Notes under the pieces: generated by a model
Seen by the model: the letters and a program-made list of their open reading frames with translations, nothing else
Told to the model about the DNA's origin: nothing
Databases searched by the model: none
Position numbers and translations under genes: made by a program
Shown: positions 1 to 56,504 of the stretch, piece after piece
Layout: the number at the start of each line of letters is the position of its first letter
Position numbering within the stretch: position 1 is the stretch's first letter
Assembly: GCA_048882385.1 (NCBI GenBank)
Contig: JBHLRQ010000008.1
Span: 1-56,504, forward strand
DNA: 56,504 nucleotides
Direction: 5' to 3'
Origin: Candidatus Thorarchaeota archaeon
GTDB taxonomy: Archaea; Asgardarchaeota; Thorarchaeia; Thorarchaeales; Thorarchaeaceae

Positions 1-153
1 ACCCTTGTACATACCAAGACGTAGAATGACAGCTCGCTCATACTCCTTCACTATTTTTATTCCAGATAGAATGAAAACAAACGTGAACATTGTGATAAGC
101 CCAATCAAAATGATAAATAAATAAGATTCCAAAGTTTGCAAAACAAATCTCAT
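1..153 (-). CDS. SPFH/band 7 (stomatin/prohibitin-like) protein, N-terminal part, truncated by window edge
   Basis: Manual translation from ATG at 153: MRFVLQTLESYLFIILIGLITMFTFVFILSGIKIVKEYERAVILRLGMYKG. A TM helix followed by the typical stomatin IKIVKEYERAVIxRLG motif. Not in the ORF track. Confidence 0.85.
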   Translation of the reverse strand, partial: MRFVLQTLESYLFIILIGLITMFTFVFILSGIKIVKEYERAVILRLGMYKG

Positions 154-232
154 GATAGTCACTTTTTGCCCCAAAAAAAGATTGTGTTGAGATTGATAGG
201 AGTTTATCTGACCCTCAATAGTACGGACTAGC

Positions 233-748
233 ATGACGCGGAGCTCCCAGACCAAGTTGTCAGATTTTGGAGATGTAGAGGATGAGGCACGACAATCCAG
301 TCACGCAGTAGTGACTGAGTTCGGCAAATCGAAGGATCGCAAGTCGGAGAGAAAGCTCTGGCAAAAGACGACAAAGAAAGATGAGGAATGGGGTGTTTGC
401 AACTTCGATGAAACCGTCTTTCTGGTCCAGATTATCGATGGCCGACTCCATGCTCATGGAATGGAGGCTGTATGCAAGTGGTGCGATGGAGTGTTGGAGA
501 TTCGCGAAGAGGTCAAGGCCTTCTGCGGTGGCCGCTGTGGGAGATACCAGGGTGAGTTCTCACAAGACCTTAATGACTACCTCCGCTGGGAAGGTGTCAA
601 GTCCTATACACTCAGGAAGATAGTGTCCGAGGCTGAGGCAATCGAGCTAGAATCAAGAGACCTCGAACCAATACAATATGCACCAAAGTGGTCCGTGCTC
701 TATGAATATGAGGACGAAGCTGAGTTTGAAGAGTTCACGAAAGAGTAA
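233..748 (+). CDS. hypothetical protein with putative zinc ribbon
   Basis: 171-aa ORF with CKWC...CGGRC cysteine cluster and acidic C-terminus. Confidence 0.6.
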   Translation: MTRSSQTKLSDFGDVEDEARQSSHAVVTEFGKSKDRKSERKLWQKTTKKDEEWGVCNFDETVFLVQIIDGRLHAHGMEAVCKWCDGVLEIREEVKAFCGGRCGRYQGEFSQDLNDYLRWEGVKSYTLRKIVSEAEAIELESRDLEPIQYAPKWSVLYEYEDEAEFEEFTKE

Positions 749-791
749 TTAATGGCATAGTTAATGTACTTAGAATCCTTGGTGATAAACC

Positions 792-1154
792 ATGACAGAG
801 ATTCCTATGGCCGAAGCAGGTCCATCACGAGGAGCTGCTGCACCAGAGGTGCGAAATGCCGGGATCCTCCTATTATTGGCATCCATCACTGGCTTTATTG
901 TTGGCGGTGTTGAATACTATCTTTGGGAGGAAGAGCTCGCACTCTTGGGAGTAGTTCTTGCAATAGTTGGATTCTGCTTGTATACACAAGTGATAAAGGC
1001 AGACTATTCTGCCTGGATGATGACAGTGATTTTCAATATCATTGCAATCTTTCTTTATGCCACAGGCTCTAACTGGGGTGGGGTAGCTTTGAGCCTGATC
1101 TGTGTTATCTACTTCAACATGCCGAATGTGAAAGTTCACTTTGAGCAGAGTTGA
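792..1154 (+). CDS. small 4-TM membrane protein
   Basis: Four hydrophobic segments; GGTGA SD-like sequence upstream. Confidence 0.7.
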   Translation: MTEIPMAEAGPSRGAAAPEVRNAGILLLLASITGFIVGGVEYYLWEEELALLGVVLAIVGFCLYTQVIKADYSAWMMTVIFNIIAIFLYATGSNWGGVALSLICVIYFNMPNVKVHFEQS

Positions 1155-1160
1155 TGAGTG

Positions 1161-1193
1161 AAGGCTGGTCAATCCAGCCTTTCCCCTCTTTTT
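1161..1193 (+). terminator. hairpin followed by pyrimidine/T-tract between convergent genes
   Basis: AAGGCTGG-tcaat-CCAGCCTT followed by TCCCCTCTTTTT. Confidence 0.55.
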
Positions 1194-2069
1194 CTAGAGA
1201 CTCTTTTCAAAGAGGAGAAACCGTCTGCCAATAAATTCCTCATTGACATAGCCCAAATATTGAGCCCATTCAGTAGTATTTGGTCCAAGGAAGAAAACTG
1301 CTCGGTCAACACCTGCATTTTCTGATTCATCAATCATTCTCGACATTATGTCCACAAATGCCGATCTATTTGTGGCAAAGACTGTGTAGGCAGAAGTTTT
1401 CTCTTCCTTCCTCTCTCGTTCTGTAACACAGTACATTGCTTGGGGAATACCAGATTCATCAACAACAACCTTGTTGTTTGCTCGAGTAAGGAGCCTGGTC
1501 AGTCCATCAGGTGTCTTGTAGTCGAAGTGCCAGGCAAGAGGAAACTTATCCCCAGGAACCAGTTCTGGATTGATTTGAAGGAGCTCGAACATTCTTTCAG
1601 GATCGACCTGAACCGGTACAATACTAGGACTTGGTTTCGAATGGGGAGGAAAAGGTTTGTAGAGTCGGAAGTAACCAGTACTAGCCACCTTCTCAAACCC
1701 CGTCTTCTCGGCTACTGTAATGGAGGCAATGTTTCTGGAACTGGTAGCATACCAAAGTTTTGTGATTCCTTTCTCTCTCGCTAGTTCAGAGAGGGTTAAT
1801 GTCACTGATGTGGCATGTCCCTTTCCCCTGTGAATATCCTTGACCCTAAGACCTTGTAGCCATGCAATTGTCGTACCTTCAGTCCTCTCAACATTCCCAA
1901 TGGCAATGAGTTCCTCTTCATTGAAAAGTCCAATAGTATGAGCTAGAGGATTATCTACCCAGGTAGGGAAAATATCCGGGACATAGTCATTTCCTTCCCA
2001 AATTGATTCGCAGAGAATCTTTACTTGCTCAAGGTCCCCTTTGGTCAAATCACGAATATTACTAGCCAT
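1194..2069 (-). CDS. GNAT-family N-acetyltransferase
   Basis: WLQGLRVKDIHRGKGHAT acetyl-CoA binding motif; NIASITVAEKTGF motif B. Confidence 0.85.
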   Translation of the reverse strand: MASNIRDLTKGDLEQVKILCESIWEGNDYVPDIFPTWVDNPLAHTIGLFNEEELIAIGNVERTEGTTIAWLQGLRVKDIHRGKGHATSVTLTLSELAREKGITKLWYATSSRNIASITVAEKTGFEKVASTGYFRLYKPFPPHSKPSPSIVPVQVDPERMFELLQINPELVPGDKFPLAWHFDYKTPDGLTRLLTRANNKVVVDESGIPQAMYCVTERERKEEKTSAYTVFATNRSAFVDIMSRMIDESENAGVDRAVFFLGPNTTEWAQYLGYVNEEFIGRRFLLFEKSL

Positions 2070-2330
2070 GGTATCTTTGCGAGATGAAGCACCTTAAGAA
2101 TCGTGTGAAGCAGCTCTTCCAATCACTTCAGGTTCAGCTACGTAAAGTACATTCATGCACTCTATTCTCAAGTTCTGCTCAATTTCCATGATGATACTTA
2201 TATAGAAGTTCACTCATAACTTTGGTCTACTTGGCTGCATGGAATTTTTCACATATACAATGAAGTGGGTGGGGACCTGCGTAAACGTATCTTCATGGTA
2301 TACTATGTAATGAGGAGGAAGAATAAGAAA

Positions 2331-5300
2331 ATGAGAAAAAGAGTAGTGCTTATTGCGTTAGCAACAGTTCTGGTTCTGACTCTAGCTTCCGTTCCAGCAT
2401 TTTCTGGAATTGAAGGATTGACTGTAGAATCGAAAAACCAGATGATGATTGCTCAATGTATAGAACCACCTTCCGGAGTTGTTAGCTGGTGGACAGGCGA
2501 TGGACATTATCGTGATGTTGCTGGAGTAAATCCAATGAATCCGGAGTACGACACAACATTTGCTCCAGGTATGGTCGATGAAGCATTTAGCTTTGATGGT
2601 GTTGACGATTTCATGTGGGCGACAGGTGAAGGAATTGACCATTTGCAGGAGTTGACAATCGAAGCATGGGTGTATCTGAATTCTTTGCCTGATAGGATAA
2701 TGCGCTTTGTGACCCTTGCACCTCCGGGTCTCGAGAGAGCGGTGATTCGTTATGGTTGGCGGAGTGCAGAAGGTTTGGGTCAGTTGCACTTCTATATGAG
2801 AATTGGAGATGAAACAATTCCATTCAAGAGTCTGAGAGTAGAGAATGTTCTGCAAACTGGAGTTTGGCATCATGTTGCTGGGACGTTTGATGGCGAATAT
2901 ATGCGCGTCTATCTGGATGGCGAGGAAAAGGCATTCCGCTACACACCAGGTCCAATCGCAATCGGTGAGAATCATGGTGTGAGAATGAGTTCATATGATG
3001 AGCCTCTTGACGGTCGACTTGATGAAGTGGCTGTCTATAATCGTGCCTTAGATCCATCAGAGATTCAATCTATCTTTGACGCAGGGAGTGAGGGTAAGTG
3101 CAGACCTCAAGACATTGTCCGGGATCCTGAATATCTGAATCTTGGCGTTGTTGACATTGGCGACCACAGTAAAGGAATAGTTACAGTCACAAATGAGGGA
3201 GATTACCCATTAACCATATTCGAAGCAGAACTTCTACCTTGGTCATGTGAGGACCTATCTATCTCAATGTACTCTGACCAGGTTAATGATATCACTTCAG
3301 GTTTGAGTATGGGCATGGGAAATGGTATTCCAGGAAGTCTTTACCAAAGTTTTGTACCAGCAGCAAGTCCTTTGTTAGCTGCAAGTATTAGATTGAGGGT
3401 AGGAGGTTATTTCCCTGATACAGGATATACCACGACAATTAACCTAAGATCCGGAACCTGGGATGGGCCTATCCTTGCCACTGCTTCTGCATATATTCCT
3501 GGTTACATAACAAGTGGGCAACAAGTGGATGTACTTTTCCAGTTCCAAGCTGACATTGCTGTGAATCCAGGGACGACATATATCATAGAATGGATATCTC
3601 CTCTAGAAGGCGGTTCATGGTTAAGTTGGATGGCTTCAGATGAAAATCCATATTCAGGAGGTAATGTATTCAACCACTTGGGTGATCCATATGTAGATCG
3701 GGACTTCGTTTTTGCAACTTTCGTTCCGAAGGATGTAATGTGTGATCAAAGCAATTTTGAAAGTACGGGAACGAACATATATTTAGGAATTCCTGGGAGT
3801 CTTTACCAGAGCTTCGTGCCAACTGCAACTTCAATGATAGCAGCAAGTATAAGGCTAAGAGCTGGAGTTTCTTTCCCTGAGTATGGTTATGAATCGACGA
3901 TTAGAATACGATATGGTTCATGGGATGGTCCAGTCATTGCAACTTCATCAGAATACATCAATGGTCCTCTACTGGTAGGAGAGCAAGTAGACAAGTTGTA
4001 TAGATTCCCAGATGGTGTAGAACTGACTCCAGGAGAAACATACTTCATAGAATGGATTTCGCCAATACAAGGAGGATCTTATCTTAGCTGGATGGCTTCG
4101 GATCTAAATTCGTATCCAGATGGTACCGCGATTGGTCCGTCTGGAGATCCAATAGAAAACATAGATTTCGTCTTTGCTACATACTTACCTATTGTCCTGT
4201 TACCTGGAGGTTCTTTCAAGATTGGAATAACTTACACTCCTACATTCATAGGCGAGTGTGTTGGTGAACTTGTAATCTTTAGTAATGATCCAGGTGAACA
4301 TGTGATCTATGTTCCGATGTCTGGTCGTTCAACACTTGCACATAGTGCCTGGATTGAATACCCAGTTTTCTTGGATGGTCAAATATCATACGCTGATGAG
4401 TGGGCAGATACGGAGCCAGTAGAGGTACATCCTAGGCGAGCTTGGAACTGGCCCAATAAAATGGAAGAGGTCACAGACATTTCCTACTATGCTCGCTTTA
4501 AGAACGACGATGAATGGCTATACCTTTTGTATGAGGCTACATGGACATCCACATTTAGCTCACCAGAAGCAGCCGCAGTATCAATGTTCTTCTTTGGTGG
4601 CAATCCAAATACAGACAGTGATGCGGGTTGGGTTGTTCTTGGTGGTGGTACTTGGGATCCATATGGCTGGAGTGGCGGCGGCTGGTTTTCTGATGTGGAC
4701 ACCAGCACGGGGACGAATGATGTAGAAGGTACAGGATATTTCGACGGAACTACATACTGGTTTGAATTCAGAAAGAGGTTGGACTCAGGGGATGGCTATG
4801 ATTGGAGTTTTGAGCCCGGTGATCTTATGGGTAATCGTATCAACCCATGGGCTCCACCGCATATGCTCATCAATATGTGGGATAGTGACACACAGTCTAC
4901 CTATGAACAAAATGTTGCAGTTCAATTGTCAACATTGACCTTCAACGACTACAAATTAAACAACGACATGCTCCGTTTCGAAAGGAAAGATGATGTAATT
5001 CACATTTTTGCTTTCGATGATGTTGGAACTGAAGGCCAACCACCTGCAGTCGTCAGATTTGGCCAACCTCTAATTATTGGCTTTGAGTGGACTACTACCC
5101 CTGATGCTTCTGTTAAAGAATTCAGTGACCTAATCATTGGGAATCCGGAGCATAAGATCTGTATGACCTACGATGGAAGTGCAGCAATGTCACTCAAGTC
5201 TTGGTACCAAGAGTGTTTCTATGCTGAAACTTTCAATGGTCCTAGGTGGATGTGGGATCATGACGGAGACGGACCTGGTGATAGAGATAGAGATGGTATA

Positions 5301-5438
5301 GGTGACTGGTTAGGGCCTGTAATCTTCTTCCGCTATGAAGTCTTTAAACTCCCAAGAGGAACTCATACATTTGAGTTCGCGGTCTACATTGGTTCAGTTC
5401 CAGTGTATTTAGACATAGTGACAGTGATAGTTCGGTGA
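2331..5438 (+). CDS. large secreted multidomain protein (LamG-like, split Ig-like/choice-of-anchor D, tandem repeats, CBM9/DOMON-like, Asp-rich putative Ca-binding tail)
   Basis: Signal peptide MRKRVVLIALATVLVLTLA with GAGGAGG upstream; LamG motifs TIEAWV, WHHVAGTFDG, GRLDEVAVYNRAL; DHDGDGPGDRDRDG near the C-terminus. Confidence 0.8.
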   Translation: MRKRVVLIALATVLVLTLASVPAFSGIEGLTVESKNQMMIAQCIEPPSGVVSWWTGDGHYRDVAGVNPMNPEYDTTFAPGMVDEAFSFDGVDDFMWATGEGIDHLQELTIEAWVYLNSLPDRIMRFVTLAPPGLERAVIRYGWRSAEGLGQLHFYMRIGDETIPFKSLRVENVLQTGVWHHVAGTFDGEYMRVYLDGEEKAFRYTPGPIAIGENHGVRMSSYDEPLDGRLDEVAVYNRALDPSEIQSIFDAGSEGKCRPQDIVRDPEYLNLGVVDIGDHSKGIVTVTNEGDYPLTIFEAELLPWSCEDLSISMYSDQVNDITSGLSMGMGNGIPGSLYQSFVPAASPLLAASIRLRVGGYFPDTGYTTTINLRSGTWDGPILATASAYIPGYITSGQQVDVLFQFQADIAVNPGTTYIIEWISPLEGGSWLSWMASDENPYSGGNVFNHLGDPYVDRDFVFATFVPKDVMCDQSNFESTGTNIYLGIPGSLYQSFVPTATSMIAASIRLRAGVSFPEYGYESTIRIRYGSWDGPVIATSSEYINGPLLVGEQVDKLYRFPDGVELTPGETYFIEWISPIQGGSYLSWMASDLNSYPDGTAIGPSGDPIENIDFVFATYLPIVLLPGGSFKIGITYTPTFIGECVGELVIFSNDPGEHVIYVPMSGRSTLAHSAWIEYPVFLDGQISYADEWADTEPVEVHPRRAWNWPNKMEEVTDISYYARFKNDDEWLYLLYEATWTSTFSSPEAAAVSMFFFGGNPNTDSDAGWVVLGGGTWDPYGWSGGGWFSDVDTSTGTNDVEGTGYFDGTTYWFEFRKRLDSGDGYDWSFEPGDLMGNRINPWAPPHMLINMWDSDTQSTYEQNVAVQLSTLTFNDYKLNNDMLRFERKDDVIHIFAFDDVGTEGQPPAVVRFGQPLIIGFEWTTTPDASVKEFSDLIIGNPEHKICMTYDGSAAMSLKSWYQECFYAETFNGPRWMWDHDGDGPGDRDRDGIGDWLGPVIFFRYEVFKLPRGTHTFEFAVYIGSVPVYLDIVTVIVR
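3276..4190 (+). repeat. two ~150-aa tandem intragenic repeats
   Basis: Both copies (about 3276-3728 and 3744-4190) share GIPGSLYQSFVP, AASIRLR, WDGP, TYxIEWISP, LSWMASD and DFVFAT. Confidence 0.85.
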
Positions 5439-5457
5439 CCATTCAATAGGAAAGAAA

Positions 5458-5494
5458 ACTAGCGGGTGGTAACACCTGCTAGTCCTTATTTTCT
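5458..5494. terminator. GC-rich hairpin between convergent genes, possibly bidirectional
   Basis: ACTAGCGGGTG-gtaa-CACCTGCTAGT, with an A-rich left flank and a T-rich right flank. Confidence 0.55.
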
Positions 5495-6331
5495 TTAGTC
5501 ATTCTGAAGTATTAGGCAATAGTGATGATGTACGTTTGAAACATATGTAGTTGGATAACCCCAGCAACCAAGTTTCTTGTTGTTTTGACACCAGATCATC
5601 TCTTGACGAAGATCATAATCAGATGAGAGACCTCGAGCGAGATCCCAAGCAATTGGTTTCATAGCACCATCAATATCTCTCATGTTCTGGACCACAACCG
5701 TAATGTATGCTTTTTCACGCAAGACTGGCTTTAGTCCAATCAAAATCTTGCAGACTGCATCAATATATTCATCATAGTCTTCTATGTTTCCAAGATCATT
5801 TTCAAATTCAGTATAGTATTGCTTCAATCCGTTTTCCTGTCGCTGTTTATGCACAGACTCGTTTCCACCACGAGATTTTCTTAGCATGTTCCAATAAGGT
5901 GGTGATGTGATTATGTAATCAAATATTTTCGAGTGATTATTGAAGTGTTCCAATAACAGTTCTTTTGATTTCGCTGCATCTCCATGAATAAGCAATTGGT
6001 GACCACTACCAGTCACCTGTTTAAGTGCCTCTTGTCCGATTGCCACGAACTCTTTGCACAGCTCAATCCCTACTGCATTCCTACCCAACTCCCGACATGC
6101 AATTAGGGTACTCCCAACTCCTGCGAATGGATCTAAGACCCAACCTCCATCCTTTGTAAAGAATTTCAAAAATCTCTCGACAAGAACTTCAGGGAATTTT
6201 GCAGGGTGTTGCATCTGAGCAGTAGACCTAGATTTAGGATTTACAATAAACCAGGATTTTGTGGCTTTCACCCATTCTTTTCCATCAAGATTGTTGAGTC
6301 GATTTTGGGAACTTGTCAATACCACCACCAA
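5495..6331 (-). CDS. orphan amino-DNA methyltransferase (m4C/m6A type)
   Basis: HPAKFP, VLDPFAGVGST (motif I) and TSPPY (motif IV). Confidence 0.85.
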   Translation of the reverse strand: MVVVLTSSQNRLNNLDGKEWVKATKSWFIVNPKSRSTAQMQHPAKFPEVLVERFLKFFTKDGGWVLDPFAGVGSTLIACRELGRNAVGIELCKEFVAIGQEALKQVTGSGHQLLIHGDAAKSKELLLEHFNNHSKIFDYIITSPPYWNMLRKSRGGNESVHKQRQENGLKQYYTEFENDLGNIEDYDEYIDAVCKILIGLKPVLREKAYITVVVQNMRDIDGAMKPIAWDLARGLSSDYDLRQEMIWCQNNKKLGCWGYPTTYVSNVHHHYCLILQND

Positions 6332-6456
6332 TTGACAAGAGTAAACTATGCCAATTCATAAGTCTACCCGAAGACATTCTAAACTCTGTTTCAATAGTGC
6401 GATTACTTTTAATTGAGTGAGTTCAAGCCCTATAGAAAGAGAAAGAGGAATGATTA

Positions 6457-7521
6457 ATGAAGTCCATCTGGAAACAGAAGAGTGGATTACTAGTAGGCTT
6501 AATTATCGGAATACTTCTAGGAGCTGGTGGACTTATCTTTATCAGCCCGCCACCCGGAGGTTCAGGAATTCAGGGAACAATTACTACTGCTGGTTCATCA
6601 ACAGTATATCCTCTCTCTCTAATATGGGCAACTCATCTTAATGAAACATATCCTGGTTTAACGCTTAATCCTAGCTCAGGTGGATCCGGATTGGGTCAAT
6701 CTTTGGTTGGTCAGGAGCTCATTGATATCGGAGCATCAAGCTCCTATCCAACACCAGAATATATCTTTGATAATCCTAGTGTGGAAATTCTCCCTGTTTC
6801 AGCTGATGCTCTAGGCGTAGTTGTTAACGAGGGTGTTAATGGGTCAACATTCAAGATGGATTGCGACATGGTAGTGGCTGTCTTTCAACGAAACATCACT
6901 ACTTGGGCTGAATTTGCTAGTACATTTGACGTCACTGTGCAATCGACAGGACCAATTCGTGTATATGTAAGATCAGATGCAAGTGGAACAACAGCCACCT
7001 TTGCAAGATGGCTTGAAACTGCTGATCAAAATACAAATGACAATGGAGCTGAATATCTATGGAACCTTGGACACGAAGAAGCTATTTCATTTCCATCAGG
7101 AGTATCTGCAGTGGATGGGAATCCAGGAGTTGCATCTGGAGTAGCGAGCGATTCGAATGCAATTGGGTATGTTGGATTGGCGTTTATGGGTGATTTAGTT
7201 CCTGCTGATTTATACAATCCTGGTAATGGTGAATGGGTTTCACCATCTCTGGATAATGCTGTGAAAGCAATACCTTGGAATCTCACTGATGCAGGAGATA
7301 ATCTAATGAATTCGAATATTCCTGGATCTTATCCAATCGCAAGACTTCTTTTCTATCTCATTAATCGTAATCATTTGAATACAAACACGATTACTTTCCT
7401 TGCATGGTGTCTTGTTCAAGGCCAAAGATACGTCAGTACTGTTGGATATGTTCCAATCAACGGAACTTCAGCTCAAACTTATTCGTTGAATATTGTAGGA
7501 TCTCTTTCACCAAGTGGCTAA
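6457..7521 (+). CDS. pstS: phosphate ABC transporter substrate-binding protein
   Basis: AGSSTVYP, GGSGLG, RSDASGTT, YPIAR motifs; N-terminal TM anchor; first gene of the pst operon. Confidence 0.92.
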   Translation: MKSIWKQKSGLLVGLIIGILLGAGGLIFISPPPGGSGIQGTITTAGSSTVYPLSLIWATHLNETYPGLTLNPSSGGSGLGQSLVGQELIDIGASSSYPTPEYIFDNPSVEILPVSADALGVVVNEGVNGSTFKMDCDMVVAVFQRNITTWAEFASTFDVTVQSTGPIRVYVRSDASGTTATFARWLETADQNTNDNGAEYLWNLGHEEAISFPSGVSAVDGNPGVASGVASDSNAIGYVGLAFMGDLVPADLYNPGNGEWVSPSLDNAVKAIPWNLTDAGDNLMNSNIPGSYPIARLLFYLINRNHLNTNTITFLAWCLVQGQRYVSTVGYVPINGTSAQTYSLNIVGSLSPSG

Positions 7522-7544
7522 ACTGGAACCTTCGAGGTCTCAAC

Positions 7545-8561
7545 ATGACTGAAACTGAAATTGAAACTGTTGAACTTGAAACTGAAGCTGAGTCCAAGCT
7601 CATACTTCTATTTCAAAGATTTCATAATTCAGTCGTAACTCCACTCAAGGAATTCATGAAAGCAGATAGATCTGGAAAAGTTGACATGCTGGGAAAAGGA
7701 TTCCTTCTTATTCCTGCACTTGCGAGCATCCTAATAATTATTCTAATACTTGCTTTTCTGTGGGTAGAATCGGTTCCTATCTTTGTGGCTCCTGAAGGCG
7801 GACCCGGGATAATAGTAAGTCCCACTTGGGATCCGAGTAGAAACTTGTTTGGAATAGCAATTTTCGTAGTTGGATCACTTCTCTGTACAGGAATTGCAAT
7901 TGGCGTTGCAGTCCCACTTGGCGTGGGTGGTGCAATTTTCCTGAGCGAGTTTTGCCCGATGAAACTAAGACAACCAATCAAAATGATTATCGAAATGATG
8001 GCTGCAATACCCTCTATTGTATATGGTCTCTGGGCGTACATAGTGATGGTTCCATTCATCAAAGATGTTGTTGCACCAAGTCTTGGCATTGAATCGAGTG
8101 GTCTAAGTCTTCTGGCTGGTGGTGTCATCCTTGCTATAATGCTCTTGCCAACAATAGTTACAATAACAAATGATGCATTGCAGGCAGTACCAGCGAGTCT
8201 TAGAGAGGCTTCTCTTGCATTGGGTGCAACACAGAGTGAAACTGCGCGAAAGATTGTTGTTTCCGCTGCCTTGCCCGGTGTCGGTGCCGCTGTTGTCTTA
8301 TCTCTGGGTAGAGCTGTTGGCGAAACAATGGCTATATTGATGGTCACAGGAAATTCATTGCAGATTCCGTACTCGTTGTTTGATCCTGTCTATGTCATGA
8401 CGAGCATAATAACAAATCAACTTGGGTATGCATTTGTTTTCCCACTATGGCGTTCAGCTCTTTTTGCAGTTGGCTTGGTACTTTTGATTATGTCAATATG
8501 CTTCACATCAGTAGCAAAGTTGTTCGTCCGATGGGGAATGAAAACTAGGGGGTATATCTGA
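7545..8561 (+). CDS. pstC: phosphate ABC transporter permease PstC
   Basis: AIPSIVYGLW, EAA loop (REASLALGAT), RAVGETMA. Start set at MTETE. Confidence 0.92.
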   Translation: MTETEIETVELETEAESKLILLFQRFHNSVVTPLKEFMKADRSGKVDMLGKGFLLIPALASILIIILILAFLWVESVPIFVAPEGGPGIIVSPTWDPSRNLFGIAIFVVGSLLCTGIAIGVAVPLGVGGAIFLSEFCPMKLRQPIKMIIEMMAAIPSIVYGLWAYIVMVPFIKDVVAPSLGIESSGLSLLAGGVILAIMLLPTIVTITNDALQAVPASLREASLALGATQSETARKIVVSAALPGVGAAVVLSLGRAVGETMAILMVTGNSLQIPYSLFDPVYVMTSIITNQLGYAFVFPLWRSALFAVGLVLLIMSICFTSVAKLFVRWGMKTRGYI

Positions 8562-8564
8562 AGT

Positions 8565-9488
8565 ATGAGTGTAATTTCTGATTTCATTCATTGGCTTCGG
8601 ACAAAATACTCAACTGTCACACAATCACGTCGTCACTTCACTGATTTTATCTTCAAGACAATATTGGCAGTAGTAATCATAATCATCGTATCCCCCTTCT
8701 TTCTGGTTCTTCTTGAAGTCGCACGTACTGGATTTGTGCAGGTTTTTGGTACTGGTCCTGGTCAGGGTTTGGAATTCTTTGGAACTTTCCCTGGTGCAGG
8801 ACTTGAAGGTGGAATACGGAATGCATTCGTCGGTACTGTAGAGCTAATTGTCTTAGCGAGTGCAATGGGTATACCTCTCAGTGTTTTTGGCGCAGTCTAC
8901 ATCACTGAATACACAAGAGAAGGATATGGACGCACTGTTGTTGAATTCGCATCAGATGTTCTTGCAGGAATCCCATCGATTGTGATCGGTGCTTTTGGAT
9001 TTGCATTCCTAGTAGATTTCCTTCATTTAGGAATGGGAGTATTGGCTGGTAGTCTTACACTTGCGTTCATGATGATTCCTACTGTTTTGCGAACAACACA
9101 AGAAGCTTTGAGAGCTGTTCCTATGTCTCTTCGAGAAGCATCTTTAGCATTGGGCGCTACAAAATGGTCAACAACTTGGAATGTGACTATGCGAGCTGCG
9201 TTTCCAGGACTCATCACAGGAGTGCTTCTAGCAATTGGAAGAGTAATGGGAGAAACAGCACCACTGATTTTCACAGCAGGCAATAGTCTGAGTGTTCCAA
9301 CTGAACTAACTGGTTCAGGTTCTTGGGTAGCTTCTCTTCCTTTTACAATCTGGGCATATACTAGCGACCCAAGAGAGTACATTCAAGCGAAAGCACACGG
9401 AGCAGCTCTTGGATTAATGATTATGGTCCTTACTGTTGATGTCATCGCTAATATCATTTCAAGAAAAGTGACAAGGAGGCTTGTCTAA
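8565..9488 (+). CDS. pstA: phosphate ABC transporter permease PstA
   Basis: LAGIPSIVIG, REASLALGATKW, GRVMGETAPL. Confidence 0.92.
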   Translation: MSVISDFIHWLRTKYSTVTQSRRHFTDFIFKTILAVVIIIIVSPFFLVLLEVARTGFVQVFGTGPGQGLEFFGTFPGAGLEGGIRNAFVGTVELIVLASAMGIPLSVFGAVYITEYTREGYGRTVVEFASDVLAGIPSIVIGAFGFAFLVDFLHLGMGVLAGSLTLAFMMIPTVLRTTQEALRAVPMSLREASLALGATKWSTTWNVTMRAAFPGLITGVLLAIGRVMGETAPLIFTAGNSLSVPTELTGSGSWVASLPFTIWAYTSDPREYIQAKAHGAALGLMIMVLTVDVIANIISRKVTRRLV

Positions 9489-10252
9489 TGTCAGAATTTG
9501 AACATCATATTGAGGTCTGCAACCTCTCTACTTGGTTTGGTAAGAAAAAGATCTTGAAAAATATCTCATGTTATTTCAAGGACAATACTGTGACTGCGAT
9601 TATGGGTCCGAGTGGCTGTGGCAAATCTACTTTATTGCGTACTTTGAATAGACTGAACGATCTCGTTCCAAGTTTTCGCAGAGAAGGACAAGTTCTCTTT
9701 AGAGGTGAGGACATCTATAGTAGCGGATCAAGTGTGTACGATTTGAGAAAAAAGATAGGTATGGTATTCCAGAGACCAAATCCTTTCCCAATGAGTATAC
9801 GCGACAATATCACATATGGTCCGAAGTTGCATGGAATCAAAGATGAAGAAGAATTAGAAAAATTAGTCGAAGAATCTTTGAAGAAAGCTGCGCTTTGGGA
9901 TGAGGTGAAAGATGATTTGGACAAACCCGCACCGAATCTCTCAGGTGGTCAGCAACAGAGATTATGTATTGCGAGAGCGTTGTCGGTAGATCCACCGGTG
10001 CTTCTTGCAGATGAGCCTGTGTCTGCTCTAGATCCTATTAGTGCTGCTAAGATAGAGGAATTGATAGTAGAATTGAAGAAAGACTATACTATCATTTTAG
10101 TTACGCATAATGTTCAGCAAGCATTCAGGGTTTCAGATCAAGCTGCGTTTCTCTACTTAGGTGAGCTTGTTGAATTTGATGAAACAAAGAGAATACTGGA
10201 AGCTCCAACTGATGAGAGAACTGAAGCATTCATAACAGGAAGAATTGGTTAG
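9488..10252 (+). CDS. pstB: phosphate ABC transporter ATP-binding protein
   Basis: GPSGCGKST, VFQRPNPFPMSI, LSGGQQQRLCIAR, DEPVSALDPIS. Confidence 0.95.
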   Translation: MSEFEHHIEVCNLSTWFGKKKILKNISCYFKDNTVTAIMGPSGCGKSTLLRTLNRLNDLVPSFRREGQVLFRGEDIYSSGSSVYDLRKKIGMVFQRPNPFPMSIRDNITYGPKLHGIKDEEELEKLVEESLKKAALWDEVKDDLDKPAPNLSGGQQQRLCIARALSVDPPVLLADEPVSALDPISAAKIEELIVELKKDYTIILVTHNVQQAFRVSDQAAFLYLGELVEFDETKRILEAPTDERTEAFITGRIG

Positions 10253-10261
10253 GTGATGATT

Positions 10262-10948
10262 ATGGCAAAACAATTGGAATATCACTTGAAGGAACTCAAA
10301 AAGAAAGTGAGTCAGCTTCATGAAGTTGTCACAGATGCGTTCATGAAATCTATGAAAGCATTCGAGCTTCTCGATCAAGAAATGGCATCAGAAACAAAGG
10401 AGATGTCGAAGGAAATTGAAGAGATTTCCCAGAAGATTGAGGATAGTGTGTTTGAAACTATTGCACGCAGACAGCCTGTCGCTAGAGACCTCAGACAACT
10501 TGCTACATATCTTCAAGTCACGCATCATCTCTATAGGATTGGCAGATATGCCTACAAAATTGCACATATCGTTCGGCTATGTGAGAATCTAACGCATTTC
10601 AAGGAACTAATTACTTTACCATTGTTAGCAAATCTGGCAAAAGAAACAATCAACAAGGCGATGAAGGGTATTCTTCAAGCTGATCTTTCTGAGATTGATG
10701 AACTCGAAAAACTGGAAGCTCAGAGTGACAAAGAAACTGGTGAGATGTTTGAAGAAATAACAGAATATCTCAGAAAAGAGAAAGACATTACAACAATGGC
10801 ATTGTATTACGTCATTATTGGTAGATACTGCGAACGTGCGGCAGATCATGGATTTTCGATAGCGGAACGTGCAGTGTATATGGTCACCGGTCAAAAGAAG
10901 AAACTCGGTCTAGCATACAAAGGCATGTCCAGCGAGGCACCACATTAG
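10262..10948 (+). CDS. phoU: phosphate regulator PhoU, copy 1
   Basis: RRQPVARDLR, RIGRYA, RYCERAADH, IAERAVYMVTG; directly follows pstB. Confidence 0.9.
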   Translation: MAKQLEYHLKELKKKVSQLHEVVTDAFMKSMKAFELLDQEMASETKEMSKEIEEISQKIEDSVFETIARRQPVARDLRQLATYLQVTHHLYRIGRYAYKIAHIVRLCENLTHFKELITLPLLANLAKETINKAMKGILQADLSEIDELEKLEAQSDKETGEMFEEITEYLRKEKDITTMALYYVIIGRYCERAADHGFSIAERAVYMVTGQKKKLGLAYKGMSSEAPH

Positions 10949-10972
10949 TAACAAATGGAGGAATGGTGAATT

Positions 10973-11659
10973 ATGAGTTCTGAAATTGATTCGGCAATTT
11001 CGAAAATCAAAGCTCAACTTGAAAAGCTGCATTCAATGGTGACATCAGCTCTAAAGCAATCAATGAAGGCATTTGAAGATCTTGATAATGAACTAGCAGA
11101 CGCGGCGTTGATAGCTTCTGAAGAGGTAGAGCAGCTGCATCATTCGATTGAGGAATTCGTATTTACTACTGTTTCAGAACTTCAACCAAAGGGAATGGAC
11201 CTTCGACGTTTGATTGCTTATCTTAATACATCAGTTGCTCTTCAGAAGGTTGGTCGATATTCTAATAAAATCGCAGAGATTGTGACCATAAATGACGAAC
11301 TGGACCATTTCAAAGAGCTAGAATCTTTACCATATCTTGCTGAGCTAGCAAACTCAGCTCTTGAGATCAGCATTAGAGCAATATTGACTGAAGACCTCAG
11401 TGAAATTGATGAATTGGAGAAATTAGAAGATCAGAGTGATAATGAAGAAGCAGACATGTTCTGTGAGATTGCTGAATACCTGAACAGACGCCAAGATATC
11501 AGTGAGATTGCTATGTACTATATCATAGTAGGGAGATATTGTGAGAGAGCTGCTGATCAAGCGGTCAATATAGCTGAGGCTGCAAACTACATGCTTTCAG
11601 GTAATAGAGTGAAGTTGGGTTTGGCATACAAAGGTGAGTCAGCAAGCTTGTTAGACTAA
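10973..11659 (+). CDS. phoU: phosphate regulator PhoU, copy 2
   Basis: QPKGMDLR, RYCERAADQAVNIAE; paralog of the upstream phoU. Confidence 0.88.
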   Translation: MSSEIDSAISKIKAQLEKLHSMVTSALKQSMKAFEDLDNELADAALIASEEVEQLHHSIEEFVFTTVSELQPKGMDLRRLIAYLNTSVALQKVGRYSNKIAEIVTINDELDHFKELESLPYLAELANSALEISIRAILTEDLSEIDELEKLEDQSDNEEADMFCEIAEYLNRRQDISEIAMYYIIVGRYCERAADQAVNIAEAANYMLSGNRVKLGLAYKGESASLLD

Positions 11660-11661
11660 CA

Positions 11662-12177
11662 TTACCGACCTTTACGGATCTCTCTAACTAGTTCTTCAAA
11701 GGCTTTGTTCACGTTTGTATTCTCGGTGGCACTTGTTCTAATGTGTTTCAATGATCGAGCTTCCAAAACTCCTTTGATCTGGTCATCAGAAATGACTGAT
11801 TCTAAATCGATCTTATTCTCTACAGCTATGACAGCTACATCACCTGCAGCATTGTACAGTGCGTTCAACCAATCATCAATATGTTGGAGAGTTTCAATCC
11901 TTGTTCTATCAAAAATGAAGAAGGCTCCACTAGCATTGGCACAATACTGTTCCCTGAGTTCGGAGAAAGAGTCTTGCCCTCCCAAATCCCAGATCACTAG
12001 TTTGTGCTTGGAATCATCAACATCGACAGTCTTTACGTGAAGCATAGCTCCAATTGTCCTGCCAATCTCAGGTGAAAAGCTATCATAGACATACCGTTGA
12101 ACAAGAGATGTCTTACCAACTTCAGAATCTCCTAGGAAGACCAGCTTATAGACAAAATCTGGTTGATCTCCGCTCAT
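11662..12177 (-). CDS. Rab-like small GTPase (Ras superfamily)
   Basis: G1 GDSEVGKTS, G2 TIG, G3 WDLGGQ, G4 NKID, G5 TSAT. Start set at MSGDQ, which has GAGGT upstream. Confidence 0.9.
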   Translation of the reverse strand: MSGDQPDFVYKLVFLGDSEVGKTSLVQRYVYDSFSPEIGRTIGAMLHVKTVDVDDSKHKLVIWDLGGQDSFSELREQYCANASGAFFIFDRTRIETLQHIDDWLNALYNAAGDVAVIAVENKIDLESVISDDQIKGVLEARSLKHIRTSATENTNVNKAFEELVREIRKGR

Positions 12178-12202
12178 ACAACGATACCTCCAGATGGAGT
12201 TA

Positions 12203-12784
12203 CTATCCAACTGCTTTCTTTATTCTGGACTTCTCAAGAATCTCTTGAGTCATCTTTTTGAATGCTTCTTCGACGTTCATGTCTTCCTTTGCGCTTGTCT
12301 TAACAATCTGGACATTGTGCTGTTTTATCACAGAGTCTCTGACACCTTCCATTATCGCACTTTCAAGGTCTATTTTATTTTCAAGCAGGACAAGTGGAAT
12401 TTTCCCTGTGACAGTAAATAGTGCATTCAACCATTCATCTACACGTTCAAGGGTTTCTGGTCTTGTTGTATCAAATACGAAGAATGCGCCACTCGCATTC
12501 ATGTAGTACGCCCTTCTAAGCTGAGCAAAGTTGTCTTGGCCAGCTATGTCCCAAATAACAAGTTTAACGACGGTATCTCCCACTCGAACCATTTTGATGT
12601 GGATGTCCGTTCCAATAGTGGCGAGATAATCGCCTTCAAAACTGTCATAGACATAACGACCTACGAGACTGGTCTTGCCTACAGCTCCCTCTCCAAGAAA
12701 AACGATTTTGAAGAGAAAGTCAGCATTTTCGGGCAGTGTGAGTACGCTCCGCGCAAAGGCGTCTTTGTAACTTGGAATTGTCAA
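12203..12784 (-). CDS. Rab-like small GTPase (Ras superfamily)
   Basis: DFLFKIVFLGEGAVGKTS, TIGTD, WDIAGQ, YYMNA, NKID, TSAK. Confidence 0.92.
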   Translation of the reverse strand: MTIPSYKDAFARSVLTLPENADFLFKIVFLGEGAVGKTSLVGRYVYDSFEGDYLATIGTDIHIKMVRVGDTVVKLVIWDIAGQDNFAQLRRAYYMNASGAFFVFDTTRPETLERVDEWLNALFTVTGKIPLVLLENKIDLESAIMEGVRDSVIKQHNVQIVKTSAKEDMNVEEAFKKMTQEILEKSRIKKAVG

Positions 12785-12894
12785 TCATCTAATAACACTA
12801 TCGCCCATATTATTGTAACTCCTGTACTATTTGCTGTCTATTACCAAAAGCCAGAAAAGGCACACACGTAATCCGACTTCAAAGGTAGAGAGTT

Positions 12895-13686
12895 ATGGAC
12901 ATAGGAACCTTTGCACGTAACAATGAACAAGTTCGAACTGCAATCAAGAATGAACCTGACTTCATCGATTTGCGAATGGACTTGAATTACAGTATTGATT
13001 TTTCTGAGGCAAAGACTGACCTCAACAATGCTGGTATCTCATGTACACTGCATCTGCCAAGTAATCCCGACTGGAAACCCATTGAACTATCTCGAGGAAT
13101 TGTTCCATACATTGACCTAGGTAGACAGATTGACGCAGAAGTAGTCACTTTCCACACAATGCTCTCGACTCTATTCTATGATGACCATGATATTGATATC
13201 TTTCTTCAAGCAATCCCTCTAGCCTGTGAAACTGCCGCTGAATCTGGAGTAACACTAGCCATTGAAACCTTGGGTCTCTACTATACTGAATTACAACTCC
13301 TGTTTGATGAGTTCTGTGATATGAAACTAGCTTTGGACATTGGACATGGACAAATACTGGCTAAACGGAATCGCGCACTTGATCACATCGATTCGTTCTT
13401 TGAAAAGATTGAGATTGTCAATGTTCATGATAATCATGGCTCACAGATGCTTGATGATGTACTGCAGATGAAGAAGGAGAGAGAAGTTACACAGGGCGAG
13501 ATTCGAGAACTCGCAGTTCGATATGATACTCACCTCCCAATTGGCGAAGGGGAGATTGATTTTGATCCCATTTTCAAGAACCTAAAGCATCGTGGGTTTG
13601 ACGGTCGTTTTGTAATGTTATGCGAATGCCATGCTGATTTCCCACAAGAACGTGAAAAATTCCTAGATTTTTGGTTGGCAGCTTAA
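12895..13686 (+). CDS. sugar phosphate isomerase/epimerase (xylose-isomerase-like TIM barrel)
   Basis: LAIET, LALDIGH, VHDNHG, HLPIGEGEIDF metal-binding motifs. Confidence 0.8.
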   Translation: MDIGTFARNNEQVRTAIKNEPDFIDLRMDLNYSIDFSEAKTDLNNAGISCTLHLPSNPDWKPIELSRGIVPYIDLGRQIDAEVVTFHTMLSTLFYDDHDIDIFLQAIPLACETAAESGVTLAIETLGLYYTELQLLFDEFCDMKLALDIGHGQILAKRNRALDHIDSFFEKIEIVNVHDNHGSQMLDDVLQMKKEREVTQGEIRELAVRYDTHLPIGEGEIDFDPIFKNLKHRGFDGRFVMLCECHADFPQEREKFLDFWLAA

Positions 13687-14732
13687 GCTGATGCTAATGA
13701 TTCTACGAGTTTCAGGACATCCTTCAGACCTTTCTTATTGTCAGCTTTCTCGTATAGAGCTCGAGCCATTCTCACTGCTTTCATTGCTTCATCAGGTTTG
13801 CCTTGGACAACATAGATTCTTGCTTGATTGAGTCGAGCTTCACCCATTTTGCTGTACACATCATTCGGATAATCAAACATGTCTACATTAATCACTTTGC
13901 CGCAGTCAGGACAAGCTATAACAAGATCAACATCTGAATCAGGAACTTGTGTCTTTGGCACAGCTTCAACCGGTTCAGGTGCAGTGGCGGTTTCAGGAGC
14001 TGAAGCAGTAGCAGGGGTAAAACCAGTATCAGACTCAGCTGAGGCTGTTTCGTCTATTGTTGTGGCTTCAATGACCGGGATACCACCTTCATCAACATAT
14101 TCTAGTGATGGTGCAAATTCAGCTGATGGTTCTGTCATAACAGGCGTTTCCATGACTGGTTCGGGTTCTGGTGGCTTGTCCACGTATGCAGATTTGGCAC
14201 CCAGTATTGATTCTTCAATTTGACTGGCTGAAGGACCAGCAGGTGGCATGAATTCTTGCGCTTCAGGTGGTAACGGTTCACTTCCTTCCATCATGGTCGG
14301 TGCGGGAATGTCTTCTCCTCCCATCATACCTGGTCCTTCAAGGAGTTCCTTTACCTCACTGGCTCGAAGCATCCTAGTTTCGATCACGCCAGACCCATCT
14401 TCTTCATCAATGCCTACCGTTTCCGCCTTGGCAAAGGCTTCCATTGCCTTCTCCATTTCGCTCTTTGGTCTTGCCAAGTCACTTCCTGATCGTACACGGT
14501 CTTTGGAAACCTCACTTGGTCTAACCCAAGTATCCCCAGTTGTAGGTGCTGGTGTTTCTGCTACCGGTGGAGTTGGTGCTTCAACTACTGGTGTTGATTG
14601 AGGAACCTCAGCAGGAGGAGGTGATGTCTCCTTCTTGACAGGTTTCAATAAAGAAGCACCACACCTTATACAGTATTTTCGTGTGGGTTGGTTAGCCTTT
14701 CCACATTTATCACAAGTCCGCACCATACTCAC
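13683..14732 (-). CDS. zinc-ribbon protein with Pro/Glu-rich disordered linker and C-terminal TPR-like helices
   Basis: CDKCG...YCIRCGASL at the N-terminus; long PEST-like middle; CPDCG followed by ARLNQARIYVVQGKPDEAMKAVRMARALY. Confidence 0.75.
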   Translation of the reverse strand: MSMVRTCDKCGKANQPTRKYCIRCGASLLKPVKKETSPPPAEVPQSTPVVEAPTPPVAETPAPTTGDTWVRPSEVSKDRVRSGSDLARPKSEMEKAMEAFAKAETVGIDEEDGSGVIETRMLRASEVKELLEGPGMMGGEDIPAPTMMEGSEPLPPEAQEFMPPAGPSASQIEESILGAKSAYVDKPPEPEPVMETPVMTEPSAEFAPSLEYVDEGGIPVIEATTIDETASAESDTGFTPATASAPETATAPEPVEAVPKTQVPDSDVDLVIACPDCGKVINVDMFDYPNDVYSKMGEARLNQARIYVVQGKPDEAMKAVRMARALYEKADNKKGLKDVLKLVESLASA

Positions 14733-14765
14733 CTCAGACTTATGGTACTATGACGACAGTACTGA

Positions 14766-16019
14766 TTAAGCTTTGTTATGTAGATGTCTATCCTCTGTAA
14801 AACGAATATCCTCTTGGATGCGCCTTGCGACTTTAGACACTTTTCGATAGCAATCCTTCAATGATGGACCGATTTCAATGACTGTACAGATTGGATCTCC
14901 TCGATTTACCATAACTCCCTGAGGAGTCCTATCAACTGTGTTTGGATATTTTGAAAGGTCAGGGATTTTGCCATCGCGTCGCGAGTATATAATCATCTTA
15001 ACTCCAGGATTGAGCTTAGGACGATTATTGGGTAAAACACCATTTACTGCTCTCACATGTGAATCAGTGATAGAAATATCGCCTGCATGCTCTATCAACT
15101 CAAGAGACCCTTGGATTCTAGGATTTACTTCCATCAGCCAGACTCTTTCTGAATTGTCTACAACAAAATCTAACCCCACAGATCCCTTGAGATTTAGGAT
15201 ATTACAAATCTGTTCTGAAGTTGTCATGATTATGTTTTCGATCTCTTCACTAAGAAGACTTGGAATATAGTTTCCACAATATGCAAATCCGCAATTGCGA
15301 CCTGCTGTTGGCATTCCAATGAGCTGTCCTTGAACAGAAATGGCTAGAGAAATATCTCCAGTTGAAAGTACACTACAGCTAACATCAAACCCACTAATAT
15401 ATTCTTGAACAACACGAGGTTCAAAGTCAATGGTTTCAATCCCCTGAAATAACCTGATTATGTCGTTGCGGTTTCTGGCAAACCTGACTCCACTACCTCC
15501 TCCTGAATGAGTAGGTCTTACAACACAAGGAAAATCAATTGGAGCTGATTTTGAAAGGAGCTTGTCCAGCTCTGAATAGACTAAGCGATTCGGGATATTG
15601 ATTTCTAATTTTTTTGCCAGTTTCTTCAATGAGCTATAATCACGAGATATCCGAATTTGAGAAAGTGAGCATCCAACTAGAAGATTCATTTCTTCCAGGG
15701 GTAGAAGTGCTTCACTATAGTCGTCAAAACCACTTCCAATAATAACAAGGTCGAGCTGATTGTTTTTTGTCAAATGAAGAAGGTTATCTACTAAGGCGAC
15801 AGGCAGAGGTATGTCCAATGGTTGTCGCTGTCTTATCCCTGGTGTTGGTGTGAGGACAGCGATCCAACTATTACTGCATGTAGAAAGATCTTCATCTCCC
15901 CAATAATCTGAAGCAAAAACTGATGCACCTGCCTTCTTGGCGGAATAGGCAATCGGACGAGCATTGAAACCAACAACTCCTACTTTCTTACCTTTGAGGG
16001 GAGCGGAGATTGAATCCAT
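14766..16019 (-). CDS. ATP-grasp domain carboligase (COG2232-like)
   Basis: FPCVVRPTHSGGG, VQEYISG, GLDFVV, LMEVNPRIQGS; N-terminal DYWGDEDL and GSGFDD typical of the archaeal family. Confidence 0.8.
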   Translation of the reverse strand: MDSISAPLKGKKVGVVGFNARPIAYSAKKAGASVFASDYWGDEDLSTCSNSWIAVLTPTPGIRQRQPLDIPLPVALVDNLLHLTKNNQLDLVIIGSGFDDYSEALLPLEEMNLLVGCSLSQIRISRDYSSLKKLAKKLEINIPNRLVYSELDKLLSKSAPIDFPCVVRPTHSGGGSGVRFARNRNDIIRLFQGIETIDFEPRVVQEYISGFDVSCSVLSTGDISLAISVQGQLIGMPTAGRNCGFAYCGNYIPSLLSEEIENIIMTTSEQICNILNLKGSVGLDFVVDNSERVWLMEVNPRIQGSLELIEHAGDISITDSHVRAVNGVLPNNRPKLNPGVKMIIYSRRDGKIPDLSKYPNTVDRTPQGVMVNRGDPICTVIEIGPSLKDCYRKVSKVARRIQEDIRFTEDRHLHNKA

Positions 16020-16071
16020 GAAGAATCGGATGTAGTAGCCCTGATAAGGACTTTCTTTCTAGGGAAGAGCA

Positions 16072-16401
16072 GTGATTCCTTTGAAAAAAATCAATATCTC
16101 TGAAATGCATCCAACTACGATTGAAGGAGAGAAAGGAACAGTCACCGTGTTTGACCCTCTTCCTGATGAGATTGTTGCAGGTGTGAGAGTAGTACCTGAT
16201 TCATGTGATGTTCCGAAGAGAACACACATCCATCCTGAAAAACAACTTATCTATGTGATATCAGGCTCAGGAAGGATAACAAATGGAGAAATTACATTTA
16301 ATCTGGTTCCTGGTGATTTCGTCATGCTTGACAGAAACGAAGAACATTATGTGATGACTGAAAACGAAGAGCTCAGGCTTTTTGAGGTAAAATATTCTTA
16401 G
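16072..16401 (+). CDS. cupin domain protein
   Basis: HIHPEKQLIYVISGSG ... PGDFVMLDRNEEH. Confidence 0.85.
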   Translation: MIPLKKINISEMHPTTIEGEKGTVTVFDPLPDEIVAGVRVVPDSCDVPKRTHIHPEKQLIYVISGSGRITNGEITFNLVPGDFVMLDRNEEHYVMTENEELRLFEVKYS

Positions 16402-16411
16402 GGAGAGAAAA

Positions 16412-17179
16412 ATGCTGGATTCTGACCTGTTCAGCATCTATCCTATTGCTTGGATTTCCATAAGCAAAGCCGTTATCGATTTCATAAGAGATGCAGATAC
16501 AGTTGAATCATCAGAAGAGAGAACAAATGAATTCTTGGTGGCTGATTATGCTGCAGGTGAACATGATAGAGTTCCCTCATTCTTCCTTAAGGTAATACAT
16601 GAACTTCAGCCAGTCATTTTCGCAAAGAAACGAGTAACTGTGTATTCAATTGACCTTCATGCCTTAAGACTTGACAGTCTTCTTGGGAAGCTAGAAGAAT
16701 CCAATCTTCTTAGTAGATCACGTGTTGTTCAAGCTAGACTAGAATCTATAGATATCGAAGCCATATTCCGCCCAGATATGATAGAGTATCTCACTCAAAA
16801 TCCTACAGAAACCACTTGGCTCGATAAAGAAATAATTTTCAACAGACGAATCAATTCAGAATCCTTTGACATTGGTATTCTCAACAATGATGTTGTTGGA
16901 TATCTTCATGAGTACTACAAAGAGTATAGCAATGCTCGGCTGGCACTAAAACAGGTCTATAAGACTATCCGGAGTGGAGGGCTACTTGTTGTAACAAAGC
17001 CCTGTTCACTATATGTTGTCGACAACGTAGCCGTTCTTGAATCAATTGGATTCAAGCTGATTGATGGATTAGACATAAACTTGAACAATGGAAAAACAAC
17101 ATCTATTGATAGAAACTCTACTCCCGAATCGATGAGTAGATTGAATCATTACAGTTTTCTTGTTTTTTCACGAATTTGA
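16412..17179 (+). CDS. divergent class I SAM-dependent methyltransferase-like protein
   Basis: VADYAAG (motif I-like), VYSIDL (II), SFDIGIL (IV), IRSGGLLVV (VI). Confidence 0.55.
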   Translation: MLDSDLFSIYPIAWISISKAVIDFIRDADTVESSEERTNEFLVADYAAGEHDRVPSFFLKVIHELQPVIFAKKRVTVYSIDLHALRLDSLLGKLEESNLLSRSRVVQARLESIDIEAIFRPDMIEYLTQNPTETTWLDKEIIFNRRINSESFDIGILNNDVVGYLHEYYKEYSNARLALKQVYKTIRSGGLLVVTKPCSLYVVDNVAVLESIGFKLIDGLDINLNNGKTTSIDRNSTPESMSRLNHYSFLVFSRI

Positions 17180-17292
17180 TTCATCAAGGATAGAATCATA
17201 GGGAAGCAAACTTGTATTATTTGACATACTTCCTCGCAAAGCTTATACAGAGCAAAGCGCAGTAATCAATTACCTCGGTTGCAGGGGAAAAC

Positions 17293-18879
17293 ATGATGCC
17301 GTCCGACAAAAAACTCACTGACAAGGAGAAAGCCGCACTTGATGACGCATTGAAAGGAGCGGTCCTCTCAGACTCAGAACTTGAGAAATTCGCAGAGGGA
17401 GTTGATGAATCAGGCGAAGTTATAATGCCTATAGAGGATGGCGAAGATCTGATCTCTGCAGCAGCATTGGCTCTCGATTTTGTAGAGCATCTAGAAACCT
17501 CTGCACCACGAGAAGTTTCAGGTGATGAAGATGCTGTTGCTGGTTTTGATGCCTTGTTGAGGAAACTTGAAACCCTCCGAGCTGACATCTCATCACTACA
17601 AAGAGGCGTAGTTGGGGTGTTCGCAGCTCAACTCCTGACTTTCAGGGGAAATGTTGTCGATCTGAAAACTCGAATATCTGAAGAAATGGTTGACCGTCTT
17701 CGGATGAAATTTTACAAAGAATTCATTGAAACAATGTTTGTCGATATCGTAGACGCAGAGTTCGCTGCACTTGAAAAGGAATTGGTTGACAAGATAGTTG
17801 AACAAACTCAAGAACGGTTCAAGGAGTTTGCATTGAGAGTTAGAGAGTCAGAGGTTGACTTACGTAGGACAATAGTAGAACAACAAGACATAGTAAGGTC
17901 ATTCATGACCAGTCTTGAAGAAGAAACTGCTGCTCAACGAACACAGCTCGCAGAAAAGCAGGCTGAAGTGACAAAACTCGAGCTGGAAATCAGGAATCTT
18001 CAGTCTCAAATTGATACAACAAAAACCACAGGCGTTGCTAAAGAGGAATATGAGCGACGTGTCGCAAGTCTTGAAGAAGAGGTGAAAGATCTGAAGGACG
18101 ACCTCCTCTTGAAGGACGCACTAATTGAAACACGAACTCAGAATGCTGAAACTGCTAGAAAAGAGGTCGAAGAGCTCAAGATTGAGCTGAGCGAGGCAAA
18201 AAGCCAGATTGATGTTTACAAGGAAGAAATGGCACTTGCAAAACCACAATCTGAAAAATCTGCAGCTGAGATTGAAGCATTGCAATCGAAGATAGAATTG
18301 CTTGAAACAAATCTCGAGGAGAAGCGAAAAGAAGACGAAACTTTTGATGCGCAAATTAAGGAGCTAGAAACAAAAATCACAGATCTTGAAGGTGAAAAAG
18401 CAAATGCCGAAAAGGTAGCACAAGATCGTCTGGATGAACTAACAAATCTATCAGATAAGATTGCTGAAGTCAAGGCAATGGATGAGAAGATACACAATCT
18501 TGAGAAAGAGATCAAAGATACTCAAGAAGCTGTAAAAGTTTCTGAAATGCAAAAAGAAGCTTTTGAGAAAGCAACTCGACTAATGGAAAAGGAAAGAGAC
18601 ATGGCTTTGGAGCAACGAGACCTCTCAGATGAGCGTACAAAACGTTACATCAAGGTTCTTGGTATGGAAGGAAACACAAAGGTGCTTCTACTCGTAGATG
18701 AAGTGGGTTCAATCACCTTCACAGAGTTAGGTAAATCATTGGGTGTTCCAAAGGGTCAAGCAATGAAATGGGCTCGCGAACTTGAGAAATTGAAAGTCCT
18801 AGAAATTCGGGATGAAACTGTCAAATCTACACTCAAAACTATGGACATAAAGGAAGGCGAAGTCAAAGTAAGCAAATAA
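17293..18879 (+). CDS. long coiled-coil protein with C-terminal winged helix
   Basis: About 300 aa of E/K/L heptad-rich sequence, then KVLLLVDEVGSITFTELGKSLGVPKGQAMKWARELEKLKVLEI. No Walker motifs. Confidence 0.75.
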   Translation: MMPSDKKLTDKEKAALDDALKGAVLSDSELEKFAEGVDESGEVIMPIEDGEDLISAAALALDFVEHLETSAPREVSGDEDAVAGFDALLRKLETLRADISSLQRGVVGVFAAQLLTFRGNVVDLKTRISEEMVDRLRMKFYKEFIETMFVDIVDAEFAALEKELVDKIVEQTQERFKEFALRVRESEVDLRRTIVEQQDIVRSFMTSLEEETAAQRTQLAEKQAEVTKLELEIRNLQSQIDTTKTTGVAKEEYERRVASLEEEVKDLKDDLLLKDALIETRTQNAETARKEVEELKIELSEAKSQIDVYKEEMALAKPQSEKSAAEIEALQSKIELLETNLEEKRKEDETFDAQIKELETKITDLEGEKANAEKVAQDRLDELTNLSDKIAEVKAMDEKIHNLEKEIKDTQEAVKVSEMQKEAFEKATRLMEKERDMALEQRDLSDERTKRYIKVLGMEGNTKVLLLVDEVGSITFTELGKSLGVPKGQAMKWARELEKLKVLEIRDETVKSTLKTMDIKEGEVKVSK

Positions 18880-18883
18880 CCTT

Positions 18884-19231
18884 CTAGAATGGTATATTAC
18901 GGTCTCCTTCGCTAAATGAGTCAACAATATCAGACCAATATTTGGACAGTTTAAGTAAAGCACTTGAAAACTCATTCCCAAGCCTGAATTCACCCATTCT
19001 TTTCTCCACGAGGCCAACATCTCTGAGTTTTCGCATTACTTTGACATACAGACCCCTACTAGACATAACGAACTGACTCCATTCTGAATCCCTCACAACA
19101 CCATCTTTCTCCATTATTGATTTGAGAATCTTAGATGCTTGTTCCACTTGCATCTCAGTAAAGAATACGTAGCGCAGCAAATGTCGCGGTGAGATTAGTG
19201 ATGGTCTCCTTACTAGATCTATTTTGGCCAT
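18884..19231 (-). CDS. small winged-helix protein
   Basis: SRGLYVKVMRKLRDVGLVEKRMGEFRL wHTH recognition helix and wing pattern. Confidence 0.7.
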   Translation of the reverse strand: MAKIDLVRRPSLISPRHLLRYVFFTEMQVEQASKILKSIMEKDGVVRDSEWSQFVMSSRGLYVKVMRKLRDVGLVEKRMGEFRLGNEFSSALLKLSKYWSDIVDSFSEGDRNIPF

Positions 19232-19279
19232 ATTCAGAACCTGAGTATAGATTCTCGTAGGCTAATAAGACACTAGGTA

Positions 19280-20275
19280 TTACGCTGGAATCTTTGTTGT
19301 TCTCATGAATAACATCGGGATTGCCAATACTAACAACACTCCAATTGAAACTAATGTCTGCATCACAAGTGATACGGTTGGTAGAATTGCTGGTCCCATG
19401 TACCAGAATAGTACTCCTGTCATGATGCACCCAATCAAAGGAATCAATCTGAATGCTGGTTTAATCTTTCCTAATATTGCTATTAGAATAAAGAACCCAT
19501 AACCAACAATTGCAAATCCAATTGCCAGTGAGAACAACACTGCAAGTCCTTCATACAATCCATAGATTATATACCCTGCAGCTGGGAACACATATGCAAC
19601 AATCAACCAGATGATGTTAAACAACATGATGAACTTGAGCCCTCCTGCTGCATTCCGGATATCTACATCTGATGGAGCATTTGAGAACATTATTGTCATG
19701 GCCAGAAATGCGACAATCCAGAATATCGGGTTGATTACTGTTAACTCACCAACTGTGTATACAAAAAGGTAAACAAAGTTGCCAATCTGAATGAGTGGAT
19801 ACATCGGGTCAGCCAGAAGTGTTGCATTCGATTTGAGGTTGATAAGATCTGTTAGCAGGTTGATTGTTCCTCCACCTAATTCTGGTCTATCAGGTACAAA
19901 GAAAGTTGCTCCAAACGCAAATAGAATGAGAAGAATGAGTGACACTGCTACTGGTGCCAAATTGATAACAGCATTAGTGAATGCCCCTTTCGGCTTCATA
20001 TATTTTACATATCCTAGTACAATCTGGTCCCCTTGTCTTTCCACGTTGATAGGCTTGAATTCAACAACCTCTGTTCCGGTGAATTTGCATCCCAAAAAGT
20101 GTGATGACTCATGGAGTGCAACACCGGGTCCGACAAGCAAATACCACGATCGAGAACCAGGGTCTCTGGTTGTTGTTAACAATCTATGCGAGAGCCACTC
20201 AAGGAACCATCCAAGCCCCCAAACTACGAAGAATAATACAACTCCTAGAAGTACAATGGTAAAGTACGCATTCAT
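19280..20275 (-). CDS. multi-TM zinc metalloprotease-like protein (M50/M50B-like)
   Basis: GPGVALHESSH (HExxH), LGYV, INLAP, APSDVD; multiple TM segments. Confidence 0.72.
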   Translation of the reverse strand: MNAYFTIVLLGVVLFFVVWGLGWFLEWLSHRLLTTTRDPGSRSWYLLVGPGVALHESSHFLGCKFTGTEVVEFKPINVERQGDQIVLGYVKYMKPKGAFTNAVINLAPVAVSLILLILFAFGATFFVPDRPELGGGTINLLTDLINLKSNATLLADPMYPLIQIGNFVYLFVYTVGELTVINPIFWIVAFLAMTIMFSNAPSDVDIRNAAGGLKFIMLFNIIWLIVAYVFPAAGYIIYGLYEGLAVLFSLAIGFAIVGYGFFILIAILGKIKPAFRLIPLIGCIMTGVLFWYMGPAILPTVSLVMQTLVSIGVLLVLAIPMLFMRTTKIPA

Positions 20276-20298
20276 CAGCTATCACTCCGTGAAAAAGT

Positions 20299-20778
20299 TC
20301 AATTCATTCCAAGTTCTCGTCGCTTATCATCCTCTACTTTTTCTAATTCTTCTTCTTTCATTTTATCTATTTCACGAGCCTTCTCTCTTTTTGCCTTATC
20401 AACCATCTTCTTTTTGTCATTGTCCAGCTCGCGATATCTTCTCTCCTTGGCTCTTTCTGCATCTCGAATTCGTTTTCTAAGAGCGTCTACTTCTTTCTGA
20501 AGCTTTGAGCGCGTCTTTTCTTTGCGTTTCTTTGCATCTCTATACTCCTTATCCGCACTTTTCCAATCTCGCTCTGCTTCTCGAAGTCTTCCTCGAAGTG
20601 TTTCGTATGCATCTAATCTTGACTTGGCCCTTGACCTGTAGCTCTCCACTTCCGCATCTAGACGAGCGTCTAACCCCTCAAGGTCCATTCGTGTTTTCTG
20701 AAGATTTGCCTCAAAAGTCTTGATATCTGTATCAATCTTCTGAACTTTTTTATCTTGTTGATACTCCGGATCCACCAT
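20299..20778 (-). CDS. highly charged coiled-coil hypothetical protein
   Basis: K/R/E/D-rich helical 159-aa ORF, co-oriented with the protease gene. Confidence 0.65.
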   Translation of the reverse strand: MVDPEYQQDKKVQKIDTDIKTFEANLQKTRMDLEGLDARLDAEVESYRSRAKSRLDAYETLRGRLREAERDWKSADKEYRDAKKRKEKTRSKLQKEVDALRKRIRDAERAKERRYRELDNDKKKMVDKAKREKAREIDKMKEEELEKVEDDKRRELGMN

Positions 20779-20830
20779 CGCAATCGAAGTATAAATGACA
20801 CAATGCTATTTCACTGTTATCAATGAAGAT

Positions 20831-21472
20831 TCAGAGATATTCTTCTGCGAATTGATTCATTATCGTTCTCTCAGCACGTCTTAGTCGTTCCTGAGCTGCG
20901 ACACGTTTTACTCCTAATTTCTCAGCAAGATGCTTTATCTCACATTTTCGAGGCATTTCATAGTAGCCTTGAAGAATTGCTTCTTTAATCGCTTCAAGTT
21001 GTTTGATTGTTAGCCCTAGACTAGGTATTCCTGTCTGCCCTCGGCGAATTCTCTTTAGATTCACTTTCTTGAAATTGGCTCGAAGAGAATCAAAGGCTTC
21101 TCTTAATGCTGACTGACTAGGTGCAAGTATATGATGGTACTGCTTGCCACCTTCAATTACAATCGGAAGTCTAGACATACATCCACTTTCAAGGATGGTT
21201 TCATGAATTGATTTTTTCTCAAGTTTGTGAATAACTTCTGTCCAATACAATTCTGGTGTTTTGTGTGTGACCTTAACTTCAATAATACTTGTTGACTTTT
21301 CAAGTTCCTTTACATACTTGTTGAGTGGTTTTTCATCGCCGGTCAGGCTCTGGATTATTCCGAATCCTTTGGGTCCATTGAGTGAGACTAGGTCCACTCT
21401 TACTGGAATTTTCAATGTGAGATCACAAGAATAGTACGCTTCAGCAGCAATTTCCACTCTCGCCTCTATCAT
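20831..21472 (-). CDS. HTH-10 (bacterio-opsin activator-like) transcriptional regulator
   Basis: C-terminal LTIKQLEAIKEAILQGYYEMPRKCEIKHLAEKLGV...ERLRRAE. Confidence 0.88.
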   Translation of the reverse strand: MIEARVEIAAEAYYSCDLTLKIPVRVDLVSLNGPKGFGIIQSLTGDEKPLNKYVKELEKSTSIIEVKVTHKTPELYWTEVIHKLEKKSIHETILESGCMSRLPIVIEGGKQYHHILAPSQSALREAFDSLRANFKKVNLKRIRRGQTGIPSLGLTIKQLEAIKEAILQGYYEMPRKCEIKHLAEKLGVKRVAAQERLRRAERTIMNQFAEEYL

Positions 21473-21482
21473 ATATAAACAC

Positions 21483-21496
21483 CCGTCTTAAGACGG
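21483..21496. promoter_or_regulatory. perfect 14-bp palindrome, candidate operator
   Basis: CCGTCTTAAGACGG in the 69-bp gap between the divergent HTH-10 regulator and EamA genes. Confidence 0.55.
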
Positions 21497-21541
21497 CATA
21501 ACATCTAACTATATCAATGTGTCGAGTAACCATGGTGATAA

Positions 21542-22501
21542 TTGATGACTGAGTTGGAGGCCATTGAACTCACTGATTCCAAGAGAACGAGTATCCTCGC
21601 GATTTTGCAAGCCCTATTTGTAACGGTGCTTTGGTCATCATCTTTTGTGATCATTAAATTTGGACTTGAGGAGATACCGCCTCTTACTTTTGCTGGTCTT
21701 CGGTACTCTATTGCTTCTATGACTCTATTATTTCTGATGATGTCACAACCTAAGATGCGGGCCGCAACAAAGAGCAGGTCAAGACGATGGTGGGGGATGT
21801 TAGTACTCTACGGTATTGTCTATATTACTGGAACCCAAGGCACTCAGTTTCTTGGGCTTTACTATCTCCCAGCAATAACGTTTTCACTTATACTGAACAT
21901 GACACCAATCATTGTAGTTCTAATGGCTATTCCATGGTTAGGGGAGAAACCCTCATTGATCGAATCAATTCTGATTTTACTAGGTATATTTGGAGTTCTT
22001 CTTTACTTCTATCCTCTCGACTTCATAGGCGTTTCAATAGTAGGTCTAATCGTTGCAGTCACGAGTCTGATGGCAAATTCATTCTCATCAATTATTGGCA
22101 GGGCAATCAATCGAACACGTGACACACCTGCACTCGTCGTCACTGGAATCATGATGTCTGTTGGGTCAATCTTCTTGATGGTGTTTGGATTATTGACAGA
22201 GCCAATAGCTCCTCTATCACTAACGTCGTGGTTCTATATTCTCTGGCTGGCGGTTTTAAACACAGCACTCGCTTTCACACTTTGGAATCGAGCTATGCAG
22301 TCTCTACGTGCTATAGATATGACATTGATCAATAGTACAATGATGCCTCAAATTGTGATACTTTCCGTATTCTTCCTAGGTGAATATCCAAATTACTTAG
22401 ATTGGATTGGGTTGATATTGCTAGCCATTTCAGTTGCAGCAGTACAAGTTATTCAAGCTTCTAAAACAAACAACAAAGTGAAAAAAAACAATGTCTCTTA
22501 A
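21542..22501 (+). CDS. EamA/DMT family transporter
   Basis: LWSSSFVIIKFGLEEIPPLTFAGLR; two EamA repeats; LGEKP and LGEYP. Confidence 0.9.
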   Translation: MMTELEAIELTDSKRTSILAILQALFVTVLWSSSFVIIKFGLEEIPPLTFAGLRYSIASMTLLFLMMSQPKMRAATKSRSRRWWGMLVLYGIVYITGTQGTQFLGLYYLPAITFSLILNMTPIIVVLMAIPWLGEKPSLIESILILLGIFGVLLYFYPLDFIGVSIVGLIVAVTSLMANSFSSIIGRAINRTRDTPALVVTGIMMSVGSIFLMVFGLLTEPIAPLSLTSWFYILWLAVLNTALAFTLWNRAMQSLRAIDMTLINSTMMPQIVILSVFFLGEYPNYLDWIGLILLAISVAAVQVIQASKTNNKVKKNNVS

Positions 22502-22731
22502 AAAAAGAAAGGGATACATCAAAGGTAGTTCACGAGGTTGTACTTGATTCTGAAGATATGGTTCCATTTAAACTCTAAATCAGTTTAGTCCACTCAAGGT
22601 GAAAATCCTATTGCTAGAAAGCAAGTCACTGCTTATTCTGTTTTATTATGAATTGACTAATGAAATTACATTATTAGAAAGTCTAATCAGTCTAGAAATC
22701 CTACGGCTTCCTTGTTGAAGGAGGACTGTTC

Positions 22732-23265
22732 TTGATGAGCTATGAAGAACTCCGCAAGTCTGATCTCTTCTCATTCTTCCACTTCTCTGAAAGTGGAAGA
22801 AAACCGATGAGTGGAGGTATTCAGGAAATTCATTTGAAACCAGGTGGGTTTCAAGAGTTCATCGATGTAAGAATGACAGTCGACAGAAGTCAGATAGTCC
22901 AACAAGGTGTATTATATCTGGACAGAGATTGGATTGGTGGTCCTATGACTATAAGTCCATTTGGTAAAGACCTTGCAAAGAGCTTCATCGCGGCTGTCAC
23001 TCCCCCTGCGGACCGAGAAAATGCGGAGAGAATAATTACTACGATTTGGAATCTACAGGGAGCAGGTGACAGGGTAATTCCTCTTCAACCTCAGAGTCCC
23101 AAGGAATTTGTTGCAGCACCTCCCATTGAAAAGTTAGAGAATGTCTATCTTGGTGTGGATAAGAAATTCGAGATGAGGCTAAAGAAGTCACACATTAGTA
23201 TTGAGAATGTGACGGACGTCGGCAGGATGCGTCTAAGAATCTCCATTGAATCTATCGAGGAGTAA
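22732..23265 (+). CDS. hypothetical protein
   Basis: 177-aa ORF with GGAGG SD upstream; no family recognised. Confidence 0.65.
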   Translation: MMSYEELRKSDLFSFFHFSESGRKPMSGGIQEIHLKPGGFQEFIDVRMTVDRSQIVQQGVLYLDRDWIGGPMTISPFGKDLAKSFIAAVTPPADRENAERIITTIWNLQGAGDRVIPLQPQSPKEFVAAPPIEKLENVYLGVDKKFEMRLKKSHISIENVTDVGRMRLRISIESIEE

Positions 23266-23553
23266 TTACTGCGATTCCCAAGCCATCATTATTGCAGTTG
23301 CTAAATCCTTAGAAGATGCTCCAATCAGGATTGCACCCGATTCTTCCATTATTCTTGTAATGGTTTTTTCAATCAATTTAGAATCCTTTAAGGATCCAAC
23401 AAGCGATTTCTCGATCGTCTGAATTGCATCTTCAGGGTGTAGGAAAAAGTCACCGTGTATTGTTATTTGTTGAATTCTATCTGAATCTACCCAAAGCTTG
23501 ACTTTGACGAGTTTCCCTTCAGGAACCTTATAGCTTGAAATTCGCATAGTCAT
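23266..23553 (-). CDS. lplB: lipoate-protein ligase small subunit (LplB, stand-alone accessory domain)
   Basis: YKVPEGKLVKV, ITIHGDFFLHPEDAIQTIEKSL; TAATG stop/start overlap with lplA. Confidence 0.85.
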   Translation of the reverse strand: MTMRISSYKVPEGKLVKVKLWVDSDRIQQITIHGDFFLHPEDAIQTIEKSLVGSLKDSKLIEKTITRIMEESGAILIGASSKDLATAIMMAWESQ

Positions 23554-24320
23554 TACCTCGAGAAGTTCCATTCGTCTGTTGCATACCTTTCTTTGGCAAG
23601 TCGCTTTGTTGATTTTAGTTCGCTCTCACTGAGTGAGTCGTGTATTAGTGTAATGTCTAATGCTTCAGAGAAACCAACCATGAGGGCTTTTCGCAATTCT
23701 TCTATCTTAACATCTCTTTCAAGGAGGTCTCTTATGGATGTGACTCTCTCCTTTACATCAGAAATCATCTTGTCTGATATTTTCTCCTGCGGTACTTTCA
23801 AGATATTGAACATCAGAGCTACATCTAAATCCAGTAATATTGTTCCATGTTGCAGAGCACAACCATGTCTACGTGTCATTGCATTCCCTGATACTTTCTT
23901 CCCACCAGCATTCACATCATTGATTGGTTTGAACTCTCCCTCTATACCAAGTATTTTCAGAGCTTGGACAATGCCTCCACAAAGAAGTCTGTAAGACTCC
24001 AAAATATCATCTGGTGACAATCTATGCCTCCTTGGCATGATGATGCTGTAGGTGATCTCGCCTTCATAATCATGATAGACCGCACCACCGCCTGTAATCC
24101 GGCGGATATAGTCAACATTATTCGACCTACAAAATTCGATATCAACTTCATCAGCCATACTCTGAAACGTACCTATAGAAACTGCAGAAGGATTCCATCG
24201 ATAGAGTCTGAGAGTCGGTTGAGCTTCTCCATCTTTCATTGCTAGCATAATGGATTCATCGATAGCCATGTTTGTATAGGCATCATGTGTTTCTAGGTCA
24301 ATGAATCGAAACTCGTCCAC
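23553..24320 (-). CDS. lplA: lipoate-protein ligase catalytic subunit
   Basis: NMAIDE, PTLRLYRW, RRITGGGAVYHD, KKVSGNA, QHGT. Confidence 0.92.
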   Translation of the reverse strand: MDEFRFIDLETHDAYTNMAIDESIMLAMKDGEAQPTLRLYRWNPSAVSIGTFQSMADEVDIEFCRSNNVDYIRRITGGGAVYHDYEGEITYSIIMPRRHRLSPDDILESYRLLCGGIVQALKILGIEGEFKPINDVNAGGKKVSGNAMTRRHGCALQHGTILLDLDVALMFNILKVPQEKISDKMISDVKERVTSIRDLLERDVKIEELRKALMVGFSEALDITLIHDSLSESELKSTKRLAKERYATDEWNFSR

Positions 24321-25310
24321 TTATGTCACCAGCTTAGTTTCTTCAATGGACCTTAAGATTTGATCCTCTGTCAAATGTTTTGGATAATTATACATAGGTC
24401 CACGCGGTCGTTCATTATAGAAGGGCCTGTTGCAGCCCTTGCAGCCTGTGACCTGAAACGCCTCTCCTGATGATAAGATTTGTCGAAGGCTGTCACTATC
24501 AATATCCAGCGATATCCTGCCGTCTTTGACCTCCCTTACTTGTTCTCTCTTCAACAAACCTCTTGAAACGAGGTATCTAACCGTCTGAATTCTTCTGTAT
24601 GCTGCTAAGTCCGGTGGTTTTTGATTTTCAAGGGATGTACCTTTGATATTGGTGAACGCAAAGAGACCCACACTGATGCCTATATCAAACATCTTCATTA
24701 TGAACTCTACTGCTTCAATCTCGGTTTCGCCTAGACCAACTATGAGATGAGTAGTGACATTTCCTTTTCCAAAAATCTTCAGAGCTTCCTTCAGTCCATT
24801 AATGTGACCGTCCCAACGATATGAGGAATTTCTTTTCTCACCCTTGATATCCTCGAAAAGCTCAGGAGTGCTTGCATCCATTGCTATCCCAATATTCGTA
24901 ATGCCACTTTCCTTGAGACGGACCATGTCAGCTCTTGTGACGGGATGGATGGCTACAGACAATGGTAATTTTGAAATTCTCCTTAGTTCACTTACAATCT
25001 GCACAACATCATCAACAACCTCTGGATAACAAATAGTCTGAAGACAGATTCGCCTAAACTGTCCTGGTGCTGGCCATTTTTTTATGACTTCTTCAATCCT
25101 ATATTCTGGCCATGATATTCGTGATAATCTATCAGATGATGATGTACTCTCTTGAGCCTGTGGACAAAATGCACAATTTGAATCACATTTGCCATGCCGA
25201 TGTGTCATAATGAATGCTGTTGTAAAGTTAGGGTCCTGCTGTCCAGTTTCTAGTCCCAACTGGATTGCTGTTCCAAGAGATAGACGGACCCTATCGACCA
25301 TTATTATCAA
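24321..25310 (-). CDS. lipS2: radical SAM protein, archaeal-type lipoyl synthase subunit (LipS2-like)
   Basis: CDSNCAFC (CX3CX2C), LSRISWP, THLIVGLGETE and C-terminal VTGCKGCNRPFYNERP, resembling the TxGCPxC(N/D)RP motif; abuts lplA. Confidence 0.75.
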   Translation of the reverse strand: MIIMVDRVRLSLGTAIQLGLETGQQDPNFTTAFIMTHRHGKCDSNCAFCPQAQESTSSSDRLSRISWPEYRIEEVIKKWPAPGQFRRICLQTICYPEVVDDVVQIVSELRRISKLPLSVAIHPVTRADMVRLKESGITNIGIAMDASTPELFEDIKGEKRNSSYRWDGHINGLKEALKIFGKGNVTTHLIVGLGETEIEAVEFIMKMFDIGISVGLFAFTNIKGTSLENQKPPDLAAYRRIQTVRYLVSRGLLKREQVREVKDGRISLDIDSDSLRQILSSGEAFQVTGCKGCNRPFYNERPRGPMYNYPKHLTEDQILRSIEETKLVT

Positions 25311-25322
25311 GCACCTTGAATG

Positions 25323-26294
25323 TTAGTTGGCTTTAACCGTGTTGTTCCTGCTAGTAATTCTAAGTTCACAGAGGTCTCCTTCGTTGAATATTTTGTTAAA
25401 CTGACCGTATCTCTTTGGGATTAGTATAAGTTGAGGTGTCTTTCTCTTTGTATAGTACCTGGAATAGATGAAGCATGAAAGACCTCGCAATTCAATATTA
25501 TCCAAGTACGACATAATTGACGGTCCGCGTGTGAATAGACTTGCACCTGATTTTGCTTCACGTACTATACCTGCACATGAATCACTGAGGTAGACTTGAT
25601 CATTCTTCTTGAGATCAGATGCACCAATCACTCCCCCGATCCTATAATGAGAGAGACCTCCATCAAGTATCCCCGAAATTCGTTCTTTCTTAGTTGCCGC
25701 AGAAAGCCCTACCAAATCACCAACTGTAGAATGGTCAAGACTTTCTGCATAGCCAATGATGTTGTCGTCAGTAACTGAACTGATCAAGAACTCAATCATC
25801 TCAGATGTTCTTCTAGATTTTCTAGATTCAATCTTATAATCAACGTATAGTGGATGTGAATTACTCGAACGAAGAAATGCGTTCTGCGGCAGTATTTCCA
25901 CGTGGTAGTGGGGTCCTGTCCAGTAGTTGAAGTATCTGGACCGAATAGCTGTTCCTATTTGGTCACCTAGACCGATAGATTCCCCTTCTAATACACTTGG
26001 TTTGCAATGCATTATGCGGACAATGTCACTTTCTGATTCCTCAGGAATGATTCCTATACCATAGTCAAACTCGTCAGTAGGAAACTGTCTGGGTTTTCCC
26101 ATTCTCATCTTTTTGATCCTGACAATTTTCCCTGAAACAGGAGAAACAATGTCTCCATTCCATTTTTGATGTCGTGGGTAGATATCAATCGCAGAACCAA
26201 TATCATGGCCAATGTATGGACTATTGAAATAAGAAAAGTAAGCATCTTCTGGAGCATGAATTCTGATTCCTACTGCAGACCCGATTATACGCAT
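25323..26294 (-). CDS. M23-peptidase-like putative zinc hydrolase
   Basis: FSYFNSPYIGH...AIDIYP, VSPVSGKIV, IMH, GDQIG, TGPHYHVEI (HxH). Confidence 0.6.
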   Translation of the reverse strand: MRIIGSAVGIRIHAPEDAYFSYFNSPYIGHDIGSAIDIYPRHQKWNGDIVSPVSGKIVRIKKMRMGKPRQFPTDEFDYGIGIIPEESESDIVRIMHCKPSVLEGESIGLGDQIGTAIRSRYFNYWTGPHYHVEILPQNAFLRSSNSHPLYVDYKIESRKSRRTSEMIEFLISSVTDDNIIGYAESLDHSTVGDLVGLSAATKKERISGILDGGLSHYRIGGVIGASDLKKNDQVYLSDSCAGIVREAKSGASLFTRGPSIMSYLDNIELRGLSCFIYSRYYTKRKTPQLILIPKRYGQFNKIFNEGDLCELRITSRNNTVKAN

Positions 26295-26320
26295 CAGCTT
26301 AACCTCTCAGGCATGGAGTG

Positions 26321-26345
26321 AGCATGCTCAACAACGGAGCATGCT
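26321..26345. promoter_or_regulatory. intercistronic inverted repeat made of two palindromic units
   Basis: AGCATGCTC-aacaacg-GAGCATGCT. Confidence 0.4.
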
Positions 26346-26355
26346 ACAATCTCAC

Positions 26356-27726
26356 TTATGCTTCTTTGGCTGCACTGTATATTGGAACCAGTTTCTGTTT
26401 CCATTCGTCTAGACCTTTCGGATCAGTGGGATATTCACTATACACTCTGCGTATGTCGTTCATCAATCCAGCTACTTTTGAAACACGAAGTAGTAGCGGA
26501 ATCTTGCCAAAACCAGCAACCAAACGTTTGAACTTCTCGCCCGCACCAAACTTGACCTCACCTGTCATGGATGTGTCAAGAAGATCACTAGCCTTTATGA
26601 TCTGCTTCTTGAATGCAAAATCAATGTCATCGTTAGTGATATTCAGCAGGAACCATCTAAAGACATCAAGAGCAGCTTGTTTTGATCCGTAGCTCTTATG
26701 ATAACGTGGATTATAATCCCAAAGAGACTTGATAGAAGTATCATTCCTTTCAAGCGCTTCCGAGGCTACAATACCTGCATGTGCTCCGCCCAACAGAGAT
26801 GAACCAATGCCACCACCGTGAATTGGATTGACTTGACATGCAGCATCCCCAACTAACATGAAGTTGTCGTCAACCATAGTATCGATTGGTCTTCTAATTG
26901 GTGCGACTCCTCCACTGCTATCAATAACCTTTAGTTCTCCCCATGTGTCCATCCAAGTCTTCTTCACAAAATCGTACTGGATGTCTTTTGGATTACGGTG
27001 TCCTTCGATGGTCATAACACCATTACCCACATTGACTCTGTTTTTGCCCTGTGGAAATACCCAAGTGTATCCTCCTAGGGTTTCTTCTTGATTCCAGAAG
27101 ATTTCGAGAATATCTGGAGTTTCAAAGTCAAAATCAGGAGTTTCATAGATATCACGCCATGCAACCATTCGGTCCTCACTAGCGATGTTTCGTTCCACTG
27201 GTGAGGATTCAGGAAGTTGCATTCGGAGCATTCCTGTTGCACCTGTGGCATCAACAACGATTCGCCCTCTGATATCTTTCTCTGGTCCTCGATCTTGCGA
27301 AAGCTTCACCCCAGCAACCTTTCCTTCGTCAAAGACTAGCCTCTTTACTCGAGTGGAAGCCATCACTTCTGCGCCTGCACTCTCTGCAAGTCCAACAAAC
27401 CATTGACCCATTTTGTGTCGATTGAACGACATTCCAGTCGTTGTAGGACCTTGCATTCTCAACCTGTGATCTCTGTCAGGAGCAATTAGATCAATCCCAT
27501 TCACCTCATATTCGACAATTCCTGCTGGGAGTTCAGGAATACCAACGAGCTCTCTAAGCTCTTCGATATGGTGATTGCCTAGAGCATCCCCACAAGTCTT
27601 GTGTCCAATTGTATCTCTATCCTTTCTATCAATGAGAAGTACTGTATGACCTCTCTTTGCTAGGGTGTAAGCTGTGGTTGCGCCTCCGGTACCAGCACCT
27701 GCTACTATAACATCGAAATCATCCAT
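26356..27726 (-). CDS. geranylgeranyl reductase-family FAD oxidoreductase
   Basis: GAGTGG, KTCGDA, DATG, GYTWVFP (YxWxFP), GDAACQVNPIHGGGI. Confidence 0.88.
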   Translation of the reverse strand: MDDFDVIVAGAGTGGATTAYTLAKRGHTVLLIDRKDRDTIGHKTCGDALGNHHIEELRELVGIPELPAGIVEYEVNGIDLIAPDRDHRLRMQGPTTTGMSFNRHKMGQWFVGLAESAGAEVMASTRVKRLVFDEGKVAGVKLSQDRGPEKDIRGRIVVDATGATGMLRMQLPESSPVERNIASEDRMVAWRDIYETPDFDFETPDILEIFWNQEETLGGYTWVFPQGKNRVNVGNGVMTIEGHRNPKDIQYDFVKKTWMDTWGELKVIDSSGGVAPIRRPIDTMVDDNFMLVGDAACQVNPIHGGGIGSSLLGGAHAGIVASEALERNDTSIKSLWDYNPRYHKSYGSKQAALDVFRWFLLNITNDDIDFAFKKQIIKASDLLDTSMTGEVKFGAGEKFKRLVAGFGKIPLLLRVSKVAGLMNDIRRVYSEYPTDPKGLDEWKQKLVPIYSAAKEA

Positions 27727-27729
27727 GAA

Positions 27730-28473
27730 TCATACCTTCTTTGACATTTTCCAAGTCTGTTCGAGAAAGCCTTCGAGTTGCATAGAAATCAGTGGATTGT
27801 CTGCCCAGCCACAAACACTCAAATCTGGCATGGATATTAGAGCCTCCTCTGAGTCAATCACTATGTCGATTGCTAGCGTATCTCCCTTAATACGCTGTTG
27901 GAAGTTAGGGATTTTGAACGAACTTTGAGTTCCGAGGATCGCCCTGATTTTCACGCCTTGAATTGCAGCGTCATCCAAAGTTGCTATGACGCTCTCTCCT
28001 AAATCTTCTATTTTTGGTGCTACGATTAGAATCGTGTTTTTAGCTCTAGAAATCATAGAGAGCATCTTTGACATAACATCATTGCTTCCTCTAATTGTGT
28101 AGATTAAAGCTGGAATCGTAGTGGTTGAAGTTCGAAACTCCTGGAGTTTCATCAGGTCATCGAACAGTTGCTTTAATTTTGATGTCAATGCTTCTTTGAG
28201 GTGTGAGAGAGGTGCAAACTGGTATACTTTGGGTCTTCCCTCTTGAAGAACAACATATCCCTTTCCGACCAATGCATCGAGTATCGAATACAGATTGGCA
28301 TGATGAATTCCTGTTTCGTCAGCCAGATCTGATACAGTCGCAGATTCTCTGGTATTTAGAGCTAAAATCACAGCAGTTTCATGAGCTCCGAAACCGAGCT
28401 CTCTAAGTGTAGCGCTTGCACGAAATGTGATTTCATCTGCGGTCTTCAAACTCGATAGGTTCATTTTTGTCAT
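27730..28473 (-). CDS. TrmB-family transcriptional regulator
   Basis: LRELGF..E, LYSILDALVGKGYV, GRPKVY, and C-terminal MISRAKNTILI sensor domain. Confidence 0.88.
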   Translation of the reverse strand: MTKMNLSSLKTADEITFRASATLRELGFGAHETAVILALNTRESATVSDLADETGIHHANLYSILDALVGKGYVVLQEGRPKVYQFAPLSHLKEALTSKLKQLFDDLMKLQEFRTSTTTIPALIYTIRGSNDVMSKMLSMISRAKNTILIVAPKIEDLGESVIATLDDAAIQGVKIRAILGTQSSFKIPNFQQRIKGDTLAIDIVIDSEEALISMPDLSVCGWADNPLISMQLEGFLEQTWKMSKKV

Positions 28474-28503
28474 AAAATTATGTGCAATTACTACTTAAAA
28501 TAG

Positions 28504-29430
28504 TTACGATAGACCAGCGAATCCGGTTAATATTTCCTTGACGATGTCTCTAGTAGCGATTGCGGTAATTCCTGTCGGGTCGATCATAGGATTAAACTCT
28601 ACAATATCTGCATAGCGAACCTTGCCTGTTTTGAATGTGGATCTGAGAAGGTCAACAAGATCTTGCATTGAAAGACCTCCAGATTCAGGATGGCTTACTC
28701 CTGGAGCAACTTGTGGCGAAAGAACATCAATATCAATTGTGACATAGAGAAATTCAACACGTCTTCCTATCTCTTTGACGCGTGTGTGAAATTGATCCTT
28801 CGTCAAAATTGGATTTGCATTCCCTGTCATCTCCTTTCGTTGTTCGGGAAGTGCAGAACGAAGGTCATAGGCTACAATATCCTCAGTCAGAACTAAACCG
28901 TCGTCAACCATCCTCCTCACACCTGTCGAGTGGGAAAGCTGATACCCTCCCATGTCAGAATAAAGATCTGCATGAGCGTCAAGATGAATCAAGCCATACC
29001 GGCTGGGACGTCCCCTTTTGAGACCTTTCAATATTGGATAGGAAATGAAATGGTCTCCTCCCAGAAAGAGAAGGCAACTGTTTCTCTTAGCAAGCTTGTT
29101 GCAGGCTTCAGAAATATCAATTGCAGCAGCTTCGGGAAGGCGCAGGACTACCTCCAAGTCCCCAACATCCTCAAGAGTCATCTTCTTTGTCAATGGCTCT
29201 TCTATCGCTTTTTTTCTTCTAAGAGAAAGAGGATAACTATGAGACCGTTCGCTATCTGTTGCTTGTCGAATTGCATCTGGTCCAAATCTGGGACCAGGCA
29301 TATAGCTAGAAGTCATGTCATATGGTATACCAATAATCCCAACATCAGGGTCTCCTGACTCAGGTTCTGGTATCCCAAAGAAAGTCCGAGGTAACCTTAG
29401 AAAACCATTGAGTTCATCCTTGAGAGGCAT
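28504..29430 (-). CDS. speB: agmatinase (ureohydrolase family)
   Basis: GIPYD, PRFGPDAIR, GGDH, DAHAD, DIDVL, PGVSHPESGG, DIVEFNP. Confidence 0.85.
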   Translation of the reverse strand: MPLKDELNGFLRLPRTFFGIPEPESGDPDVGIIGIPYDMTSSYMPGPRFGPDAIRQATDSERSHSYPLSLRRKKAIEEPLTKKMTLEDVGDLEVVLRLPEAAAIDISEACNKLAKRNSCLLFLGGDHFISYPILKGLKRGRPSRYGLIHLDAHADLYSDMGGYQLSHSTGVRRMVDDGLVLTEDIVAYDLRSALPEQRKEMTGNANPILTKDQFHTRVKEIGRRVEFLYVTIDIDVLSPQVAPGVSHPESGGLSMQDLVDLLRSTFKTGKVRYADIVEFNPMIDPTGITAIATRDIVKEILTGFAGLS

Positions 29431-29526
29431 GAATAAGACAGTTTTTTGGTTCAAGATAAAGATGATGTAGAAAAAGAAGAGAGAAGATCCATGTTGAGAA
29501 ATTCTCAACACGGATCAATTCTGATA

Positions 29527-31191
29527 CTATACTTGATATGTGCCGCCGCCTTTACCCCGAGCCATAAGCACAATATTCACAATGGCACCCAAACCCACAA
29601 CACCCACGATAGCCAGCGTGAAAGGCATACCGTCATTGAACATTTCTTGCAGAAGACTGATTGGGTCTGAACTGACAGTAAATCCATCAATGTGTGTTTG
29701 TTTGTAGTATGTTGTTCCGTTGTATTCGTAGCTCATTATGGCTGGTGCGAATGCATAACCACCCTCATTGGGGAATGTCACTGTATAGGTTGTCGTATTG
29801 AACCAGTTTCCACCATCTAATTGTGCAGTGTTCGCACTCTGAGTACCTGCTACGGTCACTGATTCATAGGTGGTTCCTATCATATTATCAACAACAGAAA
29901 CATTGTAGATGGGTTCAGAATCTTCGTTATGCACTGAAACTGTTACTGTCGTTGAACCACCGATAGTGATCGTATCCGGATTGAAGGACCGATCGAATCT
30001 TACGAGGGGTGGGAAACTACCAGGCTCGAAGCTCAGAATGTAGTCTGGCTGATTGGTATAGTATGAGGCATTCCAGAAGACAACTCCAGCACTAGAGTCG
30101 TAGAATGTTCTATTCAGCGCTTCATCTTCAGGTGAATATGAAGTGACATTCACAGGAACAAACGCAGCAACAAGAGATTGTCCTGAACTCAACCCGTTCA
30201 CGGTTTGACTTGGCGATTTACCCAGTAGATCCTCAAAGATCTTGAGTTCATCTGACGATGTTGAGAGTTCTTGGTCTCCGATATAGCCAGCCGCAGCAAT
30301 AGCAATTGGTCCATCAAGCTCTGGCATCTGTGAAAGCAGGAATGACGCTGGTGTGGGAGTTGTGTTTCCACCAAAACCTCCAATCAGATCCATCAAGTTT
30401 CCCATATCAGGAATTGCTAGAATCCCTGCCCCAGACGCTCTTGCACCGGTGAAGACAGTACTGTCAATCGAAGCAAGGAAACCAGTCTGATCCATGACAT
30501 CAAGAACACTGTTGACAGCATCCTCAAATGGATTTGTTACCTGATAGATGAAGACATTGATACTAGTGAATGGTAAATCAACAGGTTCACCTACTATTCC
30601 TTCGATGAACTCCTCATCAATTTGTAGATTCAGAAGCTCAGCAAAAGAGAAGTCGAATTGAGTCTGCAGATGAGTCCTTATTGCAGCCATGTTTGCCTGA
30701 GCAACTGCATTATCAAGATTGATGAAGACATCAATGAGGAGACTGAAGTCTGTCCCTAGCATATCGAATATTGAATCAAAACCGAATCCGCCTTCACCAA
30801 ATTGAGTGATCATGAAGTCACCATCACCTGCTCCGGTGAAGTTGAACAGATTCGGACCAACTAGGTCCAGCATATAATCCAATAGCTCTCCGTGAGTTGC
30901 AATCAGAGCTGTTACAACACATCCTTCGTACATCTGACCAGGACCTGATTGTTCCAGCCCCAGTTGAGCAGATGGCACACCGAGTTGTCCGTAGACCACA
31001 GCAGGTTCTCCTTGAGGACCTATCATTGCAGCAACAACTTCTGCACCATTCTGAATGAGATCGAAAAAGAACTCTTCTCCAATGTCTTGTGCTACTACCG
31101 CTGCACCGGCGTTAGCCGCAGATACAACAGGTGCAGACAACAGAAAGCTCAAGGCAATTATGATAAATGCGTGCTTATAGTTTGGTTTCAT
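29527..31191 (-). CDS. secreted cell-surface protein with BatD/TRAP-beta-like Ig domain and C-terminal TM anchor
   Basis: Signal peptide; many NxS/T sequons; VTVSVHNEDSEPIYNVSVVD...GGYAFAPAIMSY; C-terminal TM followed by a short tail. Confidence 0.72.
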   Translation of the reverse strand: MKPNYKHAFIIIALSFLLSAPVVSAANAGAAVVAQDIGEEFFFDLIQNGAEVVAAMIGPQGEPAVVYGQLGVPSAQLGLEQSGPGQMYEGCVVTALIATHGELLDYMLDLVGPNLFNFTGAGDGDFMITQFGEGGFGFDSIFDMLGTDFSLLIDVFINLDNAVAQANMAAIRTHLQTQFDFSFAELLNLQIDEEFIEGIVGEPVDLPFTSINVFIYQVTNPFEDAVNSVLDVMDQTGFLASIDSTVFTGARASGAGILAIPDMGNLMDLIGGFGGNTTPTPASFLLSQMPELDGPIAIAAAGYIGDQELSTSSDELKIFEDLLGKSPSQTVNGLSSGQSLVAAFVPVNVTSYSPEDEALNRTFYDSSAGVVFWNASYYTNQPDYILSFEPGSFPPLVRFDRSFNPDTITIGGSTTVTVSVHNEDSEPIYNVSVVDNMIGTTYESVTVAGTQSANTAQLDGGNWFNTTTYTVTFPNEGGYAFAPAIMSYEYNGTTYYKQTHIDGFTVSSDPISLLQEMFNDGMPFTLAIVGVVGLGAIVNIVLMARGKGGGTYQV

Positions 31192-31192
31192 T

Positions 31193-31807
31193 CTAGAATT
31201 CCTCCTTGGGTCGGACTACAGCTCCAACGATGGCCGCCACTATCACGACTATGACCGGGGTGAGAAACCAGATCAATAGTGGCGTGAGAAGTGTCATTAT
31301 TGAACTCAAATCGAAACCCATACCCATTCCAGAGATCAGTGGCAAAATTTGATCAATCATTCCTTGAATTAGAGGAATTCCAAGAATGTCGACAATTGAG
31401 GAACCTGGTGGGACAACGAATGAGCCCATTGAGATACTTGACTGAAATAGCAGATATGCACAGAGTGCAATTATGCCAAGACAAGAGAGCCAGACCATCA
31501 GACCGACAACAAAGGCACCTTTCTTGGTTCCAGCCATAACCCCTCCAACAAAGCCAGCTCCTGCCCAAATGGCGACCATAGTGAAGTTACTCATAGGATT
31601 GACGAGTATCAGGTTCACCATGACCATTGTTGGCCTCAGATAGTTACCAAACTGAGGTGCAAAGATGGCTATCAAATCATTGTAACCATCTGGCAGTAGG
31701 AACCAACCTCCAAGTAGGACTATAGCTAGAGCAATGAGCCAACCGAAGTATTTGCTCGAAAATGATGAAATAGCATATACCTCCATAAATGTAAGGTTCT
31801 GATTCAA
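31193..31807 (-). CDS. multi-TM membrane protein
   Basis: Hydrophobic 204-aa ORF, 1 bp from the surface-protein gene; start codon uncertain. Confidence 0.7.
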   Translation of the reverse strand: MNQNLTFMEVYAISSFSSKYFGWLIALAIVLLGGWFLLPDGYNDLIAIFAPQFGNYLRPTMVMVNLILVNPMSNFTMVAIWAGAGFVGGVMAGTKKGAFVVGLMVWLSCLGIIALCAYLLFQSSISMGSFVVPPGSSIVDILGIPLIQGMIDQILPLISGMGMGFDLSSIMTLLTPLLIWFLTPVIVVIVAAIVGAVVRPKEEF

Positions 31808-31983
31808 AAGTGTTGATTTTACATTATTAACACTTTACGTGATGTTTACAATCTAAAAATCGCGAAATATCTACTTGAAGTTCCAGCTAGGAATTAGTAA
31901 GAGAGATATACTCCCAGTACGACTGTCAAATCACTGAGCTTCAGACAATGTATTGTCTTGATGCGAGAAATCAATGTGTTCAA

Positions 31984-32373
31984 ATGGACACAAACAAGGT
32001 AATAGTAGGTTTGCGGAAAGTGGAGAGTGACACCATCAACGCATCTATGTATGAGTTGCTGCAACTGATGGCATCTCTTAATGACACAAGGAGAGCCATT
32101 TTGTTGGCATTAGCTCATATCTACCCTCGAAGCGTGAGTGGTGTTCAACTAAGCCGACTCATCGGCTACAGTGGAAAATCAAGAAGTCTGTACAGGGGCG
32201 TGATCTCGCACCTGAAAGAGAATGAGATGATTCAGATAGATCAGCTCACTCCGAAGCTCTACGCGATTCGGATCAACAATGAGCATCCTCTTCTGTCTGT
32301 TCTCGTAAATCTCTGTAGGGTATACGGGAAACACGCTACAAAGATGTACACAAAAGCTTTGGAGGAAGAGTGA
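31984..32373 (+). CDS. winged-helix (ArsR-like) DNA-binding protein
   Basis: LNDTRRAILLALA...SGVQLSRLIG...LYRGVISHLKENEMI. Confidence 0.65.
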   Translation: MDTNKVIVGLRKVESDTINASMYELLQLMASLNDTRRAILLALAHIYPRSVSGVQLSRLIGYSGKSRSLYRGVISHLKENEMIQIDQLTPKLYAIRINNEHPLLSVLVNLCRVYGKHATKMYTKALEEE

Positions 32374-32973
32374 ATGGAGAACAAACTCCTGCTTGAAGCA
32401 CAAGCCCTCTACAAAGACAGGATTAGGATTGCACTCTCAGCTCTAATAATTGTCTTCTCAATCACATTCTTCCTGTACTATACTTCTGGAATTGCAGGGT
32501 TGGGTCCTGTTGGACTCCCAGACGAGGGCATTACCGCTGGTCTACAAATTGTTGCGTCCTTCAATAATTTGGGTCTTATTATTGCAGTTGGTTTACTCGT
32601 TGTTGTGTTCAAATTCTGGTCTTGGGCTTTCCTACCAGGACCCGCATCCCTGTACACACTTTCAATCCTCAGAGGTATTCTTGGTTCAAAAGCTGTTGTT
32701 AAGCAAACGATAGGGAAACGATTCAATGTCACGCTTGAGAATGGATCTTCATTCAAGGTCAGCTGCCAAATTAAGGAGAAGGGTACTGACGAATGGTTCA
32801 CCTACAGACTTGTTTCCTCAGAGATTCAAAATAGTGGATTTAGAGATATAGCGCTTCGTCATGGTTTCGCAGCAAAGGACAACAGGTTTGTCGCCAGTGT
32901 CAGTTACGATGAACTCCACCACCGCACCCTTCTGCTAACTAAGGCTCTCATGATTGCATCAGAAAGCATCTGA
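32374..32973 (+). CDS. 2-TM membrane protein with C-terminal soluble domain
   Basis: Two hydrophobic helices; start codon abuts the upstream wHTH stop. Confidence 0.65.
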   Translation: MENKLLLEAQALYKDRIRIALSALIIVFSITFFLYYTSGIAGLGPVGLPDEGITAGLQIVASFNNLGLIIAVGLLVVVFKFWSWAFLPGPASLYTLSILRGILGSKAVVKQTIGKRFNVTLENGSSFKVSCQIKEKGTDEWFTYRLVSSEIQNSGFRDIALRHGFAAKDNRFVASVSYDELHHRTLLLTKALMIASESI

Positions 32974-33044
32974 ACTAGTTACTACTGACAATACAGTCAA
33001 CAAACGCATTTTAACATTAGAGATGTTTCAGTTCTGAATCAATA

Positions 33045-33437
33045 ATGGTGATGAGAATCAAACGTACAATTGACATTGCTATGAGTAATTATACTGAGAT
33101 AACAGGATTCAGTGTTTTTTCATTCGAAGGTAAGGTTGCGTACGCCAGCGACAACATGGATATTGCCAATGAAGTGAGTTTGATAATTCAAGCTTGGAAT
33201 GGTCATTTACCAAGCTTCACTCTCAAGAACGTTTCATTCATTCCAGCATTAACAAATGAACAGGGATTTGTTGCTATCAATCCAGATGGTGCAATATGTC
33301 TAATTTGTGGGACTAACAAGGGTGTATGGTTTGTTGCAGTTTTTGCTCCTATGGATGTTGACAAAGAAGGTATTCTTAGAGAATGCATTCAAGCAGCGAA
33401 GAACCTAGAGGTGTCAGTTTCAATTTTCGATATCTGA
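33045..33437 (+). CDS. Asgard-type profilin-like protein (divergent)
   Basis: About 130 aa. Pattern ITGFSVFSFEGKVAYASDNMDI..IIQAW..PSFTLKNVSF..FVAINPDG..LIC..WFVAVFAP..ECIQAA parallels Asgard profilin architecture as I recall it. Confidence 0.72.
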   Translation: MVMRIKRTIDIAMSNYTEITGFSVFSFEGKVAYASDNMDIANEVSLIIQAWNGHLPSFTLKNVSFIPALTNEQGFVAINPDGAICLICGTNKGVWFVAVFAPMDVDKEGILRECIQAAKNLEVSVSIFDI

Positions 33438-33881
33438 TCAATCTCTGTCTAGAATGGGTTTTTGTTCTGCAATGATCCTTCCAATGAATGCCATTATTGC
33501 TCCAATCCAACCAAGAGACTGCTGAAGCTGTTCCAACAGACCCATTACGAATGTACCAGTAGATGCCATCTGGACTAGAGTCATCAATAACCCAACTACA
33601 CCAACTGTAATCCCAGCTAAAATGACTATTCTACCAAACCGAACTTTTTCAGTAGTTAGAACGATGCCTCCTATAATGGCAACCATCCCCCCTAAAGCAG
33701 CCCAGAGAGCAAGTCCTCTCATGAAATTATCAAATGTAGTAAAAAATTGAAGACCAAAGAAATACTGAAGTATTTCTGAAAGCTCACCAATCACTCCAAT
33801 AGCACCACTAGCTCCTGACAGGATCATGAGAACTCCTCCTCCCACACAAAGAAGAAAGGAGTTTTTGTTGTGAAGGGGCAT
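33438..33881 (-). CDS. 4-TM membrane protein
   Basis: Gly-rich hydrophobic helices. Confidence 0.7.
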   Translation of the reverse strand: MPLHNKNSFLLCVGGGVLMILSGASGAIGVIGELSEILQYFFGLQFFTTFDNFMRGLALWAALGGMVAIIGGIVLTTEKVRFGRIVILAGITVGVVGLLMTLVQMASTGTFVMGLLEQLQQSLGWIGAIMAFIGRIIAEQKPILDRD

Positions 33882-33981
33882 CTTGAATGCATCCCGTTTT
33901 ACAACTGTTTTAAAGATAGCTTATTTGTATTAACGTAATAAAATCACTACGGTTCAAATTATTCCGAAATGATAGGACCAG

Positions 33982-34791
33982 CTAGGAGGATGGGAGACCA
34001 TATCCCTCCTCCAAGAGTTCAATAAATCTCGAAACAAATCGAGTGGCGGGAGCACCATCAACAACATCATGATCAAGTGTCACAGTCAAAGCTAAGAACT
34101 CTCTATTTACAATGTTTTCATCTACAAATCTTGGTTTCTCAGCAATTCCACCAACTGCTATGCTGAGTGAATATAGACCTATTGGAATTGCCCACCCTCC
34201 AGACTTTGCGAATCTGCCTATGGAAGTTACCGAAACCGTTCCCATTCGTTCTTTGATGAAAAATGGATCCTTGCGTACTTTTCGCCAGAAGAGAAGATCT
34301 CTCAGGAATTTTGGAGCTGAGAGTAGCATTTTGATACTGCGGTTTTCCTTATCCTCAGTATAATCGGTTTCCTTTTTCTGTTGTGCAGTCCGAATCTCTT
34401 GATTGATTTCCTTGACAGTCTTTGTGTTTGCGGATTTCAGTATGAAATTGACAGGATATGGACGACCTTCTATTGTAGTTTCGATGAGTATGTTGATATT
34501 AACATCATCGAATATGATGAAGTGTTTTCCAATCATAAGTGAATGAACTTGTTTGTGTTCATCAACTGCCTTCCCCACGCAAGCTGCAATCCACCCAGTG
34601 AATGATATTGATTCACCTGTTACTTGCTTGTATTCATGCAATTTCCTACGTGCTTCCGTCACATCTGCTTCAAATAGACCAACCATTCTATGTTTCTTAA
34701 CAGCAAAATCAGACATCTCGATAATGAGTTTACGGGATTTTGGAACAGGTTCTCTTCGATAACCTTTCTCTGTCATTTTGGGGTCCACCAT
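33982..34791 (-). CDS. 2-oxoacid dehydrogenase E2-like acyltransferase, catalytic domain only
   Basis: EADVT, GTVSVTSIG, LTVTLDHDVVDGAPATRF; no lipoyl or E3-binding domain. Confidence 0.85.
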   Translation of the reverse strand: MVDPKMTEKGYRREPVPKSRKLIIEMSDFAVKKHRMVGLFEADVTEARRKLHEYKQVTGESISFTGWIAACVGKAVDEHKQVHSLMIGKHFIIFDDVNINILIETTIEGRPYPVNFILKSANTKTVKEINQEIRTAQQKKETDYTEDKENRSIKMLLSAPKFLRDLLFWRKVRKDPFFIKERMGTVSVTSIGRFAKSGGWAIPIGLYSLSIAVGGIAEKPRFVDENIVNREFLALTVTLDHDVVDGAPATRFVSRFIELLEEGYGLPSS

Positions 34792-35015
34792 ACCAAGACC
34801 TTTTTTGTTGGCGACATCAATCTTTGTTTTGTTTCAACTGACTGCTGTTTAAGTCTAATCAATCATGGAGTGACAGGTTATGCTACAACATTATGTTCCT
34901 AAAGTTTCCGAATTTCGTAATTGGCGATATCTGGAGTATTTCGATATGCAACATGAATAGAGAAGATATCACTCTGTGAATCATCAGCAGTAACGCGATT
35001 GTTTACATCGATACT

Positions 35016-35573
35016 CTATCTCGCCATAACTGCTAATTCCTTAGCCCAGTTTCGAATCTCATCCCAATTACGAGTATCGTATACTCCTTGTTCACGCTCT
35101 TCAATTCCAATTTCCTCAAGTTTCATCTTAAATGGAACCAAAGTCTTCCTGAATAGGAAACTCATCTTGTTCCAGTCCCACACACCTCCAAACCTACCAT
35201 AGACAATTGGATTGATTGAGTACTTCTCAGCTTTTTCAACAAGATTCTTCTGCCATTCATTTTCCATTTCTTCAACCAGATTATCGTATTCCAATATAAC
35301 TTGTGAACCAGATGAAATGAAAATCGCAGTCTTCTTCTCTCGTAGCTCTTCTTGGAACTTATTCAGAAACTTTTCAGATTCTTTACACCATCTTCCCATT
35401 TGCATACCAGATCCAACGATGATTAAATCGTACTCTGAGATGTTCTTTACTTTCTCCTTCTTGAGATTTGCAACACGGACATCAAGTCCTTCTTCTGTAA
35501 GAACTTTAGCTATCTCCTCTGATGTGCTATCAGTGGCACCGTATCTTGTGCTAAAGGCAATGAGCGTCTTCAT
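35016..35573 (-). CDS. flavodoxin-domain protein (HemG/flavodoxin_5-like)
   Basis: IAFSTRYGAT, YDLIIVGS, FGG, DTRNWDEIRNWAKEL. Confidence 0.85.
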   Translation of the reverse strand: MKTLIAFSTRYGATDSTSEEIAKVLTEEGLDVRVANLKKEKVKNISEYDLIIVGSGMQMGRWCKESEKFLNKFQEELREKKTAIFISSGSQVILEYDNLVEEMENEWQKNLVEKAEKYSINPIVYGRFGGVWDWNKMSFLFRKTLVPFKMKLEEIGIEEREQGVYDTRNWDEIRNWAKELAVMAR

Positions 35574-35654
35574 GATTGGTGTTTCAACTGAGAGGTGTTT
35601 AAATTCCTTATCCTTTCAAACCATCTAAAAGGTAGATGTGACAATAGAAAATCC

Positions 35655-36392
35655 ATGCAAATCAACTATGACGAAATGGGTGATCCAACCAAGAAGACAA
35701 TCATTTTCGTTCATGGTGCAGGAGGGTCAGCTGCAACATGGTTTATGCAACTTCGAGGTCTCTCTGACGATTATCACGTTGTAGCAATCGAATTGAATGG
35801 TCACGGAGGTTCTACAGACAGGGCAGAGCAAGATATCAGGAGATCATATTTGGAAGACATTCATGAGATTGTCAGTCAATTTAGCAAACCTGTCTTAGGT
35901 GGCCACAGCATGGGTGGAGCACTCACTCAGCTCTATGCGCTTACTAATCCTGATAATCTAAGCGGAATCATATTGGTTGGAACTGGAGCAAAACTTAGAG
36001 TAACTCCAATAGTATTTGATCTTCTTGAGAACAACTTTGAGGGATATGTGGAAGCAATCGGGAACTTCATGTTTCACGATGATACATCAACTGAAATTAT
36101 CGATGCCTCAAGAAAAGAAGTAATGAAATGTCCCGCAGAAATTATCAGTAGAGATTTCAAGATGTGTGATAATTTCGATATTATGGAATCTGTTTCGAAG
36201 ATCAAACTTCCAACACTCATTATAGTAGGAGAGGGAGATGTTATGACTCCCATAAAGTATGCTACTTTTCTCCATGAGAAGATTGAAGGTTCAGAGATGC
36301 ATGTGATTAGTTCAGCAGGCCATGCAGTTATGTTAGAACAATCAAGTATTTTCAATAAGTATGTGAAAAACTGGATAGAGAAACTGATTTAG
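35655..36392 (+). CDS. alpha/beta hydrolase
   Basis: FVHGAGG, GHSMGG nucleophile, LIIVGEGD, AGH. Confidence 0.9.
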   Translation: MQINYDEMGDPTKKTIIFVHGAGGSAATWFMQLRGLSDDYHVVAIELNGHGGSTDRAEQDIRRSYLEDIHEIVSQFSKPVLGGHSMGGALTQLYALTNPDNLSGIILVGTGAKLRVTPIVFDLLENNFEGYVEAIGNFMFHDDTSTEIIDASRKEVMKCPAEIISRDFKMCDNFDIMESVSKIKLPTLIIVGEGDVMTPIKYATFLHEKIEGSEMHVISSAGHAVMLEQSSIFNKYVKNWIEKLI

Positions 36393-36796
36393 AGATTGAT
36401 CAATCGTTGATTCCGCCGCTTCTTAACCGCAGCAACCAACCTTGTTCTATCAAAATATACTTCATTTCGTGTTATTAGTCGGTCCTTTATCTCAACAATG
36501 TCCAATCCAATTTCGTTGATGATCTCATGACCTACCGGAATAGAACACTTCCATTTCACTATTGCACCCGTGTTTATTGGAAAGACTTCAATTGGCTCCC
36601 AGGTCCAATCATGATAAACCGCTAGTAGCTTCTCAAAGTACATTCCTATGTCTTGATGACCCTTAAGACCCTCTTTATTTGCAGGATCGATATAGAGCGC
36701 ATCTTCATGATAAAACGTTAAGAGCTTCTCTGGTTGATTGCCGGTCCACGCAGCAAGCCACTCTTTACTGAATTCAAGCAGCTCATCCTTATTCAT
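36389..36796 (-). CDS. SnoaL/NTF2-like protein
   Basis: WLAAW..LLTFYHEDALYIDP..G..I..YF, GLDIVEIKD..ITRNEVYFD. Start set at MNKDE. Confidence 0.82.
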   Translation of the reverse strand: MNKDELLEFSKEWLAAWTGNQPEKLLTFYHEDALYIDPANKEGLKGHQDIGMYFEKLLAVYHDWTWEPIEVFPINTGAIVKWKCSIPVGHEIINEIGLDIVEIKDRLITRNEVYFDRTRLVAAVKKRRNQRLINL

Positions 36797-36941
36797 TCTG
36801 GAAGCCTCTGGTGGAATGGGTGTAGTGTTACTTCTTAATCTTTCCAACTGGGTGATTTTTAAAATCCGGAGCGTTAAATAGAAGGCTTTGTCCTGCCACT
36901 TCCCTCTATCATTATTCCATTTTAGAAGGAGGAAAGATGAT

Positions 36942-38303
36942 TTGGCTGAAACAAGCTCAAGCGTTGTACAAGATCCTTCTACTCGGAGAGAACGAGTAGC
37001 TTGGTATTTGTTTGACTTCGCGAATACTAGCTTTACAGTCTTAATGGTAACTGCTTTGTTCCCCATATTTTTCCGAAACCTGGTGACTGATGCTTTTGCT
37101 GATGGAGGTTTCATGGGAACTGCATTTTGGGGGTACGCTGGGTCCATGACAATGATTGTAATTGCTTTGACATCCCCCATTCTTGGGGCAATAGCAGATT
37201 TCTCTGGAAACAAGAAGAAGTTTCTCACATTCTATACTGCTTTGTGTATAGTGTTCAATTCACTTCTCTTCTTCACCACTAGAGGATCTCCGCCATTCTT
37301 GGGAGTTCCTGTTTGGATGTGGGCGTGGGTAATATTCATCCTTGCCAACATTGGGTTCCAAGGAGCACTTCCATTCTACAATGCTTGGTTACCTGAAATC
37401 AGTACTGAGAAGACCATTGGAAGAATTGGAGGAATTGGTTTTGCCGCTGGATATGTAGGCGCTATGTTGACAATCATTATTGCACTTGTCAGTGTGAGAG
37501 CGCTTGGAACAGATTCAACAGTACCATTCCTGCTTGGCGCAATATTCTTCCTGGTTTTCGCAATTCCTAGTATTATCAATCTAGAAGAGCGCCCACCGAC
37601 AGCTCGACCTGACGAGGAAGGTATGAGTCTCGCTATGGTCGGATTCAAAAGAGTCGCAAGAACATTTAGAGAATTGAAGAATTATCAAGGCATTCGACTT
37701 TACATGGTTGCATACTTCTTATTTAGCGATGCAATTACTACTGTTATATACTATGCAGCTCTGTATGGAGAAACAGTTTATGCTTTCTCCACAACAGACA
37801 TTCTCATTTTCTTTGCAGTTACTCAATTAGCGGCAATTCCGGGTGCGTTCATCTTTGGTTATGTAGCCGACCGAATCAAAACCAAGCCAACTCTGATGAT
37901 TACATTATTGATTTGGGTTGTTGCACTTGTCATTGCGTTTGTTGGTACAGATCCAATCATTTGGTGGGTTGTCGGTATGATTGCTGGAGTTGGAATGGGA
38001 TCAGCTCAGAGTACGGCTCGAAGCATGTTTGGCCAGTTTGTACCTAAAGAGAAAAAATCTGAGATGTATGGATTCTATGCTCTCACTGGAAAGTTTGCGG
38101 CAATCCTTGGACCATTCGTTTATGGATTTGTAGTACAACTTGCTGGTGATGCTGGATTCGATTTGATAATGGCAAACAAATTGGCACTTCTGAGCGTTCT
38201 GATGTTCTTTGTCGTTTCTTTGATAATACTCATTAAGGTGAGACAACCAGTGATGGGTGAGTCAAAGACAGAAGTATGGCTAGAAGATGACCTCTCTGCT
38301 TGA
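36942..38303 (+). CDS. MFS transporter (UMF1/Atg22-like)
   Basis: AWYLFDFAN, SPILGAIAD, FYNAWLPEI, ARSMF..P..SEMYGFY; TTG start after AAGGAGG. Confidence 0.88.
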   Translation: MAETSSSVVQDPSTRRERVAWYLFDFANTSFTVLMVTALFPIFFRNLVTDAFADGGFMGTAFWGYAGSMTMIVIALTSPILGAIADFSGNKKKFLTFYTALCIVFNSLLFFTTRGSPPFLGVPVWMWAWVIFILANIGFQGALPFYNAWLPEISTEKTIGRIGGIGFAAGYVGAMLTIIIALVSVRALGTDSTVPFLLGAIFFLVFAIPSIINLEERPPTARPDEEGMSLAMVGFKRVARTFRELKNYQGIRLYMVAYFLFSDAITTVIYYAALYGETVYAFSTTDILIFFAVTQLAAIPGAFIFGYVADRIKTKPTLMITLLIWVVALVIAFVGTDPIIWWVVGMIAGVGMGSAQSTARSMFGQFVPKEKKSEMYGFYALTGKFAAILGPFVYGFVVQLAGDAGFDLIMANKLALLSVLMFFVVSLIILIKVRQPVMGESKTEVWLEDDLSA

Positions 38304-38314
38304 AGATACAAGAT

Positions 38315-38349
38315 AGAATCCCCCTGATTTGGGGATTCTCTCCCATTTT
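38315..38349. terminator. hairpin terminator between convergent genes
   Basis: AGAATCCCC-ctgattt-GGGGATTCT followed by a T-run. Confidence 0.55.
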
Positions 38350-39411
38350 TTATCCGTACTTGATTCGTGGATCTAGTGCACCATATAGTAAATCAGCAAC
38401 AAAGTTTGCTAAGATTGCTGTTATTGAGATGATCATGAATATTGCCTGCATTACCGGATAATCCAGTGCAATCGTGCTGCTGAAGATGTAAGTACCTAAT
38501 CCTCGCCATGTAAAGACAGTTTCAACAAGTGTCGTACCGCTTATGATGCCGCCAAAGGTCAAAGCGATTACCGTGACCATTGGTAACATGGCGTTTTTCA
38601 TTCCATGTTTGTACAGGACCTGCTTTTCGTCAAGACCTTTTGCTCGTGCAGTAAGAATGTAATCTTCTGTCATAACTGTGATCAGATTGTTTCTCATGTA
38701 GAGGAAATACCCACCATACGCCCCTACTCCAATAGTTATCATTGGTAATAAGAGATGAACAAGTACATCGCCTGTTATAATCAAGGCACCAAAGGGAGAG
38801 TTCTGTGCTGTCTCCCATACTTCATAGCTGATGGTCCCATATTGAGGTAGACCTATTCGAACGCCCCACATCGCATCAGTCCATTCTGGTAATACGAATC
38901 CAAAGATAAGAAGGAGAAGCATCCCCATCCAAAAGAGTGGAAGTGAGTAAATGAAGAGTGAAACTGTTACTGTTGACACATCTTTCTTTGATCCTGGCTC
39001 AGATGCGACCCTAACTCCTGTCCAAATTCCAAGGAGGATTGCCACTGTGACAGATGTTCCCATCAATAACAAGGTATTGGGTAAACGAGATACAATTTCG
39101 AACATCACAGGACGCTGCGTCAGAAATGAAACTCCAAAGTTACCTGTAAACATGTTCACAACATATCTCCAAAACATGTATACCCAGTCGAAGATGTCCG
39201 GATCTGGAACCAATCCAAAGTTAGCGTACATCTGTTCAAGGAGATCTTGAGTCAAGTTTCGACGAAGCTCATCACTCAACATTAGACTAATCGGACTTGC
39301 CCCAAACAGAAACGTAGGAAGTCTGAACAAAAAGAAATTGAAACACACCACGGCTACTATCAGAAGTGCCATGTAGACACACCTTCGTATCACGTATTCG
39401 CGTAGTCCCAT
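38350..39411 (-). CDS. dppB: peptide/nickel ABC transporter permease (DppB/OppB family)
   Basis: GNFGVSF, RLPNTLLL, EDYILTARAKGL, LVETVFTWRGLG, LDPRIKY. Confidence 0.9.
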   Translation of the reverse strand: MGLREYVIRRCVYMALLIVAVVCFNFFLFRLPTFLFGASPISLMLSDELRRNLTQDLLEQMYANFGLVPDPDIFDWVYMFWRYVVNMFTGNFGVSFLTQRPVMFEIVSRLPNTLLLMGTSVTVAILLGIWTGVRVASEPGSKKDVSTVTVSLFIYSLPLFWMGMLLLLIFGFVLPEWTDAMWGVRIGLPQYGTISYEVWETAQNSPFGALIITGDVLVHLLLPMITIGVGAYGGYFLYMRNNLITVMTEDYILTARAKGLDEKQVLYKHGMKNAMLPMVTVIALTFGGIISGTTLVETVFTWRGLGTYIFSSTIALDYPVMQAIFMIISITAILANFVADLLYGALDPRIKYG

Positions 39412-39524
39412 TCATTCCACCTATACCTAGAGCCGCTAGGTATTGGTTATAAGATAAAAGCTCAGTGCAGTTGTATCACCGAACTTTCCACAAGGTTGCC
39501 CTATTGTGTATATGCTGACACAAC

Positions 39525-39668
39525 TCATCCATATTTGATCCTAGGATCCAGCACACCATACAGAAAATCTGTTGCGAAGTTACCAAAAATCTTGACAATT
39601 GCCAAAATTATGAAGATCACCTGAATGACTGGATCATCAATAAGACCAATTGTAAACTCTCTAAGCTC
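39525..39668 (-). pseudogene. 3'-terminal remnant of a dppB paralog
   Basis: Translates ELREFTIGLIDDPVIQVIFIILAIVKIFGNFATDFLYGVLDPRIKYG*. By manual alignment, 23 of the last 37 aa are identical to the C-terminus of the adjacent DppB. No ATG start. Confidence 0.8.
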
Positions 39669-40616
39669 CTAGAGTAATGGAAGAATATGGTCTCCAAACA
39701 TCGTTAATTGATCCAGCTCTTCACCATAAGGAAACATTAGGATGATGTTTGATACATCTTGATCTTTGTACATGGCAAGTTTATCTACAATCATTTGCGG
39801 AGTGCCCCATAGTGAAGAATCAACTCTCTTCCGATATTCTTCATTGACCATCCCTCTTGAAGCGGCACCTTTTTTGATCCTTTCATCCATCTCTGACTCA
39901 GATCTGAGAATCCGTGTCCAACATCCAACCGATTTGAGAATCTCCGTTTGTTTCCGATCATATTTTTCTGCAACTTCAGCGAGTCTACTGAATATTGGTT
40001 CTGTCCTCTCTGGATTGAAATCCCAAGCAACATTTATCCCATCCCCAAATCTTGCTGCTATTTCGATCATACGTGAACCGCCCTTGTTTGAACCAACCCA
40101 GATAGTTGGATGTGGTCTTTGAATTGGTTTTGGGAATGAAACTAGGTTGTGAATTTGATAGAATTTCCCATTGAAAGAGTATTTTTCCTCTGTCCAAACA
40201 CCCCGAATAATCTGGATGGCTTCGACAAGTTGTTCTGATCTCGTCTTAAAATCTGGAAATTCATATCCATATGCATTGTACTCGAGCTTTTTCCAGCCAG
40301 CTCCAACACCAAATTCTAACCTGCCTTTTGAAAGGACATCTATTGTAGCGCCCATCTTTGCATGAAGTGCAGGATTTCGATAGCTGTTACAAAATACAAG
40401 ACTTCCAACTCTTATCTTTTCATTATCTCGTACCAAGGCTGCCATCAGCAACCATGGATCAAGAAGCATTTTCTCAGTAGCATCTGCGTTGAGCATAAAA
40501 TGGTCGGAAAACCAAACAACCTCAAATTCATTATTTAATGCCTGTTCGGATATCTCAAGAACATCATTGTAACTATAACCAAATTGAGGTTCAACCTGTA
40601 CTCCAAAGCGCATCAA
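39669..40616 (-). CDS. LLM-class (probably F420-dependent) oxidoreductase
   Basis: VWFSDHF, RNPALHAKMGATIDVLSKGRLEFGVGAGW, PKPIQRPHPTIWVG. Confidence 0.9.
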   Translation of the reverse strand: MMRFGVQVEPQFGYSYNDVLEISEQALNNEFEVVWFSDHFMLNADATEKMLLDPWLLMAALVRDNEKIRVGSLVFCNSYRNPALHAKMGATIDVLSKGRLEFGVGAGWKKLEYNAYGYEFPDFKTRSEQLVEAIQIIRGVWTEEKYSFNGKFYQIHNLVSFPKPIQRPHPTIWVGSNKGGSRMIEIAARFGDGINVAWDFNPERTEPIFSRLAEVAEKYDRKQTEILKSVGCWTRILRSESEMDERIKKGAASRGMVNEEYRKRVDSSLWGTPQMIVDKLAMYKDQDVSNIILMFPYGEELDQLTMFGDHILPLL

Positions 40617-40628
40617 TTAGCAAATCCT

Positions 40629-41075
40629 TTACTCTTTGCTTTCTATATCTAAAACAATCCGTACTGCTTCCTCGACGAACTTTGGACAAGTCTTACGAAA
40701 ATGACCTGATTCAATAGCATCATCGCGTGCATCCTTGTCAGCCATTTTTACTCCTGTTAGTTCATCGCAAATGATAGTATCAAATTTCTTCTTGAATTTA
40801 TAGATGAATTTCGCAGCTGAAGTATATGTCGCATTCTTATGCTCTTCAAAATCACTGAATTTTGGATTATTTAGCATTCCAAAAGCAGCCACAGCACCAG
40901 ATACTGCTCCACATACATTGCCTTGAAGCCCAACACCACCGCCTAGTCCTGCCATCGCCGCTGTGCCTTCATCAAAATACACTCCATATTTTTCAAGGAC
41001 AGCTCTGAAGACAGATTGTGAGCAATTATGTTCGGAGCCAAAATATGCCAATGCTTGATCAACGGTATTCTGCAT
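40629..41075 (-). CDS. C-GCAxxG-C-C family putative redox protein
   Basis: HNCSQSV, GGG..G.VCGAVSG, IICDEL, KTC. Confidence 0.88.
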   Translation of the reverse strand: MQNTVDQALAYFGSEHNCSQSVFRAVLEKYGVYFDEGTAAMAGLGGGVGLQGNVCGAVSGAVAAFGMLNNPKFSDFEEHKNATYTSAAKFIYKFKKKFDTIICDELTGVKMADKDARDDAIESGHFRKTCPKFVEEAVRIVLDIESKE

Positions 41076-41185
41076 CTGTACATTCTCCGGTTGATGTTTG
41101 TGAATGAACCACCATATCAGTCCTCCTAATCAAATAAAAACTTGCTCCGATAGGAAGTTCTTTTGAAATCTCTCATATTATCTGT

Positions 41186-41632
41186 TTGAGCAAAATGAAG
41201 GAATATCCAGAATCAATAGGACTCGATGAAATTTGGGAATATTTTGAGGGCTTTCCACTTGCACACCTTAGTACAATTGATGGTGAACAACCACGTGTTC
41301 GACCACTTTCTCTGATTGCTTACAATGACAATCTGTGGATGGCAACAAAAACAGAGTGGAATAAGGTGAATCAAATTAAACAGAACAATAATGTAGAATT
41401 TACTCTAGCACCTTTATCCGATAATGGAACAGGAAGCATAAGAGTAACAGCAGAAGCAAAAATCATTGACGATAAATATACACGACAAGAACTAAGTGGT
41501 AAGATTCCGTGGTTCAAGCAATATTGGTCCGGATTTAATGACCTCAATTTCACACTGATTCAGTTCAATCTAAGTAAAATCCTCTACGATCATCCAAGTG
41601 ACCGAAAGAAATACACTGTCCAACTCAAATGA
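41186..41632 (+). CDS. pyridoxamine 5'-phosphate oxidase-like (split-barrel flavin/F420-binding) protein
   Basis: LSTIDGEQPRVRP, KVNQIKQNNNVE. Confidence 0.8.
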   Translation: MSKMKEYPESIGLDEIWEYFEGFPLAHLSTIDGEQPRVRPLSLIAYNDNLWMATKTEWNKVNQIKQNNNVEFTLAPLSDNGTGSIRVTAEAKIIDDKYTRQELSGKIPWFKQYWSGFNDLNFTLIQFNLSKILYDHPSDRKKYTVQLK

Positions 41633-42351
41633 AAAGCGGTGTGCTCCCTGTGAACGATGACTCTTTTCAAATGTACTTAAAGAAAAGTAAGAAATCAGAA
41701 AACGCAATCAAGCAAATCACTGAGCTAGTCAAAGACTTCGAAGCCTTTCTTTCCGAGGAAAGCATTTCAATTCCTGAGGCTGAGATTGAGGAACTTGAGA
41801 GCTTTGTATCGTGGATTGAAGATACTACTGGAAAGAAAGCAAACAAACATCTTTGGGCTCTCTCAATTCTCTACACATTTCTCGAAAATGAAAAGATGGC
41901 AAAACATTCACGCCTACTACGTGGAAGTAAGATAAAGAAGATACCCTTTCAAATTGGGAAATTTCGAGGTGTGAATCAAGCTTATGTAAAAAAACTTGAG
42001 AATCTGGGAATCATTAATGTTGACCAAATGATCCTCAAGGGTAAGACTCCTGAGATGAGATTGAGATTATCGGAAGAATCTGGAGTTCCTATTGAATCAA
42101 TACTAGAATTTGTCAAACTTTCAGATTTAACACGCGTTGGAGCTGTAAGGACAGTTCGTGCCCGCTTATACTATGATGCTGGAATAGATACAATCGATAA
42201 AATGGCAGGATATGACCCAGCTGAGCTACGGTCCTACTTGTCAAAGTGGATAGAGAAGACAGGTTTTGAGGGTATTGCACCATTGCCAAAAGAAGCTTCA
42301 AATGCTGTATCGACTGCAAAGACACTTCCTAGATTGGTTGTCTATGAGTAA
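41629..42351 (+). CDS. DUF4332-like helix-hairpin-helix protein with N-terminal integrase-SAM-like helical domain
   Basis: FRGVNQAYVKKLENLGI, SDLTRVGAVRTVRARLYYDAGIDT. Confidence 0.72.
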   Translation: MKSGVLPVNDDSFQMYLKKSKKSENAIKQITELVKDFEAFLSEESISIPEAEIEELESFVSWIEDTTGKKANKHLWALSILYTFLENEKMAKHSRLLRGSKIKKIPFQIGKFRGVNQAYVKKLENLGIINVDQMILKGKTPEMRLRLSEESGVPIESILEFVKLSDLTRVGAVRTVRARLYYDAGIDTIDKMAGYDPAELRSYLSKWIEKTGFEGIAPLPKEASNAVSTAKTLPRLVVYE

Positions 42352-42361
42352 TCATTAAGGT

Positions 42362-42835
42362 TCAGAGTCTAATGTTTTCTGGTGGGTTCTTCCTGCTAAA
42401 CATCATCCAGCCAGCTATAAGAGTTACTAGTCCAACCATCAGAATTCCAAATCCGACATTTTGAATTAGCTCACTAATGCCCGTTAAGCCCCTAATGATG
42501 TACCCACTAGCAATCAATACAAGTCCCATTATGAAAACAGACTTAGCTAACTTTGTATCTTTAACTTTGATTTCGAGACCAGGATCAGCTGGACCAACCA
42601 CAGGTGCACTAGACACTTTGATATCAGATAGGAAGAATCGTTTACCGTCCTCAGTGAATTTCCCATTTAATGAACCTTCAGAAACGAGTTCTTGGAGTGC
42701 CTGGAAAGCTTCATCTTCCTCTGCTCCGGCTAAATTACTTAGTTTCTCTATTGAGCTGATCTTGCTCTCAATGATGATTTGACACAATCTTGTTTTCAAT
42801 TCGATAGGATTGGATGAAGAGTGGTCGATTATCAT
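42362..42835 (-). CDS. PCI/winged-helix-like domain protein with two C-terminal TM helices
   Basis: SIEKLSNLAG..EDEAFQALQELVSEGSLNGKFTEDG followed by two TM segments. Confidence 0.6.
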   Translation of the reverse strand: MIIDHSSSNPIELKTRLCQIIIESKISSIEKLSNLAGAEEDEAFQALQELVSEGSLNGKFTEDGKRFFLSDIKVSSAPVVGPADPGLEIKVKDTKLAKSVFIMGLVLIASGYIIRGLTGISELIQNVGFGILMVGLVTLIAGWMMFSRKNPPENIRL

Positions 42836-43000
42836 CGGAATCTCACGCTCATTATATACAATGATTAGTATATAACCTAAAGGCACTACGCAGGCTCACA
42901 GAAAAGGGTCCCAATATGAGTACACTTAATTTTACTTCTACTTCTATCTAAGTAAATATTTTCAACCATTTTGGTCGAATGGCCCATACAGTCTTGATCG

Positions 43001-43945
43001 TCAGCCGCGTTTTTCTTTCTCATATGGTTTTGCAATTGCTTTAGGTGGAACTGATCTGCGAATTCCTGCTAATGCAATAACTACCAAGAGGTATGGTATC
43101 ATTTGGATGAAGTTATTGTACGGCAGGAGAGAAGGTGCTGCTAGAGAAATGAAGATTTGAAGACCTGACAAAAATCCAAAGAAGGTTCCAGCGATGAAAC
43201 ATCCAATTGGTTTCCAGTTTCCGAATATCAATGCAGCCAGAGCAATAAAACCTCTACCTGCTGTCATAAGCTTACCAAATCGAGCACCATATCCGATTGA
43301 GAGATATGCGCCACCAAGACCTGCTAGGCAGCCACTCAGAATGACTCCAATCATCCTAATTGTTTCTACATTGACACCAGTGGTGTCTAGTGCGCTTGGG
43401 TCTTCCCCAGCGGCGCGTATTCGAAGTCCAATAGGCGTCTTGTACATGATAAACCAGCTTATGAACACTGCAAAGAACATCATGTAGATGATTGGTGACA
43501 ACGAACCGAAGATTTCACCAAGGAATGTATTGTTTCCCAGTTGAGGTATCACTACTTGCGGCAGAGGAGTCACTTCATCCGAAACACCTCTCGCTGCCCA
43601 AATTACTTCAAGCATCAATGTCGTGAAGCCACCAGCAAAAATAATCACACCTGTGCCGCTTACAATGTGATCCCCCTTGAGTTTTACACAAACGACCGCA
43701 TGGACTGCAGCAAGTGCTCCTCCTGCGATGACTGCGACCAATAAGCCAAACCATGGATTATCTGAAAAGTAGGTTGCAGCCACTGCACTGAATGCTCCGA
43801 TCAACATCATTCCTTCTAGACCGATGTTGACCACTCCTGTTCGCTCGCTATACATTCCACCTAGGGCTGTAAGAACAAGTGGGGTTGAAAACTGTAATGT
43901 CACTTTGATGAGCCATGCAATCATGATGATATTAAAAATTTGCAT
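43001..43945 (-). CDS. nucleoside ABC transporter permease (NupC-like)
   Basis: TPLVLTALGGMYSERTGVVNIGLEG, GLRIRAAGEDP, GRGFIALAALIFGNW. Confidence 0.92.
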   Translation of the reverse strand: MQIFNIIMIAWLIKVTLQFSTPLVLTALGGMYSERTGVVNIGLEGMMLIGAFSAVAATYFSDNPWFGLLVAVIAGGALAAVHAVVCVKLKGDHIVSGTGVIIFAGGFTTLMLEVIWAARGVSDEVTPLPQVVIPQLGNNTFLGEIFGSLSPIIYMMFFAVFISWFIMYKTPIGLRIRAAGEDPSALDTTGVNVETIRMIGVILSGCLAGLGGAYLSIGYGARFGKLMTAGRGFIALAALIFGNWKPIGCFIAGTFFGFLSGLQIFISLAAPSLLPYNNFIQMIPYLLVVIALAGIRRSVPPKAIAKPYEKEKRG

Positions 43946-45426
43946 TATTGCTCACCTCCCAGTTGTATCGATGTAGCATCTTCAGTATATGCCAGAAGCA
44001 TTGTTACCACAAATCCAAATCCAGTCATGATCGCTACTACAGAAACTGTTCCCATCGGTATGAACATCATGCCAGTGAGTAGCATTATCAACCAAAGAAT
44101 GAATGTGGCTGTAGTCACTCCAAACCTTCGTTCATCTATCTTCAAGTGGAAAACAATGACTACAAGTCCCATTATAATGATTAGCAAACCAAGTAAAGCT
44201 AGTAGGACATTTGCTATCATTAGGGTGGCCAACATCAGCATTGCAAAATTGGCAGTCATGATGCCAAACGCTAATGCAATGATACTTGGTACACCTTCTT
44301 TTGGTTTCTTAACAATCCACTGGGCATAGCCAATTCCTCTGTTTGCTAACCACTCTACTAGACGTGGTGCTGCAACAAAGAGAACTACTAGACCTTGGAT
44401 GACTCCAACCATCTCACTTGGAACACCTGCAATGGTCTGCATGTATCCTCCACCAGCTTTCAATGCTCCGAAGAAGAGTGCCCCACCCAGTACTCCCCAG
44501 GGATTGTTTCTACCTAATACAGCTACAGTGATTCCATCAAAACCTATTCCTCCCGACCACTGATCGTAAAATCTGTGATAGTATCCAAGAACCTCTTCAG
44601 ATCCTGCGAGTCCTGCAAGACCGCCACTTAATCCAAGAGCTAAAGCCATATTTCGTTTAGAGTTAATTCCAGCTGTCTTAGCTGCTTCTTCATTCTGTCC
44701 AACTGCTCTCATCTCATAACCCATGACAGTTCGATTGATGAAGAACTCGACAAGAATAACACAACCCACTGCAATTATGAATCCCCAGTTTAGAAATGCA
44801 CTACCAAAAAGTTTGGGTAGGAATGCTGTATCAAAGATAAATGGTGAAACGCTCCGAGAGTCCCCTGGATTATGCATTGGCCCCTGTGAAACAAGCCACT
44901 GGGTAAGCAGAACTGATGAATAGCTAAGCATCATTGTAGTTACAACTTCATGAGCTCCTCTGTATGCACGAAGTATTCCTGGTAAAAGACCATAGAGAAG
45001 ACCACTAAGTACACCCGCTCCAAGTGCTACGATTTGGTGTATACCGAAAGGTAATGCAATCATATATCCAACAGCTGTTGCGACAATAGATCCGATGTAA
45101 AGTTGACCCTCAGCACCAATGTTAAACAGACCACATTTGAAAGCGAGAGCCACAGACAATCCTGCCAGAAGTAGCGGGGTTGCGTTGTACAGTACTAGGT
45201 CAAATTGAAGAATCGCTCCAAAGAATAACGCACTAAATGCATTCAGAGGGTTATAACCTGTAGCAAGCATTATCATTGCTGCAACGATAAGTGCCATCAC
45301 GATTGAAGCGATTGTGGCAATGATCGTGTTGAGGAACTCTCTTGATGTTAGTCGTGCCACTGTTCGGTCCAATGTTCCTCTGATTTCGTTAGTAGCTGAT
45401 GTTTCTTCTACTTGCTGTTCAGTCAT
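43945..45426 (-). CDS. nucleoside ABC transporter permease (NupB-like) with extra C-terminal TM extension
   Basis: GLFNIGAEGQ, HEVVTTMML, GYEMRAVGQN, GFDGITVAVLGRNNP, then about 130 extra, largely hydrophobic residues. Confidence 0.9.
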   Translation of the reverse strand: MTEQQVEETSATNEIRGTLDRTVARLTSREFLNTIIATIASIVMALIVAAMIMLATGYNPLNAFSALFFGAILQFDLVLYNATPLLLAGLSVALAFKCGLFNIGAEGQLYIGSIVATAVGYMIALPFGIHQIVALGAGVLSGLLYGLLPGILRAYRGAHEVVTTMMLSYSSVLLTQWLVSQGPMHNPGDSRSVSPFIFDTAFLPKLFGSAFLNWGFIIAVGCVILVEFFINRTVMGYEMRAVGQNEEAAKTAGINSKRNMALALGLSGGLAGLAGSEEVLGYYHRFYDQWSGGIGFDGITVAVLGRNNPWGVLGGALFFGALKAGGGYMQTIAGVPSEMVGVIQGLVVLFVAAPRLVEWLANRGIGYAQWIVKKPKEGVPSIIALAFGIMTANFAMLMLATLMIANVLLALLGLLIIIMGLVVIVFHLKIDERRFGVTTATFILWLIMLLTGMMFIPMGTVSVVAIMTGFGFVVTMLLAYTEDATSIQLGGEQ

Positions 45427-47243
45427 GACACAACCTCCTCTGCATTTGAATGCCCTGCCATCAGCAGACCGAGTTCTTGAGCCGTTGTCATTTCTGGATC
45501 TTTGGTTGCTACAATACGACCATCAAAGATGACACCGATTGTATCTGATAGACTTCGAATCTCATCAAGTTCTGCGGAAATAAGAAGAACAGCAACTCCA
45601 GAGTCCCTCAGAGCAATGAGGACATTGTGAATATATTCTGTTGCTCCGACATCCAAACCCCTAGTGGGTTGAGCAGCAATCAATAAGAGCGGATTGGAGC
45701 TGAGCTCACGGGCAACGACTAACTTCTGTTGATTCCCACCACTCAAAGTACTAGCTGGATCCATTGTTTTACCAACCTTTACAGAATAGTCGTTAACTAA
45801 TTTTGCAGCCTTAGAGTGAATTTTGTTCAAATTGAGAATACCTCTAGATGACGCGTAGGGTTCTCTATAATGTTCTCCTAAAACTAGATTCTCCTCAATA
45901 GTAAAGGGAAGAACTAAACCTCTTTTATGACGGTCCTCTGGGATATGAGCAATTCCAGCAGCTCTAATAGTCCGTGGAGATTTGCCAGTAATGTCCTTCC
46001 CCATCATCATGACCTTACCAGATTTTGGTTTGATCAATCCTGTGAGACCTTCAACGAGCTCTGTTTGACCATTCCCTTCTACACCAGCAATTCCGTAGAT
46101 TTCTCCAGCATGAACTTCCAATGAAACTCCATCTACAGCGATGACTCCTCTTGCATCTTCAACTACCAAATCTTTGACTGAAAAGACAACATCACCAAAT
46201 TTTGGAGGCGCTTTTTCAACCCTGAAAACGACTGGTCTTCCAACCATCATCTGTGCTAAATCCTCAGGAGAAGTTTCTTCTTTATTGACTGTCCCAACGA
46301 GTTCTCCATCACGAAGAACGCTGATTCTATCACACAAAATCATTGGTTCACGAAGCTTGTGTGTGATCAGTATGATTGTTTTTCCTGCATCTCGGAATCT
46401 TTCCAAAGTTACAAATAACTCATCCACTTCTTGAGGAGTTAGTACAGAGGTAGGCTCATCCAGTATCAGAATTTCTGCGTCACGGTATAGCGCTTTGATG
46501 ATTTCTACTCTCTGTTGCAAACCAACAGACAGATTCATTATTTTCTCTCTAGGATCGATATCTAAACCGTTCTCTTCTGATATCTGTTTTATTTTCTCCT
46601 CTGCAACTTTGAAGCCCATTGGCATCAAGTTTCCTACTCCATACTTGACCATCGAGCACAGTGAAACGATACTCATCGCGATTCTCGCCTTCACCCCAGA
46701 TTGTTCAAGCAATGGAGACAGTCTAACAATTATGTATGTCAAGATAGAATTCAGCCTGAATGAAACAAATACTACAAGTAAATAGAGACCGATCATTATT
46801 GCTCCAATCAGAAGTCCAAATGTATACAGTAACAGAATTCCGATAAAGATTGAGATTAGAAGCAAAACCAGTCTCGCTTGGATGTTTGCTTTACCGCTCT
46901 CAGGTTCCATTCCCATCATTACATTTTCTGTAACTGTTAGAGGTGGGATTAGTTTGAAGTGTTGATGAACCATTCCAACTCCTCTAGCAATTGCATCTTC
47001 TGGAGATCTGAGATTAACTTGTTCTCCTTTGATGGTAATCGGACCAGATCCTTCATCCTTAGACAGGAGACCGTACAAAACATTCATCAGCGTACTCTTG
47101 CCCGCTCCATTCTCTCCCAACAAACCATGAACTTCACCCTCCTCAATTCTAAGAGTGATATTCTTGTTGGCTTCAACGTCGCCTGGAAAGGTTTTGCTGA
47201 TGTTTTCAAGCTCGACCGCGTGAATCATCATTGCCTCCACCAT
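45423..47243 (-). CDS. nucleoside ABC transporter ATP-binding protein (NupA-like, tandem NBDs) with hydrophobic insertion
   Basis: GENGAGKST, MVHQHF, LSVGLQQRVEI, DEPT, LSGGNQQK, QPTRGLD. Confidence 0.92.
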   Translation of the reverse strand: MVEAMMIHAVELENISKTFPGDVEANKNITLRIEEGEVHGLLGENGAGKSTLMNVLYGLLSKDEGSGPITIKGEQVNLRSPEDAIARGVGMVHQHFKLIPPLTVTENVMMGMEPESGKANIQARLVLLLISIFIGILLLYTFGLLIGAIMIGLYLLVVFVSFRLNSILTYIIVRLSPLLEQSGVKARIAMSIVSLCSMVKYGVGNLMPMGFKVAEEKIKQISEENGLDIDPREKIMNLSVGLQQRVEIIKALYRDAEILILDEPTSVLTPQEVDELFVTLERFRDAGKTIILITHKLREPMILCDRISVLRDGELVGTVNKEETSPEDLAQMMVGRPVVFRVEKAPPKFGDVVFSVKDLVVEDARGVIAVDGVSLEVHAGEIYGIAGVEGNGQTELVEGLTGLIKPKSGKVMMMGKDITGKSPRTIRAAGIAHIPEDRHKRGLVLPFTIEENLVLGEHYREPYASSRGILNLNKIHSKAAKLVNDYSVKVGKTMDPASTLSGGNQQKLVVARELSSNPLLLIAAQPTRGLDVGATEYIHNVLIALRDSGVAVLLISAELDEIRSLSDTIGVIFDGRIVATKDPEMTTAQELGLLMAGHSNAEEVVS

Positions 47244-47312
47244 AGTAGTGTCTCATCGATATCCGATTCTGACGCTACGCTTGGTTGACCACACTGATAT
47301 TTAACAATGAGG

Positions 47313-47349
47313 GAAGAAAAAGAAAGGTGAGAGGGGATGACCCCCTCTT
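47313..47349 (-). terminator. hairpin and T-rich tract after the BMP gene (intra-operon terminator/attenuator)
   Basis: AGAGGGG/CCCCTCT stem; on the minus strand followed by CACCTTTCTTTTTCTTC. Confidence 0.5.
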
Positions 47350-47364
47350 CAACTATTTTTGAAC

Positions 47365-48429
47365 CTATGTCCAGTATACATCTGTTGGAACCACATAAGT
47401 TCCGTTGATGATTCCTGTCCTGATCATATCAACCATGTCTAGGACTGCTGTCGGAAGTGTGCGAAGGGCTGTGTTGATTTCTATGTCATGACCATCATTG
47501 AACAAGCCATAGAAGATCAAACCACCAGTCCATGTACCAAGAACAGCATCGTACATGATGTCATAGGTTGCAACATCAACACGCTTCAGCATTGAAGTCA
47601 GTGCAACTGTCGGTGCTACAGGATTGTCTGGATCGGCACACCCAAGATACATCTGTGGTGAATCCACACCAATAACGTATAGTGGGGTCGATGAGGTAAC
47701 ATTGTCTTCCTTAGCGGCATCGAATGCACCAAGACCAGATCGACCTGCGGCTGCAAATACAATGTCAGCTCCACCTGTATACATAGCTGAAGTCATTGTT
47801 TTGCCAGTTGCGATGTCTGCCCAATCACCAACATATTGTGCGGTGTAGGAAATACCAGGATTGGTCAGGTTTGCACCATAGACATACCCTGCGTAGAATT
47901 TCCTGATCAAATCAATATCCATTCCACCAAGGAAACCAATGCTGTCAGTATTTGTCATCATTCCTGCCACTGCACCAACTAGTGCCGATCCCTCATTTTC
48001 ACTAAACAAGACGGAGGCTACGTTGGTATAGTTGCCAGGATCGATGAACATGTCTATGATTGCGAACTCTTGGTCAGGATAATCATCGGCAACAGCCATC
48101 ACAGCATCTGCTTGATCAAAGCCTACACTTATGATCAGATCAAAAGGCTGGATGTATCCTGCATGCGACGCGTACTGCCGTAAGAACGTTTCATAGTCCG
48201 CTATCACATTCGGTTCCGAATATGTAAAGTTGATACTATAATCATCGTGTGCATTAGTAGCGCCCTCAAAGACTCCATCGTTGAACGACTTGTCACCCAA
48301 TCCACCTGTAGCAAATACTATTGCAACTTCATATGGATTGTTTACTGGTTGTATCATGAGATAGACGCCAAAACCAGCAACACCGATGATTGCAATCAAC
48401 ACGATTGCTATCACTGCGTTTCGATTCAT
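47365..48429 (-). CDS. BMP-family nucleoside-binding protein
   Basis: GGLGDKSFND, FSENEGSALVG, IGFLGGM, AAGRSGLG, IGVDSPQ, SMLKRVD. Confidence 0.92.
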   Translation of the reverse strand: MNRNAVIAIVLIAIIGVAGFGVYLMIQPVNNPYEVAIVFATGGLGDKSFNDGVFEGATNAHDDYSINFTYSEPNVIADYETFLRQYASHAGYIQPFDLIISVGFDQADAVMAVADDYPDQEFAIIDMFIDPGNYTNVASVLFSENEGSALVGAVAGMMTNTDSIGFLGGMDIDLIRKFYAGYVYGANLTNPGISYTAQYVGDWADIATGKTMTSAMYTGGADIVFAAAGRSGLGAFDAAKEDNVTSSTPLYVIGVDSPQMYLGCADPDNPVAPTVALTSMLKRVDVATYDIMYDAVLGTWTGGLIFYGLFNDGHDIEINTALRTLPTAVLDMVDMIRTGIINGTYVVPTDVYWT

Positions 48430-48630
48430 TATTTATTTCTCTCCTCCGAAAACTCCTAGGAAGTGTTCCGTGAGATGAAAGTCAAATCAATGACACTTAG
48501 AAATTACATCATTCCTCAATAAAAACTTAAGCTATTTCGCTTCGTCACTTGACGTAGAAAAACTCGCTGTTATTGAATGTCTATGTAATGTTTTATGTGT
48601 CAAAAGAGACACCTCCAATTTGTGTTTATC

Positions 48631-49110
48631 ATGAGTATAATTGCTGAATCAATCTTGAGTCAATTTGTCAGAGGATTGAACATGACGAGTGATGCTGTCG
48701 AGAAAGTCCCTAACTCAAAATGGAATGATGGTGCAGAGAAGTGGTTCTTTTCACTCACTGCTTATCACATTGTTGAAACACTGGATTTCTACTCAAGGAA
48801 TGATCACGAAGGAATGATTTGGGGCAAAAGAGCTGGATTCTCATGGGAAGACAAAGAAAGTATTGAGAAAGACATTCTGCCTAAGATAACCAAAGATCTT
48901 GTTCTAGAGTACATACTCGAAACCGAGGAAAAGTTATCGGACCTTCTAAAGAACACTTCTGACCAGGATTTACTTGAGAAAGATGCTTTCCATTGGTTCT
49001 CATGTATTCTTGAGAAACTCCAGTATGCACTGAGACACACTGCATATCACTGTGGAGAGCTAGCCCTTGCACTACGCAATTGGGAATCTCCACATGTTAG
49101 TTGGAAATGA
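48631..49110 (+). CDS. DinB-family protein
   Basis: AYHIVETLDFY ... LRHTAYHCGEL His motifs. Confidence 0.8.
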   Translation: MSIIAESILSQFVRGLNMTSDAVEKVPNSKWNDGAEKWFFSLTAYHIVETLDFYSRNDHEGMIWGKRAGFSWEDKESIEKDILPKITKDLVLEYILETEEKLSDLLKNTSDQDLLEKDAFHWFSCILEKLQYALRHTAYHCGELALALRNWESPHVSWK

Positions 49111-49120
49111 GTGCAGTTAG

Positions 49121-49864
49121 CTATCTTCGTTTGTATTGATAGATGAGTATGGCTGCTACTATTATCACGCCGCCAGCTCCAATTGACAATACCAAAGGCA
49201 AGTTCAGACCTGTTTCAATGGTGTCATAAACCTCGATGTTGTCAAGTGCCCAATCATCCCAAGTGTAGAATCCAAACCAACCAGTCGAGTCTAAGGCGGT
49301 ATCAGTTGCCTGCATGATCAGGGTTGAGTTTAGATATACTGTGATTTGACCTCCAGCATCCCTAGTAATCATAAACTGATGGAATGTTCCAACTGTTGTT
49401 TCCATTGCTTCACCGAGATAGCTATCGAGTATCACCTTTGGATTATTGTCAACATATTTCTCAATAGTATAAGAAAGTCTTTGACCAGCCGCTCCACCCG
49501 CGTGAACAATACTCAGTGCATAGTATTCCCAGTCAGGGACCTCTGGTTGGAGTGGACTAAGAATCCAGAACCGACAGATATCCAGCTCTTCTCCCCACTC
49601 CCCTGTTTCATTAAGTTCGAATTTCCATGTACCAACAGCTACCGTGCTCTCACGATAGAGAATCACTGCTGAAGCATGATCTGCATGGGTCCCACGTAAC
49701 TGTCCATCTATAATCTGACAGGATTGATACGTCCAAATGTCTGCATCTAGTTCATCAAAATACTCAGTCCAGACTAACGCAGCTGAACTCTGCATAGGTG
49801 TTATTGTAAGTAAACAGATTAGAGCTAGTACACTCAGTCGAATAATCTTTGACCGATTGCTCAT
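49121..49864 (-). CDS. secreted concanavalin/LamG-like beta-sandwich protein with C-terminal TM anchor
   Basis: Signal peptide; HQFMITRDAGGQITVYLN..ATDT..DNIEV; TM followed by KRR. Confidence 0.7.
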   Translation of the reverse strand: MSNRSKIIRLSVLALICLLTITPMQSSAALVWTEYFDELDADIWTYQSCQIIDGQLRGTHADHASAVILYRESTVAVGTWKFELNETGEWGEELDICRFWILSPLQPEVPDWEYYALSIVHAGGAAGQRLSYTIEKYVDNNPKVILDSYLGEAMETTVGTFHQFMITRDAGGQITVYLNSTLIMQATDTALDSTGWFGFYTWDDWALDNIEVYDTIETGLNLPLVLSIGAGGVIIVAAILIYQYKRR

Positions 49865-50009
49865 CTCACAATCCTCGTTTAGCGATTGTCATAGATACAA
49901 CATTCTCACGTATAAGAAGGTGAGGATTTACGCCGCCGGTTTCAAAGTCTTTGATAGGATACAAAAAGATCTGCGGGAAAAATGGCTTCAAGTTTACTGG
50001 AAACATCAG

Positions 50010-50873
50010 TCAGAGATCAAAGATATCATAGGACAGGTCTGTTCGAGCATCGCAATGACCTAGGGTGATAGGAATCTCGACTATCTTATCTCGTGCCCAG
50101 GGTATATTGAGAGTAACCTTGACAAATATGGTATTGCGGATAATTGGACGGTCAAATGTGGACTGCATGGATTCATCTGTTTCAAGTGTAACATCCATCC
50201 ACCTGTCTCTTTGTACAAAGTCATCATCAAGTTTCTTTTTGACAAGTGTCCTCTTTGAGCTTCTTTTGTGTCCCTGGGCAATTACAAACTCGTTTGAAAT
50301 CAATGCCGCACGAACTTCACGAATCTTCACATCATGAGCCACACGAAACCTCAAAGGAATCGAGTCACCAATGCAGAAGATGGTGTCTTCCATCTCTACA
50401 TCCAGAACAGAATAACCGTCTTTTTCAGCGAAATCACGTTGCGATATCGGGCTAGGTTTTATCATTGCTTGTCTGAAATCAAGAAACACCTTCTCTTTGG
50501 GATCTATAGCTAAGGATCTCTCTACAACTGCTTCTAAGCTGTATTGAATCCATCCATTTCGTCCTTCATAACTTGTTAGAATGCTTTCAGGGTCGTCAGG
50601 AAACAAAAATCGGAACTCCAGCACTTTCTCACCTGGTTGCATGACTCCAGCTTCTTCCAAATACACGGTTTCGTCAAAGTAGACATGCTCATCGGTATAA
50701 GTTGTTGAGGTCTTTCCATGACTAACAACAACTTGAGTGTGTTCTCTCCCTTTGAAGGTGATACGGATTCCATTATGTTTGAAGTCGTCATCACACCTCA
50801 CGATAACATGACCTTCAACAGCATCTCCTGCCTTATACTGTGTCTTGGTCGTTATTATTTCTACATCTCTCAA
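50010..50873 (-). CDS. arrestin-fold protein with N and C domains (alpha-arrestin/Vps26-like)
   Basis: YKAGDAVEGHV, GIRITFKGRE, FRFLFP..TSYEGRNGWIQYSLEAVVER; C domain FCIGDSI ... STF..IIRNTIFVKVTLNIPWARD..EIPITLG. Confidence 0.8.
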   Translation of the reverse strand: MRDVEIITTKTQYKAGDAVEGHVIVRCDDDFKHNGIRITFKGREHTQVVVSHGKTSTTYTDEHVYFDETVYLEEAGVMQPGEKVLEFRFLFPDDPESILTSYEGRNGWIQYSLEAVVERSLAIDPKEKVFLDFRQAMIKPSPISQRDFAEKDGYSVLDVEMEDTIFCIGDSIPLRFRVAHDVKIREVRAALISNEFVIAQGHKRSSKRTLVKKKLDDDFVQRDRWMDVTLETDESMQSTFDRPIIRNTIFVKVTLNIPWARDKIVEIPITLGHCDARTDLSYDIFDL

Positions 50874-51003
50874 TTATGGATTCTCTCCATCATTAATTGC
50901 AGATTCATTTGAGTGCTTTTGATGTTTCCGAATTATTAGCTTGTGAACCTGAAACACTATCTCATCGATGTGTTTAGATAGGACCAAATCCTTGAAACTA
51001 CAA

Positions 51004-51450
51004 ATGGTATTTCCCAACGTACGGCCAATCGCTGTATGCATTATTAGGAATGGACCCAGATTCCTTGTGGAGTATTATGAATGGCCTACACCAGATGACA
51101 AGTTCTATCGTCCCTTAGGTGGAGAGATAGAATACGGAGAATACGGCGAAGATGCTGTCAAGCGTGAGTTTCGAGAAGAGATATTTGCTGAAATCAAAAA
51201 CGTTCGATACCTCGGGACATTAGAGAACATCTTCGAGGTTCAAGATGAAACAGGTCATGAGATTGTCTTGTTATATGAAGCTGATTTTGTTAATCAGTTA
51301 CTGTATTCCAAGGATGTGATTGAAGGTCTTGACGGTATCGAAACACCAAGGAAGGTATTAGCCTATTGGAAAACCCTTGAGGACATTGATGAAGAAGGAT
51401 TACCTCTCTATCCTGATAGGCTGAGGGAATTTTTGGAGGAGGTTGGATAG
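51004..51450 (+). CDS. Nudix hydrolase
   Basis: Nudix box GGEIEYGEYGEDAVKREFREEI. Confidence 0.9.
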   Translation: MVFPNVRPIAVCIIRNGPRFLVEYYEWPTPDDKFYRPLGGEIEYGEYGEDAVKREFREEIFAEIKNVRYLGTLENIFEVQDETGHEIVLLYEADFVNQLLYSKDVIEGLDGIETPRKVLAYWKTLEDIDEEGLPLYPDRLREFLEEVG

Positions 51451-53087
51451 TGGAAGAGGTAGACATCCTAATTCAAAATGGCATCATCTATGATGGCTCT
51501 GGATCAGAACCTATTAGACGTGACATCTCTGTAAAAGAGGGGAAAATAAATCAGATTGCATCGAATCTCAAAACGGAAGCTAGTTTTGTTATTGATTCCA
51601 ATGGACTGGTTGTTTGTCCAGGATTTATTGACATGCACAGTCACTCCGACATGTCACTTCCATTTGACAACAGACTCGAATCAACAATCAGACAAGGTAT
51701 TACGACATCAGTCATTGGAAACTGTGGATTTTCGTTAGCTCCTGTCAATGAAAATCGGATTGACATGTTACGAAAGGGTTTTGAGATATTCGCCCCGCCT
51801 GGAGCCAAGCTTGAAATTAAATGGAGAACTTTCGATTCATATCTTGGATTTCTTGAAAGAAATAGAATTTCATCAAATATCGTCAACCTAGTAGGCTTCG
51901 GGGCGATTCGAATTGCAGGGGGCCCGGGATACGAAAATCGATCACCGAGAAGAGAAGAACTTGAAGAAATGAAAAACTACACTCGGGAAGCTATGGAGGC
52001 AGGAGCTGTTGGTTTGAGTACTGGTCTAATCTATCCGCCTCAAGTCTATGCCACTACTGACGAGATAATTGAGTTATCGAAAATTGTTGCTGAGTTCAGA
52101 GGATTGTACTTTTCCCATATCAGAGGTGAAGGAGACACTGTTGTTAAAGCCGTACAGGAGGTTATTGATATAGTCAAAGCATCTGGATGTGACGGAGGAC
52201 AAATTGCACATCATAAAGTTGCTGGGAAACATTTCTGGGGAACAAGCAGAGAAACACTCAGACTCATCTCAGAAGCAAATGAACGAGGCATTAGTATAAA
52301 GTGTGATCAGTACCCGTATAATCGGGGTAGCACTTCACTGATTTCCATTCTTCCTCCATGGGTTCATGAGGGCGGTGCAGAAAAACTCCTTGAGAGGCTA
52401 AGGGATTCCGAGACTGTATCGAAAATCAAGAAAGACATCGAGCAAACCCAAGATTGGGAAAACATCAAACACGAGGCTGGATGGGACCGTATCTTTATAG
52501 CTTCTGTAAAGACTGACAAATGGAAGGATATCGAAGGACTGAGTCTGAAAGAAATTACTGAACTACGTGGATATGCAGATGAATATGATACTCTTTTCGA
52601 GTTGTTATTAGACGAAAATGCTGAAGTCACAATGACAATGGAGAGTATGGGTGATGAGGACATTGAGCGGATTATGAAAGGGAAGTATACAATGATTGGG
52701 ACTGATGGTTCAGGCGTTGCACCTACTGGAATACTGAGTCATGGAAAACCTCATCCAAGGTATTATGGAACATACCCGCGTATTCTGGGTCATTATGTCA
52801 GAGAGAAGGGCATACTCACACTCAGCGAAGCTATCTACAAGATGACAGGTTTTCCAGCCAAAACTCTAAACCTGCAAGATAGAGGTTTCTTGAAAGCAGG
52901 AAACTGGGCAGACATTGTTATCTTTGATCCCAATACAATAATCGACAGAGCTACCTTCATGAATCCTCACCAGTTTCCTGAAGGGATTCATCATGTCATT
53001 GTAAATGGAATATCAGTTGTAAATGAGAAGGGGCAGAATGATGAACTGCCAGGGAAAGTCTTACGACATAATCGGCTAAACAATTAG
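51450..53087 (+). CDS. N-acyl-D-amino-acid deacylase (D-aminoacylase)
   Basis: PGFIDMHSHSD, GNCGFS, GLSTGLIYPP, SHIRGE, HPRYYGTYPR. Confidence 0.9.
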   Translation: MEEVDILIQNGIIYDGSGSEPIRRDISVKEGKINQIASNLKTEASFVIDSNGLVVCPGFIDMHSHSDMSLPFDNRLESTIRQGITTSVIGNCGFSLAPVNENRIDMLRKGFEIFAPPGAKLEIKWRTFDSYLGFLERNRISSNIVNLVGFGAIRIAGGPGYENRSPRREELEEMKNYTREAMEAGAVGLSTGLIYPPQVYATTDEIIELSKIVAEFRGLYFSHIRGEGDTVVKAVQEVIDIVKASGCDGGQIAHHKVAGKHFWGTSRETLRLISEANERGISIKCDQYPYNRGSTSLISILPPWVHEGGAEKLLERLRDSETVSKIKKDIEQTQDWENIKHEAGWDRIFIASVKTDKWKDIEGLSLKEITELRGYADEYDTLFELLLDENAEVTMTMESMGDEDIERIMKGKYTMIGTDGSGVAPTGILSHGKPHPRYYGTYPRILGHYVREKGILTLSEAIYKMTGFPAKTLNLQDRGFLKAGNWADIVIFDPNTIIDRATFMNPHQFPEGIHHVIVNGISVVNEKGQNDELPGKVLRHNRLNN

Positions 53088-53105
53088 TTGAAAAAAGGAA
53101 TGTTT

Positions 53106-53129
53106 GGAAGGAGTTATTGAACTCCTTCC
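53106..53129. terminator. hairpin between convergent genes
   Basis: GGAAGGAGTT-attg-AACTCCTTCC, with an A-run to the left (T-run on the minus strand). Confidence 0.6.
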
Positions 53130-53137
53130 TATCTCAA

Positions 53138-54922
53138 TTATAGAGTTTCTTCAAACAGGTCAACAAATTCCATGAACTGATCAATTCCTTTCTGCCAGAA
53201 CTCTTCGGTAGTTATGTCAAAGCCAATGTCTGCAGCAAGCTCTCTTGGTGATTTGCTTGAACCTGCGGCGAGGAATGCTTTGAATTTTGGCACGAATTCC
53301 TTACCTTGCTCCTTGTAGAGCTTGTACATAGCATAGACAAACAACTGGGCGTAGACATATGGATAGTTGTAGTAACGATAGTTTGCCATGTAGAAGTGCA
53401 ACTTGAATGTCCACCACCAACGCATGACTGGAAGCCATTCCACAGAATCACCATACATTTTCGTTCTTGCTTTCACCCAGAGGTCAGATATTGTATCTCC
53501 ATCAAGGAATTTTCCTTTCTGAATGGCTTCATACAAGCTGGTTTCGAACCAAACTCGTGTAGAAACTTGCTGTGCACTTCCTATGAAACTGTCGAGTACA
53601 GAGGCAAGGATAGATTTCTTCTCATCTTTCGAGTCTATTGAAGCAAGAAGCTTCTCGGTGAGTAAGAGCTCTCCGAAGTTTGAACCTGTTTCAGCAATGC
53701 AACTCCCTATCTCATAATTGGATGGTTTTTGAGCACGAGTTCCTAGATATGCATGGAGAGCGTGTCCTAACTCATGAGCACTAGTGTAAACATCTCCCAT
53801 TGTTCCTGTGAAACTCTGAAGAACATACGCACTTTCTCCTGAATGCCAAGTAGCACAGAAGGCTCCGGACCTCTTTCCATTCCTGACCAAAGCATCGATA
53901 TGATGTTTTTCATACATCTCATCAATCCACTGTCCACTCTCCTTGTCGAACTGGGTGTACGAGTCAACATTGAGCTTTCTCGCTTCTTCCCAAGTATACT
54001 TCTTAGTGGGGACGTTTGGCAATGGTGCTTCAATATCCCAGTTCCCTAGAATTTTAAGTCCCATGGCTTTTGCTTTTAATTTTAGATACCTCTGGAATGA
54101 TCCAACATTCTTCTCGATTGTATTCATCAATGCTGTAATGGTTGCCTCATCCACATCGTTTGCTATGAAACTCTGTGTCATTGGAGACGGCCATTTCCTC
54201 AATTTGCGCATTGTTAAGTGATCAGCAAACACAGAGCGGAGAGCTGATGACCAAACAATATCGTCTTTTGAAAGACCCTCATAGACAATCTCGTGAGCTC
54301 GTTTCCTAAGGTCTCTATCAGGGTGCTCATATAATCCAACGATTTCACCGTAAGGCAGTGTCTTCATCTCACCATCAATCTCTATGTCATATGTTTGCGA
54401 TGCTAGCCAATCTCCTTGAAGTATTTGCCAAGCTTGAACACCGTTCTGGTCTTTCGCAATAATGACTTGTTCTTCAGCTTCTGAGAGCATGTGAGGGATT
54501 TTACGCTGAATCCTCTCGAGCTTATGTTTGTACTCTCCAATGGCAGGATCATCCACAATCTCTGGTTTCTTAGCGAGTAACTCACCTAACTCCAAATCTA
54601 CGAATGCGTAGTTTTGTAGGAATGCCGAGGCGGAATTTCTGAAGACGCCAAATAGGTGCTTGTTGACTTCCTTGTTCATATCTGCAGAATACGCAAGTTG
54701 AGAATAGACAAATGGACCTTCATACTCAAGCTCCAGTTTGTCTAGTTCATCCAACATGTCATAAACCTGCTTTGCATTGAAAGAAACAATCTTGCCATGA
54801 TATCTCTCCCGGAATTCCTCCATTTCCTTTACCGCAGCTGTCATTCTTTCTTCAATGTACGCAGGATCATCAATCTTCACAAGCTGAGAGAGGTCCCAGC
54901 TCGGATTCTCTGTTTCAGTCAT
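53138..54922 (-). CDS. pepF: oligoendopeptidase F (M3B family)
   Basis: WDLS, GKRSGAFC, AHELGHALH, IAETGSNFGE, HFY..YYNYPY. Confidence 0.92.
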   Translation of the reverse strand: MTETENPSWDLSQLVKIDDPAYIEERMTAAVKEMEEFRERYHGKIVSFNAKQVYDMLDELDKLELEYEGPFVYSQLAYSADMNKEVNKHLFGVFRNSASAFLQNYAFVDLELGELLAKKPEIVDDPAIGEYKHKLERIQRKIPHMLSEAEEQVIIAKDQNGVQAWQILQGDWLASQTYDIEIDGEMKTLPYGEIVGLYEHPDRDLRKRAHEIVYEGLSKDDIVWSSALRSVFADHLTMRKLRKWPSPMTQSFIANDVDEATITALMNTIEKNVGSFQRYLKLKAKAMGLKILGNWDIEAPLPNVPTKKYTWEEARKLNVDSYTQFDKESGQWIDEMYEKHHIDALVRNGKRSGAFCATWHSGESAYVLQSFTGTMGDVYTSAHELGHALHAYLGTRAQKPSNYEIGSCIAETGSNFGELLLTEKLLASIDSKDEKKSILASVLDSFIGSAQQVSTRVWFETSLYEAIQKGKFLDGDTISDLWVKARTKMYGDSVEWLPVMRWWWTFKLHFYMANYRYYNYPYVYAQLFVYAMYKLYKEQGKEFVPKFKAFLAAGSSKSPRELAADIGFDITTEEFWQKGIDQFMEFVDLFEETL

Positions 54923-54985
54923 TATTATCGTACCATGCTAACCGCAATTCATACATCTTAAGAGTGCTATGTCAGGGGCATCAAA

Positions 54986-55106
54986 TATCAATCTCTAAGA
55001 TTGATAGATTTTGAAATTCAAGATGAAGCCATTTCGCAAAAAATAAGATTGATGATATATCAATCAAATCCAATATTTCAGATTGAAATAATATTATTTT
55101 GATTAA
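54986..55106. promoter_or_regulatory. AT-rich divergent promoter region with clustered inverted repeats
   Basis: TATCAATCT-cta-AGATTGATA, GATTGAT-gatat-ATCAATC and TATTTCA-gat-TGAAATA. Confidence 0.5.
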
Positions 55107-55171
55107 ATAAATGACGAATCAATTTAAATACAACCTGAACTATAGATATGGTTCAAGTGGAGGATGCGTAA

Positions 55172-55900
55172 ATGCAAAATGTATTGCTTGTAGATGCTTT
55201 TGGACTTCTAGGTTCACTAGCACTGATTTTGCTTCTTATCCTGATGATATGGGGTATCATAGTTGGTACTGGTAGAAGTAGAAACCTATCGATTGTAGGA
55301 TTTTTAGTATCTCTCTTTGTGATAGTAGGATGGATTGTTACAACAATAACCCGGATGGGAATAATCCCTATTATTGACTGGATACGTTGGGGCCGCCATG
55401 TCGAGTTCGGTATGAGAGGACTTTGGTTGTTCATGATTTTTGTATACATGTTCATATGGGCATTCCCTGATCTCCTCAGTGAGAGGAAATGGATACTTGT
55501 TGCTGCTCTCATTCTACCATTAATCTATGAACTAATGATGTTCATTGCCTTTAGTTCAGTGCCTTCAGTTTTCATTGAAACGTTTTTGGCTCTCGAAGTT
55601 ATCACTGTAGTTATCTATCTGGGCATAATACCCCTTTATGCCGCATTCCGTTACACAAGACAAGAGCGTGTTCAAGGAACCCCTCGTGTGCCGTGGATAT
55701 GGTTAACAGAAATCGGGGTGTTGATTTGGTTTGTTGGCGAGTTTATACTCGGTATTGGTATGCTGTTTCAGCTACCTGGCTATGATTCATTCATCAGTGA
55801 TTTAAGCGTGGTCACAATAAGCACTCACGCAATTGGTTGGCTTGTTATGTTCTTGGGTTTTATTTTCCAGAGACGAGCAATTCAGGTCAGTGCAACATAA
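55172..55900 (+). CDS. stand-alone ~7-TM membrane protein
   Basis: Seven hydrophobic segments by eye; GGAGG upstream; no TM7 lysine. Confidence 0.7.
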   Translation: MQNVLLVDAFGLLGSLALILLLILMIWGIIVGTGRSRNLSIVGFLVSLFVIVGWIVTTITRMGIIPIIDWIRWGRHVEFGMRGLWLFMIFVYMFIWAFPDLLSERKWILVAALILPLIYELMMFIAFSSVPSVFIETFLALEVITVVIYLGIIPLYAAFRYTRQERVQGTPRVPWIWLTEIGVLIWFVGEFILGIGMLFQLPGYDSFISDLSVVTISTHAIGWLVMFLGFIFQRRAIQVSAT

Positions 55901-56033
55901 TATGCTAGAGGTGTGATTTACACAAGTAATATCCAGAAATGAAATTGATATGTCTGGATGTAAAACAAGACATATCTCTATCAAGCGACATTAGACCATG
56001 TTCATACAGTGATTGTTTTCTTGTCTTTATTCA

Positions 56034-56141
56034 TCATGTTATGGGAAGCGGTTCCATTGTTAGGATTCGATAGAACAAATAGAGTACAAATAGTCCAATA
56101 ATTAGAAGGATTATTGCCAATGTAATCTTCCATGTTTTCAT
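56034..56141 (-). CDS. 35-aa single-TM small protein
   Basis: MKTWKITLAIILLIIGLFVLYLFYRILTMEPLPIT*, with GGGAGTGA SD-like sequence upstream. Below the ORF track cutoff. Confidence 0.55.
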   Translation of the reverse strand: MKTWKITLAIILLIIGLFVLYLFYRILTMEPLPIT

Positions 56142-56189
56142 TTGAATTCACTCCCTACGGAACTATCTGTGTTTTGAGTATTTCTTTAT

Positions 56190-56504
56190 CTACTTTCTAC
56201 CAAAGGGAGGAAATAGTTTCCCAGAACGCTTCATGTACTCCAAGTATTCTTCACCAAATTCATCGATCATCATCTGCTCTTCAACAGGAATTCTCCTGTA
56301 GTTAACCCAGATTGAGAACATAAAGAAGATGAAAACAAGGATATCTGAAGCAACCAAAGCTATTCCGAGAGTATAGATGAATATTCCCAGGTACATTGGA
56401 TGCCGGATGCTCTTGTAAGGACCTGATGTAATCAACTTGTGATCTTCTTTTAGTTCAAGTGCTATTGACCATTGCGTGTCAAGATGTCTATGGACCCAGA
56501 CAAG
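56190..56504 (-). CDS. isoprenylcysteine carboxyl methyltransferase (ICMT/Ste14)-family protein, C-terminal part, truncated by window edge
   Basis: Frame open to the window end: ...HLDTQWSIALELKEDHKLITSGPYKSIRHPMY...RIPVEEQMMIDEFGEEYLEY. Confidence 0.88.
   Translation of the reverse strand, partial: LVWVHRHLDTQWSIALELKEDHKLITSGPYKSIRHPMYLGIFIYTLGIALVASDILVFIFFMFSIWVNYRRIPVEEQMMIDEFGEEYLEYMKRSGKLFPPFGRK

Follow-up and report, generated by a model that had tools for sequence, protein, structure and literature searches.

The block of genes from TrmB to lplB in this Thorarchaeota genome is probably a lineage-specific juxtaposition of separate modules and not a new lipoylation pathway, and its lipoate part is the ordinary archaeal lipoate-attachment gene set with lipS1 elsewhere in the genome. 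The initial annotation had instead proposed a new pathway variant whose flavoprotein may be LipT-like. This proposal was not sustained: the flavoprotein matches a lipid geranylgeranyl reductase (GGR) along its full length, the linkage is confined to one family and a LipS1 gene lies elsewhere; two of these points speak against the proposal outright and the third by half.

Gene content and layout

The window, which denotes the whole 56.5-kb stretch of DNA analysed, contains the following features, in the order of transcription:

31193-31807, minus strand, orf204 (upstream, co-directional with the TrmB block)
29527-31191, minus strand, orf554 (upstream, co-directional with the TrmB block)
28504-29511, minus strand, arginase-family gene (PF00491 at 9e-62)
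28474..28503, minus strand, promoter/operator-like spacer before TrmB (TATA-like TTTTAA, then a conserved 18-nt motif)
27730..28473, minus strand, TrmB-family winged-helix regulator (247 aa; PF01978)
26356..27726, minus strand, long three-domain GGR-family flavoprotein, "type A" paralog (456 aa; TIGR02032)
26295..26355, minus strand, GGR-DUF8155 spacer (conserved GC-rich hairpin/palindrome, then GAGG ribosome-binding site)
25323..26294, minus strand, DUF8155 protein, M23/LytM fold (323 aa; PF26482/PF26483)
24321..25310, minus strand, LipS2 radical-SAM lipoyl synthase subunit (329 aa; NF053743)
23553..24320, minus strand, LplA, lipoate-protein ligase catalytic (large) subunit (255 aa; PF21948)
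23266..23571, minus strand, LplB, lipoate-protein ligase small subunit (101 aa, or 95 aa from an internal ATG; NF053749)

The six minus-strand open reading frames from TrmB to LplB all lie where they had initially been placed, and their identities were right, as judged from profile scores and, for the hydrolase, from its M23 fold. The gaps of 3, 61, 12 and 0 bp were likewise correct, while the last one (−1 bp) holds only if translation of LplB begins at the ATG that forms codon seven, and is −19 bp with the longest reading frame. The genes are co-oriented as described, but the run is not limited to six: it comprises nine genes (orf204, orf554, arginase-family, TrmB, GGR, DUF8155, LipS2, LplA and LplB), separated by 1, 15, 30, 3, 61, 12, 0 and −19 bp. 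Profile searches gave no family match for orf554 and orf204; both are syntenic in loci of the host family, as is the arginase gene.

The lipoate genes and the rest of the pathway

LipS2 scored 345 bits against NF053743 (cut-off 270), and all of 23 sequences share its CX3CX2C cysteines (C42, C46 and C49) as well as two C-terminal ones, C290 and C293. LplA matched PF21948 at 194 bits and stayed under the strict cut-offs of TIGR00545 and NF053750, and LplB matched NF053749 at 68.4 bits (cut-off 65) as well as PF10437. The 19-nt overlap of lplA and lplB is found in 12 of 26 rows (the window plus 25 loci).

The window has one lipS gene and is without a lipoyl carrier, as first noted, the GcvH and Biotin_lipoyl matches all being on other contigs. 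The single-lipS pathway suggested on this basis is contradicted by a LipS1-family reading frame of 335 aa with a CX3CX2C motif on contig C18, which completes the known pathway. For this reading frame LipS1 was the best family (210.7 bits) and BioB the runner-up (40.8). LipS1 matches at 195-236 bits occurred in 38 of 40 host-family genomes chosen at a completeness of at least 90%, so the score slightly below the cut-off is a lineage trait. The LipS1/LipS2 pathway is reportedly known from work on Thermococcus. The host genome also encodes GcvT-GcvH, a second GcvH-like protein and, as two further ligases beyond the LplA and LplB of the block, an Lpl(AB) fusion and the LplA of an E1a-E1b-E2-LplA operon. 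A profile search of the genome found no LipA, the absence of which is reported for Asgardarchaeota by Tanabe et al. 2023 (PMC10332631).

Compared with the archaeal lipS2-lplA-lplB-lipS1 cluster (PMC10332631), the block shares the LipS2, LplA and LplB families, their order and their tight spacing, and the host genome likewise has LipS1, GcvH and E2 and is without LipA. It differs in that lipS1 is unlinked and that DUF8155 and the TrmB-GGR pair precede lipS2-lplA-lplB in the same orientation, an arrangement seen only in one Thorarchaeota family among the loci examined. We propose that lipS2-lplA-lplB is the standard cluster minus its usual neighbour lipS1, which survives as a stand-alone gene. 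By analogy with the published LipS1/LipS2 pathway, GcvH and the lipoyl domain of E2 would receive octanoate or lipoate from LplA/LplB, and the two sulfurs would be inserted jointly by LipS1 and LipS2.

Conservation of the gene order

Among 25 Thorarchaeota genome loci, GGR stands before DUF8155 in all 22 that reach upstream, and LipS2 follows it in 22 of the 23 that reach downstream, the exception (L040) having only a 5' fragment of lipS2. In 28 metagenome loci with Thor-type DUF8155, some of which are on contigs that duplicate the genome loci, GGR was upstream in 21/21 and LipS2 downstream in 19/19. The gene order is far above chance within one Thorarchaeota family, and the block has stayed together even where identity falls to 37% for DUF8155 and 51% for LipS2.

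The synteny check across Asgard archaea that had initially been called for showed a linkage that is kept inside this family but absent from the sister family and from 20 other Asgard loci. In none of these 20, all of them lipS2 loci of Asgard families other than the host's, did type-A GGR or DUF8155 adjoin lipS2; their usual order is lipS2-lplA-(lplB)-lipS1, with lipS1 beside the cluster in 13, and four other Asgard genomes have one long GGR each, unlinked to lipS2. In the sister-family genome G311, arginase-TrmB-GGR (47% identical) stands alone and lipS2-lplA-lplB is 39 kb off; the arginase-TrmB-GGR module, which exists there without lip genes, is probably the older one. Within the host family, TrmB is absent from locus L039 and from genera g2 and g10, whose loci are also without DUF8155 and read arginase-GGR-lipS2-lplA; lplB comes next in the two g2 loci and gave no match in L112, the g10 locus. 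In genome G321, also of the host family, the 10 kb upstream of lipS2-lplA-lplB contain no GGR.

Pure synteny inertia, in which the nine genes would be neighbours only through slow rearrangement in the host family and would form several independent transcription units, appears unlikely to us. It is favoured by the convergent flanks orf177 and EamA, which are kept in host-family loci, as are the upstream orf204, orf554 and arginase genes, and by the loss of single members (TrmB, DUF8155) that left the rest undisturbed. Arguing against it are spacers of 12, 0 and −19 nt and, before DUF8155, a Shine-Dalgarno sequence unaccompanied by a promoter-like element, which suggest that the genes from DUF8155 to lplB, and probably those from TrmB on, make up at least one polycistronic unit.

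The GGR-family flavoprotein

Type-A GGR scored 197 bits against TIGR02032 (cut-off 158.8) and 443 bits against NF041080, the NCBIfam DGGGPL-reductase equivalog, which is under the cut-off of 580. Residues 4-446 align with chain 7-441 of the Sulfolobus acidocaldarius enzyme (SaGGR, 3ATQ/4OPC; E 1e-85), over its FAD, catalytic and C-terminal domains (PMC10821996). The protein preserves the CGD, YxWxFP..GxG and GDA..GGG motifs as well as the C-terminal domain, and in the tree it falls inside the long-GGR clade with 100/100 support. To judge by the full-length match, the motifs and the clade, type-A GGR resembles a genuine prenyl reductase, and we predict a three-domain prenyl/lipid reductase of the Sulfolobus type. 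It differs from SaGGR in having L for the first P of PxxYxWxFP, as do the type-A proteins of the host family, in its sub-cut-off equivalog score and in the presence of a second long paralog (34% identity). Two long paralogs occur in the host's order, and the tree is a polytomy as to which of them is the housekeeping lipid reductase. Each genome has nine GGR-family genes, so that a chance adjacency of GGR and lipS2 is not rare.

LipT, with which the flavoprotein had been compared, may itself be a GGR-like protein. For sulfur-oxidising bacteria, clusters of the type lipS1-slpl(AB)-lipT-lipS2 are described (PMC10332631; PMC6067878), and the FAD oxidoreductase of the bacterial lipS1-lpl(AB)-lipT-lipS2 clusters is thought to deliver electrons (PMC10332631). 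Common to these clusters and the block is a gene for an FAD-dependent oxidoreductase beside lipS2 and a lipoate ligase. The likeness is one of gene context; the host protein is of the 456-aa three-domain SaGGR type with its own regulator, and no sHdr/LbpA context was seen near the Thorarchaeota block. A literature search found no paper mentioning lipS1 together with geranylgeranyl.

It is conceivable, yet improbable, that type-A GGR was recruited as a LipT-like flavoprotein passing NAD(P)H-derived electrons to LipS1/LipS2, with the six genes as one TrmB-controlled lipoate operon. GGR is co-directional with lipS2 in every host-family locus long enough to show it, even without TrmB and DUF8155, no terminator-like T-run follows it, contrary to the sister family, and its conservation is unusual (69-91% identity across host-family loci, against 51-72% for LipS2). 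In addition to the bacterial precedent, some Thor species were scored LipT=1 in the survey by Tanabe et al. (5/10 SMTZ1-45 rows and 1/10 MP8T-1 rows among those looked at, where the gene matched is not stated; PMC10332631). These calls are, however, patchy within genera in the rows considered while type-A GGR is uniform, a pattern compatible with a threshold effect or with another paralog. Further, type-A GGR retains every prenyl-reductase motif and a C-terminal domain of the SaGGR type, TrmB and GGR were paired before the juxtaposition arose, and neither the 20 other Asgard lipS2 loci nor G321 have the adjacency. Adjacency is also the default outcome after loss of intervening genes and not evidence of selection.

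The DUF8155 protein

Precomputed annotation assigns PF26482/PF26483 to this protein and its homologues, and the name DUF8155 is also given by the Atlas; our local Pfam (including PF01551) and NCBIfam scans gave no match. The protein begins with a domain of the M23/LytM fold, in which the metal-site motif is intact, and continues with C-terminal beta-barrels; no signal peptide was seen. In the AF2 model (pLDDT 90.5), residues 8-151 adopt the M23 fold (VIA-align Z 13.0 against EnpA, 6smk, for 8-150; rmsd 2.5 over 116 residues), the M23 domain matches 28 chains at Z of at least 8, and Foldseek found lysostaphin, all of which bears out the name M23-like. The C-terminal beta-rich domain (DUF8155_C) gave weak fold matches (Z about 5). 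H30, D37, H96, H129, H131 and E133 do not vary among 27 sequences, and this conservation of the metal site suggests an active enzyme, predicted to be a cytoplasmic M23-fold metallohydrolase. With the M23/LytM zinc peptidases (lysostaphin, EnpA, LytM) it shares the fold and the invariant H...D and HxH residues; it differs in lacking a PF01551 match, in being cytoplasmic and archaeal without a peptidoglycan substrate, and in the added DUF8155_C.

It would be tempting to assign this protein to lipoate metabolism, as an amidohydrolase for lipoate/octanoate supply or turnover that, for instance, frees the acid from an amide for LplA and is translationally coupled to lipS2, but we find this doubtful. 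The metal site speaks for it, as does the spacer to lipS2 (12 nt here, −4 to 71 nt across the host family), and Thorarchaeota are not known to possess the peptidoglycan on which a classical M23 enzyme would act. DUF8155 is also confined to LipS2-positive Asgard families (10/10 such families, against 0/80 genomes in nine LipS2-negative families), although the families with DUF8155 are kin and not independent samples. It lies 5 kb from lipS1-lipS2 in G002, and the source of octanoate in archaea is called unresolved by Tanabe et al. (PMC10332631). On the other hand, DUF8155 is missing in genera g2 (0/5) and g10 (0/4), which keep lipS2-lplA (LipS2 in 5/5 and 3/4), and is thus dispensable. It is also missing in 13 LipS2-positive Asgard families (74 genomes) and is unlinked to lipS2 in G311 (other contig) and G308; in G004, a relative of G002, tblastn found none within about 8 kb of lipS2. 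Its neighbours elsewhere are varied (nitroreductases, DUF885, CoaBC, thiolase/HMG-CoA synthase).

TrmB and transcription of the block

The helix-turn-helix of the regulator scored 45.5 bits against PF01978 (cut-off 25.6), with TrmB equivalog models far under their cut-offs. The TrmB-GGR gap is 2-5 bp in host-family loci and in G311. An 18-nt motif (28477-28494) ends about 4 nt ahead of the TrmB ATG; the motif TTTTAAGTAG... precedes TrmB in 16 of 18 host-family loci compared, the exact 18-nt form occurs once in the 3.7-Mb genome, and a related ATTTAAGTAG palindrome lies ahead of TrmB in the sister family. We infer a putative regulatory element.

Directly after the GGR stop, most of the host-family spacers compared have a GCATGC-cored stem-loop, which here is a hairpin/palindrome at 26322-26344 (the exact palindrome occurs once in the genome), followed by the GAGG Shine-Dalgarno sequence ahead of DUF8155. 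On inspection, the 61-bp spacer has neither a T-rich stretch nor an AT-rich element resembling a promoter, unlike G311, where a T-rich terminator-like stretch follows GGR. Co-transcription across this junction is plausible given the conserved hairpin, the ribosome-binding site and the absence of a terminator in the spacer. The T-run of the sister family would have been replaced by hairpin and ribosome-binding site in the host family, so the lip genes would probably be read through from a TrmB-controlled promoter. The TrmB control claimed at the outset is plausible to this extent, from the motif before TrmB and the features after GGR, with its regulatory function a supposition from the nucleotide sequence.

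Several observations would fit a functional tie between the modules. The layout of the junctions favours co-transcription (neither a T-run nor an AT-rich element after GGR, spacers of 12 and 0 nt before lipS2 and lplA, and a single strongly conserved promoter motif upstream of TrmB). The others were the intactness of the block despite sequence divergence, the limitation of DUF8155 to LipS2-positive Asgard families, and the LipT=1 calls in the rows considered of the Tanabe survey.

The gene block and the lipoate pathway

The six minus-strand ORFs of the initial annotation are all present as described, and the names TrmB, GGR, LipS2, LplA and LplB were upheld by family scans. The gaps proposed between them hold at 3, 61, 12 and 0 bp, while the last is −19 bp and becomes the −1 bp originally given when counted from an internal ATG. 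The co-directional run consists of nine genes, with orf204, orf554 and an arginase-family gene lying upstream of TrmB (gaps of 1, 15 and 30 bp), and its contig, C8, belongs to an assembly of 3.7 Mb that is 95% complete. LipS2 exceeds the cut-off of 270 for the NF053743 equivalog (345.1 bits, model positions 1-292), and the cysteines C42, C46 and C49 of the radical-SAM CX3CX2C motif, and likewise C290 and C293, are invariant among 23 sequences. The catalytic domain of LplA matches PF21948 with 194 bits and LplB matches NF053749 with 68.4 bits (cut-off 65); scores against the strict LplA models NF053750 and TIGR00545 are under their cut-offs. The lplA and lplB genes overlap, and a separate small subunit is encoded adjacently, as for a two-subunit LplA/LplB ligase.

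The block itself holds a single lipS gene, and a full-length LipS1-family gene (335 aa, with the CX3CX2C motif) lies on contig C18 of the source genome. The C18 protein scores 210.7 bits against NF053742 (model positions 4-268), under the cut-off of 230, and LipS1 is by far its best family, with BioB next at 40.8 bits. Among 40 genomes of the family Thorarchaeaceae selected for at least 90% completeness, 38 have a LipS1 match (195-236 bits), and 37 of these score just under the cut-off with only one above it, so the marginal score is a trait of the lineage. LipA was not found in the source genome, which does encode GcvT-GcvH on C9, a second GcvH-like protein on C102 and, on C73, an E1alpha-E1beta-E2 operon that includes an LplA paralog. 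Two ligase genes outside the block of the source genome (G000) are located as follows:

G000:C73:7327-11961, LplA paralog of 264 aa closing the E1alpha-E1beta-E2 operon, with an AhpD-like gene behind it
G000:C5:44900-45994, fused Lpl(AB) beside a mevalonate-kinase-like gene

Since a LipS1-family protein, carriers and ligases are all present, the known lipoate pathway appears complete in the source genome, and only the position of lipS1 is unusual. This inventory agrees with the Asgard picture in Tanabe et al. 2023 (PMC10332631), where LipS1/LipS2 with LplA/LplB in Asgard archaea were already surveyed; in Asgardarchaeota LipS1/S2 are said there to outnumber LipA, and the typical archaeal order is given as lipS2-lplA-lplB-lipS1. 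For annotation, the whole genome should be searched for lipS1 before a lipoate pathway is called incomplete. A tblastn search with LipS2 against 72,556 plasmids gave no match at 1e-20.

About 5.5 kb upstream of the block, on the minus strand of the window (33982-34791), an ORF of 269 aa has a match to the 2-oxoacid dehydrogenase E2 catalytic domain that is limited to the final ~80 residues of the domain. A lipoyl domain is absent, and the ORF has the look of an acyltransferase that is truncated or has diverged.

Linkage within and outside the Thorarchaeaceae

In 25 loci from Thorarchaeota genomes, GGR precedes DUF8155, the family of the third gene of the block, in all 22 loci whose upstream side is covered, and LipS2 follows it in 22 of the 23 loci with downstream coverage. 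The 28 metagenomic loci with a Thor-type DUF8155, some on contigs that duplicate genome loci, gave the same picture, with GGR before in 21/21 and LipS2 after in 19/19, and the genes flanking the block are conserved too in the family loci. An apparent loss of LipS2 in three family genomes was rejected as assembly breakage and not gene loss: the contigs of G388 and G363 stop just past GGR, and that of G367 stops ~0.5 kb past DUF8155, where lipS2 would begin. In locus L040 (4191-4781) an N-terminal (5') lipS2-like fragment alone follows DUF8155, and it is interrupted by an unrelated opposite-strand ORF, which is due either to an insertion or to misassembly.

Variation within the family is seen as well. 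TrmB is missing in L039 and was not detected in L096; loci of the genera g2 and g10 have the order arginase-GGR-lipS2-lplA without TrmB and DUF8155, with lplB matched in the two g2 loci and giving no match in the g10 locus L112; and in genome G321 the 10 kb upstream of lipS2-lplA-lplB contain no other gene of the block.

In some genera of the family there is another, divergent lipS2 (33-35% identical) that immediately adjoins a copy of lipS1, as a canonical adjacent pair. This pair is additional to the block studied here, but stands in place of it in G336, and the source genome is without such a second LipS2. The pairs were found at:

G313:C1:629766-631809, second lipS2 with lipS1
G315:C27:71231-73262, second lipS2 with lipS1
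G321:C56:37484-39527, second lipS2 with lipS1
G336:C7:116242-118198, second lipS2 with lipS1

LipS2 was found in 292 of 400 Asgard genomes. The 20 loci compared from other Asgard families have the order lipS2-lplA-(lplB)-lipS1; 13 of these loci show lipS1, and in none of the 20 does a type A GGR (the long GGR of the block) or DUF8155 adjoin lipS2. In G311, which represents the sister family, arginase-TrmB-GGR stands alone (47% identity) and is followed by a T-rich stretch; that contig also carries lipS2-lplA-lplB, at a distance of 39 kb, and DUF8155 is on a different one. Conserved synteny across Asgard archaea is not what is seen: the type A GGR is linked to the lip genes only within one family, a long GGR is unlinked to them in the sister family and in the four further Asgard genomes compared, and none stands at the 20 other lipS2 loci. 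With a LipS1-family gene elsewhere in the genome, a linkage limited to one family and a flavoprotein that aligns over its length with a lipid GGR, the proposal of a new pathway variant is largely refuted by the kind of observation that the initial annotation itself named as speaking against it. The block is best read as a rearrangement, specific to this family, of genes from a known pathway: an ordinary lipS2-lplA-lplB cluster has been joined to a DUF8155 gene and to TrmB-GGR, and all of them are probably co-transcribed.

TrmB and putative regulatory signals

The wHTH domain of the TrmB protein matches PF01978 with 45.5 bits against a cut-off of 25.6, while scores against the full-length TrmB, TrmBL1 and halo-TrmB equivalogs, which include the sugar-binding C-terminal domain, are 29-44 bits and far from the cut-offs of 500-650. 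The TrmB of the block is short, at 247 aa. Two sequence elements were located in the window:

28474-28503, minus strand, TATA-like TTTTAA, then a conserved 18-nt motif that ends ~4 nt before the TrmB ATG
26322-26344, GC-rich palindrome or hairpin with a GCATGC core directly after the GGR stop, present in most family loci

The 18-nt motif is found in 16 of the 18 family loci compared and persists where TrmB is ~56% identical, and a palindromic relative precedes TrmB in G311. No second convincing site was found in the source genome, where the motif is unique. The element is likely an autoregulated, near-leaderless promoter. The palindrome between GGR and DUF8155, likewise with no second convincing site in the source genome, is accompanied by a GAGG site and has no T-run, and the sister family has its T-rich stretch at this place; the hairpin may act in processing or stabilising the RNA, or may serve as an operator. 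The promoter-like motif, together with a hairpin and GAGG site lacking a T-run, suggests a single transcript from TrmB to lplB.

The DUF8155 protein

The description of the third gene as M23-like is correct with respect to the LytM fold and the metal-site residues, but a PF01551 match is absent and the protein belongs to DUF8155. A local Pfam scan of the window protein gave no match to PF01551 at E≤0.01, although some homologues carry a precomputed PF01551, and no family match at all was obtained in the local Pfam (a version without PF26482) or in NCBIfam. Precomputed assignments give PF26482 for the window protein itself and PF26483 for the majority of its homologues; nearly all homologues are labelled Thorarchaeota, and the Atlas names both families. 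The AlphaFold model, for which 27 sequences were used, has a pLDDT of 90.5, and residues 8-151 match M23/LytM domains, with EnpA (6smk) as the best match (Z 13.0, rmsd 2.5, 116 residues), 28 chains at Z≥8, and lysostaphin also among the Foldseek matches. The C-terminal half gave weak beta-barrel matches, and a PDB sequence search gave only a chance-level match (E 0.74). H30, D37, H96, H129, H131 and E133 are invariant in the 27 sequences, and because of this the metal site looks intact. The "M23 peptidase" of the block would be better annotated as a DUF8155 protein, of a putatively cytoplasmic archaeal family with an apparently intact metal site.

DUF8155 is found in 139 of 400 Asgard genomes, exclusively in families that also have LipS2, and in none of 80 genomes of nine LipS2-negative families. 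It is, on the other hand, missing from all 74 genomes of 13 LipS2-positive families as well as from g2 and g10, and its neighbours elsewhere are unrelated to lipoate; these absences and neighbours argue that it is not obligatory for lipoate assembly. A metagenome scan for distant homologues, made with Thor-specific search patterns, returned almost only Thor-type loci, and the one distant locus, L098 (28% identity), is without lip genes. At 2017-5763 of L098 the DUF8155 gene stands in divergent orientation beside a thiolase/HMG-CoA-synthase-like pair, which are isoprenoid precursor genes. The predicted complex of LipS2 and DUF8155 had a score of 0.00 and a mark of 0.32, which counts neither way, and a literature search gave no mention of DUF8155. 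In the family genomes roughly twelve matches to DUF8155 are given with one in-frame stop (e.g. G354:C24, G322:C112 and G368:C1); either the profile alignment ran past a natural stop codon, or the genes are truly decaying.

The GGR flavoprotein and the LipT question

The flavoprotein of the block scores 197 bits against TIGR02032 (cut-off 158.8) and 443.3 bits against the DGGGPL-reductase equivalog NF041080, under the cut-off of 580; the second long GGR of the source genome, type B on C3, reaches 425 bits with the latter model. By these scores the type A protein is filed as a member of the GGR family, below the level of the lipid-reductase equivalog. Its residues 4-446 align to chain residues 7-441 of the crystallised Sulfolobus acidocaldarius GGR (3ATQ) with E 1e-85, and it keeps the C-terminal domain of the three-domain architecture, the FAD GxGxxG motif and the CGD, YxWxFP..GxG and GDA..GGG motifs, as these are described in a review (PMC10821996). 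The source genome has nine GGR-family genes, two of them long. Type B, 34% identical to type A, has radA and purA on its two sides in the source genome as well as in G311, and four other Asgard genomes have one long GGR each, never near lipS2. In a 20-row tree the long GGRs form one clade (100/100 support), inside which type A, type B and the single-copy long GGRs are an unresolved polytomy.

The suggestion that the flavoprotein is a LipT-like electron donor is a candidate reading only, and we regard it as a minority possibility. A lipS1/lipS2/ligase neighbourhood conserved across lineages, which would be expected of LipT, was not seen for the type A GGR. In the archaeal presence/absence table of PMC10332631, LipT=1 is given for a part of the Thor species, in 5 of 10 SMTZ1-45 rows and in 1 of 10 MP8T-1 rows among those examined, and such patchy calls fit poorly with type A, because this gene is uniformly present. 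The literature searches did not find lipS1 together with geranylgeranyl, nor LbpA together with geranylgeranyl reductase and lipoate. NF053744, tried as a model for LipT, proved to be an unrelated family. The adjacent GGR should accordingly not be renamed LipT from its position alone. If the LipT-like reading were true, the electron donor for archaeal LipS1/S2 would be named, and the locus offers two concrete candidates. In a fuller reading, which we consider improbable as a whole, the lip genes of the Thorarchaeaceae would have been captured in a TrmB-controlled unit whose long GGR doubles as a LipT-like supplier of reductant to LipS1/LipS2, and DUF8155 would be an amidohydrolase that helps optionally; the block would then be the archaeal equivalent, with an origin of its own, of the bacterial clusters that contain lipT.

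Independently of the block, a lipS cluster with a gene of the GGR family close by is seen a second time in another Asgard family, in locus L049 (G128:C6, 2789-8930), where lipS2-lplA-lipS1, a B12-binding radical SAM protein (HpnJ-like) and a short GGR-family flavoprotein of 507 aa, two genes downstream of lipS1, are encoded on the same strand. Another short GGR-family gene is located 4 kb from the lip cluster in G095. With about nine GGR paralogs per genome, we judge the proximity in these two genomes to be compatible with chance.
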